Assembly (NCBI GenBank): GCA_026936335.1
Contig: JAPMXV010000036.1
Coordinates: forward strand, 186,001-250,000
DNA from: Mantamonas sphyraenae STR306
Lineage: Eukaryota; Protista; CRuMs
Direction: 5' to 3'
Length of the DNA: 64,000 nucleotides
Position numbers and translations under genes: made by a program
Shown: positions 1-64,000 of the stretch, in pieces
How the letters are laid out: every line of letters starts with the position of its first letter
How positions within the stretch are numbered: the stretch's first letter is position 1
Notes under the pieces: model-generated
Seen by the model: the letters and a program-made list of their open reading frames with translations, nothing else
Told to the model about the DNA's origin: nothing
The model's database searches: none

Positions 1-17
1 CTCTCCCCTCACATCCC

Positions 18-3000
18 ATGCAAGCCCAGCCTCGTCGTGCATCACGTCGAAGGACGTCTGGCATCGTGGACGCGCAGCTGAACACGGCGTCGTCCACCTC
101 TAGCAACAGCAGCAGCAGCAGTAGCAGCAGTAGCAGCAGTGACAGTGGACATCGTAGTGTGCTCAACACAGGATCCACTGTGGCATCGTACAACGAACAA
201 TTGGCACTCAAGTCGTGGACACCGCCTCCTCCGTTGTCTGTGGACACCAAGAACAACAACCCGGGCTCCCCCAGCATGCTGCCCAGCATCCAAGGCACCG
301 GTCGAAGCAGCCACGTGTCATCACCCCGAAGCAACAACAACAACAGCAACAACAGCAGTGGTGGTGGTGGGTGGTGGGGGTGGGGGCACACCCTCCTCTG
401 CTTCTGCTTCGAAACCACCGGTTTACAAACAAACGACGCCCAAGAGGAAGCAGGAGCAGGAGCAGGAGCAACAGGCACAACCACAGCAGCAAACAAAGAG
501 AGACAAGACACAGCATGATGGAGGCACGTCACCTCGACGAACACGCAACAAAAAAGCGGCGACGAGCGAAGTGGGAGCGATGCGACTGCTGGGAGGCAAG
601 ACGACGCAGCAGCAGCAGCAACGGCTGGGAGTGTCGGACGTGGATGCACTCCCGTCTGCACTGGACACAGTCAACGCAGGCAGCAACACACATCAGATGA
701 TCCGCAAGCATCTCAGGGCACAGTTGGACAGCCAGGAGGAGGCAGACGTGGGCAACGATGCAAGCCTGATCCAGGCGCAGGTGGAACGGCAGGTGGCCAG
801 CTCGAAAGAGGTGGAAACACTGGCACAGGGGCCTCGCTTCGACGCCAAAGACGCAGCGGCCCTCAAGTTTGTGGAGTTTATGGATAGCAAACTGTTCAAG
901 ATTGACCGAAGCCTGATGAAGCGCATTGTCAACGAGTGGGTGGCTTCGTTTGAGGACGAAGAGCACCGCTTTTCCTCGGTCGCCCTCTACGCCGAGTTTG
1001 TCATCAAGGAGACAAGACGCAAGACTGCCTCCTTCCCCAAACCCAACCATCTCATGACTGCCGTCTGCTGCCATCTGCTCGCAAAGGTAAGGACGCTGTG
1101 CGTGGGTTTCTTGGGCTTGATCTGAACGTTACCTCTCGCGAGGTGTGTTTTCCACCCACTCACACCCACACTCACACCCACACTCACTCACACAGGTTGC
1201 CACCGTGTTTGGTCGCTATGCTCCTCTGATGGAGGCATTGACCGAAGACATCCTGACGTCGGTGTACATCGATTACCCCGACGAAACGTTGCAGGAGAAC
1301 GAAGAGGACGAGGCACCCCTGTCGCTTACAGCCACCATCCAAAAGACACCCTACTTTGTCGAACACGAAATGATGATGCGTGAGCGCAAGTTGATTGAGT
1401 ATCAGACACGCAAGCTCAATGCCAGCTGGGAACGACGCAACCGCGTCCTTGCCGTCGCCATCAACAAGTGGCAGCTCAGTGCGTTTGTCCCACCTCCCAC
1501 CCCCCCACACACGCACCTTTTCTTTGCCACATCACCTGCTCACATAGCATTCACACACTCCCTTCCCCCACAGCGTTTGTGCGTACGGTGATGATCGCGT
1601 GGTACGGTTGGACCGTCAAGTCGCGCGTGCGTCGCCGCAACCTGAACCGGGTGATGAAAAAGTGGGTGTATTCATCGATGAAGGCACGTGCATTCCGAGA
1701 GTGGAAGGTGTATGTGCAATCGCATCGACGTCTGACGGTGGAAACCGAGGCTGGCGAGATGGCCACCGATTTCGAAGGCAAGATGGTCACCTTGCACGAC
1801 CGCCTGGCTCGTGCAGAGGCCAAGGCGGAACGAGTGGCGGCGCAGAACGAAGAATATCGACGTCGCATGGAGACGCAAGATCAGGAGATCGAACTATTGC
1901 AGGACAAGGTGCATCGTCTGGAGGAGAAATTGTTTGAAGCCAGTAGGTTTGGATGTCGATGGGCCAAACCCATCCCCCCCCCTCCCCACCCCCGTCTTCC
2001 CCTTCTCCGTTTCCCTGTCCTCTAAACAACACGACGCATCCATCTCACACCCCAACACCAACACCACCGCACAGCGACGAGGAACAACGAAGTGGTGGAG
2101 ATTTGCAACGGATGGCGAGATACATGCAACCAACTCCTGGAACGGATGCCAGGAGTGCATGCCAATGCCACTGTGGAAGACTTTGACTCGGCCCACACAC
2201 AGCTGGACGACTTTTTCCACTCGTTCATGAACGAACACATCCCAGAGTCGCCGCAGATGGTCAACACCAGGAACCAGCTGTCAGTGGTGCTGCTTGCATG
2301 GATCAACCTCATGGTCAAACGATGCAAGGACAGATGGGCGCTGGAGATTGGCACCCACGATGCACACGGCGAAGAGGTGTCCGGGGAACTGGAAGTGTAC
2401 CGCGACCGCATCCAAGCGCACCACCAAGTGCTCAACTTTGCCAACGACCTGCAGAACGGCGAGGTGTTGCTGTTTCTCATGAACGAAATGGCACCCAAGG
2501 TGTGTTCGTTGCATCCGCTCACCGACATGGACTACGCGCACCGCGCCGAGATGATTTGCAAACAAGCTGTGGAACTGGATTGCGGACGCACAGTGTCCCC
2601 CAAGGACATCATGGAGGGCACAGCAGACATCCTGTTGTACTTTGTGGCCAATCTGTACACTCGCTTCTACAACCTGACCAACCAGGAGCGGCGTGAATGG
2701 GGACTGGAACCCGTCAGCGTCGTCGGCGCCGAGGATCTGCAAGACTTTCTGCGATCGGTGGAGTTGGGCAAGGAGAAGGACGTGGGCCAGGTCATTGGCT
2801 ACCTGCACACGGAACAGCAGCAGTACAGCGGTGCGTTGCAGTCTGTCATCAAGGCACACGACTTGAGCGGCGATACGGTGGCTGTGCTCACACACCTGGC
2901 GGAGGACATGATTGACGATCGCCTGCGTGGCAAGGTGCAGGACGTCATGGATCCGAAGCAGCAGAAGGAATTCTTGCGCTTCACTCGCTTGAACCAGACG

Positions 3001-4032
3001 CGTCTGGGCGACATTCTGGAGGAGCAGGAACAACCCGAGGTGGAGGTGCAGGAGATGGAACGCATCCTACGCACCCACTTTCGTGATCTGCGCCGAATCT
3101 ATCGTTATTACGCCACCGTCGGGTCGGGCGTCACCATGAACTTGAGCGAGTTTTGGCGCTTTGTGCAAGACTGTGGCATCCCCAACAAGAAGTATCTGCC
3201 CACGGCCACCATCGATCTGATCTTTGTGCGTGCCAACTGGGTCTCTGAATTCGACGACTACGACCTGTACAACCCGGACCGGGAGCTGATCCCCAACGAA
3301 TTCGTGGAGTGTCTGATCCGCATGGCCAACGAACGCTTTGCCTCGATGAACAAGAGTGTGAGTGCACGCTTCCAATACTTTCTGGAGAACACGGTGCTGC
3401 CCAACGCCACCAAGTCGGACGTGGACGACTTTCGGCGAGCGGTGTACGAGCCGGAAGTGCAGGCGGTGTTCCGCAAGTACAAGGCGCAACTGCAGTACGT
3501 GTTCACCCACTACGCCGGCCTGGACTACAAGAGCACACACAAGAGCACCATCAACGCCAAGGAGTTCCTGGCCATGCTCAAGGAGTGCAAGTTCATCACC
3601 AGCGTCTTCACCTACAACGACATCGTGTCCATCTTTTCCCACATCCAACGCGACGACGACCCCATGGAGACCGAAATGATCTACCACGAATTCCTTGAAG
3701 CCATTGCCTGTGTGGCCATCTTCAAGGATCCTGCCCCGTTTGTCTCCTTGTCCAAGCGCATGGAGAACTTCATTGCAAACACCTTTCTCACCGCCCTTCC
3801 TCCCCGTCTCAAGGTGCCCAAACAGCTCGCAAAGGCAACCACCTCCTCCAAGGTCAAGCAGAAGACCTGGCGCGAACGGGAGAAGGACAGCGACGACGCC
3901 ATCGCCGCATCGTCTTCTTCCTCGCGTGGCGGCAACAATCGTGAGCAGAACGACGACGACAACGATGACAACGACAACGAGAAGGCAGAGGTTGCATCTT
4001 CGTCGGGCAGCGCCCAGGCTGCAGAGAATTGA
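18..4032 (+). CDS. Calponin-homology (CH) + EF-hand-like/p25-like domain protein, probably cytoskeletal or flagellar (multi-exon, one frame break)
   Basis: Joined from ORFs 18-518, 139-1125, 1145-1591, 1468-2025 and 2092-4032. Inferred introns: ~1087-1195 (GTAAG..CAG), ~1479-1573 and ~1943-2074, plus a +1 break in the GGT repeat near 370. CH-like segment: VLLAWINLMV..VLNFANDLQNGEVLLFLMNE..SPKDIMEG..LLYFVANLY. The C-terminal MNLSEFWRFVQDCGI..IDLIF..EFVECLIRMA unit occurs twice. The 5' end may be incomplete. Confidence 0.6.
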
Positions 4033-4070
4033 CGACGACGACGTGGGTGGAATGCATTGTGTTTCATGTT

Positions 4071-7000
4071 TCATGCTCTCTCCAATCGACGGGTCCTGCG
4101 CAGTCGAGGAGGTGATTCCTTGTCGTCTTCGTCCTGCTGCTCCTCGTCATCACCTTCCACATCCATGCGCAGTCGCTTGACAGGAGGGGGCGAGGCAAAA
4201 CTCATGGAGTCGGCAGCAGCCATGGCCTGGTCGATGATCTCCTCGCGGGTGTAGAACAGCAGGTAGGCTTGGTTGTCCTCCACCTCCTCCACCTCCTCCA
4301 GAGTGACGGTTTTGTCGTTGAAATGGTACCAACAGTCGCCCAGATTGTTGTAGCACACCGACGTGTAGTGTCCAGACTCCAGACCGCTGCCGTGGTGGAT
4401 TACCACGCCGTTGAGACGATACCGGGTCATGGCCGACGACTTGCCACCGGACGTGTATGGCCCAATGTCCAGCGGCTCGTCCACAGGGTAGCGCACGTCC
4501 ACAAACAGCTTGTTGCGTCGCTCGCCGTCGAAGCGGAAGCGTTTGATTTGCAAACACAGCGTGTTGGGAGGCATGGAAATGGACAGGCGTTTGTGTGCGT
4601 CATGATGACCCTTGCACCCGTCGCACGCATACCCCTCCACTGTTTCCGCCTTGACAAACGACGCAAAGCACTGTTCCAATGTACAACGTTGGCCCCTTCC
4701 CAACTGGTAGCCTCGTCCGCCACCCCTGCGACGGCTGGCTCGCCTGCTGGGCCGTCGCCTGCTCGATCCGTTCGCATCGTCGTCGTTGCTCTCGGTGGTG
4801 TGAGAAGCGTGGAGGTCGTCGTCGTCGGATCCCATGGAGGACAAAGGGGTTGTCCTGCTCGCATCGACTCCGTCTTCGTCCAGAGGAACATCCAGTGACA
4901 AATCCAGAAACGGTTCGTAACGCTGCGAAACGTGGCCGCAGTGGGTGCACTCCACCTCACTCAGCAACTCGCCCTGAAACGTCTGTGCCACCACATCCAT
5001 CACACCCACGTTGTGATGCCTCTTGCGCTTGTTGGCTGTTTCCTGACCCGCTCCTCCTTCCGATTCCATCGATTCACTTCGGGCCAGTGTACGCTGTCTT
5101 CCGCGTCGCTTACGCAGTGGCGAAGGCTGAGCAGGTTTGCTGTGATTGGCTTGCTCTGGCTTTTTGCCCTTGCCCTTCTTGCTGCTGTCCTTGCTGGGGC
5201 TGGGATCGGCGTCGTGGCCTTGGGTCAACTCGTTGCCGATGCGATCCATGAGATGACGCAGAAATTCGTGGGCGTCGTGTTGGTGGTAGCCACGAAAGGC
5301 CGGAACAAACTGCCACACGGCGTGGAGAAAGGCGTGGGGTGTGAGGACGGCCCATTTGCGGGAGAAGAGCACACGGAAGAGTTTGTGGAGTTCATAGCAC
5401 ACCGACACCTGGCTGGCATCCACATTGGCTGCACGCAGGGTTTGTGAGTCGGTGACTTCGGCAAAGCACATCTCTGTGGTTGTGCGTGCCATGCCTTCGA
5501 ACTTGCTGGCGACAGGCGATGTCATGGCACCCGGTTGGATCACAATGCTCCCCGTGCGTGCGAGGTCACCCATATCCTTCCGTGGCACCAGGTTGACAAA
5601 GAACTGGCGGAATTGGGGCAGATTGGCAAGACATTGCACCGTGGAGTTCAGGTAGCACGTGTTGCCCAGGTTGCGCAGGCCTGTTTGTCCTTGTTGCAAC
5701 CCACGAATTGGTTGGCGTGGTGTGGGCACCCCTTCCATGTCTCGCAGACTGCTACTGCTACTGCTGCTGCTACTGCTGCTACTGCTGCTGCTGTGTGCAT
5801 GACCCATGCTTTTACGACTGCGCGTCGAACGCAATCGAGCACTGCCTCGCCTTGTGCCGCTGCCGACGCCGCCGCTGCTGCTGCTGTCGGGTGACTCTCC
5901 AGGCGATGTGACACTCGTTTCTCCGGGGGTCATGAAGCTGACACTCTTGGACAGAGACTTGTTGAGAGTGCGTGTGCGTGTCATCCGTGATGATCGTGGG
6001 GTCGGTGTGCCCACCTTGGCTGGTGCTGCTGCTGCTGTGTCCCTCACCAACTCCTCCTCCGCATTGGTCATTCCCCTGTCATCCTCCACCATCATTCCAT
6101 CCTCCTCTTCATCATCATCCTCTGCTGCTTCTTCTGCTGCTTCGTCCTGTTCCTCCTCCTCATCCACTTCCACCACGTCTGCATCGCCCTCCTCCCTTGC
6201 CTCTCCATCATCCATGTGCTCCTCTTTCACAACCACCTCTTCCTCCTTCTGATGCCCACGTGTGCGTGCACTTCGTCGTCGCGCAGAACCCTCCATCTCG
6301 TCTTCCTTGGCCCCCTCCTGTGCATCGTGCTTCTCGTGGATCAGCGCTCGCCATGTGTTGAATGCCTTGGACATGCTGTACATCTGCCAATGGCGCAGGC
6401 TGTGATGAGTCTATCTTCGTCCTCGTGTTGTCGAAACTTCATCGGCGTCATTTGCTCGTCGTCCTGTTCGGAATCCCCGCGGCCCCGATTCTGCAGGTCG
6501 TTCAGCACCTCGCTGATACGTTCGATGTCCCCCTGGTCGTTGTCGTCTTCAATGTCCATTTCACACCCGTAGCAGTGCACCCACTTTTCCTCCAGCTCCA
6601 GTGCCAGGCAGTGGGACTTGCGCATTCGTCGTGTCCGCACACGCTCCCCTTTGGCACCTGCCCCACGTCCCATGGTGCTCTGTGTGTCACCCCACACCGA
6701 ATCCATCCATGTATTGTCAGTGTTGTCAGTATTGTCAGTGTGTGTGTGTGTGTGTGTGATGCACCCGTGCCCATGACAACCCACCTCGTTGTGCAGCCGG
6801 TAGTGCTGTTCGGCATGGTGGGACGAACAGCCACGGTGGCCGCAGGACAAACACAGCAGCACGCTTTCTGTGGTGCCACACGCTGCACGTCACATGTTCG
6901 TCCATGACACGCGTGGGAGACCCCGCCATCGTGGCGTTGCAAAAAGGTGTCAGCGCTCTTTGATTTACGCGCCATTTTCGCGCGCTGGCAACCGCTTACA

Positions 7001-7096
7001 CTCGCAGGACCACAGACTGGGGTCGATTAGCACTGGCCGCAATTTCTCTGGACGCACGACATACTCCAGGTGCTCACACACGCGCGTGGAGGACAT
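4071..7096 (-). CDS. USP44/49: Ubiquitin-specific protease with N-terminal zf-UBP, USP44/USP49-like
   Basis: Cys box GLRNLGNTCYLNSTVQCL; QHDAHEFL; His box HHGSGLESGHY..WYHFND. SVCYELHKLFRVLFSRKWAVLTPHAFLHAVWQFVPAFRGY resembles USP44/49. zf-UBP is spread over the upstream exons (MSSTRVCEH..WSCE|SCGTTESVLLCLSCGHRGC..HAEQHY|SHCLALELEEKWVHCYGC). A one-base break at ~6399 restores DRLITALRHWQMYSMSKAFNTW. Confidence 0.88.
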
Positions 7097-7202
7097 GGTT
7101 GCAAGAGCGGCGACGTGTGCGAGTCCGGGGGTTAGGGTGGGTTTGGATGGCGCATATGTGTCAATGCATTCATTCCTGTGTTTGAGAGGGGGGAGGGTGG
7201 GT

Positions 7203-8958
7203 TCACCTGGCCATGAGCACAACGCCACTGCTCTTGTCCTGAGTGTCGATGACACCCTGTGAGATGGCATCGACGACCGCGTCGCAAAGTTGCTGAAAGG
7301 CGTCGTTGACGTTTGCACCTGTCTTGGCACTGGTCTCAAAAAAGAGATCGATGCCATTAAGTTGGGCAAACTCTGCACCCTGTTCAAAGGTGACCTGTCG
7401 CACGGGTTGGCTGGCAAAGGGCTGCGAGGCCTTCTCCGAGCTGTTCATGCTGTCTGCCTTGTTGCCCAGCAACATCAACACAATGTTTTCGTTCTGTGCA
7501 TGCGTGCGGATCTCCTTCAGCCACGTGCGCACGTGACTCAACGTCTCCTCACGAGACACGTCGTACATCAACACCGCCGCCGTCGAGTACCGAAAGTAGT
7601 TGCGCAAGATCTGCTTGAACCCACTCTGCCCGCCCGTGTCCCACAGCTGCAGTTGGATTTCCGTGTTGTCCGAATACATAAACGCAGACTTGAACTCCAC
7701 CCCAATGGTGGGTTTTGCTGCGTCGTCGATGCAAGGTGTGTGGAGGTGGTGGTGGACGAATTTGGGTGGGAAGAGGTGAGTGTTCACGCCCCGGACACAG
7801 GGACACACACAGGCACACACACAGGCACACACTTACAATTCGCGGGTTGTTTACGCCCAATTAACCTGTTGAGGGTCGTGCTCTTGCCCACCATCATGTC
7901 GCCCACAAGCACGACCTTGAAAATGTAGGCGTACGATTTGAGTTTGCCCGAATTGATCCCCCCCGCACGCCGCGCGACGCGCGTTGTCGTTGGGAGCTCT
8001 GCGGCCTGTTGGACAGCAGATAGTCGCCCTCTCCGGCGGCGCCTGCGGAGGCCGATGAGTACATGGCACGGTCGCCCACAGCGGCAGTGGCGGAGTGGGA
8101 CGGGGCACAGATGTGGATGGCAAGCAGGTAGAGGGCGGCACTCCAGAACAGGGCCAACAGAGGGGCCAGAGACACAATGTAGGGCAAGCTGTGATGGTCT
8201 TGCATGTGCATACAAAGCATGATGGCGGAAACGAGGATGCAAAGCCAGCCAAAGGTGGAAAAGAAGACGTGGGCCGGGGTGGTGCGCAGGTGTTCGCTGC
8301 GACGCAGAATAACCGAGTAGGAGAGGGGCACCCAGAGGACAAAGCTGCCGAGGATGAAGATGGGCGCAAAGGTGACGTACCACAGATTGACCTGGGGCAG
8401 CAGTTCGCCCGCGTCGGTGCTGACGTTGAGGAGAAGCAGCAAGGAAAAGGCCAGCAGCAGGGGCTGGGCCACACTCCACTGGAACGACGCCGTGAGCACA
8501 GAGTGCACCACGTCCGCCGAATCAAACTGTTGGAACCACAGGCGCAGTGTGTGTCTGTGTATGTACAGCCAGTAGGCCAACAGGAGCAGTTGAAGGGAAA
8601 GCAGCGGAGCGAAAACGGCGGCCCAACTCTGCTGGCTGGCAATCATGGCCAGAGACACCGCACACAGTGCCACGCTGGCCGTATCAATGGCCAATTGGCC
8701 CAGCAGTGACGAGCGGGCTGTAGTGTATGTGAACTTGGCATCTGTGTACAGGCGGTTGAGGCTGACGGGCACGAGGATGCCCGCTGCCGTCAGTAGGGCC
8801 CAGCTGGGAGCCAGAGCCACATTGATGTCAATGTCTGCATACTGGTCCAAACGAAGACACAGTAGGATCAGTTGCAGGGCCACAGGAAGCAGAAACGCAA
8901 GCAGGAGAGTCGCTCGCTCACGCGGCTTTTCCAGCAAGTGTACGATGGTGCTGATCAT
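7203..8958 (-). CDS. TMEM185/TMEM203-like multi-pass membrane domain fused to a Rab2-like small GTPase (frame break in a G7 run at 7958-7964)
   Basis: Rab motifs: SYAYIFKVVLVGDMMVGKS, PTIGVEF, WDTGGQ, GNKAD, ETSAK; intron 7718-7836 (GTAAG..CAG). No nearby in-frame ATG precedes the Rab. The upstream ORF 7894-9141 (ATG 8958) encodes about 8-9 hydrophobic helices with LxxRLD and SWAAVFAPL / WYVTFAPIF motifs. Confidence 0.75.
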
Positions 8959-9132
8959 CCCTTGGCACGCACACAACGGGGACGGTGAGACGTTTCTTGA
9001 ATGACAATGGATGGAGTGGACACTAGGAGGGTGCTGACCACAACAGAGAGGGTGGTGTGGGTGTGTGTGGGTGTGCGTGGGTGGGTGTGGTGCTTGCTTC
9101 GTGCCTGCCCCACCCGGCGCAACATTGACAAC

Positions 9133-9957
9133 ATGGATCAAGACGGGTGGGATAGTCCATCGAGGTCGCCTGGAGGAGGTGCCACGTCGCCTGCGTCGAC
9201 AGTGTCGTCGGCTTCGTCGCGTTCAGAGGCGCTTGCAGCGCGAGCGAGCGCGTTGCGGAGCAGGCAGCGAGAGATGGAGAACCGATCGAGGAACAGCAAC
9301 GCAGGAGGAGGTGGTGGAGGAGGTGGTGGTGGTGGTGGAAGGTATGGAGGGGACAGTGCAGACGAGGAGGAGGACGATACATACACAGGGGCAAGCACAC
9401 CTCGGCAATGGAAGCGTGAGGAGAGCGGCGAGGCAGCGCGGGACAACGGACAGGAAGAAGAAGGTGGCGAAAGGCGCAGCAACACACGAGTGTCCCTGGG
9501 CCTGGATCTGAGCGACGTGACCAGCAGTGGCGAAGGCCACAGCATGTACTCACCCCAGGCGGTGGAGAGGCGGAGTCAACAACGGTCACACGGACGCTCT
9601 GGAAACACAGGTCGGGAGCAAGGGAATGGAGGCGGGACTCGGGGACGACGACGCCCAAACTCATCGTCATCATCCAGCAGCAACAGCAGCAACTCGTCCT
9701 CGCTGGTGGACAACCTGACCCAAATCGACATGGAACAGGCGCAACACCAGTTGCAACAGATGAAGAAGAAACAAGCGGAGTTGGCGTCGCAGGTGGAAAG
9801 CAGTCTGGGTTTGCTCACCACCGAGGTGGAGCAACAGAAACAAACCAACCTCAAAGTGGGCCAACAATTGGCAGCCATGGAACAGAACCTCGATCAGGCG
9901 AAACAGCGCATGCGACGACAAGACAACCAGTTGGCGCAACAAGCTGGAGCACGCTGA
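9133..9957 (+). CDS. Low-complexity protein with C-terminal coiled coil, function unknown
   Basis: ORF 9001-9957, likely start at ACAACATG 9133 (MDQDGW). Heptad-like Q/L-rich C-terminus; coding-like codon usage. Confidence 0.6.
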   Translation: MDQDGWDSPSRSPGGGATSPASTVSSASSRSEALAARASALRSRQREMENRSRNSNAGGGGGGGGGGGGRYGGDSADEEEDDTYTGASTPRQWKREESGEAARDNGQEEEGGERRSNTRVSLGLDLSDVTSSGEGHSMYSPQAVERRSQQRSHGRSGNTGREQGNGGGTRGRRRPNSSSSSSSNSSNSSSLVDNLTQIDMEQAQHQLQQMKKKQAELASQVESSLGLLTTEVEQQKQTNLKVGQQLAAMEQNLDQAKQRMRRQDNQLAQQAGAR

Positions 9958-9977
9958 TGAAATCCATACAGCACTTA

Positions 9978-12900
9978 TCATGTCCTCCACGTGCCCCCCT
10001 GACTCTCCACTGCCGCATTTGCATCGCTGAGCATCTCTGTCGCAAGGGCGGCGTCGTCGTCAGCCAGAATGGCTGCGTTGGAGGCCAACTCGTGATTCCA
10101 ACCCATGGCCACCAGTTGCGCCACCACGTCGTCGTGCGACCTCTCATGCACTGCTGCCCCATTGTTGGCCCTCGTTGTGGTCATTCCCTCCACCAAAGAG
10201 CTGCTGTCGTCTTCCTCCTCCTCATACTCCTCTTCCTCCTCGCGGCCACGGGATTCGCTCACCTGCACCGTGACCCCACTGGTGGATTGCACACTGACCA
10301 CCGAGTTGGGAGACAGGAGCGTGTTGCGTGTGTTGCCGCGCTGCTGCGGTGACCACACACGCGCTGGTGCATCGTCATTCTGGCGCCCTGATTTGCCCAC
10401 CAGGGTTCGCAAACGATTGCGCAGCTGCCACGCCCTCGTGTTTCCACCCGATGAGTCCCCTTCACCTCTTCCTCCCAGCAACGCACGCTCCTCGGCGGTG
10501 CCATCGTACGACGACGAAAGCGAACTCTCGATCTCCAGCACGCCTGGCTCCCCGGCGCTGTTTTGCACGGTCAGCAAACGTCGCCCATGCTTCCCCTCCT
10601 CCTCCTCCTCCCTCTCCTCCACATCATCATCGTTATCGTCATTATCCTTCTTTCCATCGGTTCCCTGCCTGGGAGGCGTATCGCTCGGCACAGGCACACT
10701 CGCGGCCTCGGAGGCTGGCTGGAAGTTGTAGCCCACCAGAGTTTTGGCCCGTGCGTGCCGCATCCAGAAGCTGACTGGCTCTCAGACGCAGGTGAACCAT
10801 GTCTCCCAGCCGATGGAAGCCCCCAAAGCGTTCCTGGCCAAACTCCACACGCAGACCCACGCAGGGGTCGCCTGCCTTGGCCAGGATCTTCAACACGCTG
10901 CGCACGGTGCCACCCAACACAGAGATGCGATGCAAGGGTCCCGAAAGTGTGACCAAACACACATCCAACGTCACTTCCTGCAACCCCTCGGCTGCACAGG
11001 CACGGTCGACGTGGTTGGGCATCAGCTTGAGGGGTAGAAGTGCGGAGCCTGCTGTGCTCACCAGGGTGCCATATTTGCGGCTTAGCGACTGCCACAGGTC
11101 GTCGTTGGGCGATTCAATGTGAAGGCGCATCTGTGTGATGGCCAACGACGTGGGTTTGAATCCCTGAATGCACAGGGAGATGCCGTTGGGCGCGTGTCTC
11201 GGGCTGGGCACACGCAAACGCACCGAGGTGCACACAAACTGCTCGTCACGCACCCACTCTGCACCCACACTCTCATCAAACGGATTGAAGATGGCCGGTG
11301 CGTCTGTCCAGCAGGCCTTGAGGATGCGATAGGCGTGAAAGAGAAAGAGAACCACGAGTGGGGCGATGCCAAACCAGGCCCAGTTGTCCTGGCCCACGGC
11401 AAAGTAGATGAGCACGGGCCAGGCAACCCAGGCAATGTACAGTGGATACAACAGCACCTCCCCCATGGCCCCTGCCGTGTGTCGATGTCGATAGCACCAG
11501 TGCGTGGCCAACTGAAGCACAAACTTGTAGCCACCCCACACACGTCCGGAAAACAGCTTCACCGACAGAAAGTACACGGCGTAGGCCGGGTTGTACATGC
11601 GCATGCTATGGAGCACCACACGCACGGTGATGTGCAAGGCAGCAGCGTAGCATAGGATCCACACCAGCAGGACCATCCACAGCCAAACGGGAGCCAACTC
11701 GAGCATCGCCCACGCTTGCACCGACACCCACCATTGCACAAACCCGGCGCCTGTGATTGGGTAGGACAGGCCCACGTAGTCACACAAGGGGGAGGCCGTC
11801 ACGGCGGCTGCCGCTACGTCGCATGGCAGATCAAAGAAGGCGTAGAGTTGAAAGAGGACGAGGGGCAGTAGGATGAGCAGACCCTGGAGCAGGAGGAGAG
11901 GCAGGACGGTGAGGACTTGGACCAGGGAGATGGACGAATCAGCCACAGTAAGGGTCCAGTGGGTGGGACCGGCACGGGTGCGCAGGCGTTCGTACCAGGC
12001 GGGGGCACCCAGGGTGCAGGCAAACACAAGGGCCACGTTGAGCATGCTGAGCAGGTAGCCGAGTTCGTTGGGCAGCAGCAACACAAGGGAACACAGGTTG
12101 ATGACGGCAAACTCGTGCATGCGCCACACCGTGAACCGTTCGTCGGCCAAGCAGTGACACCAGTGGATGGAGGACATCAGAAACGACGACATCACACTCT
12201 GCATACACACGGCACCTGTACGCATCAGCAGAAGCTTGTGGATGGGCCACAAGCACACCCCAAGCAGCTTCAGAGGCAGCAGGAGAATGTGCGGCAGGTG
12301 TCGCCACGTGTCAAACATGCTCTCTGCCACCACCGCCCTCCACATGGTCATTGAGGCCACTTGACCCCCCGTGCCATCCGTGCTCCCCAGCACCACCGCA
12401 CGTTCCACATCGCGTGCCCCTGCGGCTCCCATGGCTCCTTCCAGCGCATCGCGCTTGTCACGCACCACCACATCCACCACATCCATCATATCCACGGCCT
12501 CGAGATCATCGGCCGTCGCCGCAGCGGTGCCGTTTGCCGCCACCTCGTCGCGCCACTGTGCGGTTGCCTCTTGCAACGCGTGCGCCGTGCGGTCCACCTG
12601 AACCTGCAGGACGTTGAGACTCTGCACCAAACGCAGGCGTGTGGCCTCTTGCAACTCTCGCTCTGCATCCTGGACGGCAGGACCACCGGCGTCGTGTTGG
12701 TGTGTGGCTGCCCATCGCTGGAGGGCCTTTTGCACGTGGACCACGCCACTCTGCACATGATGGTGTGCCTTGAGGGCGTGGTTTCGACGTGCGAGCACTG
12801 TAGCGTGGCGTAGGTGAGGACGCAACGCGCGCAGACGACGCACCATGGAAGGCAAATGGACCATCCCGGCGGCCACCACGAGCATCTGAAACGACGTCAC

Positions 12901-15900
12901 CACGTCGCTCACAACCAACTGGAACACAACCAGGCTGGCAGAGTACCACGCCACACTGCGATGCACCTCCACATTCAGTGGATCGTGCACATCGCCATGT
13001 CGCCAGTGGGAGCCATCGTCGTCGCTCTTGTCACTCTCGTCGGAGGTTGCATCGATGACCACCGCGTCGTCGATGTACGCTTGCGTCTGCGCCTGCAGGC
13101 GCAGATGGCGATAACTGGCCACAAACGAGTCGATGCGAACGAGGGTGAGCGCGTCGACGAGCACAAAGGGCAGGGTCAACACGTCGCCCACCCCGAGGAA
13201 GAAGAGGTGTGTCACCACACGCCATCGCTGCTCGGCGTGGGTGTAGTGGCGCAGTAGACGCCACAACACGGGCCAACGCCACACAAACACAAGTTGCACC
13301 AGGCCCAGCAGCACAAAGGGCAAATCCTTGATCCACGCCAGCAGGACACCAGCCACCATGCGATGCTCCGAGTCGCCGTCCTCAAACGCACGCACTTCAC
13401 GCAGCAGGTGGGGCACACGCCAGCCCGTCAGCAGGATCAACACAAGACCCACCAGCATGGGGATGTCCATCAGCATGTACATCAAGTTGCGCAGTACCTG
13501 CAGACGTCGCTCCGCTGCAGCGTGGTACCGTCGGTGGAACCCTCGCAGCATGGACGGAATGCGCCACAGACACAACACACCCAGGGCCACAAAGGGCACG
13601 TCGGTCAGCAGTTCCCGAAACTGGTAAAACACAAGCGCATGCTTGTTCTCCGACGCGGGAAATTGGCGCCAAAACGTGGCTGTGCGCCAGCTTAGCGTGA
13701 GCAGCAGGATGCACACGACGGCAGGCACGTCACTGAGCCACAACAGAAAGAGCCAACCCAGCTGGCGGCGTCGTTCCCACTCGTTCATGGGTGTCTGCAG
13801 GATCTTGGCCAGCATCTTGTTGCGCCAGCAGGTGAGCGAAATAAACAGGGTCATCAGCACAAAGGGGATGTCCAGCACCAGCAGTGCAAGCTCGCGGAAG
13901 GCGTACACGTGCCAGTACATGCGTCGTTCCAACACAATCACCACATCGTCGCCGCCGTCGTCGCCCTCTGCCCCTGGAGTCGACGGAACGGTACGCAGGC
14001 TCATTTGTGCCTCAATCTTGGGCGCCGGGTTCTCCTCCTCGTCCAACAACGATGCCGTGGGATCCAACAGGGCACCCGTGTTGCCTGCACTTGCCCCTTG
14101 GCTGGCGTGTGAGCTCTGTACGCGGATCAGCGACGGTGCCTTGGTCAATGGCGTGCTGCTACCGGCAGATTCACCATTGTCATCTCCTCCGTCACTGGTA
14201 CCGTCGTGGCTGCTGCTGCTGTCTTCATCCTCGTGGTGGCCGTCGTTCAGCACGACGACCGCCGGCATTGTTGTTGCCGTTGTTGCCGTGTGAGGGTGCC
14301 GCAGCACCGCCGCCGTATCGTGCCTTGTACGCCAGTCTGTTCTTTTTCAGTTCATCCAGAAGGACATTGGCACGGTACAAGGTGACAAAGACGACGAGGG
14401 AGGCAGCAATGGCGGGGAGGTCGGCGACAAAGAGGCCGACGTGTTTGAGCACAATGCCACGCTGGCTCCAGCGCGAGTTGACAGTGTGCACCTCGTCCCA
14501 AATCATTTTGGCTCGCCACAGGGTGAGCAGGGACAGGCAGACAAAGGGGATGTCCAGCAGGTCGGAAAAGATGTACAGAAAGTGGTGGACGGTTCGCTCG
14601 CGTCGATGCTTGCCCGAACGCAGCATGCGACGACCGTCTGGCAGCCTATTGCTCCACAGATCCTTCCATAGGAGGAAGCCGCGCACGACGGTGACGGTGC
14701 ACACAAGGGCAAGCACGAGGTGGAAGAGGTCCCTGACCACCTTCCATGCCTGTGCCCACACGTAGTCCTGCGCCTCGATGCCATCAAAGGTGAACGCCAC
14801 AGGGTGACCGGGTGTACGGAACACCTTGCGAATGACGCGTGGCACACGGTACACTGTGGCCAGGAGCAAGGCGGAGGGCAGCAGAGTGAAATAATCCAAA
14901 AAGATGAAGAGGAATTGCACGCTGACGACTTCGCGCACCTCCCACTCCTCACGGCCGTCCCTGCGCAGGATGCGAAAGATGGGAACGAGGCGATATGGAG
15001 CCACGACGACACACAGGGCCAGCAGGGCAAAGAAGAAATCTGTGATGAGGAGGAGGGCGAGAGTGATGAAGCGCCACATGAGCTGGGCCAGCACACGGGT
15101 TTTGATGTTCTCCCGATGCTCCCGGATGGCATTCCACAACGATGTGTGACGATGCCAACCCAGGAGGAGGACCATAGGAAAGGCCACCAGTCCCAGGAGA
15201 TCCATGAGCGGGGCAAAGGTTGCGTTGAGTACCACCTGCACACGCAACGAGACAGAGGTGTACATGTTGGCCTCCATGGTGTTGTCAAACACGTGTGTGC
15301 CCGCCTGCTCATCCATATCTTGGGGCAGCATGGCCCTGAGATCGGGGATGTGCCAGGGCAGGAGAATGTGCAGCAGCAGGAACGGGAGGGTGACGAGGTC
15401 CAACACCGCCATCAACAGATTGATGACCATTTGTACACGGATGGAGTGGGTCTCGTGGGCCCCTTGGGCCAGGCGCTTGCGGTACCAAAGGCTATACGGC
15501 AGTCTGTGTGCCGCACGGGGGGCGTGTGTGGGCAACACACGAGGGGCCGGATTAGCATTTTTCATGATCACAGAAAAGGTCGCCCCCACAGGCACGCGGG
15601 GACATGGATCACGTACCGTATAAGCAATGCCATGGAAATAAATTGGCTGATGACACAGAGAAAGTCGATTTGGGCCTCGAGGATGCCCATGAGGACCCGA
15701 AGGCTGCCCAGAGTGAAGCGAGGGAAAGAGAGAGTTAGTGTGAGGCGTGGAGAGTGGCAGTGTGTGCTGGGGTGCGGACACGTACACAGGGGCTCGCATG
15801 TCCCATTTGAGTTGGTGAACAATGGTCCAGCCTCCATAGCCATGAATGACTGTGTGTGTATGTGTGTATGTGTGTGTGGTGTCAGGTGCAATCGTCGACG

Positions 15901-16403
15901 GCGACGTGTCAGATCCTATTTTGAGATGCGGGACGTTTGCGCGACATCAAGGCGGGTAGCGCGGCACAGCGCACAACGTACAGGCAAAACAGCCACAAGC
16001 GAGCACGGCTATCCACTCGTCGTTGCTGGCAACATAAACAAAGTGGGCCAGGATGGCATACTGGCCCAGGACCCAGGGCACAGACGCAAGGGCGACGAGA
16101 CCACGCAGCACGCTCCTTTTCAGCATCAGGCTCCAGGACGAGTGCAACGGCGTAGCAATGAACTTCTGTGCATGGTGCATTCCATGTGTGGCCCATGGCG
16201 AGGGTCATTGCCACGTGAAAATGCGTGTGAGAGGCTGGGATGGATTTGGGGAACGGGAGGCGACAAGATGGGAACCGTACCCCAACACTTACCCCACAAA
16301 CATGAAAGTAGCCGTAGGCTGGTAGGGAGACCAACACACATATATACTGCAGGAGCTTGTTGAGGGCATGGATGGCCACCAGCAGGCAGGGTTCTTGTGC
16401 CAT
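9978..16403 (-). CDS. Giant multi-pass membrane protein made of repeated D-x-P..(T/C)xWR hydrophobic units, with C-terminal UBA domain
   Basis: Exons 16403-16293, 16165-15982, 15849-15786, 15703-15617 and 15503 onward join in frame through GT-AG introns. Two +1 breaks (~14260, ~10742-10745) link ORFs 14225-15799, 10642-14307 and 9978-10763. The UBA-like end reads DVVAQLVAMGWNHELASNAAILADDDAALATEML. Confidence 0.7.
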
Positions 16404-17157
16404 GACCCCGAACCACAGCCACAGAAATCAGTTGTGCTGCGCTGGGTGACCCGGCGTCTCCAAACGGCCCAACTTTTTTCTTTTTTCCAACCGTCCCGTC
16501 AACGCTACATTAGTCCCTTTCAGAGCAGCACACGAGCCCCAGGGAATTTTGTGTACGCACTGCTTCGTCGACTGTGACCGAGATACCGAAATCGACAAGC
16601 AACATGGAGGTTGGTTGGTCGGAAGTCGCCGACGAAATTCGCAACAAAACACGCGGGTTTTTTCTTTCCACCGTGGTGATGCATGCAAGGACATGGCTGG
16701 GCATTGCATACACGACCCCGATGTGTCGTTTGTGTACCTAGGCACACGTATGCATGCGATCCTGGGCTTCAACGTTGTTGATGGGGTGTCACGCGGGAGG
16801 GGAAAGTGCCTGGAGGGGAACACGTAGCGCTGCGCGGTGCTTTGTGACCGTGTGCGACGTTAACGACGTACCAACGCTCAGGTTGGGCACCAATCGTACG
16901 AGTGCAGTGTGTGTTCCATGGCATGGCTATTATTGAGACCTCGTCACATCGTGTGCTTGGGTGTCAAACCGCGCACGTCAGTCGGCATGAGCGCACAAAA
17001 GTCCCCCTCGTTCCAACTTGGGACTCTTCCCCCGCCGTACCATGTCCCCACCCACATTCCGCCCGCCCGCAATCAGTTGCTGTCATGTTGGGCAACGCAT
17101 ACGTCGCTCACACACAACGCTCGCATCCCATGTGCAGGGAAAACGACCAGATAATGG

Positions 17158-18727
17158 ATGTCGGGAGCGAAATCAGATTCGCTTGGACGCCGGCCTAGAA
17201 ACGCCCGTGGACAGCGATCTGCAAGCCTCCCTCACATACAAACACGACCAACCGCGTCAGCATTGCCGTCGATCCGCACATTGCTGGACCAGTTGCATGG
17301 AGATCCTCATGGCGATGGCAGAACACCTTTGGAAGGTGGTCCGGTTGCATCCGCAGCGCAGACGGCCGCCCAGCAAGTCAACCAGGCCATGATGTCGATG
17401 CAGACGACCAATGTTGCCCCTTCCATGCTGCCTGGATCGTATGGGATGATGGGCAACAACATCATGTCTCATCTCTACTCGGCGGGCACAAATGCGGAAG
17501 TAATTCAGAGCCTCTGGAACGCACAGGCCCAGGCCCAACTACGCGAGGCCAACACGTCTCTCTTTACGGGCAACAACCTTATGCACATTATGCAAGGCAC
17601 ACCGCAGATGCAGCAGGGCACCCATGACACGCTGGGGGCGCTATTGGCGCTGACCACAACGCCGAATCAGCAGCAAAGCTCAGAACCTTCCGGAACCAAC
17701 CCCCATCGCAGCGGTAGCAACAAGCGTTCCTCCAAGGTGCTCAACGAGTGGTTTTTCAGGAACATCAGCCATCCGTACCCGACGCAAGAAGAGAAGGAGA
17801 CCCTTGCGGAACAGACGGGCATGAGTTTGACGCAGGTGAGTTGTTCGGCGCCTCCTTCCAGAACGGGCGAACCCTGCTCTCCGCGCTTCCTTTTCTGCCC
17901 GTACATGCGTACTTGGACACGGGCACACATGCACACTCACACACATGCTTTTCTGTGCCACACGCACCCTCCACAGATCAACAACTGGTTTGGCAACAAG
18001 CGCATCCGCTTCAAGCGCAAGGTGAAAAAGGTAAGCGGAGGGAAAAAAAAAAGTGTGTACTGCTTCCTTTGTGTTTTCTCACCCTCGTTTCCTACCGACA
18101 CTCACGCACAACCACCCGCCTGCGCACCTCCAGGAACGCTCCATGGGTGTCTCGGCGAGTGAAATTGTAAAAAGCATGGGATACGATGTGGCGGACGATG
18201 AAGTGGAGCTGGATGAGGAGGACGAAGAGGATGAACGGCACCGCCCCTCGCGCAAACGTCAGCGTGTCCACTTTGACAACGAAGACGGGGAGCACGAAGA
18301 CGAAGAGAACGAAGAGAGAACAAAGCATCTCAACATGGCCGCACAAATGCTCGAGGGCATGCGAAATGGCAACGGCATTCGCAGGACGAGCTCGAGCAGC
18401 GCGGCCTCGACCACCACCACCACTACTACCATCACACCAGCCGAATCACCTCGAGAGGCCGCCGACAATGATGACGGGGAGGATGAGGCTGAAGAGCACG
18501 ACGGAGAACGCAACGGCGACTCGACAACACCACGCAGAAGCGGACGTCAGCGACGTTCGTCGCAGCGTGTATCGTCCATGGTTGCCCAGGCACTTATGTA
18601 CGAAGAAGCCGTCAGCAGACGCAGCAGCAGTAGCAGCACCAACACCAGCGACTCGACAAAGCTGGAGGATGCCGCCTGGCTGCATCGTCAAAAAGGCGGC
18701 AAGTTTCACAAGGGAGGAAAGTCATGA
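17158..18727 (+). CDS. TALE-class homeodomain transcription factor, PBX-type recognition helix
   Basis: SKVLNEWFFRNISHPYPTQEEKETLAEQTGMSLTQ|INNWFGNKRIRFKRK. The PYP loop marks TALE class and WFGNKRIR matches PBC/PBX class. Introns 17836-17976 and 18031-18133. Start codon uncertain. Confidence 0.88.
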
Positions 18728-18806
18728 GCGACATCGCAAGGCAAAAGAATGTTTTGATCACACCCCAACTCGCAACTCGCTGCCCTCTTCTTCCATTCGC
18801 GGGGAC

Positions 18807-20060
18807 TCACCCGCTTTCCACGGATCGATAGACGCAGTAGAATGCGTCTTCGAGCAACCGCAGAGCAAAACTCTCTCGGGGCAACTTGTCCACCCAGTGT
18901 TCCAGATGCGTGTCTGTGTCCGCACGCGAAAAGAGTTCGTCCACTTGCGGCGCTCGTGTGACAATGGGCACATTGTTGTCGCCAAACCGGTTACCCATCG
19001 AGTCGAAAAACACCCAGCTGTCGTCTGCGTCGCACCGCACAAAACACACAAAGTGGCTCTTGAAAATGCACAGGACGGCAAACAGCTCCAGTGTGGCTGT
19101 GCTGGCAAAGTCGCGCGCTTCCTTGCTCAACAGGCGGTTGACGCTGGTCAGGTACACGCTTGGCAGCACACGCTCAAACGTTTGGAACTCTTTGCCCGCC
19201 CGCGGCAGCTGTACAATCAACGCGGGCGGCAGGCTATCGAAGCGCATGCTGTTGTCATTGCAGTACTTGAGCACAAGGTCGTTGGTGCTGGGCATGTGAC
19301 CCACCTCGTCTCGTGCGCTCTGGTCGAGAAAGATGGGAAAGATGTGGCTGCTCAGGTGGGCCTTGCCGCTGGAGTAGTGCACAAACGCAGGCACTTGCAG
19401 CACGTCAAAGATCACGTTGAGCAGTTCGTCCACGTCACGTTCCTCACATTGCACCTCTGGGTCGTTGCCACTCAGTCGCTGGTTGAGCAGCAATCGCCAA
19501 GGCAACACCTGCGTCTTACTGACAAATTGCCGTCGCCGCAGCGGGTTCACAATCCCGTTGATGAGTGTCATGCGAAACGACTCTCCGTACTCTGTGTCGA
19601 TGTCTGTGCCCAGCAGAAGTGCATCCAGGGCGTCTGTGTGTGCAAACAGGGCGTACAGGGTGCTGTCCAGATAGCACGAGTTGTTCGCCCCCTGGATGCC
19701 CCTCAGGTAGCCCACATATGCACCCTCCAGGCTCTTGGGTACCCTCAACGGCGTGTCACTCACCTCCACATTGTACAATTGCCAATCGCTGGGCGCCACC
19801 GGTCCCCACCGTTCGTCAAACAATCGCTGGGGTTGGTGCGATGGCCACCGCAAATGCCGCTTGCGAAGACACTTGGCCACAAAAGATGTTGTGATAGCAT
19901 CCGTCGTCGTGGCAGATCATGCTTGCCCCACGGTCCTCGCATGCAGTGCATAGCCAGCTCACACGGTCACGAAACTGCTCGGCCAGTTGGCCAAACTGCT
20001 CCTTCTCAGTCGTCCCTGCGTCCGTGTGGCTACTCCCACCACCATCGATGCTGCTGCTGT

Positions 20061-20140
<80 letters not shown>

Positions 20141-22987
20141 AGTGGAATGATCTCGGTGAGCGGTTTCGTCGCCGTTGTGTTGGCCGACGAGAACCACATC
20201 TTCCCCGTCGCCGTCGCCACACCCATCATCCTCCACACTCGCCTCCACCTCCACCTCCACCTCCACCGGTCGTAAGATGTCATACCGGTGGTGGTACCTG
20301 TATCCAACCAAGTTGTGACGAGTGTCGTAACAATCGTCACAGAAGAAGTTGGAGCAGTCCACACAATAGCAGTCGCCCGCCACCTTGCGGCAGCGCACGC
20401 ACAAGTCACTTTCGCCCAACTGCAGCAGACGGTGTCTGGAATAGTAGGAATATCCCGTCTGCGAAGTGTGCATGTAGTCGCTGCAGTCCAGACACATGTT
20501 GCTGCGGCAGAATGTGCACCACACCGCCGCTGGTTGGCGGTAGCACTGCTGACAATCCGTGTACGGCAGGCGCTTGACAAGCTCTACGCGTTTGCCACCT
20601 CCGCGACTGGAGCCCTGGTCCTCGTGGCTGGCCATGTCGGTGAGCGGATTGTGCTCGGCCGTCAATCCGCCGTGAAAGTCCATGCAGGGCTCGCAGATGG
20701 CTGCATGACACACGGCACACCAATGTACGGGTTTGGCATCGTCACACCCGCTGCATGCAGGTGAGAGCGTTTCCATATCCCTGTGCACGCGGATCCTGTT
20801 TGCATGTTTGTTGTCACTGCAAGCTTGGCACCACGCGTGGCCACACTCGTAACACATCACCTTGGCCATACCTGAGCATTGGAAACAAGCCGTGCGTGCA
20901 GCCCACGAGCCAATGTCTCTCACCACGTGTTCGCTGGCCGACGACAATGCAGCACGCGTGCCGGTGCCACCTCCGCGGTCGGCCACAGTGTCATTCACCA
21001 CCTCTTCGCCCCTCTCCTGTGCCAACAGATGGTCTTCCACATGGTGGTCCATCTTGGCCAGTTCCACCTTCTTCCCGCAAATGGGACATTCTTCGCTCTT
21101 GGCACCGCACAGATCTTCGTGGTGCAACAACTCCTCCCTGAGAAAGACCTCGCCACAGAATTCACACGGCAGCTCTGTGGCCTTGCACTCCAGACGGTGT
21201 GATTCCCATCCATGGTCCGTGTCGCGCACGTCTGCCTGGCAAAACTGGCATATCTTCAACCTCAACAAACAGGTGTTCTGCTCGTGCGCTCGCCGTGCAT
21301 CCACACTGTACTGTGTCTTTGTGCAAAACCAGCACATCACAGTATTTCGTTCCGTGCACTCGTACACCGCATGCTCCCACAATCGTCCGCACATGGCCTT
21401 GCACCACATGCACTGCTTTTTGGGCTTTCCATCACGCGCTTCGCCAGCCCTCGGCACACCCACCATCCGATCATATTTAACCTCAGCTGAGCCTTTGCAC
21501 TGGTCCAGGTGTTCGTTGAGGACGTCCAACTTGACACGTTTGCCACAGCCCTGGGGACACTCGATGGGCATCTGCTCGCAGTTGCTCTCGTGCACCTCGA
21601 GTTCGTCCGCCGCAAACGTGTCGTTGCAGTACTTACAGCGCTTGCCATGGTACAGACGCACGTGATCGCGCAGATTCTGTCGCATTAGCGTCTGGTGACA
21701 CTGTGTGCATTCTGTGGTCCCGTCGGGACACTCGGTCTTGTGCTCAGCCAACTCAGGCAAAGTGTCAAACCGCCTCCTGCAGTCGGGGCATTCGGGCCGC
21801 AAATGACAATTCTTTTCGTGATCCCTGTACATGCAGCTCTTCATGCTGCTGTTGCACCGCAGGCACTCCTGCGTCGTCTGTCGCCTTTCGTGTTCCCTTG
21901 TCACGCACGCGTGCATGCGTTCCGAGCAGTAGCGGCAGGCTACCTTTTGCAAGTGCTGCTCTTCCAACACTTGCGGTGTACAGTCAGTCTTGCAGGCCTC
22001 GCAATGCACCAGCTCTGCCTTGCATAGCTCACGCAGGTGTCGACTTTTGTGCGGCAACAACACCAGCTCGTCACACGCAGGACAGGCCTGCATGCCCTTG
22101 CAAGGACGTATGCGCTTGTGCCGTGTCACCTGGTACGCCTCCCCAAAGGCCCCGCACGACTCGCACGCAACCACGTTCTCGTGACACTGCGTTGCAAGGT
22201 GGTACTCCTCCAGCCCGTCTGTAATACGCTTGCCGCACTCCCGACACCGTGGCGCACTCATACAGTTATCCTTGTGTGCCTCGAGGTACGCTCGCGTGCC
22301 TGTTTGTCCACAGTAGTCACACCTGCCGTCTGTGCTCGACGAGCTTTCCGCTCCCTCTTTGTCCGCTTCTTCTTCCTCCAAATCGGCCTCGCTCTCCTCC
22401 CCACTGCTTTCACCGTCGCCTTCTCCGTGCCCGTTGCCGCTGCTCCATCCTGTGTTGCTCGTGTTTGTGATGTGACCCGTCCCCGATGTACCCCCTGCAT
22501 GCGTAACGTGGACTTCTGCTCGTTTCCGCGTGCTGTGTTTGCTCTCCAAGTGTGCTGCAAACTCGTCGGGCGTCATGCCGTCTTCGCCGCATATGCCGCA
22601 ACGCTGGCGCCGCTTGTTACAGTTGCGTTCGTGCGACACAAAGCTGAAGCGGTTGAATTCCTTTCCACAGTGCTGGCACTGCTGCTGCTCTCGGTGCGGG
22701 CACTTGAGTTGGTGACTTGCTCGTTTCGACTCATGCTCAAAAGACTTGGTGCAATACCGACACGAGAATCGAATGGTGGAGCGCAGTGAAGGGCGTGTGC
22801 CTGTCGTGCTGTGTCCCCTACGTGCCGACACACGACACGACTTCTTGTGCAGGTCCATTTCCCCCGGTCGCACCTGCACACCGCACTGGCTGCACGCTTT
22901 CTTCACACCAGTACAGTACAACTTGTGGATCGCCTTCTTGAGGATAGTTTCCTCCCCACAGTGTGGACATTCCCAGCGCTCCGCCAT
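18807..22987 (-). CDS. CYLD: TRAF-type zinc-finger array + B-boxes + CYLD-type deubiquitinase domain (two frame breaks)
   Basis: CYLD hallmarks: GIQGANNSCYLDSTLYALF, IVNPLRR, LIVQLPRAGK, LELFAVLCIFKSHFVCFV..WVFFDSM..NVP. ORF 20030-23227 (ATG 22987) has many CxxC..H..C fingers and B-boxes. +1 breaks at ~20099 and ~19877; the second completes a B-box (CYHNIFC-AKCLRKRH..H). Confidence 0.78.
20049..20140. repeat. (CTG/CAG)n trinucleotide microsatellite within coding sequence
   Basis: About 30 near-perfect CTG units with TTG/GTG interruptions; contains a frame break. Confidence 0.9.
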
Positions 22988-23238
22988 TTCGAGCTGGTGT
23001 TGTCCTGGAATTCCGTTTGCTCGAATTGCGCGTTCTCGGCACAGACTGGAACGTGTGAACACCGTCCATGGTGTGTTGTAGATGATCCATTGTGAGTGAA
23101 GTGCATCCTCCTCTTCATCGTCATTGTGAATCGTGCAGGCGGACAGCGGTCGTTCGAAAGCACGGGCAATCTGAACACGGACGCAACCAACCAAAAACCA
23201 AATCCCGTCCCAAAACAGAAAAGCCACCGTCTGCTGCC

Positions 23239-24718
23239 ATGTCTTACGTGCGCAAGATCAAGTTGGAGGACGGCGTACTCTCTCCAGAGTTTGTACGCAT
23301 GACCTGCATCGAGAACAACCTGTACACCACCCCTGAGCTCAACGAGAAGCTCTATCTGCACTTTAAGGGCATCCGCAAGATTGCTGGTCTCGATGAGTAC
23401 ACAGCCGTGCGAGCTCTGTGGCTCGAATCCAACCTCATCAACAAGATCGAGGGGCTCGACGCACTCACCGATCTCCGCTGCTTGTACGTTTCAATGTGCC
23501 CAAACGACATGCACATATGGTGTAGGGCGCGCACATCCACACCGTACATTGTGTCGTGCATGTTTCCTTCCAACGTTTCCATGCATGGTCCCTCTGCGAG
23601 CGCTTGGCGCCATGTTTCCGTTTGATGCGTTTTTTGGCGCGAGCCCAGGGTCCCCGTCGGGCATGGACAGTTGCCAGCTGGAGAGAGGAGGGTGCGATCG
23701 GTTTGTGCAGTCGCTTATATCCCACCATGCCCACAGGTATCTGCATCAGAATGCCATCGACCGAATCGAGGGCTTGGGCGGTTGCGGGAATCTGGACACG
23801 CTGAACGTGAGCCAGAACTTGCTCACAAGCCTGGATGGCCTCGCTGAGAGCTGTCCCGAGTTGACCACTCTCCACTGCACACACAACAAGCTTGCGTCGC
23901 TGGAGTCGATCCAGGACCTGCCGCAGATGGCCAAACTGAGCATTGTCGACTTGAGTGCGAACAAGCTGGACGACGGACAGGAGGGAGAGGCCCTTCTGGA
24001 GCTGCTGGGTTCTATGCCCAGTCTTCATGTGTTGCACCTCAAGGGCAACCCTGTGGTGAGCAAGATCAAGAACTATCGCAAACGGGTGGTGGTTGCCTGC
24101 AAACAACTCACCTACCTCGACGACAGGCCCGTGTTTGAGGACGAACGCCGCATGACGGAAGCGTGGGCCCAGGGTGGTCGCGATGCAGAGCGTGCAGAGC
24201 GTGAAAAGATCCGAGCAGAGAAGAAGGAGCGCGACGACGCAAACTTTAACTTTCTGTTGCAGATGCGCTCCGAGGCAAAGGCCAGCCAGGAGCAATTCCG
24301 TGAGCAGCAGCGCAAGGAACTGCGTGCAGGCGGGGCTGGAGGCCTGGACAAGGATGAAGCAGAGGAAGCACAGCAACAGGAGGCTGGTACAAGCAGCCGC
24401 GTGGACATTGAAGAGATCGAGGTGATTGAGGTCGACGAAAACGACGAGCTCGAAGCAAATGAGGAGACAGTTGTGGGAGGTGCAGACACGAGCGACTCCA
24501 TGCCAAGCAAGACGTCAGTGGGTACAGGGCAACGCGAGCAGGATTCCGACGACGAGGCCGACGACGACGACGAATTGGACGCCCCCTTGCCAGACGGGTT
24601 GGACTATGATGTCAACACAGGCAAGGCACGGCTGTTTAGTGATGGTCTGGATGACGGTGGGGACGTGGAAGGTGAAGGGACGCCTGGAGGCGAGGGAGAG
24701 CTTGCAGACATCGATTGA
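23239..24718 (+). CDS. DNAAF1: Dynein axonemal assembly factor 1 (LRRC50/ODA7-like), SDS22-type LRRs
   Basis: [29 protein letters not shown], then LRRs, then [43 protein letters not shown]. Intron 23484-23736. Confidence 0.9.
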
Positions 24719-24730
24719 AAATCCCGCGCT

Positions 24731-27700
24731 TCATTTGCTCGCCTCTGGCTCCCCATCCTGCCTTTCCCCATCCTCATCGTCACGCAAATGCTGCACAGCA
24801 GCCTGGAGCATCACAAAGGCGAGGTCATATTCGCCGTTCATGAGGCTCTCGTCGAGAAAGTCTGCGATGAAGTTTGCTTCTGCACAGAGGTGGGGAATTT
24901 GGGCACAGACGATGGCAAAAACAAACACAGGAAAGAGTTCGTCCATGCCACACTCAACACGGTTTGGTTTGCCAGCCCAGTACTCTTCGACACTGTCGGA
25001 GATGCTCGTGAGGCAGCGACGCAGACAGGACAGCTTCTCAAACGGCGTCACACTGGCACACATGGCTCGTAGATCCTCGGTGGCCTTGGCATAGGGCAGC
25101 TGCGCCTCTGTGTTGTTCCATGCGTCGAGTTGAGCCAAGGTGTGCTCCTGCTCGTCGTCCACCAGCCACAGCTGGCGCCCCACTTCCAGCTGAGTCAAGA
25201 GCTGAACCGGGTTCATGTTTCGCTTGCGTGCCAACTGGGCGCGGTAGCGCTTGTCCACGGGCTCGTTGGCGATGCGATACATGGCAAACAGTTGCGGGGA
25301 GACCTGTGGGAAGAGCACCGTCTCCATGACAGAGTAGAAGACGCGTGTGACGAGTTCCTCCTCGCGAACCACGAGCAGTTCTCGCTCGCTCATCTCACGC
25401 ACGTTGCGCAGCAGAAGCCCACAAAGGAGTGCACGTCCTCCACCGCACGCGACATCAGAAACTTGCAGTTGTCCGGGGTCACCCACTCGTAACAGCACAT
25501 GAACACTTGCACAAACTGAAACACAAACGAGCCCAAATGGTGGCTCTTGCTCTGCAACGTCCCAATGAGTTGCTGCCTCAGTGCCGCCTCCTCTTTGGCA
25601 TCTGCTTTCCCCTCTGCACCCTCCTGCTCCTGCGACGTGTCTGTTGTGTCACCTGCAGCCTCAGCAGCAGCAGCTGCTGCTTCCGACGCCCCACTCTCCC
25701 CTTCTGCACTTCCTCCACTGGACGTTCGTCACCCAATGGCGTGTGGATGTCTCCTTTGCCAAATACGTCGTCCCACTTGGTGTGCTCGCGCAGCTGACGA
25801 CGCAGACTGGCGCTGTTGTAGATCGGCTGCCCTTCGGGTTCACGCTCCATCACAAAGTCGTTCTGATCCAGAATGCCCATGTCAAACAGCTCCCTCTCGG
25901 ACCGAGACACATACTCCACAGCCTGCTGTTGCTGCTCCTGTGCGTTGTCGGCACCGGAGGATGATGCCGATGATGCCCCGGCGTCGCCAGCACCTGCACC
26001 TGTGTCCTTCTGCTGCTGTTGCTGCTGCTTTGCATCATCAGTATTGTCATCATTGCCACCTCTGTTGTTGTTGTTGTTGTTGTTGTTGTCGTCGCCTGCG
26101 TCTCCCTCGCTCTGCATGGCTGCCTCCTCTTCGTCCCATTTGCCTGCGCCTATGCCTGCCTCTGCACCGGCCATGGCTGCCTTGCTGCTTCCACTTTGGT
26201 CGCTGCTGCGACTGGCCGCCACTGCTTGCAGTGCGCGCAGTTGGTCCTTGGCGTCCATGGGTCGCATCGACGCAGGCAACGGCGAGGGTCCTGTGTGTCC
26301 TCCTCGTGACGAGGACGAGGACGACGATGAGCCGGTGCCATCTGTTCCTGTGCCATCCTGGCTCATGCCACGGCGCAGGAAACCGACGGATTTGAGCCAG
26401 GAGTTGACTTTGTGTGCCTGCTTGCCCTTGGCCACTCCATGGGGAAGCAGCTGGGCACTGGTGATGGTCAACCCGTCCTCGTAGCTGCCATGGAAGATGC
26501 CTTGCATCGTCATCCCGTTGCTGAAGCTGCAGATGCCACGTCCTGCGTGCTGGCCCTTGGCAAACTCGCAGCGGAAATGGCTGCCGTCCGCGTACGTTTG
26601 CATGCCCAGGCCGTGTTTCAGGTCGCCCTCCCAGTGGCCGTCGTACACGTTTCCATGCCGATCCAGAAAGAGACCTCTGCCCGCGCGTGCATGGCGCACC
26701 CAGTAGCCCATGTACAGAAACACGCAACCCGTGCGTTCACGCATATCCTCGCTGCTGGCAAACTGTTTGAACACACCCCATCCGTGGCGGTCGTCCAGTT
26801 TCCACCAGCCCACATAGCGAGCCCCCTTGCTGAAGAGGGCCACGCCCCAGCCCGAACGACATCCGTTGCTCCATCCGCCTGCGTACGAATCGCCGTTGGC
26901 GTTCAGGTGTGTGCCCCATCCGTGTGGCTTGCCGTTCACCCACTCGCCCTTGTACGTTTCGTGCGTGCTGGTGTTGCTTGCGGTGCCGTACCCGCTCTGC
27001 TTGTGTTCCTGCCAGTCGCCCTGGTACACCACGCCGTCTGCAAAGCGCATCTCACCCACCCCTTGCATCAACCCGTCCCTCCACTCGCCCTTGTACGTCG
27101 CCTCTGCGTACAGTACATGGTTGCTGTACACATGGCTTGCCTGTCGCTCGCTCAGCATGCTCAAGCCCCCGTTGCTCTCCTCCGTGGCGGCCCATGCCTC
27201 GTCGCTCACTTCTCCCAACCCCAATGCGCTGGCCACAGCCTGGCTGATGATGCGATACCATCGTTTCTGACCCTCCGCACTTCCACAATCCACCACCAAC
27301 ATGTACTCGGGTGACTGCAGCATAAGCCCGTGCTCGATGCCAACCTCGTTGTGTGGCCACACCCACACCGTGGCCAATGGCAATTCGGTGTGCAGCACCA
27401 ACGTGGTCGATCGGTCGCCGTTGCTTCCGGACAGACTGCTGCTCACAGAGGAGGATGAGGAGTCAGCGGAGGACGAGGCAATGGATCCCGCGGCGTCCAC
27501 CGTCTTGACACTCTTGACGACGAGCAGGACGTCGTTCATGACCACGAGGTGGTAGATGCGTTTGTTGGACTTGCTGCTAAACAGGAGCGAGGCCATGGAT
27601 TCGAGAAAGTCGCTTTGGCTGTTGAGATACGCCCTGTTTTGGAACGGGTGCCCGTACACGTCCTCGTCCCGGTAGCGTGCGTTGGGTGCACTCTCCACCT

Positions 27701-30283
27701 CCTCGTCCGCGGCTCCGCTGATCACCAACCGTCGCGTGGGCGTAATCATATCGGATAGCTTGGGATTTGTCAGCCAGAATTTGCGTGTGCGTTTGGCATC
27801 GCGCAGCATGCTGTTCATCGGTGCGCTCACATCCACAATCCGATCTGCCAGCCGCTGCAGCTGTGCATGCACAGGCCCAGGAATGATCACACGGCGCCTT
27901 TGCTCCTCGTCCTGCCCTGCACCGTCTGTTTGTTGTTGTCCCTGTTTGCCACTGCTACTGCTACTGTTGTTGTTGCTGCTGTCGTCTTTGTTGTCTCCAC
28001 GAGTGCAATCAATCAGTGCCTGCACCAGCAGCGTGAGCTGGTTGAATCTGTCCAGAGTCACCTGGAACAGTGAACGCGGTTCCATGTTTTCGCAGCCCGG
28101 CTTCTGGCGACAGGCGTCGAGGAAGGAGAGGAAGGCGTCGCTCTGGAGACACTTGTTGAGGGCACACGCAGCCACAGTGTCTGCATAGTTGCGGATGTAC
28201 GCATCAAACAGGGGCAGTGCCACACGCACATAATCGGCCACAAAGGTGATGACGTGGTCCAACCTTTGCAACCGGCTCATGGTGAGGTAGGCCAGCCTGG
28301 ATTGGGCGAAAATGCGATGGCAATTGCCCGTGAGGTGGGCGAGCAGATCCGGGGCAATCACTGGCTGGCCCTGCGATTCGGCCACCAACATGGGATTCAA
28401 CAATGAACGCACGAGCATGCTCATCATCTTGTTGAAGAGTCGATACTCGGCCAAGGCCGTATGGATGGCCTGTCCGGCGGCGGTGGGACGTCGACAGCGC
28501 TCGAGAGCCACAGTGAGATTGCCTCCTGTAAAGACTTGCTCGATGTGTCTGCTGCTCACGTCCGATTCGTCGCCAAAGGGCCGTTTGATGAGCGTGACGT
28601 CGGCTTCGTTGCGTTGGGAGTCGACGAGCAGTTGGGATTCGCTGTTGCGACCAAAGCCAAGGAGCAAGGGGGGATTGGCAGGGTTGACGACGTCTGCAAG
28701 GAGCATGGTGTGCTGTGCACCACACGTGATGTGTCGCACATTGAGGGCGACGAGAGATTTGACGAGGGTGGGCATGGTCACACGCGGGGTGCCCATGAGT
28801 TCCTGTCCCAAGCCCAATTGTCCGCATCCGTTGTTGCCCCACGCGTACACATCGCCAGTGATGGTCAACGCCATCGAATGATTGTGTCCACACGCCACCC
28901 TGTCCACGTCCTTGTCCGAGAGCAGCTCCACACGCGTGGGCACAAAAGCATCGCTGCTGTCGCCGTGGCCCAGCTGCCCAAACGCCCCGTGGCCCCACGA
29001 GTACACATGCAACATGTCTGTGCCCTGTTCGTCCATGTGAGCGCACAGTGCCACACAATGGTGTGCACCACACGCAAGGTCCAACACACGGGTGTTGGAT
29101 GGCAGCTGCACCTTGGTCGCCTCTCCACTGCATCCGCCTGCGTTTCCGTACCTTGACGCCGTCTCTTCCTTGCTACACACACCCAGCTGGCCACGCGACG
29201 CTGCTCCACATGCCAACACATCGCCTTGGCTGGTGAGCAGATAGGTGGTGAGCAGACCCGCAGCCACACGCGTGACACACACACCGGCCTCCACGCTAGC
29301 CATGAGCGTGGGGCTGTCCACACTCTCGCTGCATCCTCCCATGCCCAATTGGCCGTGTTTGTTGATGCCCCATGCGTACACGTTGCCCTCCTGGGTGACC
29401 ACTACGCTGTGGTACAGTCCCACCGCCACCTGGATCACTCGTCCGCCCTCTCCCTCGCTTGCGTCCTCGGAGTCCGACAAGGACGACGATGAGGATTGGC
29501 CCTGCTGTGACCTGGGCAAACGCACACGGTGCACACCCACGGTATGGTCACCCTCTTTGCCTGTGTCGTTCGGTTCCCCTCCGAGCAGCCACGTTTGCTT
29601 CAATCCCACCGCGAATAGCTCACCGTTCTCTGTGCGGTTGTTCGCCGTGTTAGCGGACGCGTGCTGAGCCACTGCACACACACACACACTCTCTCTCACA
29701 CACACACATGCACGCATCAACTTCCAGACACCTTTTGAAATTGAAGCGCTGACTGTGCGTGGAGAAACTTACCCAGCAAGACCAACGAATGAACAGCGCC
29801 AAGAGCGATCTGCCGCACGTCGTGGCCCTCGCACACGCGGAGGATGGCTTCGCGAAGCTGTGCTTGGTTGTTGTTCAGCTCGGATGACAGGCTGCTAATC
29901 TCGGCCCGTTGTGTGTCCTCACTCTTGTCCAGCGCCATGGGGGAGCCTGCGATTGCTTTCAAGCCCTCTTCCCTGTCCTGGGTCTCGCTGGCGTACGTTG
30001 TGCTCCAACGCAACTGCGCCGCCTCGCTGTACCCATCCACCGTTTCGGCGAGGGTGTTGTCTGCCGCCTGCCACGCTGCCGTGTACTGGTCCTGCATGTC
30101 AGCCAGAGCCGAGGCGTCAGCAGAGACTTGGCCTGCTCGGCTCCACTGCAGCTCACACACCAGCTGCCGACGTGCAAGCTCCACCGCACTCGGTTTGGGT
30201 TGGTACTCCGCCAGTAGTCGTTGGTATTCGGCGTCGGACGGATCCACCTGCACTGCACCGTCGCTACCGCTGCTGCTACTCAT
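24731..30283 (-). CDS. ALS2: Alsin (ALS2)-like: RCC1 repeats, DH/PH, MORN repeats, VPS9 Rab5-GEF domain
   Basis: Starts MSSSSGSD at 30283, with an intron from GTAAG ~29772 to ~29665. RCC1 repeats (VAVGLYHS..WGINKHGQLG), DH/PH-like region, MORN repeats (YKGEWRDGLMQGVG) and VPS9 (TPFEKLSCL..GMDELFPVFVF..GEYDLAFVMLQAA). Two -1 breaks at ~25700 and ~25414. Confidence 0.85.
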
Positions 30284-30419
30284 GTCGGGTCGGGGCCAAA
30301 AAGTGGGTTTTTGTTGGGTGAGATGGATCGATGCATGTGCACAGACACACAACTCCCATTTCAAATTGACAATGACAACAGAATGGACACTGAATGACAA
30401 ACAGGAATTCCAATCAGAA

Positions 30420-31293
30420 TCAGCGTCGGTTGTTGTTGCGTCGTCGGTTGCGTCGGTTGTTGCCGTTGGTGGTGCCAAAGGTCTCCACATCGACCTTGGG
30501 GTCGCGATACTTGTCCTTGTCCTTGCCACCAGCACCGCCACGTCCACCACGTCCACCGTGTCCTCCACCGCCGCCGCGTTCCCGCTGCTTCTTGCGATCC
30601 AACGCGTCCGAAGAGATCTTGTCAAAGAACCCGTCGTCGTCATCGTTGTCGTCGTCGTCGTAGCTGTCCTCCTCCACCGTGTTGGACTGCTGCTTCACCT
30701 TTTCCAGCTCCTTGGCAATCTCGTCCATGTTCAGCTCGTGGGCACCCGACGAAAAGTCAAAGTCCGTTTGCAGATCCTTGTTGAGCTGCTCCTCGTACTT
30801 GGCCCTGCGTGCCTCGGCTTCAGCTTGGCGCTGGCGCTGTGCCTGTGCCTGCGACGCGTTGTTGCTACCGCCGTTGCTGCCGTTGCTGCCGTTGCTAGCA
30901 TGCGATGACCTGCGGTGGTTGTTGTTCCCATGGCTGTTGTTGCTGTTGTTGTTGTTGTTGCGCCTTCCCTGGCGTCCCTGGGTGTTGTGCTGCTGCTGAT
31001 GATGACGCTGCTGCTGCTGTCCCTGGTTGTTGCTGTTGTTGTTGCCAACACGACGATGCTGCTGTTGCTGCTGCGTCGTGCCTCCTTGCCTTCCACCTCC
31101 GTTGTTCCTGTTGTTGCTTCCACGTTGCTGCACCTGGTTGCGCTGCTGGTTCTGGCCCTGGTTCTGCTTCTGCTGCTGCTGCTGCTGCTGCTGGTTCCTC
31201 TCCACACGCGGCTGCTCCTTCGTCTCGATGCCCTGCGATGCCACCTGCGACCACGACGACGGCTTGCTTCGGACCTTGCTGCCACCTCCGCTC

Positions 31294-31328
<35 letters not shown>

Positions 31329-32497
31329 ATTGCTGTTGCTGTTGCTCTCCTTGCGCTGAACCTGCTGCTTTTGTTGCACCTGCTGCTTCTGCTGCACCTG
31401 CTGCTTGGGTTGGTACTGCTGCTGCTGCTGCTGCTGCTGCTGCACTTGTTGCTGCTGTTGCTGCGGCTGCACCTGTTGTTGCTGCACATACTGTTGCTGG
31501 TACCGCGGCTGCTGCTGTTGCTGCCCCAAGTACTGTTGCTGTGCATACTGCTGCTGTGCATACTGCTGCTGCTGCTGCAGGTACGGGTTGTACATGGTGT
31601 TCTGCTGATAATAACCATACGTATTGTCCTGCTGCTGCGTCTGCTGCTTCTGCTGCGTTTGCTGAGTCTGCTGCACCTGCTGCTGCTGCGTCTCCTGCAC
31701 CTGCTGCGTCTCCTGCTTCTCCTGCGTATGTGTTTACCGTCCCATTCCACCATACCGCGTGTCAGCTTCGCCTCCCCTCACCCTGCGCTCCGCCCCGCTC
31801 GTGAATGCGCTTTTCCCTCCCGCAGCCATTCCGTCCGCCTGCCTCCCCAACGGCCTTCAGTGCCACTTACCGACGACTGCGACACGTGCAGATCCGCAAT
31901 GTCCGCTGCAGAAAAGATCAGAAAATTGTACAGGTCATCCGAGGGCGGGATGAACGTCCCGTCCACCGCGCGGTCTTCTGTGCCGAAACATTTCACTGCA
32001 CCACACGCCACACACACCATTCACAGAGCCCATACCGCGCAAACACGCATCGCACCACAATGTGCATCCACATGTGCGTATCCACGACATCCCATTCCAC
32101 CCTGTGTCAGCGTACACGCACGTGCAAAAGGTCCTCCTCTGCGCGCCCAAAATCTCCCCTCGCCTGCCTGTGCTTCACACTCACCGTTCGACAGGATCAC
32201 GCTCGATTCCTGCGTGTTGATGCTGTAAAGCGTTCCCTCGTATCTGAGATTCGACTTGCTGATGATGCTGTGGTGCGTGTGCGTGTGTTGTGTGTGTGTG
32301 TGTGTGTACCCGTGTTGCAACAAACCCAGCACCATTTTCACCGGCCGATTTCGCTCACGACGTCAGCAGCAGGCCCTTCAGAACGCGTGCGTCCACGTCT
32401 TCCCTTGCTGCAGCACCCACCACCCCCCACACCTCGTGCCAACCTCGCCCGTCTGCACATACCTCACTGCACTCCCAATGTATGGAATGGCCGACAT
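30420..32497 (-). CDS. LSM14: LSM14/Scd6/RAP55 P-body protein
   Basis: Exons 32497-32463, 32267-32185, 31995-31871 and 31721-30420 give [62 protein letters not shown]. C-terminal FDF, FFD and TFG boxes and RGG motifs; Q/N-rich middle. Confidence 0.92.
31292..31690. repeat. (GCTGTT)n hexamer repeat and polyQ-encoding CTG/TTG tracts in LSM14
   Basis: Encodes (SN)n and long Q runs on the minus strand. Confidence 0.8.
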
Positions 32498-32784
32498 GAC
32501 TGCGTCTGGTTGCAGGCGTCGGCGCGATGCATCCCTCGAACCAGCATCCCATGCGGTCGTGGTCATTCTGAAGCATCCCCATCGTCCCATGCTTTCATGC
32601 CACTTCTGCGTCTCCCATTGCACATGCCATTGGTGGATCATGGCATGCGCCGACGCATGCAGCGTCGACGCTTGGGGGGCCCTCCGTCCATCACACCCCA
32701 CCCAACCCCCCCCACACACCACCGAAACGCACTCAGCCCGTCACCATCCTCTCTCCCAACACCTCGTCGTTCACCCACTCTTGG

Positions 32785-33690
32785 ATGCCCGTGTTTGTCA
32801 TTCCCGACGGCTCGCACCTGGGCAACATGTGGAGTGTGGAGTACCGGCAACGGCACCTGCGTTTGCTGGCACTCCACCTGGGCGTTGTCCTCGCCGTCAT
32901 GGTGGCCGTCATCTGGGTCCCCTCCACCCATGTGGACGAACCACTGCTTCTCCACCGCATCCACTGGGGCAAACTCATCCTGTGGACCGTCTCCTGCCTG
33001 GTGGCCTACCACTACGTGGCGGTTGCCACGCACCGCCGTCCTGCCTGGTCGCTGCGTGGCCGTCACGGCGACTTTGTGGACCTGGCCAAGCTTGTGTGCC
33101 TGTGGCTACCGCTGACCTTTGTGCTGAACACCCAATTCACCCTGGCCTCGCTGGACGACCAACCGCTGCCCGTGGTCCTTCCCAACCTGCCCCAACGCAC
33201 CGCCGACCTGGCCATGACCCAATGGTGGGAGGTGGCCCTGTACAACACAGGCTTCCTCCTTTCTTACTTCTTTGCCCTCCACTTCTACTTCCTCGACTAC
33301 ATCCCTGTGCTGCACCAGCTGGGCAACAACGTCGTCTCCGTCCACAAGTGGCATCGCATGACCCGCAGCCAAGTCACCGCCCTCGTGCTCATTGTTGCCT
33401 TCATTCTCCTCGTCTCTGCCTACCAGATGTACCTCATGGCCATTGTGGGCATCCTCTTCTGGTACCTGGGCGGACTGTTTGCCTACCTGATCCTCCTCGG
33501 CCTCTTTGGCTTCCTCCTGCGTCACACCCACTATGTCCACGCACACCACTGGTTCATTTTCACCATCCTTGCCTGCTGCGTGCGTTTCGTCCATCCATCC
33601 AGCGCTGCTGCCGGCGGCGCCGCGTTGGGCATTGCCATGGAGGGCATCAGCACCTGGGGATTTGGCATTGTCTTTAAGCGTCGCCACTGA
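32785..33690 (+). CDS. Multi-pass membrane protein with HxHH motif, unknown function
   Basis: 301 aa with about 7-8 hydrophobic helices and strong C-ending codon bias. Motif HYVHAHHW..G.ALG..EGISTWG. Confidence 0.75.
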   Translation: MPVFVIPDGSHLGNMWSVEYRQRHLRLLALHLGVVLAVMVAVIWVPSTHVDEPLLLHRIHWGKLILWTVSCLVAYHYVAVATHRRPAWSLRGRHGDFVDLAKLVCLWLPLTFVLNTQFTLASLDDQPLPVVLPNLPQRTADLAMTQWWEVALYNTGFLLSYFFALHFYFLDYIPVLHQLGNNVVSVHKWHRMTRSQVTALVLIVAFILLVSAYQMYLMAIVGILFWYLGGLFAYLILLGLFGFLLRHTHYVHAHHWFIFTILACCVRFVHPSSAAAGGAALGIAMEGISTWGFGIVFKRRH

Positions 33691-35110
33691 GCTGCGCCAT
33701 CATCTGTTGCAACCTCAATTGGGTGCTTGCGCCCGTGTGTTGCGGTTTCAGGTGCAGGCAGTGCGCCAGTTGCAACTGTGCGCCTGTGTTGTCCCCCAAC
33801 GAGGCGAGGCACACACCGTAGCGATAGTAGGCCTCTGCACGCTGGCGGCATCCCCATGCAAGCACCACCCTGTACAATAGACTCGCACTTGCGTATGCTT
33901 GCCTCTCAAACTGTGCGGCTGCCAGATGCCATGCGCAATGGCTCAGTGCGCTGTCGTTGTCGTTGTCGTCGCCTTCTTCTTCTTCCCGCTCCACCACACT
34001 CTCGTCAAACTCGTCCGACTCCTCAAACATGCTCACGTGCAATTGGGACACCAGTTCATCCAGCCCCAACGCCTCCACCGTGTCCAGCGTGTCGGTGGCC
34101 CACGTGCTGGATTGCAACGCCGGATGTTCACGCACGTAGTCCACGCCACACAGCAGCACCAGCAGAGCCACCGACCACCAAAACTCACGCTGCACCGATG
34201 CCTCACCCATTGCCTCCTCGTCCCGTTCCTCCTTCTCCTTTTGTTCCTCGAGCACCCGTTCGTATGCTTCCGCCGCCGACGTGCACGCAAAGGCCATCTC
34301 CTCCACACTGATGTCATCCTTGTTCCCAGCAGCAGCAGCAGCCGCGTCGGCGTCGGCGTCGCTGTCGCTGTCGCCTCCTGGGCTGCTGCTGTTGCTGCTG
34401 CTGCTGTTGCTGCTGTTGCTGCTGCTCTTAACAGCCGCATGGACTGCCTGTGCGTGGAGAGAGGCCACGTGTGCGTGGTGGGTGCTGCCGGACTGGTGGA
34501 GAGCGTGGGCAAACTGGTGCAACAGGGAAAAGTCCTGCTCGTGCGCCTCCGATGCCTCCACACACGCCGCATACCACTTGACCGCCTCATCGAGGTTGCC
34601 CAGGCCATGGTGCACTGCAGCCAGGTTGTATAACACCGTGGGATGGCTTGGCGCACGTTCTTCGGCCTGCTTGAGCATGGTCAGCGCAGCCTCTGCCTGG
34701 CCGCAGCTCATCAGCACCACACCCGAATTGTAGAATGCCAAATAGTCGTCTGGCTGGGCCACAATCACTTTGGCATACCATTGCAATGCCTCCTGACTCA
34801 TGCCAAACGATTGGCACACTTCGGCAAGCAGACGTTGTGCACGCACACTCGGCTCGCCCTCTGCCCCGTCCACTGCCGCACGCAGGATTTCCAACGCCTT
34901 TGCCCCTTTGCCCCTGGCCATGTGCTCCACACTCAGGTCGATCATTTCTTGCTCACTCAACCCTTCCAGGTGCACGGGGTCGTCGTCTTTGTTGTTGTGG
35001 GTGTCTGTGTCTTGCTGCTGCTGCTTCTGCTTCTGCTGCTCATCACCCATACCCTTCTCCTCCTCCTCTGGTGTCCTCTCTGCTTCGTTGTCTCCGCTGC
35101 TGTTGCTCAT
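33674..35110 (-). CDS. TPR-repeat protein
   Basis: AFYNSGVVLMSCGQAEAALTML; VLYNLAAVHHGLGNLDEAVKWY; AYYRYGVCLASLGDNTGA. Likely ATG at 35110. Confidence 0.8.
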   Translation of the reverse strand: MSNSSGDNEAERTPEEEEKGMGDEQQKQKQQQQDTDTHNNKDDDPVHLEGLSEQEMIDLSVEHMARGKGAKALEILRAAVDGAEGEPSVRAQRLLAEVCQSFGMSQEALQWYAKVIVAQPDDYLAFYNSGVVLMSCGQAEAALTMLKQAEERAPSHPTVLYNLAAVHHGLGNLDEAVKWYAACVEASEAHEQDFSLLHQFAHALHQSGSTHHAHVASLHAQAVHAAVKSSSNSSNSSSSNSSSPGGDSDSDADADAAAAAAGNKDDISVEEMAFACTSAAEAYERVLEEQKEKEERDEEAMGEASVQREFWWSVALLVLLCGVDYVREHPALQSSTWATDTLDTVEALGLDELVSQLHVSMFEESDEFDESVVEREEEEGDDNDNDSALSHCAWHLAAAQFERQAYASASLLYRVVLAWGCRQRAEAYYRYGVCLASLGDNTGAQLQLAHCLHLKPQHTGASTQLRLQQMMAQLSGDA

Positions 35111-35170
35111 GGATGGCTTGTGCGAGAGGTTGTGCAACACTGCGCGGTGGGGCAGCCAACCAGTTTTTTG

Positions 35171-36166
35171 ATGTTTGCTCGCCTGCGCACAAGCCGCACT
35201 GTGCTCCTGTGCTCCGTCAACGCACCCACCAAACCTCCCACAGTTGCTGTTGTCTCACGTGGCATTCGTACAGCCACGACTGTCGGCAGCAGCAGCGGTG
35301 GCCGCAGAAGCGTCAGCACGCTGCTCCTCTCCTCCCTCCCTTCTGCGCCCGTTTGCTCAACCACCACCCTGCACCGTGGCCACATGGCCTCGCAACGCCT
35401 CACTGCCGCCATTGTGCACCGTTGCTACGCAAAAAAGAGCAAAAAGGGCGGCAAGAAGGGTAAAAAGGGCGGCAAGGGCGCAGCTGGAGCGGCAGCAGCG
35501 GAGGCGGAGGACAACGGCGTCGACGCGGCCGAGACAGAGGACGAAATGTCTTTTGCGGAACTCGACGAGGCTCTGGATGCACACGAGAGCCAGGAGGAGG
35601 AGAGTGAAGCAGGGTACGACGCAGGCGTGGTGCAGGAGCAGATGCAACGCACGACGGACTACCTGCAGCGGGTCCTTGCAGGCATGCGCACGGGAAGAGC
35701 GTCTGCAGGCATGCTGGACGGCGTCACAGTGTCGGTCAAGGCGTACGGGAGCGAAGGCCCATTGGTGCAGTTTGCACAAGTCAGCGCCAACGAACCCACC
35801 CAGCTCACCGTCAACGCGTTTGATCCAAACACTGTGGACGACATCGCCGCGGCCATCCGATCCGCCAATCTCGGACTCAACCCACAGCCTGCACAGGGCT
35901 CCATCCTGCGCGTACCCATTCCTCGCATGACCAGCGAGCAGCGTGCCAAACTGGCCAAGGTCTGCGGCGAACGCGGCGAAGAAGCAAAGATCCGCCTCCG
36001 TCGCATCCGCCAGCGCGCCCTCAAACTGCTTGCAAAGGACAAGAGCAGCCGCAGTGAGGACGACATCCATCGGGATGAGAAACAGGTGCAGGAGATCATC
36101 GATGGTTTTGTGCAGCAGGTGGATGCTGCTGTCAAGGCCAAGCAGGACGAGATCCTGGATGTGTGA
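35171..36166 (+). CDS. MRRF: Mitochondrial ribosome recycling factor
   Basis: MRTGRASAGMLD..AYG..L..AQVS..IRSANLGLNP..LRVPIPRMTSEQR..EEAKIRLRRIRQ..SEDD. The R/S-rich N-terminus resembles a presequence. Confidence 0.9.
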   Translation: MFARLRTSRTVLLCSVNAPTKPPTVAVVSRGIRTATTVGSSSGGRRSVSTLLLSSLPSAPVCSTTTLHRGHMASQRLTAAIVHRCYAKKSKKGGKKGKKGGKGAAGAAAAEAEDNGVDAAETEDEMSFAELDEALDAHESQEEESEAGYDAGVVQEQMQRTTDYLQRVLAGMRTGRASAGMLDGVTVSVKAYGSEGPLVQFAQVSANEPTQLTVNAFDPNTVDDIAAAIRSANLGLNPQPAQGSILRVPIPRMTSEQRAKLAKVCGERGEEAKIRLRRIRQRALKLLAKDKSSRSEDDIHRDEKQVQEIIDGFVQQVDAAVKAKQDEILDV

Positions 36167-36256
36167 GCATCAATCATTCAGTGTGCACACATGCAATCAA
36201 CTTCATTTTTGTCAGTCATTGTTTTGCCTTTGTGCACCTTCTTCATGTCACGTGTG

Positions 36257-38167
36257 TCACCAGGATGAGTCGCTGTGCGAGGATCCCGATCGTCGAAGAT
36301 CGCCTGGACGTGGGCGCAAGTCATCCAGATCCAACACCGTTCGCTCAATGGCAGGCACAGCCTTCTCAGGCGTGGCTTCCTTGGTCCATCCAACGAGTTC
36401 GACGCCGGGTCGTGTCGTGGCAAAGTGTTCAAAGTCTTCGTCGGGAATGGCGACGTGGTACACAACGAGCTGCTCCAGCGCTGGGCACCCCAGGTACAAG
36501 TACTGGAATGCCTCGACATCCAGAGCCTTGTTGCAAGTGAGGTCCAAGCGGCGGAGGTTGTGCATGGCTGCGATGGGTTTGAAGAGGGCAATGGCAGGGG
36601 AGGTGTTGTGTCGCGCGGCCAATTCGCGTTCCAACGCACCTGGGGCGTCAATTTGCATGAGTTGCAACTCTTGCAATTGGCCTGCCACAGGGCCATGGTG
36701 GAGTCTGCGCAGGGAAAAGGCATCCACAGCCGTGTTGTTCAAGGAGAGGCTGATCAGCGCGTCGCCGTGGTCGGCCACAGCCATCAAGCTGCTGCGCACG
36801 TCGTTGACATCAGACATGCCATCCAGAGCCAAGTGAGCCAATCCACCGGCGTGTAACAACACACTCGACACACCCTCGGCTGTGATGCCGTGACACTCGG
36901 CCAACGAGAGCCATTTCAGGGTTCGCAGCGCCGATTTGGACGACTGACGCAATCCCGCGTCGGTGACGTGTGTGCGTGTCAGGTCCAGGTGAGTGATGGC
37001 ACGTGAATTGTCTCCCAGAGCAAGCAGCACGCGGTCATCCGCACCGGTGTCGGTCAAGTCCAGATGGGTCAAGTGGGGGCTCAGAAGCACCAACGTGCAC
37101 ACCCCGACGGGACTCATGTCCTCGCAGCGACGCAACACAAGTCGTTGCAACGGGGAATCCACAGCAGGCACCGCAAGGTACTCCACACCGTGGTGCACCG
37201 CCGTCCCCTGAGTGGCCGCTCGAGACAAAAACGCGTGCACGTCTTGCCTGTGTCGCCTGTACAATTCCCGCTCGGCTGTTTGTGCACCGCTGCCCGCATG
37301 ACTGGCCACACTTTCCAACACACTCATGTCCAGGTCCTGGTGCAGCACACTGCCCAGCGGATCGTCCGACTCCAACAATGCGTCTTCATCGCGTGTCAGG
37401 AACCGTTCCGAGTACTCACGCATCATCTTTTGCATGTGAGCCTCCTCTCGAAGCGCTTCCTCGTCCAAATCCTCCCTGGCATACTCCTCTCCCAATGAAT
37501 GAGAGTACTTCAGCAACAGTCTGGGCGACGTGAGGCCCGTCAGCGTGGTACTGCGTTCCTCCTCTTGAATCTCCTCCTCAGTGTCCACAGTCAGTGTCCT
37601 AGCTTCGTGTGCCACCTCCAGGGCCGCCGCAAAGTTGCGCACAAATTCGTCGCTGGCTGGCGTGCCGCTGAGATCCAGCTCCTGCACAAAGCCCGCCCGC
37701 AGGGTCAACAGCCTGCCCAATTCGTCCACATCCACCGTCAGTATGTGTGTGCGGTACATCCAGCCCACATCCAGCTTCCTCCACAGCTCTGCCTTGTACA
37801 CGGCGTCGAAACACAGCGTGCTCACTCGCGCCAACGCCGTTCGCTCCAAAACGTTCAGGAATCCGGCCACACGGCACACGTCGTCGACCCCGAGGTCGGC
37901 AAATGTGCACGGCGACACGTACACGTCCTCCTTCCGTGCCTCTTCCACCTGTGGGCCTGTCCCACCACTGTCTGCTTCTTCTCCTTCTTGCCATCGTTGC
38001 GCTTCTTCGTCGTCGGCCGCCTGCATAGCTGCCGCCAACGCGTCGCCCGTGCCACCCCGCTTGTGCTTGGCCATCAGCGTCTGTTTGAGCTTGAAGATGC
38101 GTCTGTATTTCCTAGCAAAGGCCACCAGATCTTCTGGAACCGGCCCTTCATTGTGATTCTGACTCAT
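36257..38167 (-). CDS. F-box / leucine-rich-repeat (FBXL-type) protein
   Basis: F-box TFADLGVDDVCRVAGFLNVLERTALARVSTLCFDAVYKAELWRKLD, followed by Cys-containing LRRs (LTHLDLTDT, LKWLSLAECHGITAEG, LRRLDLTCNKALD). Start at 38167 or 38074. Confidence 0.8.
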   Translation of the reverse strand: MSQNHNEGPVPEDLVAFARKYRRIFKLKQTLMAKHKRGGTGDALAAAMQAADDEEAQRWQEGEEADSGGTGPQVEEARKEDVYVSPCTFADLGVDDVCRVAGFLNVLERTALARVSTLCFDAVYKAELWRKLDVGWMYRTHILTVDVDELGRLLTLRAGFVQELDLSGTPASDEFVRNFAAALEVAHEARTLTVDTEEEIQEEERSTTLTGLTSPRLLLKYSHSLGEEYAREDLDEEALREEAHMQKMMREYSERFLTRDEDALLESDDPLGSVLHQDLDMSVLESVASHAGSGAQTAERELYRRHRQDVHAFLSRAATQGTAVHHGVEYLAVPAVDSPLQRLVLRRCEDMSPVGVCTLVLLSPHLTHLDLTDTGADDRVLLALGDNSRAITHLDLTRTHVTDAGLRQSSKSALRTLKWLSLAECHGITAEGVSSVLLHAGGLAHLALDGMSDVNDVRSSLMAVADHGDALISLSLNNTAVDAFSLRRLHHGPVAGQLQELQLMQIDAPGALERELAARHNTSPAIALFKPIAAMHNLRRLDLTCNKALDVEAFQYLYLGCPALEQLVVYHVAIPDEDFEHFATTRPGVELVGWTKEATPEKAVPAIERTVLDLDDLRPRPGDLRRSGSSHSDSSW

Positions 38168-41100
38168 TGTGGTCGTTCGTCGTCGTCGTCGTCGTCGTCG
38201 TCCTCCAGCGACTCTGCACTTTCTTCTTCGCTGCTGCTTGCACTGCTGGACGTCCCACTTGTGCTGCTCCCACTGCTGCTGGAACCGCTGGTGCTGCTTC
38301 CACTGGTACGCGTGGTGGTGCTGCTTGTTGTCGTCCCAGCCGCCTGTTGGCTGAGATCGCGTGGCACCAAACCCACGTTCACGGTGCGGTTGCCGTACAA
38401 AATGCAGCCACGTCGTTCGCTGTCCACATTCAGCAGCGAGCTCACAGTCTGGTGGAAGTTGTCGATGCTGTCCATGTCGGCCAGCGCCACCAGGTTGCAC
38501 TTGAGGTACGCCAGCAGCAGCGACTGCGCAGTTGGCAGCATGGCAAGCGTCTGCGGCGGCGGGAAAGGTTGTCGGATGAAAATGGTGTGTTGAGCCTCGG
38601 CGTTGCTGGCCTCCGGGGCGTGCTCCATGAACATCGGCACCAAGGAGAGCTTGCGGCCCACGATCCATGTGTGGCACCGCCTGGGACGCACAAGCGTGTT
38701 GACAGCCTCTGCAATATCCTTGTTCTGCTCAAAGAAACACACCCATTGTGTGTCGAAGCTCGTCATGTCCAGGTCAAGGAGGTTGTCCGTAAACAGGGGT
38801 CGCAGCACATCGCGATCAAACCCGCTCGCATGCTCCGTCACGTAGCTGTCGATATACACGGGCAGACAGCCCACCTGGTCCATCATCGCGTTGCTGAATG
38901 CGCCAAACGTCTTGTCCAGCAGTGACTCGTGGTCATCCACAACCACACGTCCCACAAGCAGCACGTCGGCTTCCGTGCGGTATGGCTTCACCAGCACGCA
39001 CTCGCTGGCGTCCTCGTCCAGCTCAAATGTCCACACGCCATCCCTGTGCGTGCATTTGACCGGCAGCTGATTGCACACCACAATCAGACGCATGCGTGCG
39101 TCGATCGACGAGAGCAAACGGCTGTGCACAGACTTGCCGTGCAGCTGTGACCTGTGTGACCCTGGCGACGCCTCCTCCACGTCCATGCTCTGCTTGCTGG
39201 TGGACACCGTCACGGCCGTGCTCCTCGTAGTGCGCACGGGCTCGCCATCCAGTCCCATCCCTTCCTCGACATTATTCGTGCTGCTGCTTGCTTTGCTGTG
39301 CGATGTGCCCACGTGCAAGTTGCCGTTGCTGGGCGACCTCTGCTCCGTGTTTCCCTGTTCCTGCGTGCTTGCTTGCCGGTGCTCACTCTCCTCCAACTGT
39401 AGCCTGAGCCTGCGCTGCAGATCTGCGATCTGCGCCATCATCGCCTCCTTGGCATATGTGTCCTTGATGAATCCAATAAACATGCGTTCCCCATTGACGT
39501 CGATTTCCGTGACGTGCAGCTCGATGTGGAACAGATCGCCGTTCTTGCGTTTGGCAACTAGCCTGCGCGTGCGCCCAATCACACGTCGCTTCGCTCGTTC
39601 GCTGTCGTGCGACAGGTAATGGGCCACAAACCGCTGGTGCATGGCCGCCAGACTGTCTTCCATCAGCACCGCAATTGGTTGCCCGATCACCTCGTCCACG
39701 TCGTACCCAAACATCTCGCCGGCATTCGAGTTGAACGCCTGGATTGTCCCTCGCGTTGTCATGACAATCACTGCATCCGGTGACGTGTCCATCACCTCAT
39801 CCAGCGTCGATGTGGCCACCGACGATGATGTGGATGTCACTGAAGCCTGCGACGGTGACCCTCCACGCGAGTTTGACGAGTACCCCCTACCGCTGTCCGG
39901 TTCCACACGCGCACGCTTGCTGTGGTGACCCTGCTGTTCCTCATCCTCATTCTCCAAATGACCATCGATAATGTCCCCGTCGATGTCGTCTGTCCCCTGC
40001 CGCTGTCGCTTGCGTCCATGCGTCTCGTCGCCTTCACCTCCCGCCGAGGTTGCGTTTTGTACACCCGTGGAGCCTCTGCGAGCTCGCCCTCCAATCTTTG
40101 CCTTTCCACCACTGCTGCTGCTGCTACTGCTGCTGCTTGTCGCCTGGCTGCGCAGTTTCCGTGGGGTTTGGTAGCGGTACGTGGTGTCGTGGATGACGCC
40201 AATGAAGAAGCGAGTGTCCACAGACTTGAACTCTTCCACCACCAGTTCCATGTAGAACTTTTGGCCATCGCGTCGTTTGGCCATCAGGGTGCGCGACTTG
40301 CCAATGACTCTGCGTGTTGCTGTTTCGCCCGAACGCAGGTAGCGGTTGACGTAGCCCACATGTTTGCCCGCCAAATGGTCGTCCATGAGCACTTCCACGC
40401 GTTTGCCCACAATCTCTTCTGCCGTCCAGCCAAACAGCTTCTGGGCGGCGGCATTGAAGGCCCGGATCACCGACGTGGCATCCATGATGACCGATGCACT
40501 TTCGCTGTCGTTGCACATGGTGCGCAGCTTTTGGAGCACGACGTCGTCGTTGAGCTCCTCAAGTGAGCTGTGGTGATCCGTGCTGGTGTCGGAGTCGCTG
40601 TACTGGCGCAGTTCACGTGTCAGGTTGACGATGGCGTTGTCGTGTGGCGAGTCGGACATAAACGAGAGGGACACTCCCGTGTTCTGGCTGTCGGTGGACA
40701 GTGGTGGACCACTGGACGGAGAGTCGGGACGCGACGTTGAGCTGCTGGAGCGCGTTGATCGGTCACTTCTGTGGGCTCTCGACCCCAGCTTGGCTTTCAA
40801 CCGAGCGATTTCCTGCGATTGGGCTTCCACGAGCTGCGCCATGGTGTCGATGCGCGACTTGTCCTGGATTACTCTGTGTGTGGGTGTGCGGTGAGTGTGT
40901 GCACGGGCGGTATTGTGGGAGGCGGACACGGAAAGAAGGTCGGCTTGAGTTTTCCACCGAATCCCGCCAAGACGTATTTTCCCTCCGGCGACCGCTGGCA
41001 CCCATGAAGCAACAAGGCGTGCGTGGTATTCACCTACCCGAGATACTGGTGAATTGGCTCTCCATCTGCATCCTGCATAACCGTCTCGCTGACATGCTGC

Positions 41101-41635
41101 AGTGCGGGAGGCATTTGGGGAGCGAGTGAGCGCGGAGCTGGTGAGCATGATCGATGTCTTTCCCCAGATCCGCATCCTTTTTGCCGCTCTTCACGTGCAG
41201 GCCATGTTTTGCACTTACCAGAGACATGCGGAATACCTGGCCGTCCTTGCGCAGGCCGTTGAGCAGACGCGTGCGACCAATGACCTGCAATCACGTGTGT
41301 CAGCGGGCAAAAGAAAGAAAAAGCACAAGGACGCGCAGTCCGCCCGATGTTGCGACGCATCGGCGATTGCCTCCCGATGCGTCTCTCCCACTTACCCGTT
41401 TCGATGCATACTTGCCGCTCTCGACAAAGCGTCGCAGGTACTCGTCGTGGTGTTTGGCGTCGGGCTGGGGCATGAGAAGGGAGATGCTCTGGCCAATGAC
41501 TTCGCTCGCCTTCCAGCCGAAAATGGCCTCGGCAGCCGGGTTGAAATGCGTGATGCGGCCATTGTCACGGATGACCACCAACGCTTCGTTGCTTAGCTCC
41601 ATCAGCGTGGTTGCAAACGTGTCCGTGCCTTCCAT
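38164..41635 (-). CDS. Triple FixL-type (heme) PAS sensor fused to a degenerate trehalose-6-phosphate synthase (GT20) N-terminal domain
   Basis: Exons 41635-41396, 41284-41219, 41096-41038 and 40873-38164 join in frame. Three PAS repeats follow FN.AA..FG....VIG....LM......H..Y..R..VIG..R....R(K/R)DG..F..L.V.E. GT20-like motifs: RLIVVCNQLPV, TWI, IFIRQPFP..LP, NRTVNVGLVP. Confidence 0.82.
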
Positions 41636-41760
41636 GGCTGCGCGCGCGTTGGTATTTCAGTGTGTGTCAGGTCGCATCTGGGTGGGAATTGTGCATGTGA
41701 GTGGTGGGTTGGGTTTTGGGGTGTGGGGGAGGGAATGACACGAGGAAACACGTGTGCGTT

Positions 41761-42900
41761 TTAATCGGAGGTGCAGGCAAAGCAGCACATGAGGCAGACG
41801 GCGACGACGGTCAAGATGAACAGGGGCACAAAGACCAGGGTCCACGGGATGACCACGAGGGAGGTCAGCTTGAATACAAGCAGCAGCTCGAATATCATGA
41901 TTGGCAGCACACCGAAGCAAAACACAAAGGCAAGAAAGGCGGCGCTCTCACGGTCGTTGGAGGAGTCGGAGGCGGAGAAACCGAGTTGGGTGGCGGAGAA
42001 GCAGGTGCAGCAGGCCACCACGTGGACAAAGAGCATGGGCAGACCCACCCAGAGCCAGCCCTGGTCGGATTCCAGTACAGTCAGACCCCATTCCAGCTTG
42101 GCCACAAGCAGCACGGAGGACATGACCAAACCCACCCACAGATTGCGCGGCACCACGTTGAGGAACGTGATGTGTGCGCTCTTGTAGTCCTGCGAGGCCA
42201 TGCAAGGTGGACGGGTGCGGGATGGCAGAATGGCGGTGCGAGTGGCCAGAGGGTCACATCGGTGTGTGAGAGTGTGACAGAGTGAGCAGGTGCGAAATGT
42301 GTGTTTGAAAATGTGCGTGCGCGCTGTGAAGGGGCCGTGTGTTGGGGTTGGGGTTGGGACGTACGAGGGAGAATTGGTGTTGGGCTGTGTTGGGAAAGTC
42401 GAGGTCGACGGGGAGGAGCATGCACATGGCGAACCAGAACCAGGCCATGACAAAGGTGAGGGAGAGAGAGGTGCTGGAGGCTGGAGCGGCCTCTCGCTGA
42501 TCGAGATAAATAGAGAGGAGGACGGTGAAGGTGAGGTTGAAGAGGCCCGAAATGGCGAGCCAACAGCTTGAAGCAAACGACGGTTCCCTTTCTGGGCGAT
42601 TGGTGAGCCGACCCAGTCCCTGGGTGAGCTCTGTGGCACAGAGAGCCGGCAGGGCAAGCACCAGGGCCAGAAAGACGGTAATGTACACGGGAACCATGAC
42701 CAAGACCCAAGGTGCGTCCAGGGTGCCCTCCAGCTTGACCGCAATGAGCGGGCAAATGACAGTGGCAGAGACCTGTGCCGGGAGAAGGTTGGGGAGAATG
42801 AATGTGTGTGTGTGAGAGGCGAAGGTTGATGCCGTTTCGACAAAAGATAGGGACGTACTGCCAGTGAACAACAGGTGCACACCTGGGCCACCGATCGCAT
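41761..42900 (-). CDS. TMEM185/TMEM203-like multi-pass membrane protein
   Basis: Introns 42882-42773 and 42364-42190. Repeated LIAVKLEG..PWVLVMVP, LLVAKLE..WLWVGLP and LLLVFKL..PWTLVFVPLF units. Start uncertain (42900, 42987 or further upstream). Confidence 0.7.
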   Translation of the reverse strand: MRSVAQVCTCCSLAVRPYLLSKRHQPSPLTHTHSFSPTFSRHRSLPLSFARSLRSSWRAPWTHLGSWSWFPCTLPSFWPWCLPCRLSVPQSSPRDWVGSPIAQKGNRRLLQAVGSPFRASSTSPSPSSSLFISISERPLQPPAPLSPSPLSWPGSGSPCACSSPSTSTFPTQPNTNSPSYVPTPTPTHGPFTARTHIFKHTFRTCSLCHTLTHRCDPLATRTAILPSRTRPPCMASQDYKSAHITFLNVVPRNLWVGLVMSSVLLVAKLEWGLTVLESDQGWLWVGLPMLFVHVVACCTCFSATQLGFSASDSSNDRESAAFLAFVFCFGVLPIMIFELLLVFKLTSLVVIPWTLVFVPLFILTVVAVCLMCCFACTSD

Positions 42901-43030
42901 GTGGACAGAGGACCAATATGGGGCGGGGTGGCCGTGGTGCGAGGTTGAGTGTGGATGCGCTGGCGCGCCAAACCGAAGCGAGAGCATGAGCAGCAGCGCC
43001 GCAGGTGGGGCCCAAGACCTTGCGGCAGCC

Positions 43031-46000
43031 ATGCTGTCCGACCTCAACCGAGCCATCCAAAACTGTTTGCTCCGCAGCTCGGATTACAACGCAGACGCAG
43101 AAGCACAGCGGCTGGTGTTGACGGAGGAGCACCAGGAGGCGCTAGTGCTAACTGCAGCGATCGAAGCGATCCTGACAAACGGGATGAAAGGTGGGCTTGT
43201 GTGCGATGACGATGACGACCGCATACCAGGGAAGAGGACACTCACACAGGGGAGGCGCAATGTCGGGTGTGGCAACACATGCCGGGCTGGGTTGGTGCAC
43301 ACACTCGTTGCACAGTCAAGTTCCTGGGCTTCTCGTGGAGCGCGCCCTCGAGCCTCTCGGTTGAGGTGGTGCCCATGTGGGACTGGTGGTGGGTTGTTGC
43401 ACAGCGTGGCAAACGCAGCAAGAAGAGAGCCCGAAGCAGGGCTGGATTGCAGACATTGTCACTGACACGCACGTGTGGATGTTGGGGTGGCCGCAGCAAA
43501 AACATCAGCGATTGTCTGCCGAGCGGGCCCAAAATGGTGGCGTGGCTGGAGAGCCTACAGCGAGTGGACAGCGACGTGGGGCGTGGGAGGGCATTTCTAC
43601 GCATGGCCTTGAACGAACACAGCGTGGCGGAATACGTTCAGGCGTTGTTGTGGAATGCAGACGTCACAGAGTAGGTTGGCAAAGCGATGTTCATTGCGCG
43701 TGCACACACCTTGGGGCGGCCTCCCCGCCACAGGGCGACTCACACACACATACACATGCACACACACTCGCAAATCCATACACACTGGACGTGTGTGCAG
43801 AGAGTTCTTTGAAGAGACGGCACTGGTGCGTGATGCGGAGCAGATGCCCATGTTCACGATGCTGTTGGACGGCATCCGAACGATCGACTTTGCACTGAAT
43901 TGCGAAGACGAACGACTGAACACGCCGAGTTTCCTGCGACTGAAACCGGGCTCGGTGCAACTGGTGATGCCCAAAGTGACGCCAGCGCGTGCAGAGAAGC
44001 AGAGCAAGGCGAAGGAGCTCGCGGCGGAGGAGGACAGCCGAGACGAGTATCTGGCAGGGCTGCTGACGAGTTTGAAGGATGCCATCCAGGGAGTGGTTGT
44101 GCATGCATCGGCACAGGGCAGCAAAGTGAGCACAGGGGACGTGTGTGTTCACCGGCTGGTGAGTCGCGTCGTAGCTGTGTTGCAGGCGGGTGCCTGTGAC
44201 GTTGTGGCACGCATGCTGGCAGGCGAGTTTGAACGGCCGGACGAAGAGGTGCACTGCTGGGAATGGCTGTCGCGCGTAGACGCATGCACGTCTGTGGACA
44301 GGGGCATTGTGGCACGCGTGGAGGCGTTGAAGAACGCACGCACGGCAGACGGAAAGGCTCGTGCCTGGGTGGCGTTGTCGCTGCATGAAGACAGGTTGCA
44401 GGAACACGTGCGTGCCCTCTTGGACAATACTGAACTGACCACGGCATTCTACACGCCCGAAGAGAGCGTGGTGATGCACCAGGAGCGGGCGATGATCTTT
44501 CTGTCGCTGCTACAGGGCCTGGAGGCCATCGAATTTGCCCTGCGTGTGGACAAAATGGTATTGGATGGGGTGGAAGACATGGGCGAACTGGAAGCCAGTC
44601 GTGCGTCGGCACGCAACGTGGAAGCAGGGCAGCGTGCAGAGGCGGCCAAGGTAGCGGCCATCCAGCAGCAGTTGGATGATATCGGCCGCCCTGCGGCGTC
44701 GGAAGTGGTGGCACAGGAGGAAACCCCCAAAATGGTGCAAGTGGAGAAGGGGGCGCCTGTGGTGCCGTGGAACGAGTTGCATCGGTTGGGCAAAGGCAAA
44801 CGAGGACAAAAGAAGCGGAACCGGAAGAAGAAGCTGGTGGCCACCATAGAGGAGGGCGATGATACGACACAATCGACAGGCGTGGATGCTTTGGGCTCCG
44901 TGGCAGCTCCCATTGGGGCGGGGCGGGGCGAAGAGACGGGGTACCGACGTGTGCCGATTGGAAACGACAGTGAGGCGCTAGCGGCACTCACTCAGGGCGA
45001 CCACAGCTTGTATGAAGTGGAGAAACGCCCCGTGGAGGGTGAACAGACAAAGAGTGGAGCGCTGCCCGAGCTGGAAACGCTGGAGCGGGAACAGATCGAA
45101 CAGATGTACCAGCCGGTGATCAGTACGCCGTTTGGGCCGATCTACCAGCACGAGCATATGGCCACAGAAGACTATGATTTGGACAGTGTGCTTGCCAGCG
45201 TGGTGATTGAAACCAATGTGGAGGAGGATGAAGGTGGAGACGAGGGAGAAGGAGACAAACGCCAGGACGAGCAGGAGGAGGAGGAGGAAGCGGAGGAGCC
45301 ACCCATGATCGATCTTGATAGCATCCTTGGCATGGATGACGGTGATGTGGATGTAGCGAAGGACGGTGCAGGTGTGCAGGATGAACAGGAGCAGGGGCAG
45401 GCGGCACAGGTCCACGATGGCCAGGAGAATGTGCAGGCTGAGAATGCGCTGGAGAAGGAAGAGGATGAGGAGGAAGTGGTGGGTGCGAGTGTCGAGAATG
45501 ACACCGAAGATGAACCTGAAGTCACACCGGTGGAAGAGGCGCAGGAGGAAGCCAAGGAAGGAGGAAACGAAGCGACACCACCTGCACTCGACGCAAGCGA
45601 CATGGGCATGGAGGAGAAGCAAGACGACAAACAAGACAAAGCGATGGAGGAGGAGAGGGACGAAGAAGAGGAACAGATTGAGGAGAGCGTGGAGACAGCA
45701 GAAGGGACAGAGTATGAGGATGTGGACGGGCGTCAGGAAGGACAGCAGGTATTCAAAGGTGAAGAGAAGCAGGCAGAAGTCCAGGTGGCTGAAATGGACG
45801 AGAAACCAGTTGTGGAAGAGCAAGTGAAGGATGGGGAGTCGGAGGCAAAGGGAGGTGAGTCGAGCAGGGCGCCCACGCGACGACAGCCTGTGATCTACGA
45901 CCACGACGACGAAGACGTGCCTGATTGGTTGCGCGAACATACGCAGCAGGAGGCCGATGTGGAGGAGGAGATGGCGACAGAGGACGGGGAGAGCACCCAG

Positions 46001-47347
46001 GACACGGAGGAGGCAGTTGCGGAGGATGTGGTGGAACAGCAACACGAGGCTGAAGAAACACACATGCAAGAGAGGAATGGGCAGGGCGAAGCGCAGCAAC
46101 ACAGTGCAGTTAACGTGGAGGAGGACGGGGACGAAGCGGTGGAGTCGGATGACGAGGCACCGAGCTGGCTGAAGAAGCACCAACGGGAAAAGGCGGGGAG
46201 CCAAACACAGAATCAGGTGGTCAGCGAAACGGAAGGGTGGTCGCATGTGTCCACTCGGGCGGCCAACCTGCCAAAGGCCGGGATGTCGTCGCGCAGTGGA
46301 TCGTTCTACGTGGCGTCGCATTCGTTTGAGGACGACGATGAACAGCCGATTGTACGTGTGTTTGAGCACCCATCGAAAGAACTGGACCTGGAAGCGCTGT
46401 TGGTAGAAGACCACTTCCACGAGAGCACATTCGACAGGGAGATTGTGGACCACGCGTCGCTGCATCTGAAGCGACGACCGAGCGCACGCACACGCACCAC
46501 TACCACAGATTCGGACGGAAGCTCGTCATTGATCTTTGGCAGCATTGATTCGTCGCATGACGAGGACGAAGCAAGGGCAGGAAACGGAGGGTCGTCGTCG
46601 AGCGGCGCGGGCAAGTTGCGTATGCAGCTGCGCTTTGTGCCGTTGAAAAGACCGACACCGAAGGAGCAGGACATGGAGTGTGCGGGTTGTGGCACGCAGC
46701 TGTCGTCGTCCTTCTTCAACCCAGCCCGCTACTGTGAATATTTCTACAAGTACTTCTGCGAGGATTGCCACGGGAACTCGGAAATGGCCGTGCCAGCGCA
46801 GGTGGTACAGAATTGGGACTGCCGTCCCAAGCGTGTGTGTGACCAGGCGGCGGCGTACCTGGAGAGCGTGTACGACGAGCCTGTGATCGACGTGCTCGAC
46901 GCGAACCCGCAGCTCTACCGCAAGGCCAAGCCATTGAAGCAAGCCAGGGACATTCGACGCAAACTGAACATCATCAATGAGTTTATGCTGTCGTGTCCCA
47001 GCGGTCCCATTATGATGGACGTGGTGGAAGACAAACCGTATCTGATGACCAGCGAGCACGAATACTCGCTCAAGGACCTCGTGGAGATCAATCGCGGCAC
47101 CATGCTGGCAAACATGCGAGTGCACCTGAAGAAATTTACGAAACACATTACCAGCGATTGCAGCACGTGCAGCCGCATGGGTCACGCCTGTGAAATGTGC
47201 GGCTCCGACGATCTGCTTTTCCCGTTTCAGGACGATGTGGCTCACTGTCCTGTGTGTCAGTCGCTGCTGCACAGCAAGTGCTTCAAGGCAGGCAAGCTTG
47301 ACTGTCAGATGTGCGAACGCAGGAAACACGGATCGTCGCGCCTGTGA
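43031..47347 (+). CDS. Tandem RUN domains + acidic linker + Rubicon-homology (DUF4206) zinc domain; PLEKHM1/Rubicon-like
   Basis: RUN1 GRGRAFLRMALNEH..FFEETAL..LDGIRTIDFAL; RUN2 GKARAWVALSLHE..FY..LQGLEAIEFAL. RH domain CAGCG..RYCEYFYKYFCEDCH..PAQVVQNWD..HITSDCSTCSRMGHACEMC..LFPF. Introns from 43191 and ~43671. Start at 42986 or 43031. Confidence 0.85.
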
Positions 47348-47400
47348 AATTGAAATTGAACGCTCTTTGCATGGCCAAACACACACCTTTTGTTCTTTGT

Positions 47401-50256
47401 TCATTGCACGTTGCACGTCTTTGACTCTTTGGACTGTTTGGTGGTGGATGAGCTCATGGACGAGCCGGTGGACGAGGAGGAGGACGCAGCAGAGACGAGA
47501 GGGGTCGAGCCGACGCTGTCTTCGTAGAGGGTATGGGCAAGGAAGCGCCGTGTGGCAATGCTGCCGATGTTCTGCGAGAGAAAAAGCTGTTCGATGAGTT
47601 CAGGACGACGCTCTACGAGATCTTGGTAGGCCTCTGTGTCCTGGACGGACGGGTGGTTGTGGATAAAGTAGGCCGCGGCGTCTTGGAGCTGCTGTGCGTC
47701 GTAGAGAAAAGCGAGCTCGAGGACACTGGCGGCATTGGCCACGTCCATGCTCTGTTCGATGAACACTTGGCACAGCTGGCCCAGGCGGAAGAGCATGAGC
47801 TCAGACGAAAGCTGAAAGACATCGACGGCTGTGTCGTCGTTGAGAGCGCATGCGTCTGTGTACACATAGGTGAGCATGGAGAGAGCCACCTGTACATCGT
47901 ACTCCCCTTGCAGACGCATGGAATCGTCGCCAGCCTCGGCCCAAAGTGTGCCACCGCTTCCTTCCAGCATGGCAGCCAAGGGACGGCTTCGTGCAGCCAG
48001 GACGACACGATGGACCTGGACACTTTGGACAGCGGCCAACGTGTCCTGGTCCTGATCGTGGTGATCTTGGACGCCGACGTGGACGTGCAGAGTGAAATCG
48101 GCATACTTGCCACTGAGCAGTAGGGTGGCACTCCGGCCAGCCTCGGGTGCATCCACTCGACTGGTGGCCCAAATGTCACACTGCTCGTTCTCATCCCAAT
48201 CGTCCTGGATTTCTGCATTGGCATACTTGCGTGCCACTGCATCACACTGCTGCACCAGTGTGTCCAGGCCAAGCTGTCGTGCGGCATCGCCCAGCGCCTG
48301 TGCATGGCGTGCCTCCAAGTCCAAGGTGTACCCGTACACGTATGTGAGCAGCAGGACGAGGATGTGCCTGGGGACGCCGTCCAGACGCATCACATGGACT
48401 GCCGTGCCGTCCTCCAGCTTCTCCAGCGTGGCTTCGTCGAGTCTGGGCCGCAGAGCAGGATGAGTCCACAAGAGGCATCGGTGCGCATACACCCAAACGT
48501 CTGTGTCGCCGTAGAGGCGCAAATCGCTAAAACTGGGCGAGTCGACCATGGCAGACATGTCGCTGGCATAGGTGGAGTCGTCTACGACAATGCTGGGGGC
48601 AAACTTGGTGCAGGCCAGCGTGTGTCGTGAGCCACAGGCAAGCTGACCCAGTTGGTAGCGTCCGATGTTGCCACGCACGAGACGAGGCACATCGAGACTT
48701 TGAACGTCGCTGGGTTGAGCCAGCTGGCCAAAGTCATTGAGTCCCCACGACCAGAGGTGGCCCGTGTCGGTGAGGGCCAACGTGTGGTAGGTGCCGGCAG
48801 CCACGGCGACGACGTTGCGAGCCGTGAGCCCTTCCTTGACACGACGTGGTGTGAGCACATGCATGCGAGAGGCCATGTCTGCGACCACTGTCTTCTTCAT
48901 CATGTTGCGCAGGGTGGGCAGCTCCTTCAACGCAGCCTCGCTTTGGGTTTCGATCTGTCCGCTCCATTCGCCGTCGCCACACTGATGGAAATCATTCTTG
49001 CCCCAACAAAACAGGGCGCCATTCACAGCCACTGCCATTGTGTGCGAACCCAACGAGGCACATGCCACATACCGTGCTGCCAGTCGCTGTTCCCCGTCCC
49101 ACAGCGCCACCCGCGTCGGTCGCACCCTGCTCAACATCTTTCCATCGCCAATCTGGCCCTCTTCGCCCCATCCCCACACATACACGGCTCCGTTGGCCAT
49201 CAGGGCCGCCGAGTGTGCCAGGCCGCACGAGATTTGCACCACCCGACGACTTGCACTCGCCGCAGACGACAGTCGCTCCTGCTCCACCGCAGTCACCTTG
49301 CCCTCGGCCCCGTCACCCTCCTGTGTATACTCCCCGTCCGTGTCACCTTGTGTGTCCTCGTCGGCGCCCACCTCGATGCGCTTGGGCAGATACAGCGTCT
49401 CGGTATCCCCGTGGCCCAACTGTCCGCCTTCGCCCCATCCCCAGCTGTACATGCGCCCGTCGCTGCTCAGCGCCATGGTGTGGTCCTTGCCTGCTGCCAC
49501 TGCTTCGATATACACTCCATGCAGTCGTGTCACGGGCATGGGCGTCGCACTTGTTTCCGTTTCCTGACCCACGCCCAGCTGGCCTCGTGCGTTGCTGTTC
49601 GTTTCACACATCCCCCGCCGAGTTCCGAGTCAGCAAATCCGATGATGCTCGCAACGGTCATTCTTGCTCCCGGTTGTGGCCGTGCTTACCTTCCACAAGT
49701 CCACACACGTCCACTGGCAGTGACAAAGACGGTGTGATCTCCGCCGCAGCTGACCGCTCGCACGCGTTCCCCTTTCAGCGCCGTCACTGCCGTGGGCACA
49801 AACCTATCCTCTGTGTTGCCATGTCCCAGGCGTCCAAACTTCCCCTGTGTGCATGTGACGTGTCATGAGTGTGTGTGTGAGATGAGTGCTCGGGCCCTGT
49901 ATGACTGCGTGTCTGGTATGAGTGGCACCCTACCCTTCCCCACGTCAACACAGCGCCCGTCGACGTCACGGCAGCACTGTGCGACGATCCGGCACTGATG
50001 TTGACAATGGCCGTGTCTTGTTTCTGGGTGGATGAGTTTGGGTGTGGGGCAGTGGTGTGAGAGAGAGTGTCTGTGGGTTGGGGTGAGGTACCACACACAC
50101 GCCCACACACGAAAATCCGGTTCGCCTTTCCCTCGGACAACGTACCACCTTGACAGTGAGCACACTCTCCCGTGTTTCGTTGTATAGGGCCTTGGCACGC
50201 ATTTCGTGCTGGCCCAGGCGGCCAAACCCGGTGTTGCCCACGCCAAACACGCTCAT
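47401..50256 (-). CDS. RCC1-repeat + tandem BTB domain protein (RCBTB/IBTK-like Cullin-3 adaptor)
   Basis: Starts MSVFGVGNTGFGRLG at 50256 with three 5' introns. RCC1 repeats (AAGKDHT..WGWGEGGQLGHG) and two BTB domains (SFSDLRL..YAHRCLL; YADFTL..VHRVVLAARS..LTYVYTD). Confidence 0.85.
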
Positions 50257-50322
50257 TCGCTGCGCCGGTCGGCGCCCAGCCCACCCCCAGCCGCACCATC
50301 CGAACTCGAAAACCTGCACAGA

Positions 50323-51973
50323 ATGTTTTCTCGCATTGCCAAGCCTTCCACCACTCTGGTGTCTCGTCCTGTGACACGTGTCGCTGCCGCTGCGTACAGC
50401 ACGGGCCAGCACCTGCCTGTGACCACCCTCACGGAGGAGGAGCAGATGATGCGGGACGTCGTGGCTCGCTTTGCCCAGGACAAGGTCGCCCCGCTTGCTG
50501 CACAGATGGACAGGGATAACAAACTGGACCCGTCTGTTCTCAAGGGTCTGTTTGAGCAAGGCGTAAGTGTGTCTGCAACCCCGCCTCTGCGCCGAGATTT
50601 TCCTCCGACTGCTCGCTCACACAGCCAACGACACACATGCGTTCCTGCCCCCGCCCTGCCACAGCTGATGGGTCTGGAGATTGAAACGGAGCACGGAGGT
50701 GCTGGCGCAAGCTTCACCTCGGCCATCCTGGTCATTGAAGAGCTGGCAAAGGTCGACCCGGCCATCAGGTAAGCATTTTTACGGTCCGAAAAGGAGGCGT
50801 CGGAGGCCTGCGAAGAATCCCCGCCGGACCCCCGCCCTTCCTGCCTGTCGTACGGGCTTGGTGTGTGTGTGTGTGTGTGCGTTGGGGTATCATACACACG
50901 TGTGCTCACACGCATGGGCGCACACGCGCATGATTCGTCGCCATGTTTGACCTCAAATACCCCCACAGCGTCATTTGCGACGTGCAGAACACTCTCGTCA
51001 ACAACATGTTCCGATTCTACGCCAACGACGACGTGAAGAGCCGTTACTTGCCACGCCTGGCCACCGAGAGTGTACGTGCTTGAGAAGAAGGAAGGCGGTG
51101 GGGAGAAAGCAACATGGTTGTGTCAACGGTTGCCACTGACACACACACACACACACACACACACTCGGGATGGGATTCGCTCAGCTGGGTTGCTTCTGCC
51201 TGTCCGAGGCCGGCTCAGGCTCGGATGCGTTTGCACTGAAGACGACGGCGACCAAGAAGGGGGACTATTACGAGCTGAACGGTTCCAAGATGTGGATCAC
51301 CAACAGCGGGGAGGCAGACATCTTCCTGGTGATGGCCAACGTGGATCCGTCGGCAGGATACAAGGGCATCACCACATTTGTGGTGGAGCGTGACATGGGC
51401 ATTGAAGTCGCCAAGAAGGAGGACAAACTGGGGATCCGTGCAAGCAGCACCTGCACCCTCAACTTTGACGGAGTCAAGGTGCCTGAAGCCAACGTGCTGG
51501 GTGAAGTGGGCAAGGGTTACAAGTATGCCATTGAAATCCTGAACGAGGGCCGCATTGGCATCGGTGCACAGATGGTGGGACTGGCGCAGGGTGTGTTTGA
51601 TGTCACCATGCCCTACCTGGGTCAACGCACCCAGTTTGGCCAACCGGTGGGCAGCTTCCAGGGCATGCAACACCAGTACGCACAGGTGGCCACCAACATC
51701 ATGGCCGCAAGGACCATGCTGTACAACGCCGCACGCATGAAGGAGGCTGGCCTGCCTTTTGTGAAGGAAGCTGCCATGGTCAAGCTCTATGGCTCCCAGG
51801 TGGCTGAGCAGGCTGCAAGCAAGTGCATCGAGTGGCTGGGAGGCGTGGGCTTCACCAAGGACTTCCCGGCGGAGAAGTTTTACCGCGATGCCAAGATCGG
51901 CGCCATCTACGAGGGCACAAGCAACATCCAGCTGCAGACCATTGCCAAGCTCGTCCAGCAGGAGTACGCTTGA
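50323..51973 (+). CDS. ACADSB: Short/branched-chain acyl-CoA dehydrogenase, mitochondrial
   Basis: Exons 50323-50562, 50665-50768, 50969-51071 and 51185-51973. Motifs [65 protein letters not shown]. Confidence 0.95.
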
Positions 51974-52047
51974 TGGGGGCACACAACACAATTTTTGTGG
52001 GAAGTGAGGGAGGGTTCAGAGAGGGCGCGGCAGACTCGCCAAACCGA

Positions 52048-54660
52048 ATGTCGACGTCCCAGTTGCTCAATTCCACCCTCAACACCGTCAGCAAAACCTA
52101 TGGCACTCTACGATCGATTTCAGACTTTTTGACCAGCAGTATGTTGTCTTGTGTGTGTGTGTGTGTCTTCTCTCTGACAATGCGGCGCCGTGGTTTGCCT
52201 GTTTTGTTCCGTCCGTCCTCTGCTCATCCGGCCCCCATACCCCCGGCACCACAGGCAGCACCCCTGCAAACGACCAAAAGACCCTTACACACCTGCTGCG
52301 TCGTTTGGAATGTATTGTGGAGCCGCTGAACCTTTTGATGGCCTGGACAAGCACCAAGAACAGTGGTGAGTTGGTGTGTGCGTGGTGGGCGTGCCAAGTG
52401 TTGTTCATTTTCCATTGCCCGGCCTCGCTGACACAGCATCCCACCTCCTCTTGCCTGTGCAGCGGTGTCCAACGTGGTGGTACAAGCCGGCGATGTGGTT
52501 GAAGAAGTGCGCAAGTTTGTGCATGACGTAAGTGTGCTCGGCGGGGCCAGGTGGGGAGGTTGGGCCGGCGTGTTTTCGGCGCCATTTCTTTGCACAAACC
52601 GCTGACGTGTCCACACCCTGCCCGCACTCGATGCAGTACTACCAAGGCAAGGTGAGCGACTGCACAACTCAATGTGACAAGCTCATGAGGGAGCTGGACT
52701 TTGTGATCAGTGCCATGGTAGGTGCCAGCCGTGAGGGATTGCTGCAGGGACCGTTTCCTGACGTTTGATCCGCGAGGACAAACGACGTTGTCGACTCTGA
52801 CCACACTCACACACCCACCCACACACGCATACAACCCTTGCACAGAGCATGGCCATCAACCTCATTCGTATGTACGAAGGAAGCGAGCCGCAGGTGGGCT
52901 TTGTGGCGCACTCGGGGACGCGAAGCCGCAGGTTTGTGGCGCAGGTTTCGTGGAGCGCACTGATGCGAGCGTCGGCCATGATTGAATCGTCGCGTAGTGT
53001 GCGATGGGCGCAAGTGTGCAAAGTGCGTGCGTCGTTGTATGTGCTTCGTGAGACACAGGCGGGGGGCGAGACTTCGCTGGAGCGGCGCAACTGGCAGTTG
53101 TTGTTTCCCAAGGCTGTGGCGCGAGTGGTTCGCACCAGTGGCCGAGACAGCCAGCATGGCAAATACTACTATGAGCTGCAGGTGGTCAAGACGATGAGTG
53201 CCAGCAGTGGGGGCGGTGGAAGCGGCAGCAGCGGAGGTGGCAGCGGAGGGGGAAGCAGTGGCAGCAGCTCGGGTGCCAGTGGAGGTGCCAAATCCATGGA
53301 GGGCGACCCAGAGTATGCCAGCTTTGCATTGAATCGCTCCTTTGTGTTGGATGACACAGCACGAGACCACTGGGCGCAGGTGTTGGCCACAGTGCAGGCG
53401 CCGCAGCGGCGCAGCAACACGACGACGACCGTGACAACCACTCAAGCGGCAGACGCAGACGAGCTTGAGCCTGTGGGCGAAAACGCAGTGAGCGATGCAT
53501 TGGTGTTGGAGACACCGGCAGAGGGGGATGCACAGACAAATGGCAGCGGCAGCAGCAGCGGTGCAGAGAACAAGCAGGATGGTGAGACGACGGCGACTGC
53601 GGCGTCGGCGTCGGCGTCGTCGTCGTGGCAGGGACAGGTGGAAATGGAGGTGAAGGAGACGGTGGGGGAGGCCAACAGTGCAAGTGGGGCCAAGCCAAGC
53701 AGCCAGTTGTTGTACAACGGCTCGTTGAACTGGTGGGCGTGCACGTTGAACGACACCATGCTGATGGACAGCACACGCCGTCCGCGTCGCTACGCACTGG
53801 TGTTCCATCACGATGACGGCGAGGCACAGACACTGACTGTGAACCAGCGCCAGTCGAGCATCCGTGAAGTGCAGTTGTACGAGGAGAGCGAGCAGGGAGA
53901 TCTGCTCAAGTACCGCAGCACTCGTCATCGCTCGTCCTCGTCCATGGGCGGCGAAGAAGAGCACGAAGACCAGGTCACAGAACACGGGGAACAGGCCGAT
54001 GAGAAGGATAGTGTTGGAGTGCGGGAGGGAGCCAATGACGAGATTGACAGTGACGACGACGACGACAGCGACAACGACAGTGACAGTGACGACGGAACGC
54101 CTGTGGCGTCGTCAAGTATGTACAAAACGGGCAAAAAGGAGGACCAATTGTCTCTGGCGCTCAAGTCGCGCATGCGACGACACCCGTCGAACGATGTGGA
54201 GAGTGTGCAGCAGACACAACTGGGCGACGTGGACACCCTGGTGCCCATGGTGCGTCCTGTGCGTAGACTCAAGGTCAACCAGGTGGATTTGGAGCACATC
54301 ATCCTTCTGTGTCTGTTTGAAAGCCAGAACGACCGATCCCACCTGGATGCGAGCGACGAAGAGCTGTGGTGGCATTTCCGCACGTCGCCGCGCCACTCAA
54401 CCGTCGGCACACACCCTACAGCAGGAGCTGGGCAGCATTCACGCATGCGTAGCAACAGCAATGGAAGCAGCAGCAGCAGCAGCAGCAGCAGTGGCGGTGG
54501 CAGCCGAACGTCGGGCGGTGATTCTGGCAAACCTCCCTCGGGAGCCGCACGCCAGATCCACCCGGGTCTGGTTGTGCCAGCGTCGCCCGGAGGTGTGGTG
54601 CAGGTCACAGATGCTTTGGAAATCAGTGAGGAGTACGCCGGGGGTGCAGGAGCGCAGTGA
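52048..54660 (+). CDS. Multi-exon protein, possibly RanGTP-binding (Yrb30-like)
   Basis: Exons 52048-52138, 52255-52365, 52463-52527, 52637-52717 and 52846-54660 join in frame. The N-terminal helices (LRSISDFL..LLRRLECIVEPLNLL..KNS; LMRELDFVISAMSMAINL) recall yeast Yrb30 from memory only. Confidence 0.5.
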
Positions 54661-54694
54661 GAGCAAAATCAAACCCAAATCGGACAAAAAAACC

Positions 54695-55643
54695 ATGTCG
54701 TCGTCCAAGGAAATGGATAAGTTCATGGGACAAAAAGAGCGGAGGCGATCGTCGGCCATGAAGGCACAGCTGGGTGACTACCTCAACCTGGCAGAGAACG
54801 ACAAGGTCGCATCGCTGATGACCAAGAACAAGGACACCCAGGTGCTGTTCAGCGACGTCATCATCAAGGTCAACAAGCGCAACAAGATGCAGGAGCGCAT
54901 CTTGCTGGTCACAGAGAACGCCGTGTACAATATCGAGCCCAGTACGTTGCACACCTCGCTCGTTTTCAGCCCCCTTTGCCCTGGCCGCTTTTTCACCGCC
55001 CGCCGCCGACACTTTGCCTGACCCCACATCTGCCCTGCTGCCCCTTCCACCACCCACACAGGCAAGTACAGTGTCAAGCGCAAGATTGCGCTCAAGGACA
55101 TTGGCCGCATTCAGATGAGCGAGCTGCAGGGTGAGTGCCTCCGCCCGCAAAAGCCCACAGAGGGCCGCCGTTTTCCCAGAGAAACCGCTCCCCGTGCAAA
55201 CACACGTGGGGGCATGCAACAGCCTTGCCACGCGCACACGCGCAAGTGCACATGAGCCGCGGCCACGTTGCAAGTAATGGTGGCTGGCAACCGGCGCAGA
55301 GACGTGCTGAGCGGTGTCACGAGCGCGGCCAGGAATGCCCCAGACTCACACTCTTTGCTCGTGACGCGCAGACAACTTTTTCACCCTCAACGTACCCAAC
55401 GAGTACGACTACCTGCTGATCAGCTCCAAGAAGACAGAGATCGTCACCAAGCTGGTCGACGCCTTCCACACGCTCACTGGCAACCAGCTGGAGGTGCTTT
55501 TCGCCAACAGCTTTGACTTTCGCCTCGACAACGACCACGTGCGGGAGATTCACTTTGCTGCCGTCGAGGGAGGCATCAGCACGCAGATCTTTGCCAAGGC
55601 CAAAACCAAGGCCAAGGCTTCCTCCTCATCATCGTCGTCATGA
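54695..55643 (+). CDS. Stand-alone myosin-I tail homology 1 (TH1, PH-like) domain protein
   Basis: Exons 54695-54941, 55062-55130 and 55372-55643. KERRRSS..GDYL..VLFSDVIIKVNKRNKMQERILLVTENAVY..KRKI.L..I..S.LQDNFF..EYDYLL..KKTEIV. Confidence 0.85.
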
Positions 55644-55760
55644 CAGCGCGGTTGTCAATTCCACGAATGGACTTCTCCACACAGGACTCATTCAGACCTT
55701 CATTCACTGCACTGCATTGTCCTCACCCCCCATCATCTTGCTCTATGACACTGTCACCAA

Positions 55761-58700
55761 TCAAAGGAACGATCCGCCACCGCTGGTACGGCACGCAGAG
55801 CAGCCGAGGCCAAACTCGTTGCCGGCTACAGGGTGGCTAATGTCCAACGGACAGCCGTCGCCACCGGTGCACGTGGGCCATCGTTCGGCACCACGCTTGG
55901 ACATTGGATCATCGCCGTCCTCTGTGCGATGACACGGCTCGCAAAAGTGAGTAGTGCCCCAGCAGAAAAAGACAGCGACGGAGCAGCAGAAGCGACATTT
56001 GTACTCCAGAAACTCGGTGCCATGGATTTTGCACTCTTCGTTGAGGCCACTGCAGGCACCACACAGCAGGATGCTTGGGTCAAAGTTGCGTGGCTGGTTC
56101 TGGCCGCACTGTGCCTCGCCGCCAAAGTACGGCTTCTTGCACTGGTAGCACTGGTAGTACATGTACTTGTGCAGTGCAAACAGATCCGGTCGCTGGTAGT
56201 AGTCCATGCCTTCCGTCACAATCTCCTCGTTCTGGTCGTCGCCGTCACGTTTCAGGCGTGCGAGCGACTTTTTCAGCACAAAGTCGTACAGCCCGCGCAC
56301 CTCCTTCACCTCTGCCTCCACATGCGGGTGATCAATCCACTTGGTGCACGCAGGGCACTTGGCATGGCGGTATCCGATGCGCGGACCGTCCCAGCCCAGA
56401 TCCACCTGAATCTTGATGCAGCTCGCGTGGAACACGTGGCCGCAAGCAAGCTGGATTGTGGGCGCCTCGCGGAACGTTTCCGACCAGCAGATGGTGCAAT
56501 AGTCGGAATACTCTTTGCCCACTGCGTCGGCCTCACAGCCTGGTTCCAGGCAAGGCAGATGCTCCTTCTCGTCGCGCAGGCCGTTGCACCAGTGGCCACA
56601 GTCCAGCTTGCACGTGCACACCTGCTCGCCATACTCTTCACAGTCTTCGCACACGTTCTTCAGCGCCTCCTCCTCCACGTCAGCGCCTTCTCCTTCGGGC
56701 AGCTCGCTCTCGCAGAAGCGACACACGCGTGCGCTGCTCTCTGTCACCTTCTTGAACTCCGTCTTGGCCTTCATGTTGTCCACGTCCACAAACACCATGA
56801 AGCGCACCTGCGACCTGTCCTCCAGGTCGTACACCTTGGCACGCGCAATGTTTTCGTTGTACTGCACGTTGATGCTGTGCTTGCTCTTCATCAGCTCAAA
56901 CATGGTCGTCAGCCCCATGCGCACAAGCGCACGCTGTTCGCTCGTGCTCTCAATGCGGAAGATGTCTTCTACACCCAGGCTTGGTTCAGACGCAAGGCTG
57001 CCGCCGTCTTCGCTGCTGCCGCTGCTGCTGCTGCTGCTGCTGCTGCCTGCGCTTGTGCCTTCGATCGTTTCCAGTTGTTGCTTCTCCGCAAAGCCGCTGG
57101 TTTTGGCCATCTTGCCCAGCGTGAGAATGCTCGCCAGACCCAAAAAGTAGTCGCGCGGCTGTACGCTGTACGTGTTTGTGTTGAGCAGGTCCTTTTCGTC
57201 CTGTGTGAGGCGGCTCGTGTCATCCACCTGCGTGCTGTGAGAACGGATACTCGAAATGTTGCGCATGCGCGTCATGGCGTCCGCCAGTCGCGTAAAGATC
57301 AGTGGCGCCCACTCGTCCGTGTAGAACAGCGTGCGCAAGAGACCTGCCACCTCGTCGATGATGGACGAGCTCATCGCAGCACGAACCATAAACGTGCCGC
57401 TCTTTTCCTCTTGCGACAAATACGCATGCTTGCTCAGCACTGCGCCGCTCTTTTCGTCGACTGCCTTGACTTCCGCTGACAGGTTGTTGGCCATGCTCAT
57501 CAGGAAGAAGCTGATCACCTCGCCGTTGGCCGAGTGCGTGCCTGCCTCATGTCCACCCACGCTTTCGTACAGGTTGTTCATCTTGATCAGATCCACAGCC
57601 ATGCGCACCGTACCAGGCTTCATCTTGGGCAAGATCCTGCGCAAGATCTGCAGCAGCGTGCGTGCCACTCGCTCGGACGGGAATACCGAAACAAGCTCCA
57701 GCATCGCCTCACACGGCGACACCGTCGCTGCGTATGCCAGGCCAGCCTTGCTACCCGTCAGGGTGTGCAACAGGTTCACCAGCTCGTACGCGTACGTGTC
57801 GTCCAGACGCAGCCTGTTCTCCATCATTTCCTCCTCGTCGCCAGAATCAAACACAGCACTGTCACTCATCACACTCTGCACCTCGCTCATGCTGTTGCCA
57901 CCGCGCAGATGGTCCCCTCCGACGGCTCCCACAAGCGCACCCGCTCCTCCTGCCGCCATGCTGCTGCTGCTCCCGCCGCCACCGATCTCTTCGCCCGATT
58001 CGTCCACAAACACGTAACCGTCCGGGTTCACCTCGGGCTCTGCCTCAGGTTCCTCCTCTGCCTTGAGTGTGTTCTCCAGCGACGTTTTCACGTTGTCAAA
58101 CTGCTCCATCAGCGCCGCCGCCGCTTGGCCCACGTCATCGTTGTACATCTTCAGCGCCTCACACGCCTCGGCCACCACAAAGCCCAGGTTGTCGTGCAGG
58201 TTCACGGCACGCTGGATGCGGTCCTTGGTGGCGCTCTTGGGCACCTGGTCGCCGTGCCACTCCCGCAACAGAGCCTCGGCGTCCTCCAGCGAGTTGTAGT
58301 TGCGGTTCAGTGCAATCTGGATCACGTCGGCGTTGCGATAGCCGCCGTGGGCCAACAGGCGATCTGTGAACGCCTGCTTTTCCGGCTCCGTCAACACGCC
58401 CTGCTGTTCGGCCTCCATCAGTTGCTCGGGGTGGTCAAACAGAACGTTGGATGCCTTGGCAAGGTCGTCTTGCTCGCGGATCAGTGCGCGCAGACACATG
58501 TCTGCAGAGAAGCCCATGGAGGCGAGCTGCATCGCGTTCTCCAGTCTCTGCGACGCCTGTTCCATGTCCTTGCTGTTGTTGAACGCTTCCAGGGCGAGCG
58601 AGAACTCGAAGCCCGAGTTGGCAAGCAGCGTGACCTTTTCCAACTTGGCCATCACTGCGTCGGCGTTGCTCAACGACGCGTCCAGCATGCGGAACACGTG

Positions 58701-61700
58701 GTCCACAGGTGCCCCTGTCGACTGCGCCAGGCTCAGCGTCGTCTCCAGACGCTCACGCGCAAGCGCTGCACCTTCGCCACCGCCCTTTTGGAGCGACACG
58801 GCCTTGTGCAGCACCTCGTCGCTGAATCCTGTCTCGTCTGCGCCAAAGTCTTCGCGCAGCGTGGCAAACAGAGTCTCGTCGTCCTGGTTGGCCTCGTCCG
58901 CCTTGCCATCCGCTTGGGTGTCGCTTGTGTCCACTCCATCAGATGCCCCTGCGTTGTCTCCGTCGCCGTTGGCCTTTTCGGCTGCTGCCTTGGCCGCTGC
59001 CTCCTCTTCGGCAAGGATGTCTGTGGTCTTTGCCACGTTCCAGCTCACGCCATCCACATCCTCGGTGTCCATGGACGCACTGGTCTGCCACTCGGTGCCG
59101 TTGATCATGAAGCGCACATGATAGACGCCCGAGGCCACTCGGCTTGCGTGCACCCAGCGGCCTTCCTCTTCGTCCAGCGAAAGGTTGTTCACCGCTTCGT
59201 CGTCGTCATCCTCGAGCACCTTCATCAGCACAACGTCCACCTCTTCGGACGCAGGGTAGTACACGAGGAGGTTGGGCGCGTTGGCCATCTCTTGCATGCG
59301 CTGGCGCTGCAGCTCGGCGCGTGTCTGCAACCTGCGCCTCGTCTCACTGTCGTGCTTGGCAAACTCGGTGCGGTACAGCTTGGCCAATGTGCGCAGTTCG
59401 CCCACGAGCAGGTCAAAGATGGTCTGTTGCAACGGCGACAGTCCTGTGCCGCGTCCACCCTTGCCATTTTCGTCGTTGAACACCATGTTGATGACCCTGT
59501 TTTGCAGCGTGCTCATGCGCACAATCAGGTCCTGGTCGCGCGAGTTGTGCAGCAGCGCACGGTTGTGGCCCAGACCTGCCAGGCGACTGCTTCCGGCTGC
59601 CGATCCGCTTGGCAGACGCGAGCTGGCCTTGATTCCACCGTGGGTGGCCGACAGACACAGTGTGGCCAGGAAGTTGAACGTGTCCAGCGCGCGCGACGAC
59701 AGCGTATGCTCCACCTGATTCTCCAGCAGTGTGGTGCGTCGTGTCATCAGACGCACGCCATGGATGGACACCTCCTTCTGAGCAGGCATGCGGATCATGT
59801 AGTACGGACCGGGCAGCGGCTCACCCGCGATGGGGCTGCGCAGACGATACCAGCCTCGGTTGCGGGTCAACTTGGCCGTCACCAACGCATCGCCAACGTC
59901 CTCCTTGCAGGTACCAAACGCAAACTCGATTTCAGAGGGCAGGCGCGACGAGCTGGCTTGCAGCAACACCTGGATTTCGTGCACAGGCGCGTTGTGCTTC
60001 AGCTCAAACGCAAGCCAGAAGGGGCCCACACGTGCACGCCACTCTGTGCTAGGGTCGTCATCAATGATGGCCAGTGCGTCTTCGGCGTTGTGCGACAGCG
60101 TGAGGACACTCTTGCCGTGGCGTGTTGCCACCTGGTCCAGAGTCTGACACACGACTTGACCCTTGGTGATGATCGATGCGTCAAATGGTGTCGAGGGACG
60201 CGTGGCCCCCAAGCTGCTGCCGCTCCTGCTGCTGGGAGATGACGAAGAGGACGAAGCGCCCGCTTCATCGCCTTCGCCGTCGCCGTCGCCACTGCTGAAG
60301 CGGATGCTCTCTGTGGACTCGTCCAAGCTCATGTCCACCTCCTTGTGGACGACGTTGGTCACGGTCATGAGACGCCGCACGACAGGCAGCAGCTTGGTTT
60401 CCACAATGAGATCCTGGTCGTCGGGCGTCAACGTCATGTTCAACACATCCAACAGGGCGTGTCGCACGTGAATGGGACACTCGGCGCGGCGCAGGTCGTG
60501 CACAAACGTGCGGAACAGGTCGTGAAACTCTTTGCGCAGGAGCGAGGTCAGTTCGCGACCGGCTGTCTGCACACCATTCAGGTAGTGTTGCTCGCGCGTG
60601 CGACGCCACAGGAATGTTGCCAGCAGATCGGAGCGAGTGGCGTGGTTGTCTGCGCTCTGCACGAGCAGTTCACGGAACGCGTGGTACCCAAAGGTGCGCT
60701 TTTGCGCACGAGTCACGCGTGCCTGCACAACCTCCAACATCTTGACCAGCACGTCGTGCACGGGTGTGCTCACCTCGTTGGCAAAGGCACTGTGGCTGAG
60801 GTCGCCCGGGTAGAAGAAGCGGTTGAGGTCGCGGCTCAGCGCCTCTGACTCTGCAGACAGCTTCTGTTCCGCCTGCTGCTTGGAGGTAACCATGAAGCGC
60901 ACGTGGCGTTTGGCCTTGTTCCATGCGCTGAACGCCTTGAACGCCTTTTTCTGCTCGCGCATTTCCGCTTTGGTCTTTGGTGTCGTGGGCACAGAGCCCG
61001 AGGACGCAGGCTGTGGCTCGCCGCTGCTGCCGCTGCTGCCGCTGCTGCCGCCTCCCTCTTGCAACTCGCCGCCCAGTACCACCTGGTCAACGTCGATGAC
61101 GGCTTCCACCTCGTCGTCTGTGTCGTCGTCCCACAAAATGTCCGCCTCGTCGTCCTCCGAGGGCTCGGCCGCAGGCACCTTGGCCGCGGCCGATTCGCCC
61201 CAGTCCACAGTCAGGTCAAAGTCGTCGTCCGACTGTGCACCCGAGTCCACAGCGTTGTCGTCACCGTCGTACGTCACGGGTTCCATGGAATTCTGCTTTC
61301 GCATGGTCGGCGCTGAAATGAATCGGCCCAGCTTGACGCCCGTCTTTGCTGCGTCGCTGCCCTCCTTTCGTCGGATGAACGAGCCGATGCGCGGGTGCGT
61401 CAGGAAGCCACCGTCGTCATCCGATTCGTCGCCACTGTCGCCCGAGTCCGACTCGGTCTCTGCGTCGCCGTCGTCAAGCGTGCGCGCAACATCCTGCTGC
61501 ACGGCGTCCGTCTGACGTGCGGTGTGTTGTTTAGGCACAGCGGCAGGCGCAAAGTGCATCAAAAACAGCGCTTTGATGGTCACCTGGCGAACCAGGTCGC
61601 GTTGCAACTCTTCCTCGGAGAATGGAAGCGGGTTTTCGTCATCCACCAGCGCCATGGCGTTGGCATAGCGCACTCCTGCCACCTTGACCACTGGGGCGCC

Positions 61701-64000
61701 ACTGCTCTCGCCCGTGCTGCTGCTGCTGCTGCTGCTGCTGCTGTCGCTGCTGCTGGACGAGGATGCGGTTCCGCTCTCGCTCTTGGGCACTGCCTCGGCA
61801 AGAGGACGGAAGCCAAAGCTGCTCTTGGGGTGAAAGTCAAACAGGAACGAGGCATTGCTGGTGTCGTAGCTCCAGGCAAACTTGATGGCTTCGCGCGAAA
61901 AGAAGCGTGTGGGTGCGCCCAGGCTCTGACCGTTGAGCGCGTAGGCCACGGAACGGTCGTCCATGTCTATGAGCACCGACAAGCGTTCGCCCACACTCAT
62001 CAGACGGTTGGTGAGCTGCGATGACACGCCGTCGCTGTACAAAATTCCACGAAGGGGGCACAGCGCAAGGGAGCCCTGTACGTCGCCAACGCCGCTGTTG
62101 TAACCCGGGAAATCGATGCTTGCGTTCGTGACGCCCACTTGCAGGTACCGCGCTGCACCCGACGCCAAAATGACGTCCACCTGCCATTTGCCGGCAGGCA
62201 ATTCCAGATCAACGACGTTTGTGGGAAACGACAGTCCATCGGTGGCCTTTGCATACTGCGTGCTGCTGCTCTGGTCAAACGACGTGGCTCGAGTCGCACT
62301 CATGCCAGAAACCACAGGGAAGGGCGCAGCCTTGACCTGGCCGGCAAACGGCACGTCGATGGCCAGTGCGTTCATGAACCCTTCGCCGGCTTCACAACTC
62401 CAACTGCCCACAAAACTCATGGACTGACCCTTGCCTGTGATGTTGCCCTTGTAGTGACACGGTGTCACCTGCGATCCCTGCACGTTTTCCACCTCGGTGT
62501 AGCGGATCTCGCCTGTGACCTCGACCGTGCCGGTCACGTTGGTCAGGCCGTAGTCACCGTATCGAATGGTGCCTGTGAACTTGCCGCTCGTCTCGCCCGA
62601 CTGCAGCACAAACTCGTATGTGGCTTGCTGGCCGTTGGGCGAGTCGTTGCTCGTGTGCACCGCTTCCCACTTGAACACGTGCGGCAATTGCAGTTTGCTC
62701 TCGTCGTACGGTTGGTAGCCGTCGGGCGCGTCGTGTGCAAACGGAAGTCGACCAAAGTTGAGCTCAACCTTGCTGTCGGCGCTCAAAAGGGCCACGGTGG
62801 GGCGCAGGCCACTGTACATGTTCATGTACGTGATGCTGGCCTCCGGGATCTGCTCGCCATTCAGCGAAAAGGCACAGCAGCCCAGGTCTGCGTCGATGGA
62901 CACGCCGATGACATCTTCCTCGCCAAGGGGTTTGAAGGTGGTGCCTTCATGCAGATTACGCAGCACTTGGCCTTCGTGCAGGATCAACCCTGTGCCCGTG
63001 TCCAGCGCGTACGAGCGCGACGACAATCCCAGGCTTGGGCCCGTGGCGCCGCCCGCCAGCGACGGCCCAACTCCCACGTTCTGCTTGCCCTTGCCCTTGC
63101 TGTCCTCCGCTTCTGCCGCCATCACACTGCCGCTCTCAAAGTGCTCCTCGCAAAAGCCGATGCGCGGCGCAACACTGCCGCCCAGAATCTTGACCTCAAA
63201 GTACCACTTGCCGTCGTCGACATAGCAGTTTGCAGCCGCGTGTGCGGGTGTGGCCATCGTCGTGCCGTTGGCTGCTTCAAAGTCGTACAGATCGATGGAG
63301 CCCTGGTCGCCCACGCGCTGCAGGCCTACAAACTTGTTGCGTGTGGCCTTGAGGCGAGCACGCTCCTCGCCTGCGCGTCGTCGCAGCTCGTCGTGCAGCT
63401 TGTGCTGGAAGCGTTCGGTGGCACGTGCGTTGACGTTGATGCCCACCTTGAGCACATGTGTCCAGATGCGCAGCATGGCGTGGTGCTTGTGCAGCATTTC
63501 CTGTTTGCGTGCTGAGTAGTCTTCAGGCTCGCTCGCGTCTGCGGCTGATGCGCCCTCGCCCTGTGTCTCGCCTGCACGTGCTTCACGTGCAACAGCCAAG
63601 TCGCGTTGCATCTCCAACGCCTCGGTGGCCAGCTCCGCCATCTGTTCGCTGAGTCCCTGTTGCTTAACAAAGGCGGCAAGAACGGCACGGTGCATGACCG
63701 CCACGGCTCTCTGGTCTTCAGTGTAAGGGTCTGCGTCGATGGCATCCTGCGCCTCCTTGATGGACTGTTGATGTTGTTCGTTCTCTTCTGCCGCTTCTTC
63801 GGCGTTGGCAAACATGAGCTGCATGCCTTCAAACACCTGCGACTCGCTGCCTTCAGACGCCAGGCCACCCGATGAGCTTGCGCTGCTGCTGGAAGCCGTG
63901 GCGAGCAGGTTTGCAGGCGCAGTAGGGGGCTCCTTGGTGCCTGGTCGCACATTGGTTGCAGGCGGCCTGGGCTGTGGTTCTGCGTCGTCGTCACGCAGCC
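55761..64000 (-). CDS. Giant MYCBP2/PHR-type RING-Cys-relay E3 ligase with 2 SPRY, DOC-like, CBM48-like and UBA domains (5' part outside window)
   Basis: RING [18 protein letters not shown]..CPAC; tandem-cysteine domain [63 protein letters not shown]. SPRY motifs GKWYFEVKI and [9 protein letters not shown]; UBA motif [16 protein letters not shown]. Confidence 0.88.
   Translation of the reverse strand, partial: [2745 protein letters not shown]

What the first reader, a model, noticed from the sequence alone, without database searches (positions are those of the whole stretch)
38164..41635. Triple heme-PAS gas sensor fused to a catalytically degenerate trehalose-6-phosphate synthase half-domain, with no kinase or cyclase output
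Seen: three PAS domains, each keeping the residues that align by eye to FixL's proximal heme His (HHDEY, KHVGY, MHQRF) and distal O2-binding Arg (VIGRTR, VIGKSR, VIGRTR). Short coiled coils follow PAS1 and PAS3. The C-terminal domain (~39093-38360) tracks the N-terminal Rossmann fold of GT20/TPS: RLIVVCNQLPV ~ RLIIVANRLPV, and IFIRQPFPP..LP ~ FFLHIPFPS..LP. However, WVHDYHL has become WIVGRKL and the UDP-glucose-binding C-domain is absent. Known: FixL-type PAS domains bind heme/O2 and usually drive a kinase or phosphodiesterase; the TPS N-domain binds glucose-6-phosphate. Inference: a eukaryotic integrator of O2/redox and sugar-phosphate status that signals through protein interaction. I do not know this architecture from elsewhere.
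Basis: partly seen in the sequence, partly recalled or inferred. Interest (0 to 1): 0.8.

Follow-up and report, generated by a model that had tools for sequence, protein, structure and literature searches.

The report
Triple FixL-like PAS, dead half-TPS protein
A compact, GC-rich eukaryote carries an intact four-exon gene for a protein with three oxygen-sensor-like (FixL-type, probably heme-binding) PAS domains and, instead of an enzyme output, the front half of a trehalose-6-phosphate synthase with every substrate-contacting residue replaced; no relative with this layout was found anywhere.

Summary
On the minus strand, 41635-38164, four exons joined by three canonical GT..AG introns give an in-frame 1024-codon gene. 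All three PAS domains hit FixL heme domains first in the PDB, then DosP. All three keep the proximal His, the Arg220 equivalent and the distal hydrophobic residues. A PAS2 model superposes on BjFixL (TM 0.87-0.89).

The C-terminal domain matches Pfam GT20 positions 2-243 of 473 (64.8 bits). Its model is confident (pLDDT 88) and matches the N-lobe of fungal Tps1 (TM 0.75-0.77). No C-lobe, kinase, cyclase or phosphodiesterase is present.

Every N-lobe residue that contacts glucose-6-phosphate or the donor is replaced (Arg to Gln, GGL lost, Tyr to Ala, Trp to Arg, HDYH to VGRK, His to Arg). The domain also sits on a branch about nine times the family median. Canonical sugar-phosphate sensing is therefore unlikely.

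My best reading is a soluble heme-PAS gas or redox sensor whose pseudo-TPS lobe acts as a docking module. Heme binding, expression and partners are untested. No orthologue turned up in 1.84 billion protein representatives or in metagenome contigs, and no RNA run was listed. I rate it a new variant of a known kind, of moderate interest.

The parts
38164..41635 (-). Whole gene, ATG 41635 to stop TGA 38166-38164; 1024 codons after splicing
   Evidence: the reading frame is kept across three GT..AG introns
41396..41635 (-). Exon 1 (80 aa): N-terminal two thirds of PAS1, including the proximal-His candidate H63 (codon 41449-41447)
   Evidence: Pfam PAS 50.4 bits; BjFixL 1dp6 E 2e-13 with His on His
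41285..41395 (-). Intron 1, 111 nt, GTAAGT..TTGCAG
41219..41284 (-). Exon 2 (22 aa): PAS1 FG loop and G-beta strand, VIGRTR..RKDGQVFRMSL
   Evidence: aligns to RmFixL 88-109
41097..41218 (-). Intron 2, 122 nt, GTAAGT..CTGCAG
41038..41096 (-). Exon 3 (19 codons plus 2 nt): PAS1 H-beta and I-beta strands
40874..41037 (-). Intron 3, 164 nt, GTAGGT..CACAG
38164..40873 (-). Exon 4 (902 aa plus stop)
40789..40851 (-). Amphipathic helix after PAS1 (IDTMAQLVEAQSQEIARLKAK), a possible short coiled coil
   Evidence: best heptad score in the protein, borderline against shuffles
40141..40533 (-). PAS2, FixL-type; His293 (codon 40362-40360), VIGKSR at 40308-40291
   Evidence: RmFixL 1d06 E 5e-20; AF2 pLDDT 84.5; Foldseek top 32 hits all heme-PAS, TMt 0.87-0.89 to BjFixL
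39829..40140 (-). Low-complexity linker (poly-Ser, Gly-rich) with basic clusters GRKRQRQ and SKRARVEP
   Evidence: no domain hit
39421..39828 (-). PAS3, FixL-type, plus the start of a C-terminal helix; His534 (codon 39639-39637), VIGRTR at 39582-39565
   Evidence: RmFixL 1d06 E 2.4e-20; Pfam PAS
38362..39090 (-). Degenerate N-lobe of a GT20 trehalose-6-phosphate synthase (pseudo-enzyme half-domain)
   Evidence: Pfam PF00982 64.8 bits, HMM 2-243/473; PDB Tps1 E 1e-14; AF2 pLDDT 88.4; Foldseek Tps1 TMq 0.75-0.77; residue losses
38167..38361 (-). Ser/Thr-rich stretch and acidic tail ending in eight Asp
38164..38167 (-). ATGA: the stop TGA of this gene overlaps the ATG of the next co-oriented gene (F-box/LRR-like, 636 aa)

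Best explanation
This is a real, intact eukaryotic gene for a soluble 1024-aa signalling protein. Its three PAS domains belong to the FixL/DosP lineage and most likely each bind heme b through the F-alpha histidine (H63, H293, H534). The conserved G-beta arginine is placed to hold bound O2, so the protein probably senses O2, or NO, CO or redox state. These steps are inferred from homology, not shown.

There is no catalytic output. The C-terminal module is the N-terminal Rossmann lobe of a trehalose-6-phosphate synthase. It keeps the fold-defining residues but has lost every substrate-contacting residue and the whole donor-binding lobe. It therefore cannot make trehalose-6-phosphate and is unlikely to bind glucose-6-phosphate in the canonical way.

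The most likely mechanism, also inferred, is that ligand-dependent changes in PAS and helix association alter how the pseudo-TPS lobe is presented to a partner protein. Long disordered linkers tether that lobe to the sensors. The partner might be the organism's own TPS/TPP enzymes, by analogy with the catalytically dead Tsl1/Tps3/TslA subunits of fungi.
For: Gene integrity: canonical splice sites, frame kept, GC3 of 0.72-0.78 in all four folded domains, against 0.58-0.59 overall GC in the introns.

PAS lineage: for all three domains the first 13-14 PDB sequence hits are FixL, then DosP. The best NCBIfam model is the FixL equivalog, 163.9 bits over its heme-PAS region. The PAS2 model's top 32 Foldseek hits are all heme-PAS. 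The nearest metagenomic relatives (40-44% identity) are bacterial PAS-HisKA-HATPase kinases.

Pocket residues: His200, Arg220, Ile215 (Val here), Leu236 and Ile238 (Val here) have equivalents in all three domains; Arg206 is kept in PAS1 and PAS2. The F-alpha His is the main determinant of heme binding in this PAS cluster (PMC10468136).

GT20 half: establish the fold. Loss of functional residues is shown against 41 TPS sequences and the residue roles in PMC6879718. No C-lobe lies nearby.

Precedent for dead TPS-like domains acting through protein contacts: PMC5405227.
Against: There is no expression evidence; no RNA run was listed. No orthologue was found, so purifying selection cannot be measured. 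The GT20 half lies on a branch of 8.7 changes per site against a family median of 0.95, which would also fit decay. About 40% of sequences in the FixL/DosP PAS cluster lack the invariant His, so cluster membership alone would not show heme binding. PAS3 has His in place of Arg206. The long disordered linkers argue against rigid helical signal transmission to the C-terminal lobe. No partner has been identified or tested.
Confidence: 0.5

Rival explanations
1. One reading: the GT20 half still binds glucose-6-phosphate or trehalose-6-phosphate, so the protein integrates O2/redox state with sugar-phosphate status.
For: The N-lobe fold is retained with high model confidence. Several replacements in the former cleft are basic (Arg117, Arg166, Lys167, Arg193 in the 277-aa numbering) and could in principle bind an anion.
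Against: All four conserved N-lobe acceptor contacts are replaced, the Gly loop is lost, and the fifth contact (Arg324) sits in the missing C-lobe. In M. thermoresistibile OtsA, G6P gave no binding heat without the donor, and the donor binds mainly the absent lobe.
Confidence: 0.1
2. The PAS domains are heme-free. They bind another small ligand or only mediate oligomerisation, as in eukaryotic PASK, whose PAS domains derive from the same cluster.
For: PASK PAS domains of three protists fall in the FixL/DosP cluster, and human PASK PAS-A has lost the heme residue (PMC10468136). Heme binding has not been measured here.
Against: All three domains keep the His, the Arg220 equivalent and the distal hydrophobic residues. 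Heme-PAS structures outrank all non-heme PAS structures by several orders of E-value.
Confidence: 0.2
3. The GT20 half is a decaying remnant of a chimeric gene and has no function of its own. The protein works as a PAS-only scaffold, or the gene is young or poorly expressed.
For: The branch is extreme (8.7 against a median of 0.95). All functional residues are lost. There is no orthologue anywhere and no expression data.
Against: The 245-codon region is open, with a codon-position GC pattern (0.62/0.37/0.78) like the PAS domains. Fold-defining residues are kept: Pro97, Gly110, Leu116, Pro118, Phe120, Trp136, Asn143, Trp162, Pro195 and Pro197. The AF2 pLDDT is 88.
Confidence: 0.15
4. The stop is not the true end. 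A frameshift, either an assembly error in the GAC repeat or recoding, fuses this protein to the downstream F-box/LRR-like ORF. That would give a PAS-regulated SCF substrate adaptor, analogous to plant ZTL/FKF1.
For: The stop TGA overlaps the downstream ATG (ATGA), and the downstream frame stays open about 170 codons upstream of that ATG. A (GAC)8 repeat lies 15 nt before the stop.
Against: The upstream extension of the F-box frame is Gln/Arg/His-rich out-of-frame sequence. The F-box-like segment lies about 90 residues after its own ATG, as expected for an independent protein. First-reader notes on the same window report very close or overlapping genes elsewhere (unchecked). No splice site pair that would join the frames is evident.
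Confidence: 0.05

Closest known systems
FixL heme-PAS oxygen sensor (Bradyrhizobium and Sinorhizobium; PDB 1DRM, 1D06, 8JS5)
   Same: The PAS fold, 30-38% identity, the proximal His, the Arg220 equivalent, the distal Leu and Ile/Val, and a C-terminal helix that aligns with the start of the FixL linker.
   Different: There is no HisKA/HATPase kinase. The heme-type PAS is triplicated. The host is a eukaryote and the gene has introns. The score against the FixL equivalog model is 163.9 bits, far below its 850-bit cut-off.
E. coli DosP/EcDOS heme-PAS phosphodiesterase
   Same: The second-best group of PDB matches for all three PAS domains.
   Different: There are no GGDEF or EAL domains. The position of the DosP distal Met95, by my own mapping from memory, carries Arg or Lys here.
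Fungal Tsl1/Tps3/TslA regulatory subunits and the Tps2 N-terminal domain (catalytically dead TPS-like domains)
   Same: A GT20-type domain that has lost its catalytic residues. Precedent for action through protein contacts (PMC5405227). The pseudo-GT20 domain of C. albicans Tps2 (5dxf) is a structural hit at rank 23.
   Different: Those proteins keep both GT-B lobes and a TPP-like domain. Here only the N-lobe remains, and it is fused to sensor domains.
PAS kinase (PASK/Psk1/2)
   Same: A eukaryotic multi-PAS protein whose PAS domains trace to the FixL/DosP cluster (PMC10468136). From my own knowledge, it has a functional link to glucose partitioning.
   Different: PASK has a Ser/Thr kinase output and human PAS-A lacks the heme His. 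This protein has no kinase and keeps the His in all three domains.
Canonical OtsA/Tps1 (GT20)
   Same: The N-lobe Rossmann fold, TMq 0.75-0.77.
   Different: The C-lobe is absent and all substrate contacts are replaced. The branch is about nine times the family median.

Membership tests
FixL/DosP-type heme-binding PAS (cluster 3 of PMC10468136) | PAS fold | tested here: met
   Pfam PAS, PAS_9 and PAS_4 over cut-off; PAS2 model pLDDT 84.5, TMt 0.87-0.89 to BjFixL
FixL/DosP-type heme-binding PAS (cluster 3 of PMC10468136) | Histidine on the F-alpha helix (BjFixL His200) as proximal heme ligand | tested here: met
   H63, H293 and H534 align to the FixL His in HMMER alignments
FixL/DosP-type heme-binding PAS (cluster 3 of PMC10468136) | G-beta arginine (BjFixL Arg220 / DosP Arg97) and distal hydrophobic residues | tested here: met
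   The last Arg of VIGRTR, VIGKSR and VIGRTR aligns to the Arg of FixL IIGIGR/IIGIDR; Leu236 is kept; Ile215 and Ile238 are Val
FixL/DosP-type heme-binding PAS (cluster 3 of PMC10468136) | Heme b actually bound; gas-dependent spectra | not testable with these tools
   Needs purified protein
FixL sensor histidine kinase (NCBIfam NF041777) | HisKA and HATPase_c output; full-length score over the 850-bit cut-off | tested here: not met
   163.9 bits, PAS region only; no HisKA or HATPase_c hit
GT20 trehalose-6-phosphate synthase (OtsA/Tps1) | N-terminal Rossmann lobe | tested here: met
   PF00982 64.8 bits, HMM 2-243; Foldseek Tps1 E 2e-17
GT20 trehalose-6-phosphate synthase (OtsA/Tps1) | C-terminal donor-binding lobe (Arg286, Lys291, Asp385, Glu393 of MtrOtsA) | tested here: not met
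   The HMM match ends at 243/473 and is followed by a low-complexity tail and the stop. A six-frame scan of the genome finds no further GT20 match on this contig.
GT20 trehalose-6-phosphate synthase (OtsA/Tps1) | Acceptor and donor contacts of the N-lobe (Arg18, Gly39, Tyr90, Asp144, Gln146, His168 of MtrOtsA) | tested here: not met
   Gln28, Asp/Ala in place of GG, Ala108, Gly165, Lys167 and Arg193 in alignment A1; residue roles from PMC6879718. The mapping to MtrOtsA and E. coli numbers goes through conserved motifs, not a direct alignment to those chains.
Tsl1/Tps3-type regulatory pseudo-TPS subunits | TPS-like domain lacking catalytic residues | tested here: met
Tsl1/Tps3-type regulatory pseudo-TPS subunits | Complete two-lobe TPS-like domain plus a TPP-like domain | tested here: not met
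   Only the N-lobe is present and there is no PF02358 hit
Tsl1/Tps3-type regulatory pseudo-TPS subunits | Physical association with the TPS/TPP complex | not tested
   The genome's intact TPS domains are split by introns. I did not build joined models, so no complex prediction was run.
PAS kinase (PASK) | C-terminal Ser/Thr protein kinase domain | tested here: not met
   No Pkinase hit

The most novel reading that the evidence does not exclude
This would be a eukaryotic heme-based O2 or NO sensor with no enzymatic output. It would act by presenting a pseudo-TPS half-lobe to the organism's trehalose synthase/phosphatase machinery or to another partner, coupling oxygen availability to trehalose or carbon storage. 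That would be the first FixL-type heme-PAS with a pseudo-enzyme docking output.
Probability: 0.12. Interest if true: 0.75.

Novelty: new variant of a known kind. Interest (0 to 1): 0.5.

Why it matters
FixL-type heme-PAS sensors are textbook bacterial O2 sensors wired to kinases or cyclic-di-GMP enzymes. Bona fide heme-PAS gas sensors in eukaryotes are few, and for some (CLOCK/NPAS2, PER2) heme binding is disputed.

If heme binding is confirmed, this gene would show that a eukaryote has kept the complete FixL pocket in three tandem copies. It would also show that the catalytic output has been replaced by half of a dead metabolic enzyme. That would be a clean case of a pseudo-enzyme fragment recruited as a signalling output, and a possible link between oxygen and trehalose metabolism.

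It rests on a single gene in one genome, with no expression or conservation data, so its weight is limited for now.

Tried and rejected
1. Orthologue and architecture searches.
- The word-index search with exon 4 found nothing.
- The same search with the GT20 region found one weak TPS-TPP hit.
- With PAS2 it found only bacterial multi-PAS kinases.
- An exhaustive HMMER search of 1.84 billion representatives with the GT20 half gave a best identity of 29-30%. The ten best hits scanned were ordinary TPS. None of the 151 hit proteins contains a FixL-like PAS.
- A metagenome scan with the GT20 half gave no relative. The scan with PAS2 gave bacterial FixL-like kinases with no GT20.
- The ESM Atlas returned only PAS or TPS clusters.

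2. Expression. No RNA run was listed, so read laying could not be used.

3. Organism. I guessed Plasmodiophora brassicae from the genome size (25 Mb) and GC (59%). Two diagnostic primers taken from PMC8309272 are absent from the genome, so the guess is dropped and the organism stays unidentified.

4. Literature. No paper with a PAS plus GT20/TPS fusion was found.

5. Origin of the half-domain. The tree was a quick one; the careful search did not finish. It is uninformative because of the 8.7 branch, and shows no affinity to the genome's own TPS modules.

6. Own-genome paralogues. Only two other PF00989 hits exist, both in tandem PAS-histidine kinases on contig 20.

7. Complex prediction was not used. 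The only intact TPS domains of this genome are interrupted by introns, and joined models were not to be built.

8. The spliced protein was never joined, in tools or scripts. Each exon was searched by reference.
Full report
**Anatomy**

The region lies in a 25.06-Mb, 78-contig eukaryotic assembly of about 59% GC. On the minus strand an ATG at 41635 opens an 80-codon exon that ends at 41396 before GTAAGT. A 66-nt exon follows (41284-41219), then a 59-nt exon (41096-41038), then a 2710-nt exon (40873-38164). The introns are 111, 122 and 164 nt and run GTAAGT..CAG, GTAAGT..CAG and GTAGGT..CAG.

The exons add up to 3075 nt, or 1024 codons plus TGA. The splice junctions restore a continuous PAS domain..GKYASKR|VIGRTR..RMSL|HVSETV..HQYLG|VIQDKS. 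The upstream co-oriented gene ends at 41761. The stop overlaps the ATG of the next co-oriented ORF, so the gene is tightly bounded.

Codon-position GC is 0.57-0.62 / 0.37-0.41 / 0.72-0.78 in PAS1 exon 1, PAS2, PAS3 and the C-terminal domain alike. Every search used single exons by reference, and no search or fold of the spliced whole was made.

**PAS domains**

Pfam finds PAS in exon 1 and twice in exon 4. Against all PDB sequences, PAS2 and PAS3 hit the heme domains of S. meliloti and B. japonicum FixL first, with E from 5e-20 to 5e-13. The heme-PAS of DosP/EcDOS follows at 1e-8 to 1e-11, and non-heme PAS proteins come only at 1e-5 or worse. Exon 1 of PAS1 behaves the same way, and exon 2 aligns to RmFixL 88-109. 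The best NCBIfam model is the rhizobial FixL equivalog, matched over its heme-PAS region. The score is 163.9 bits, which is not a membership score because the cut-off is 850.

In the printed alignments the His of HHDEY, KHVGY and MHQRF falls on the proximal His. The last Arg of VIGRTR, VIGKSR and VIGRTR falls on the FixL Arg that holds O2, which is BjFixL Arg220 by my numbering of the printed sequence. The Ile215, Leu236 and Ile238 positions carry Val, Leu and Val. The Arg206 position is Arg in PAS1 and PAS2 and His in PAS3.

An AlphaFold model of PAS2 (pLDDT 84.5) has heme-PAS structures as its first 32 Foldseek hits: FixL, DosP and FG214. TM-scores normalised to BjFixL are 0.87-0.89. Xing et al. 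(PMC10468136) place FixL and DosP in one PAS cluster. They identify the F-alpha His as the main determinant of heme binding, and they note that PASK PAS domains of three protists fall in the same cluster. Eukaryotic members are therefore known.

The nearest environmental relatives of PAS2 (40-44% identity) are bacterial PAS-HisKA-HATPase_c kinases of 399-511 aa on high-GC contigs. Heme binding is thus a well-founded but untested inference. I put it at about 0.7 for at least one domain.

**C-terminal domain**

Pfam Glyco_transf_20 matches at 64.8 bits (cut-off 32.5), but only over HMM positions 2-243 of 473. Fungal Tps1 chains are the best PDB sequence hits at about 1e-14. The model built from an alignment with 41 TPS sequences is confident (pLDDT 88.4, pTM 0.87). 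It matches the N-lobe of C. albicans, A. fumigatus and M. oryzae Tps1 with TMq 0.73-0.77, and TPS clusters of the ESM Atlas with TM 0.81-0.84.

After HMM position 243 come a Ser/Thr-rich stretch, EEESAESLE, eight Asp and the stop. A six-frame scan of the genome with PF00982 finds no other GT20 piece on this contig.

In alignment A1 the window keeps the positions that look structural: Pro97, Gly110, Leu116, Pro118, Phe120, Trp136, Asn143, Trp162, Leu168, Pro172, Phe191, Pro195 and Pro197. It replaces the functional ones:

| Family motif | Window sequence | Key change |
|---|---|---|
| NRLP | NQLP | Arg to Gln |
| S-GGL | EDAS | Gly loop lost |
| YNGF | ASGF | Tyr to Ala |
| LWPLFH | LRPLFT | Trp to Arg, His to Thr |
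| WVHDYHL | WIVGRKL | HDYH to VGRK |
| FFLHxPFP | IFIRQPFP | His to Arg |

PMC6879718 names exactly these positions as the contacts. Arg18, Tyr90, Asp144 and Gln146, plus C-lobe Arg324, bind G6P. His168 and the absolutely conserved Gly39 contact the donor. That paper also reports no G6P binding heat without the donor. My mapping of window residues onto those numbers goes through the conserved motifs, not through a direct alignment to that chain.

The domain is therefore catalytically dead, and its canonical sugar-phosphate site is dismantled. On a quick maximum-likelihood tree its terminal branch is 8.74 changes per site against a median of 0.95. It groups with nothing, not even the genome's own TPS modules.

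**Distribution**

No orthologue or similar architecture was found by any route:
- Word-index searches.
- An exhaustive HMMER search of 1.84 billion representatives, with best identity 29-30%. The ten best hits scanned are ordinary TPS or TPS-TPP, two with PX or PDZ inserts.
- A PAS screen of all 151 GT20 hits.
- Metagenome contigs.
- The literature.

In the same genome, PF00989 detects only this gene's three domains and two tandem PAS-histidine kinases on contig 20. The genome's real TPS genes sit on contig 68. One of them carries two GT20 modules in tandem, and an earlier first-reader note describes its second module as degenerate.

**How it probably works**

Shown here:
- An intact multi-exon ORF.
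- Three FixL-lineage PAS domains with the heme pocket preserved.
- A folded-looking but functionally stripped TPS N-lobe.
- No enzymatic output domain.
- Long low-complexity linkers between the modules.

Inferred: heme-dependent sensing of O2, NO, CO or redox state. Ligand-dependent PAS and helix association would then change the availability of the pseudo-TPS lobe for a partner. The fungal precedent is Tsl1, Tps3 and TslA, which are TPS-like proteins without catalytic residues. They regulate the trehalose complex, and TslA binds a chitin synthase (PMC5405227). Those proteins keep both lobes and a TPP-like domain, so this protein is not a member of that family.

The helices after PAS1 and PAS3 may be remnants of the FixL signalling helix. 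Only the first reaches a borderline heptad score.

**Rivals**

- Heme-free PAS domains.
- A decaying remnant lobe.
- A hidden fusion to the downstream F-box/LRR-like ORF through a frameshift at the ATGA overlap.

None of these can be excluded without RNA and protein data, and no RNA run was listed for this stretch.

**Verdict**

The functional story is only half supported. I rate it a new variant of a known kind (a heme-PAS sensor with a pseudo-enzyme output) and of moderate interest. It has clear and inexpensive biochemical tests.

Noticed in passing
window 38164-38167 and 36257-38167 (minus strand): The stop TGA of the PAS gene overlaps the ATG (ATGA) of a 636-aa co-oriented ORF with LRR_6 and FBD-type LRR hits and an F-box-like segment about 90 residues in. 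That ORF's frame stays open about 170 codons upstream of its ATG, inside the PAS gene.
   Followed up: partly
window 39829-40140 (minus strand): The linker between PAS2 and PAS3 has a poly-Ser run and basic clusters (GRKRQRQ, SKRARVEP) that fit the monopartite NLS pattern K-[KR]-x-[KR]. The protein also ends in an acidic tail with eight Asp. This hints at nuclear localisation or an autoinhibitory tail; neither was tested.
   Followed up: no
window 41636-41761: Only 126 bp separate the stop of the upstream co-oriented membrane-protein ORF (ends 41761) from the ATG at 41635. Gene spacing is very tight on both sides.
   Followed up: no
L007:1149-4343 and L007:4380-7550 (G000 contig 20, 50500-58500): Two tandem paralogous ORFs of about 1060 aa carry PAS, HisKA and HATPase_c. 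They are eukaryotic sensor histidine kinases and the only other PF00989 hits in the genome.
   Followed up: partly
L071 (G000 contig 68, 66500-74500) and L070 (contig 68, 259000-266000): The genome's real TPS genes are here. One chain carries two GT20 modules in tandem, the first split by an intron near HMM position 131-135. A second gene is split near HMM position 147/148. The tandem second module has a long branch of 3.2.
   Followed up: partly
whole genome G000: Size (25.06 Mb), GC (59%) and compactness suggested Plasmodiophora brassicae. The published diagnostic primers TC1F and PBTZS-3 have no match in the assembly, so the organism remains unidentified.
   Followed up: yes
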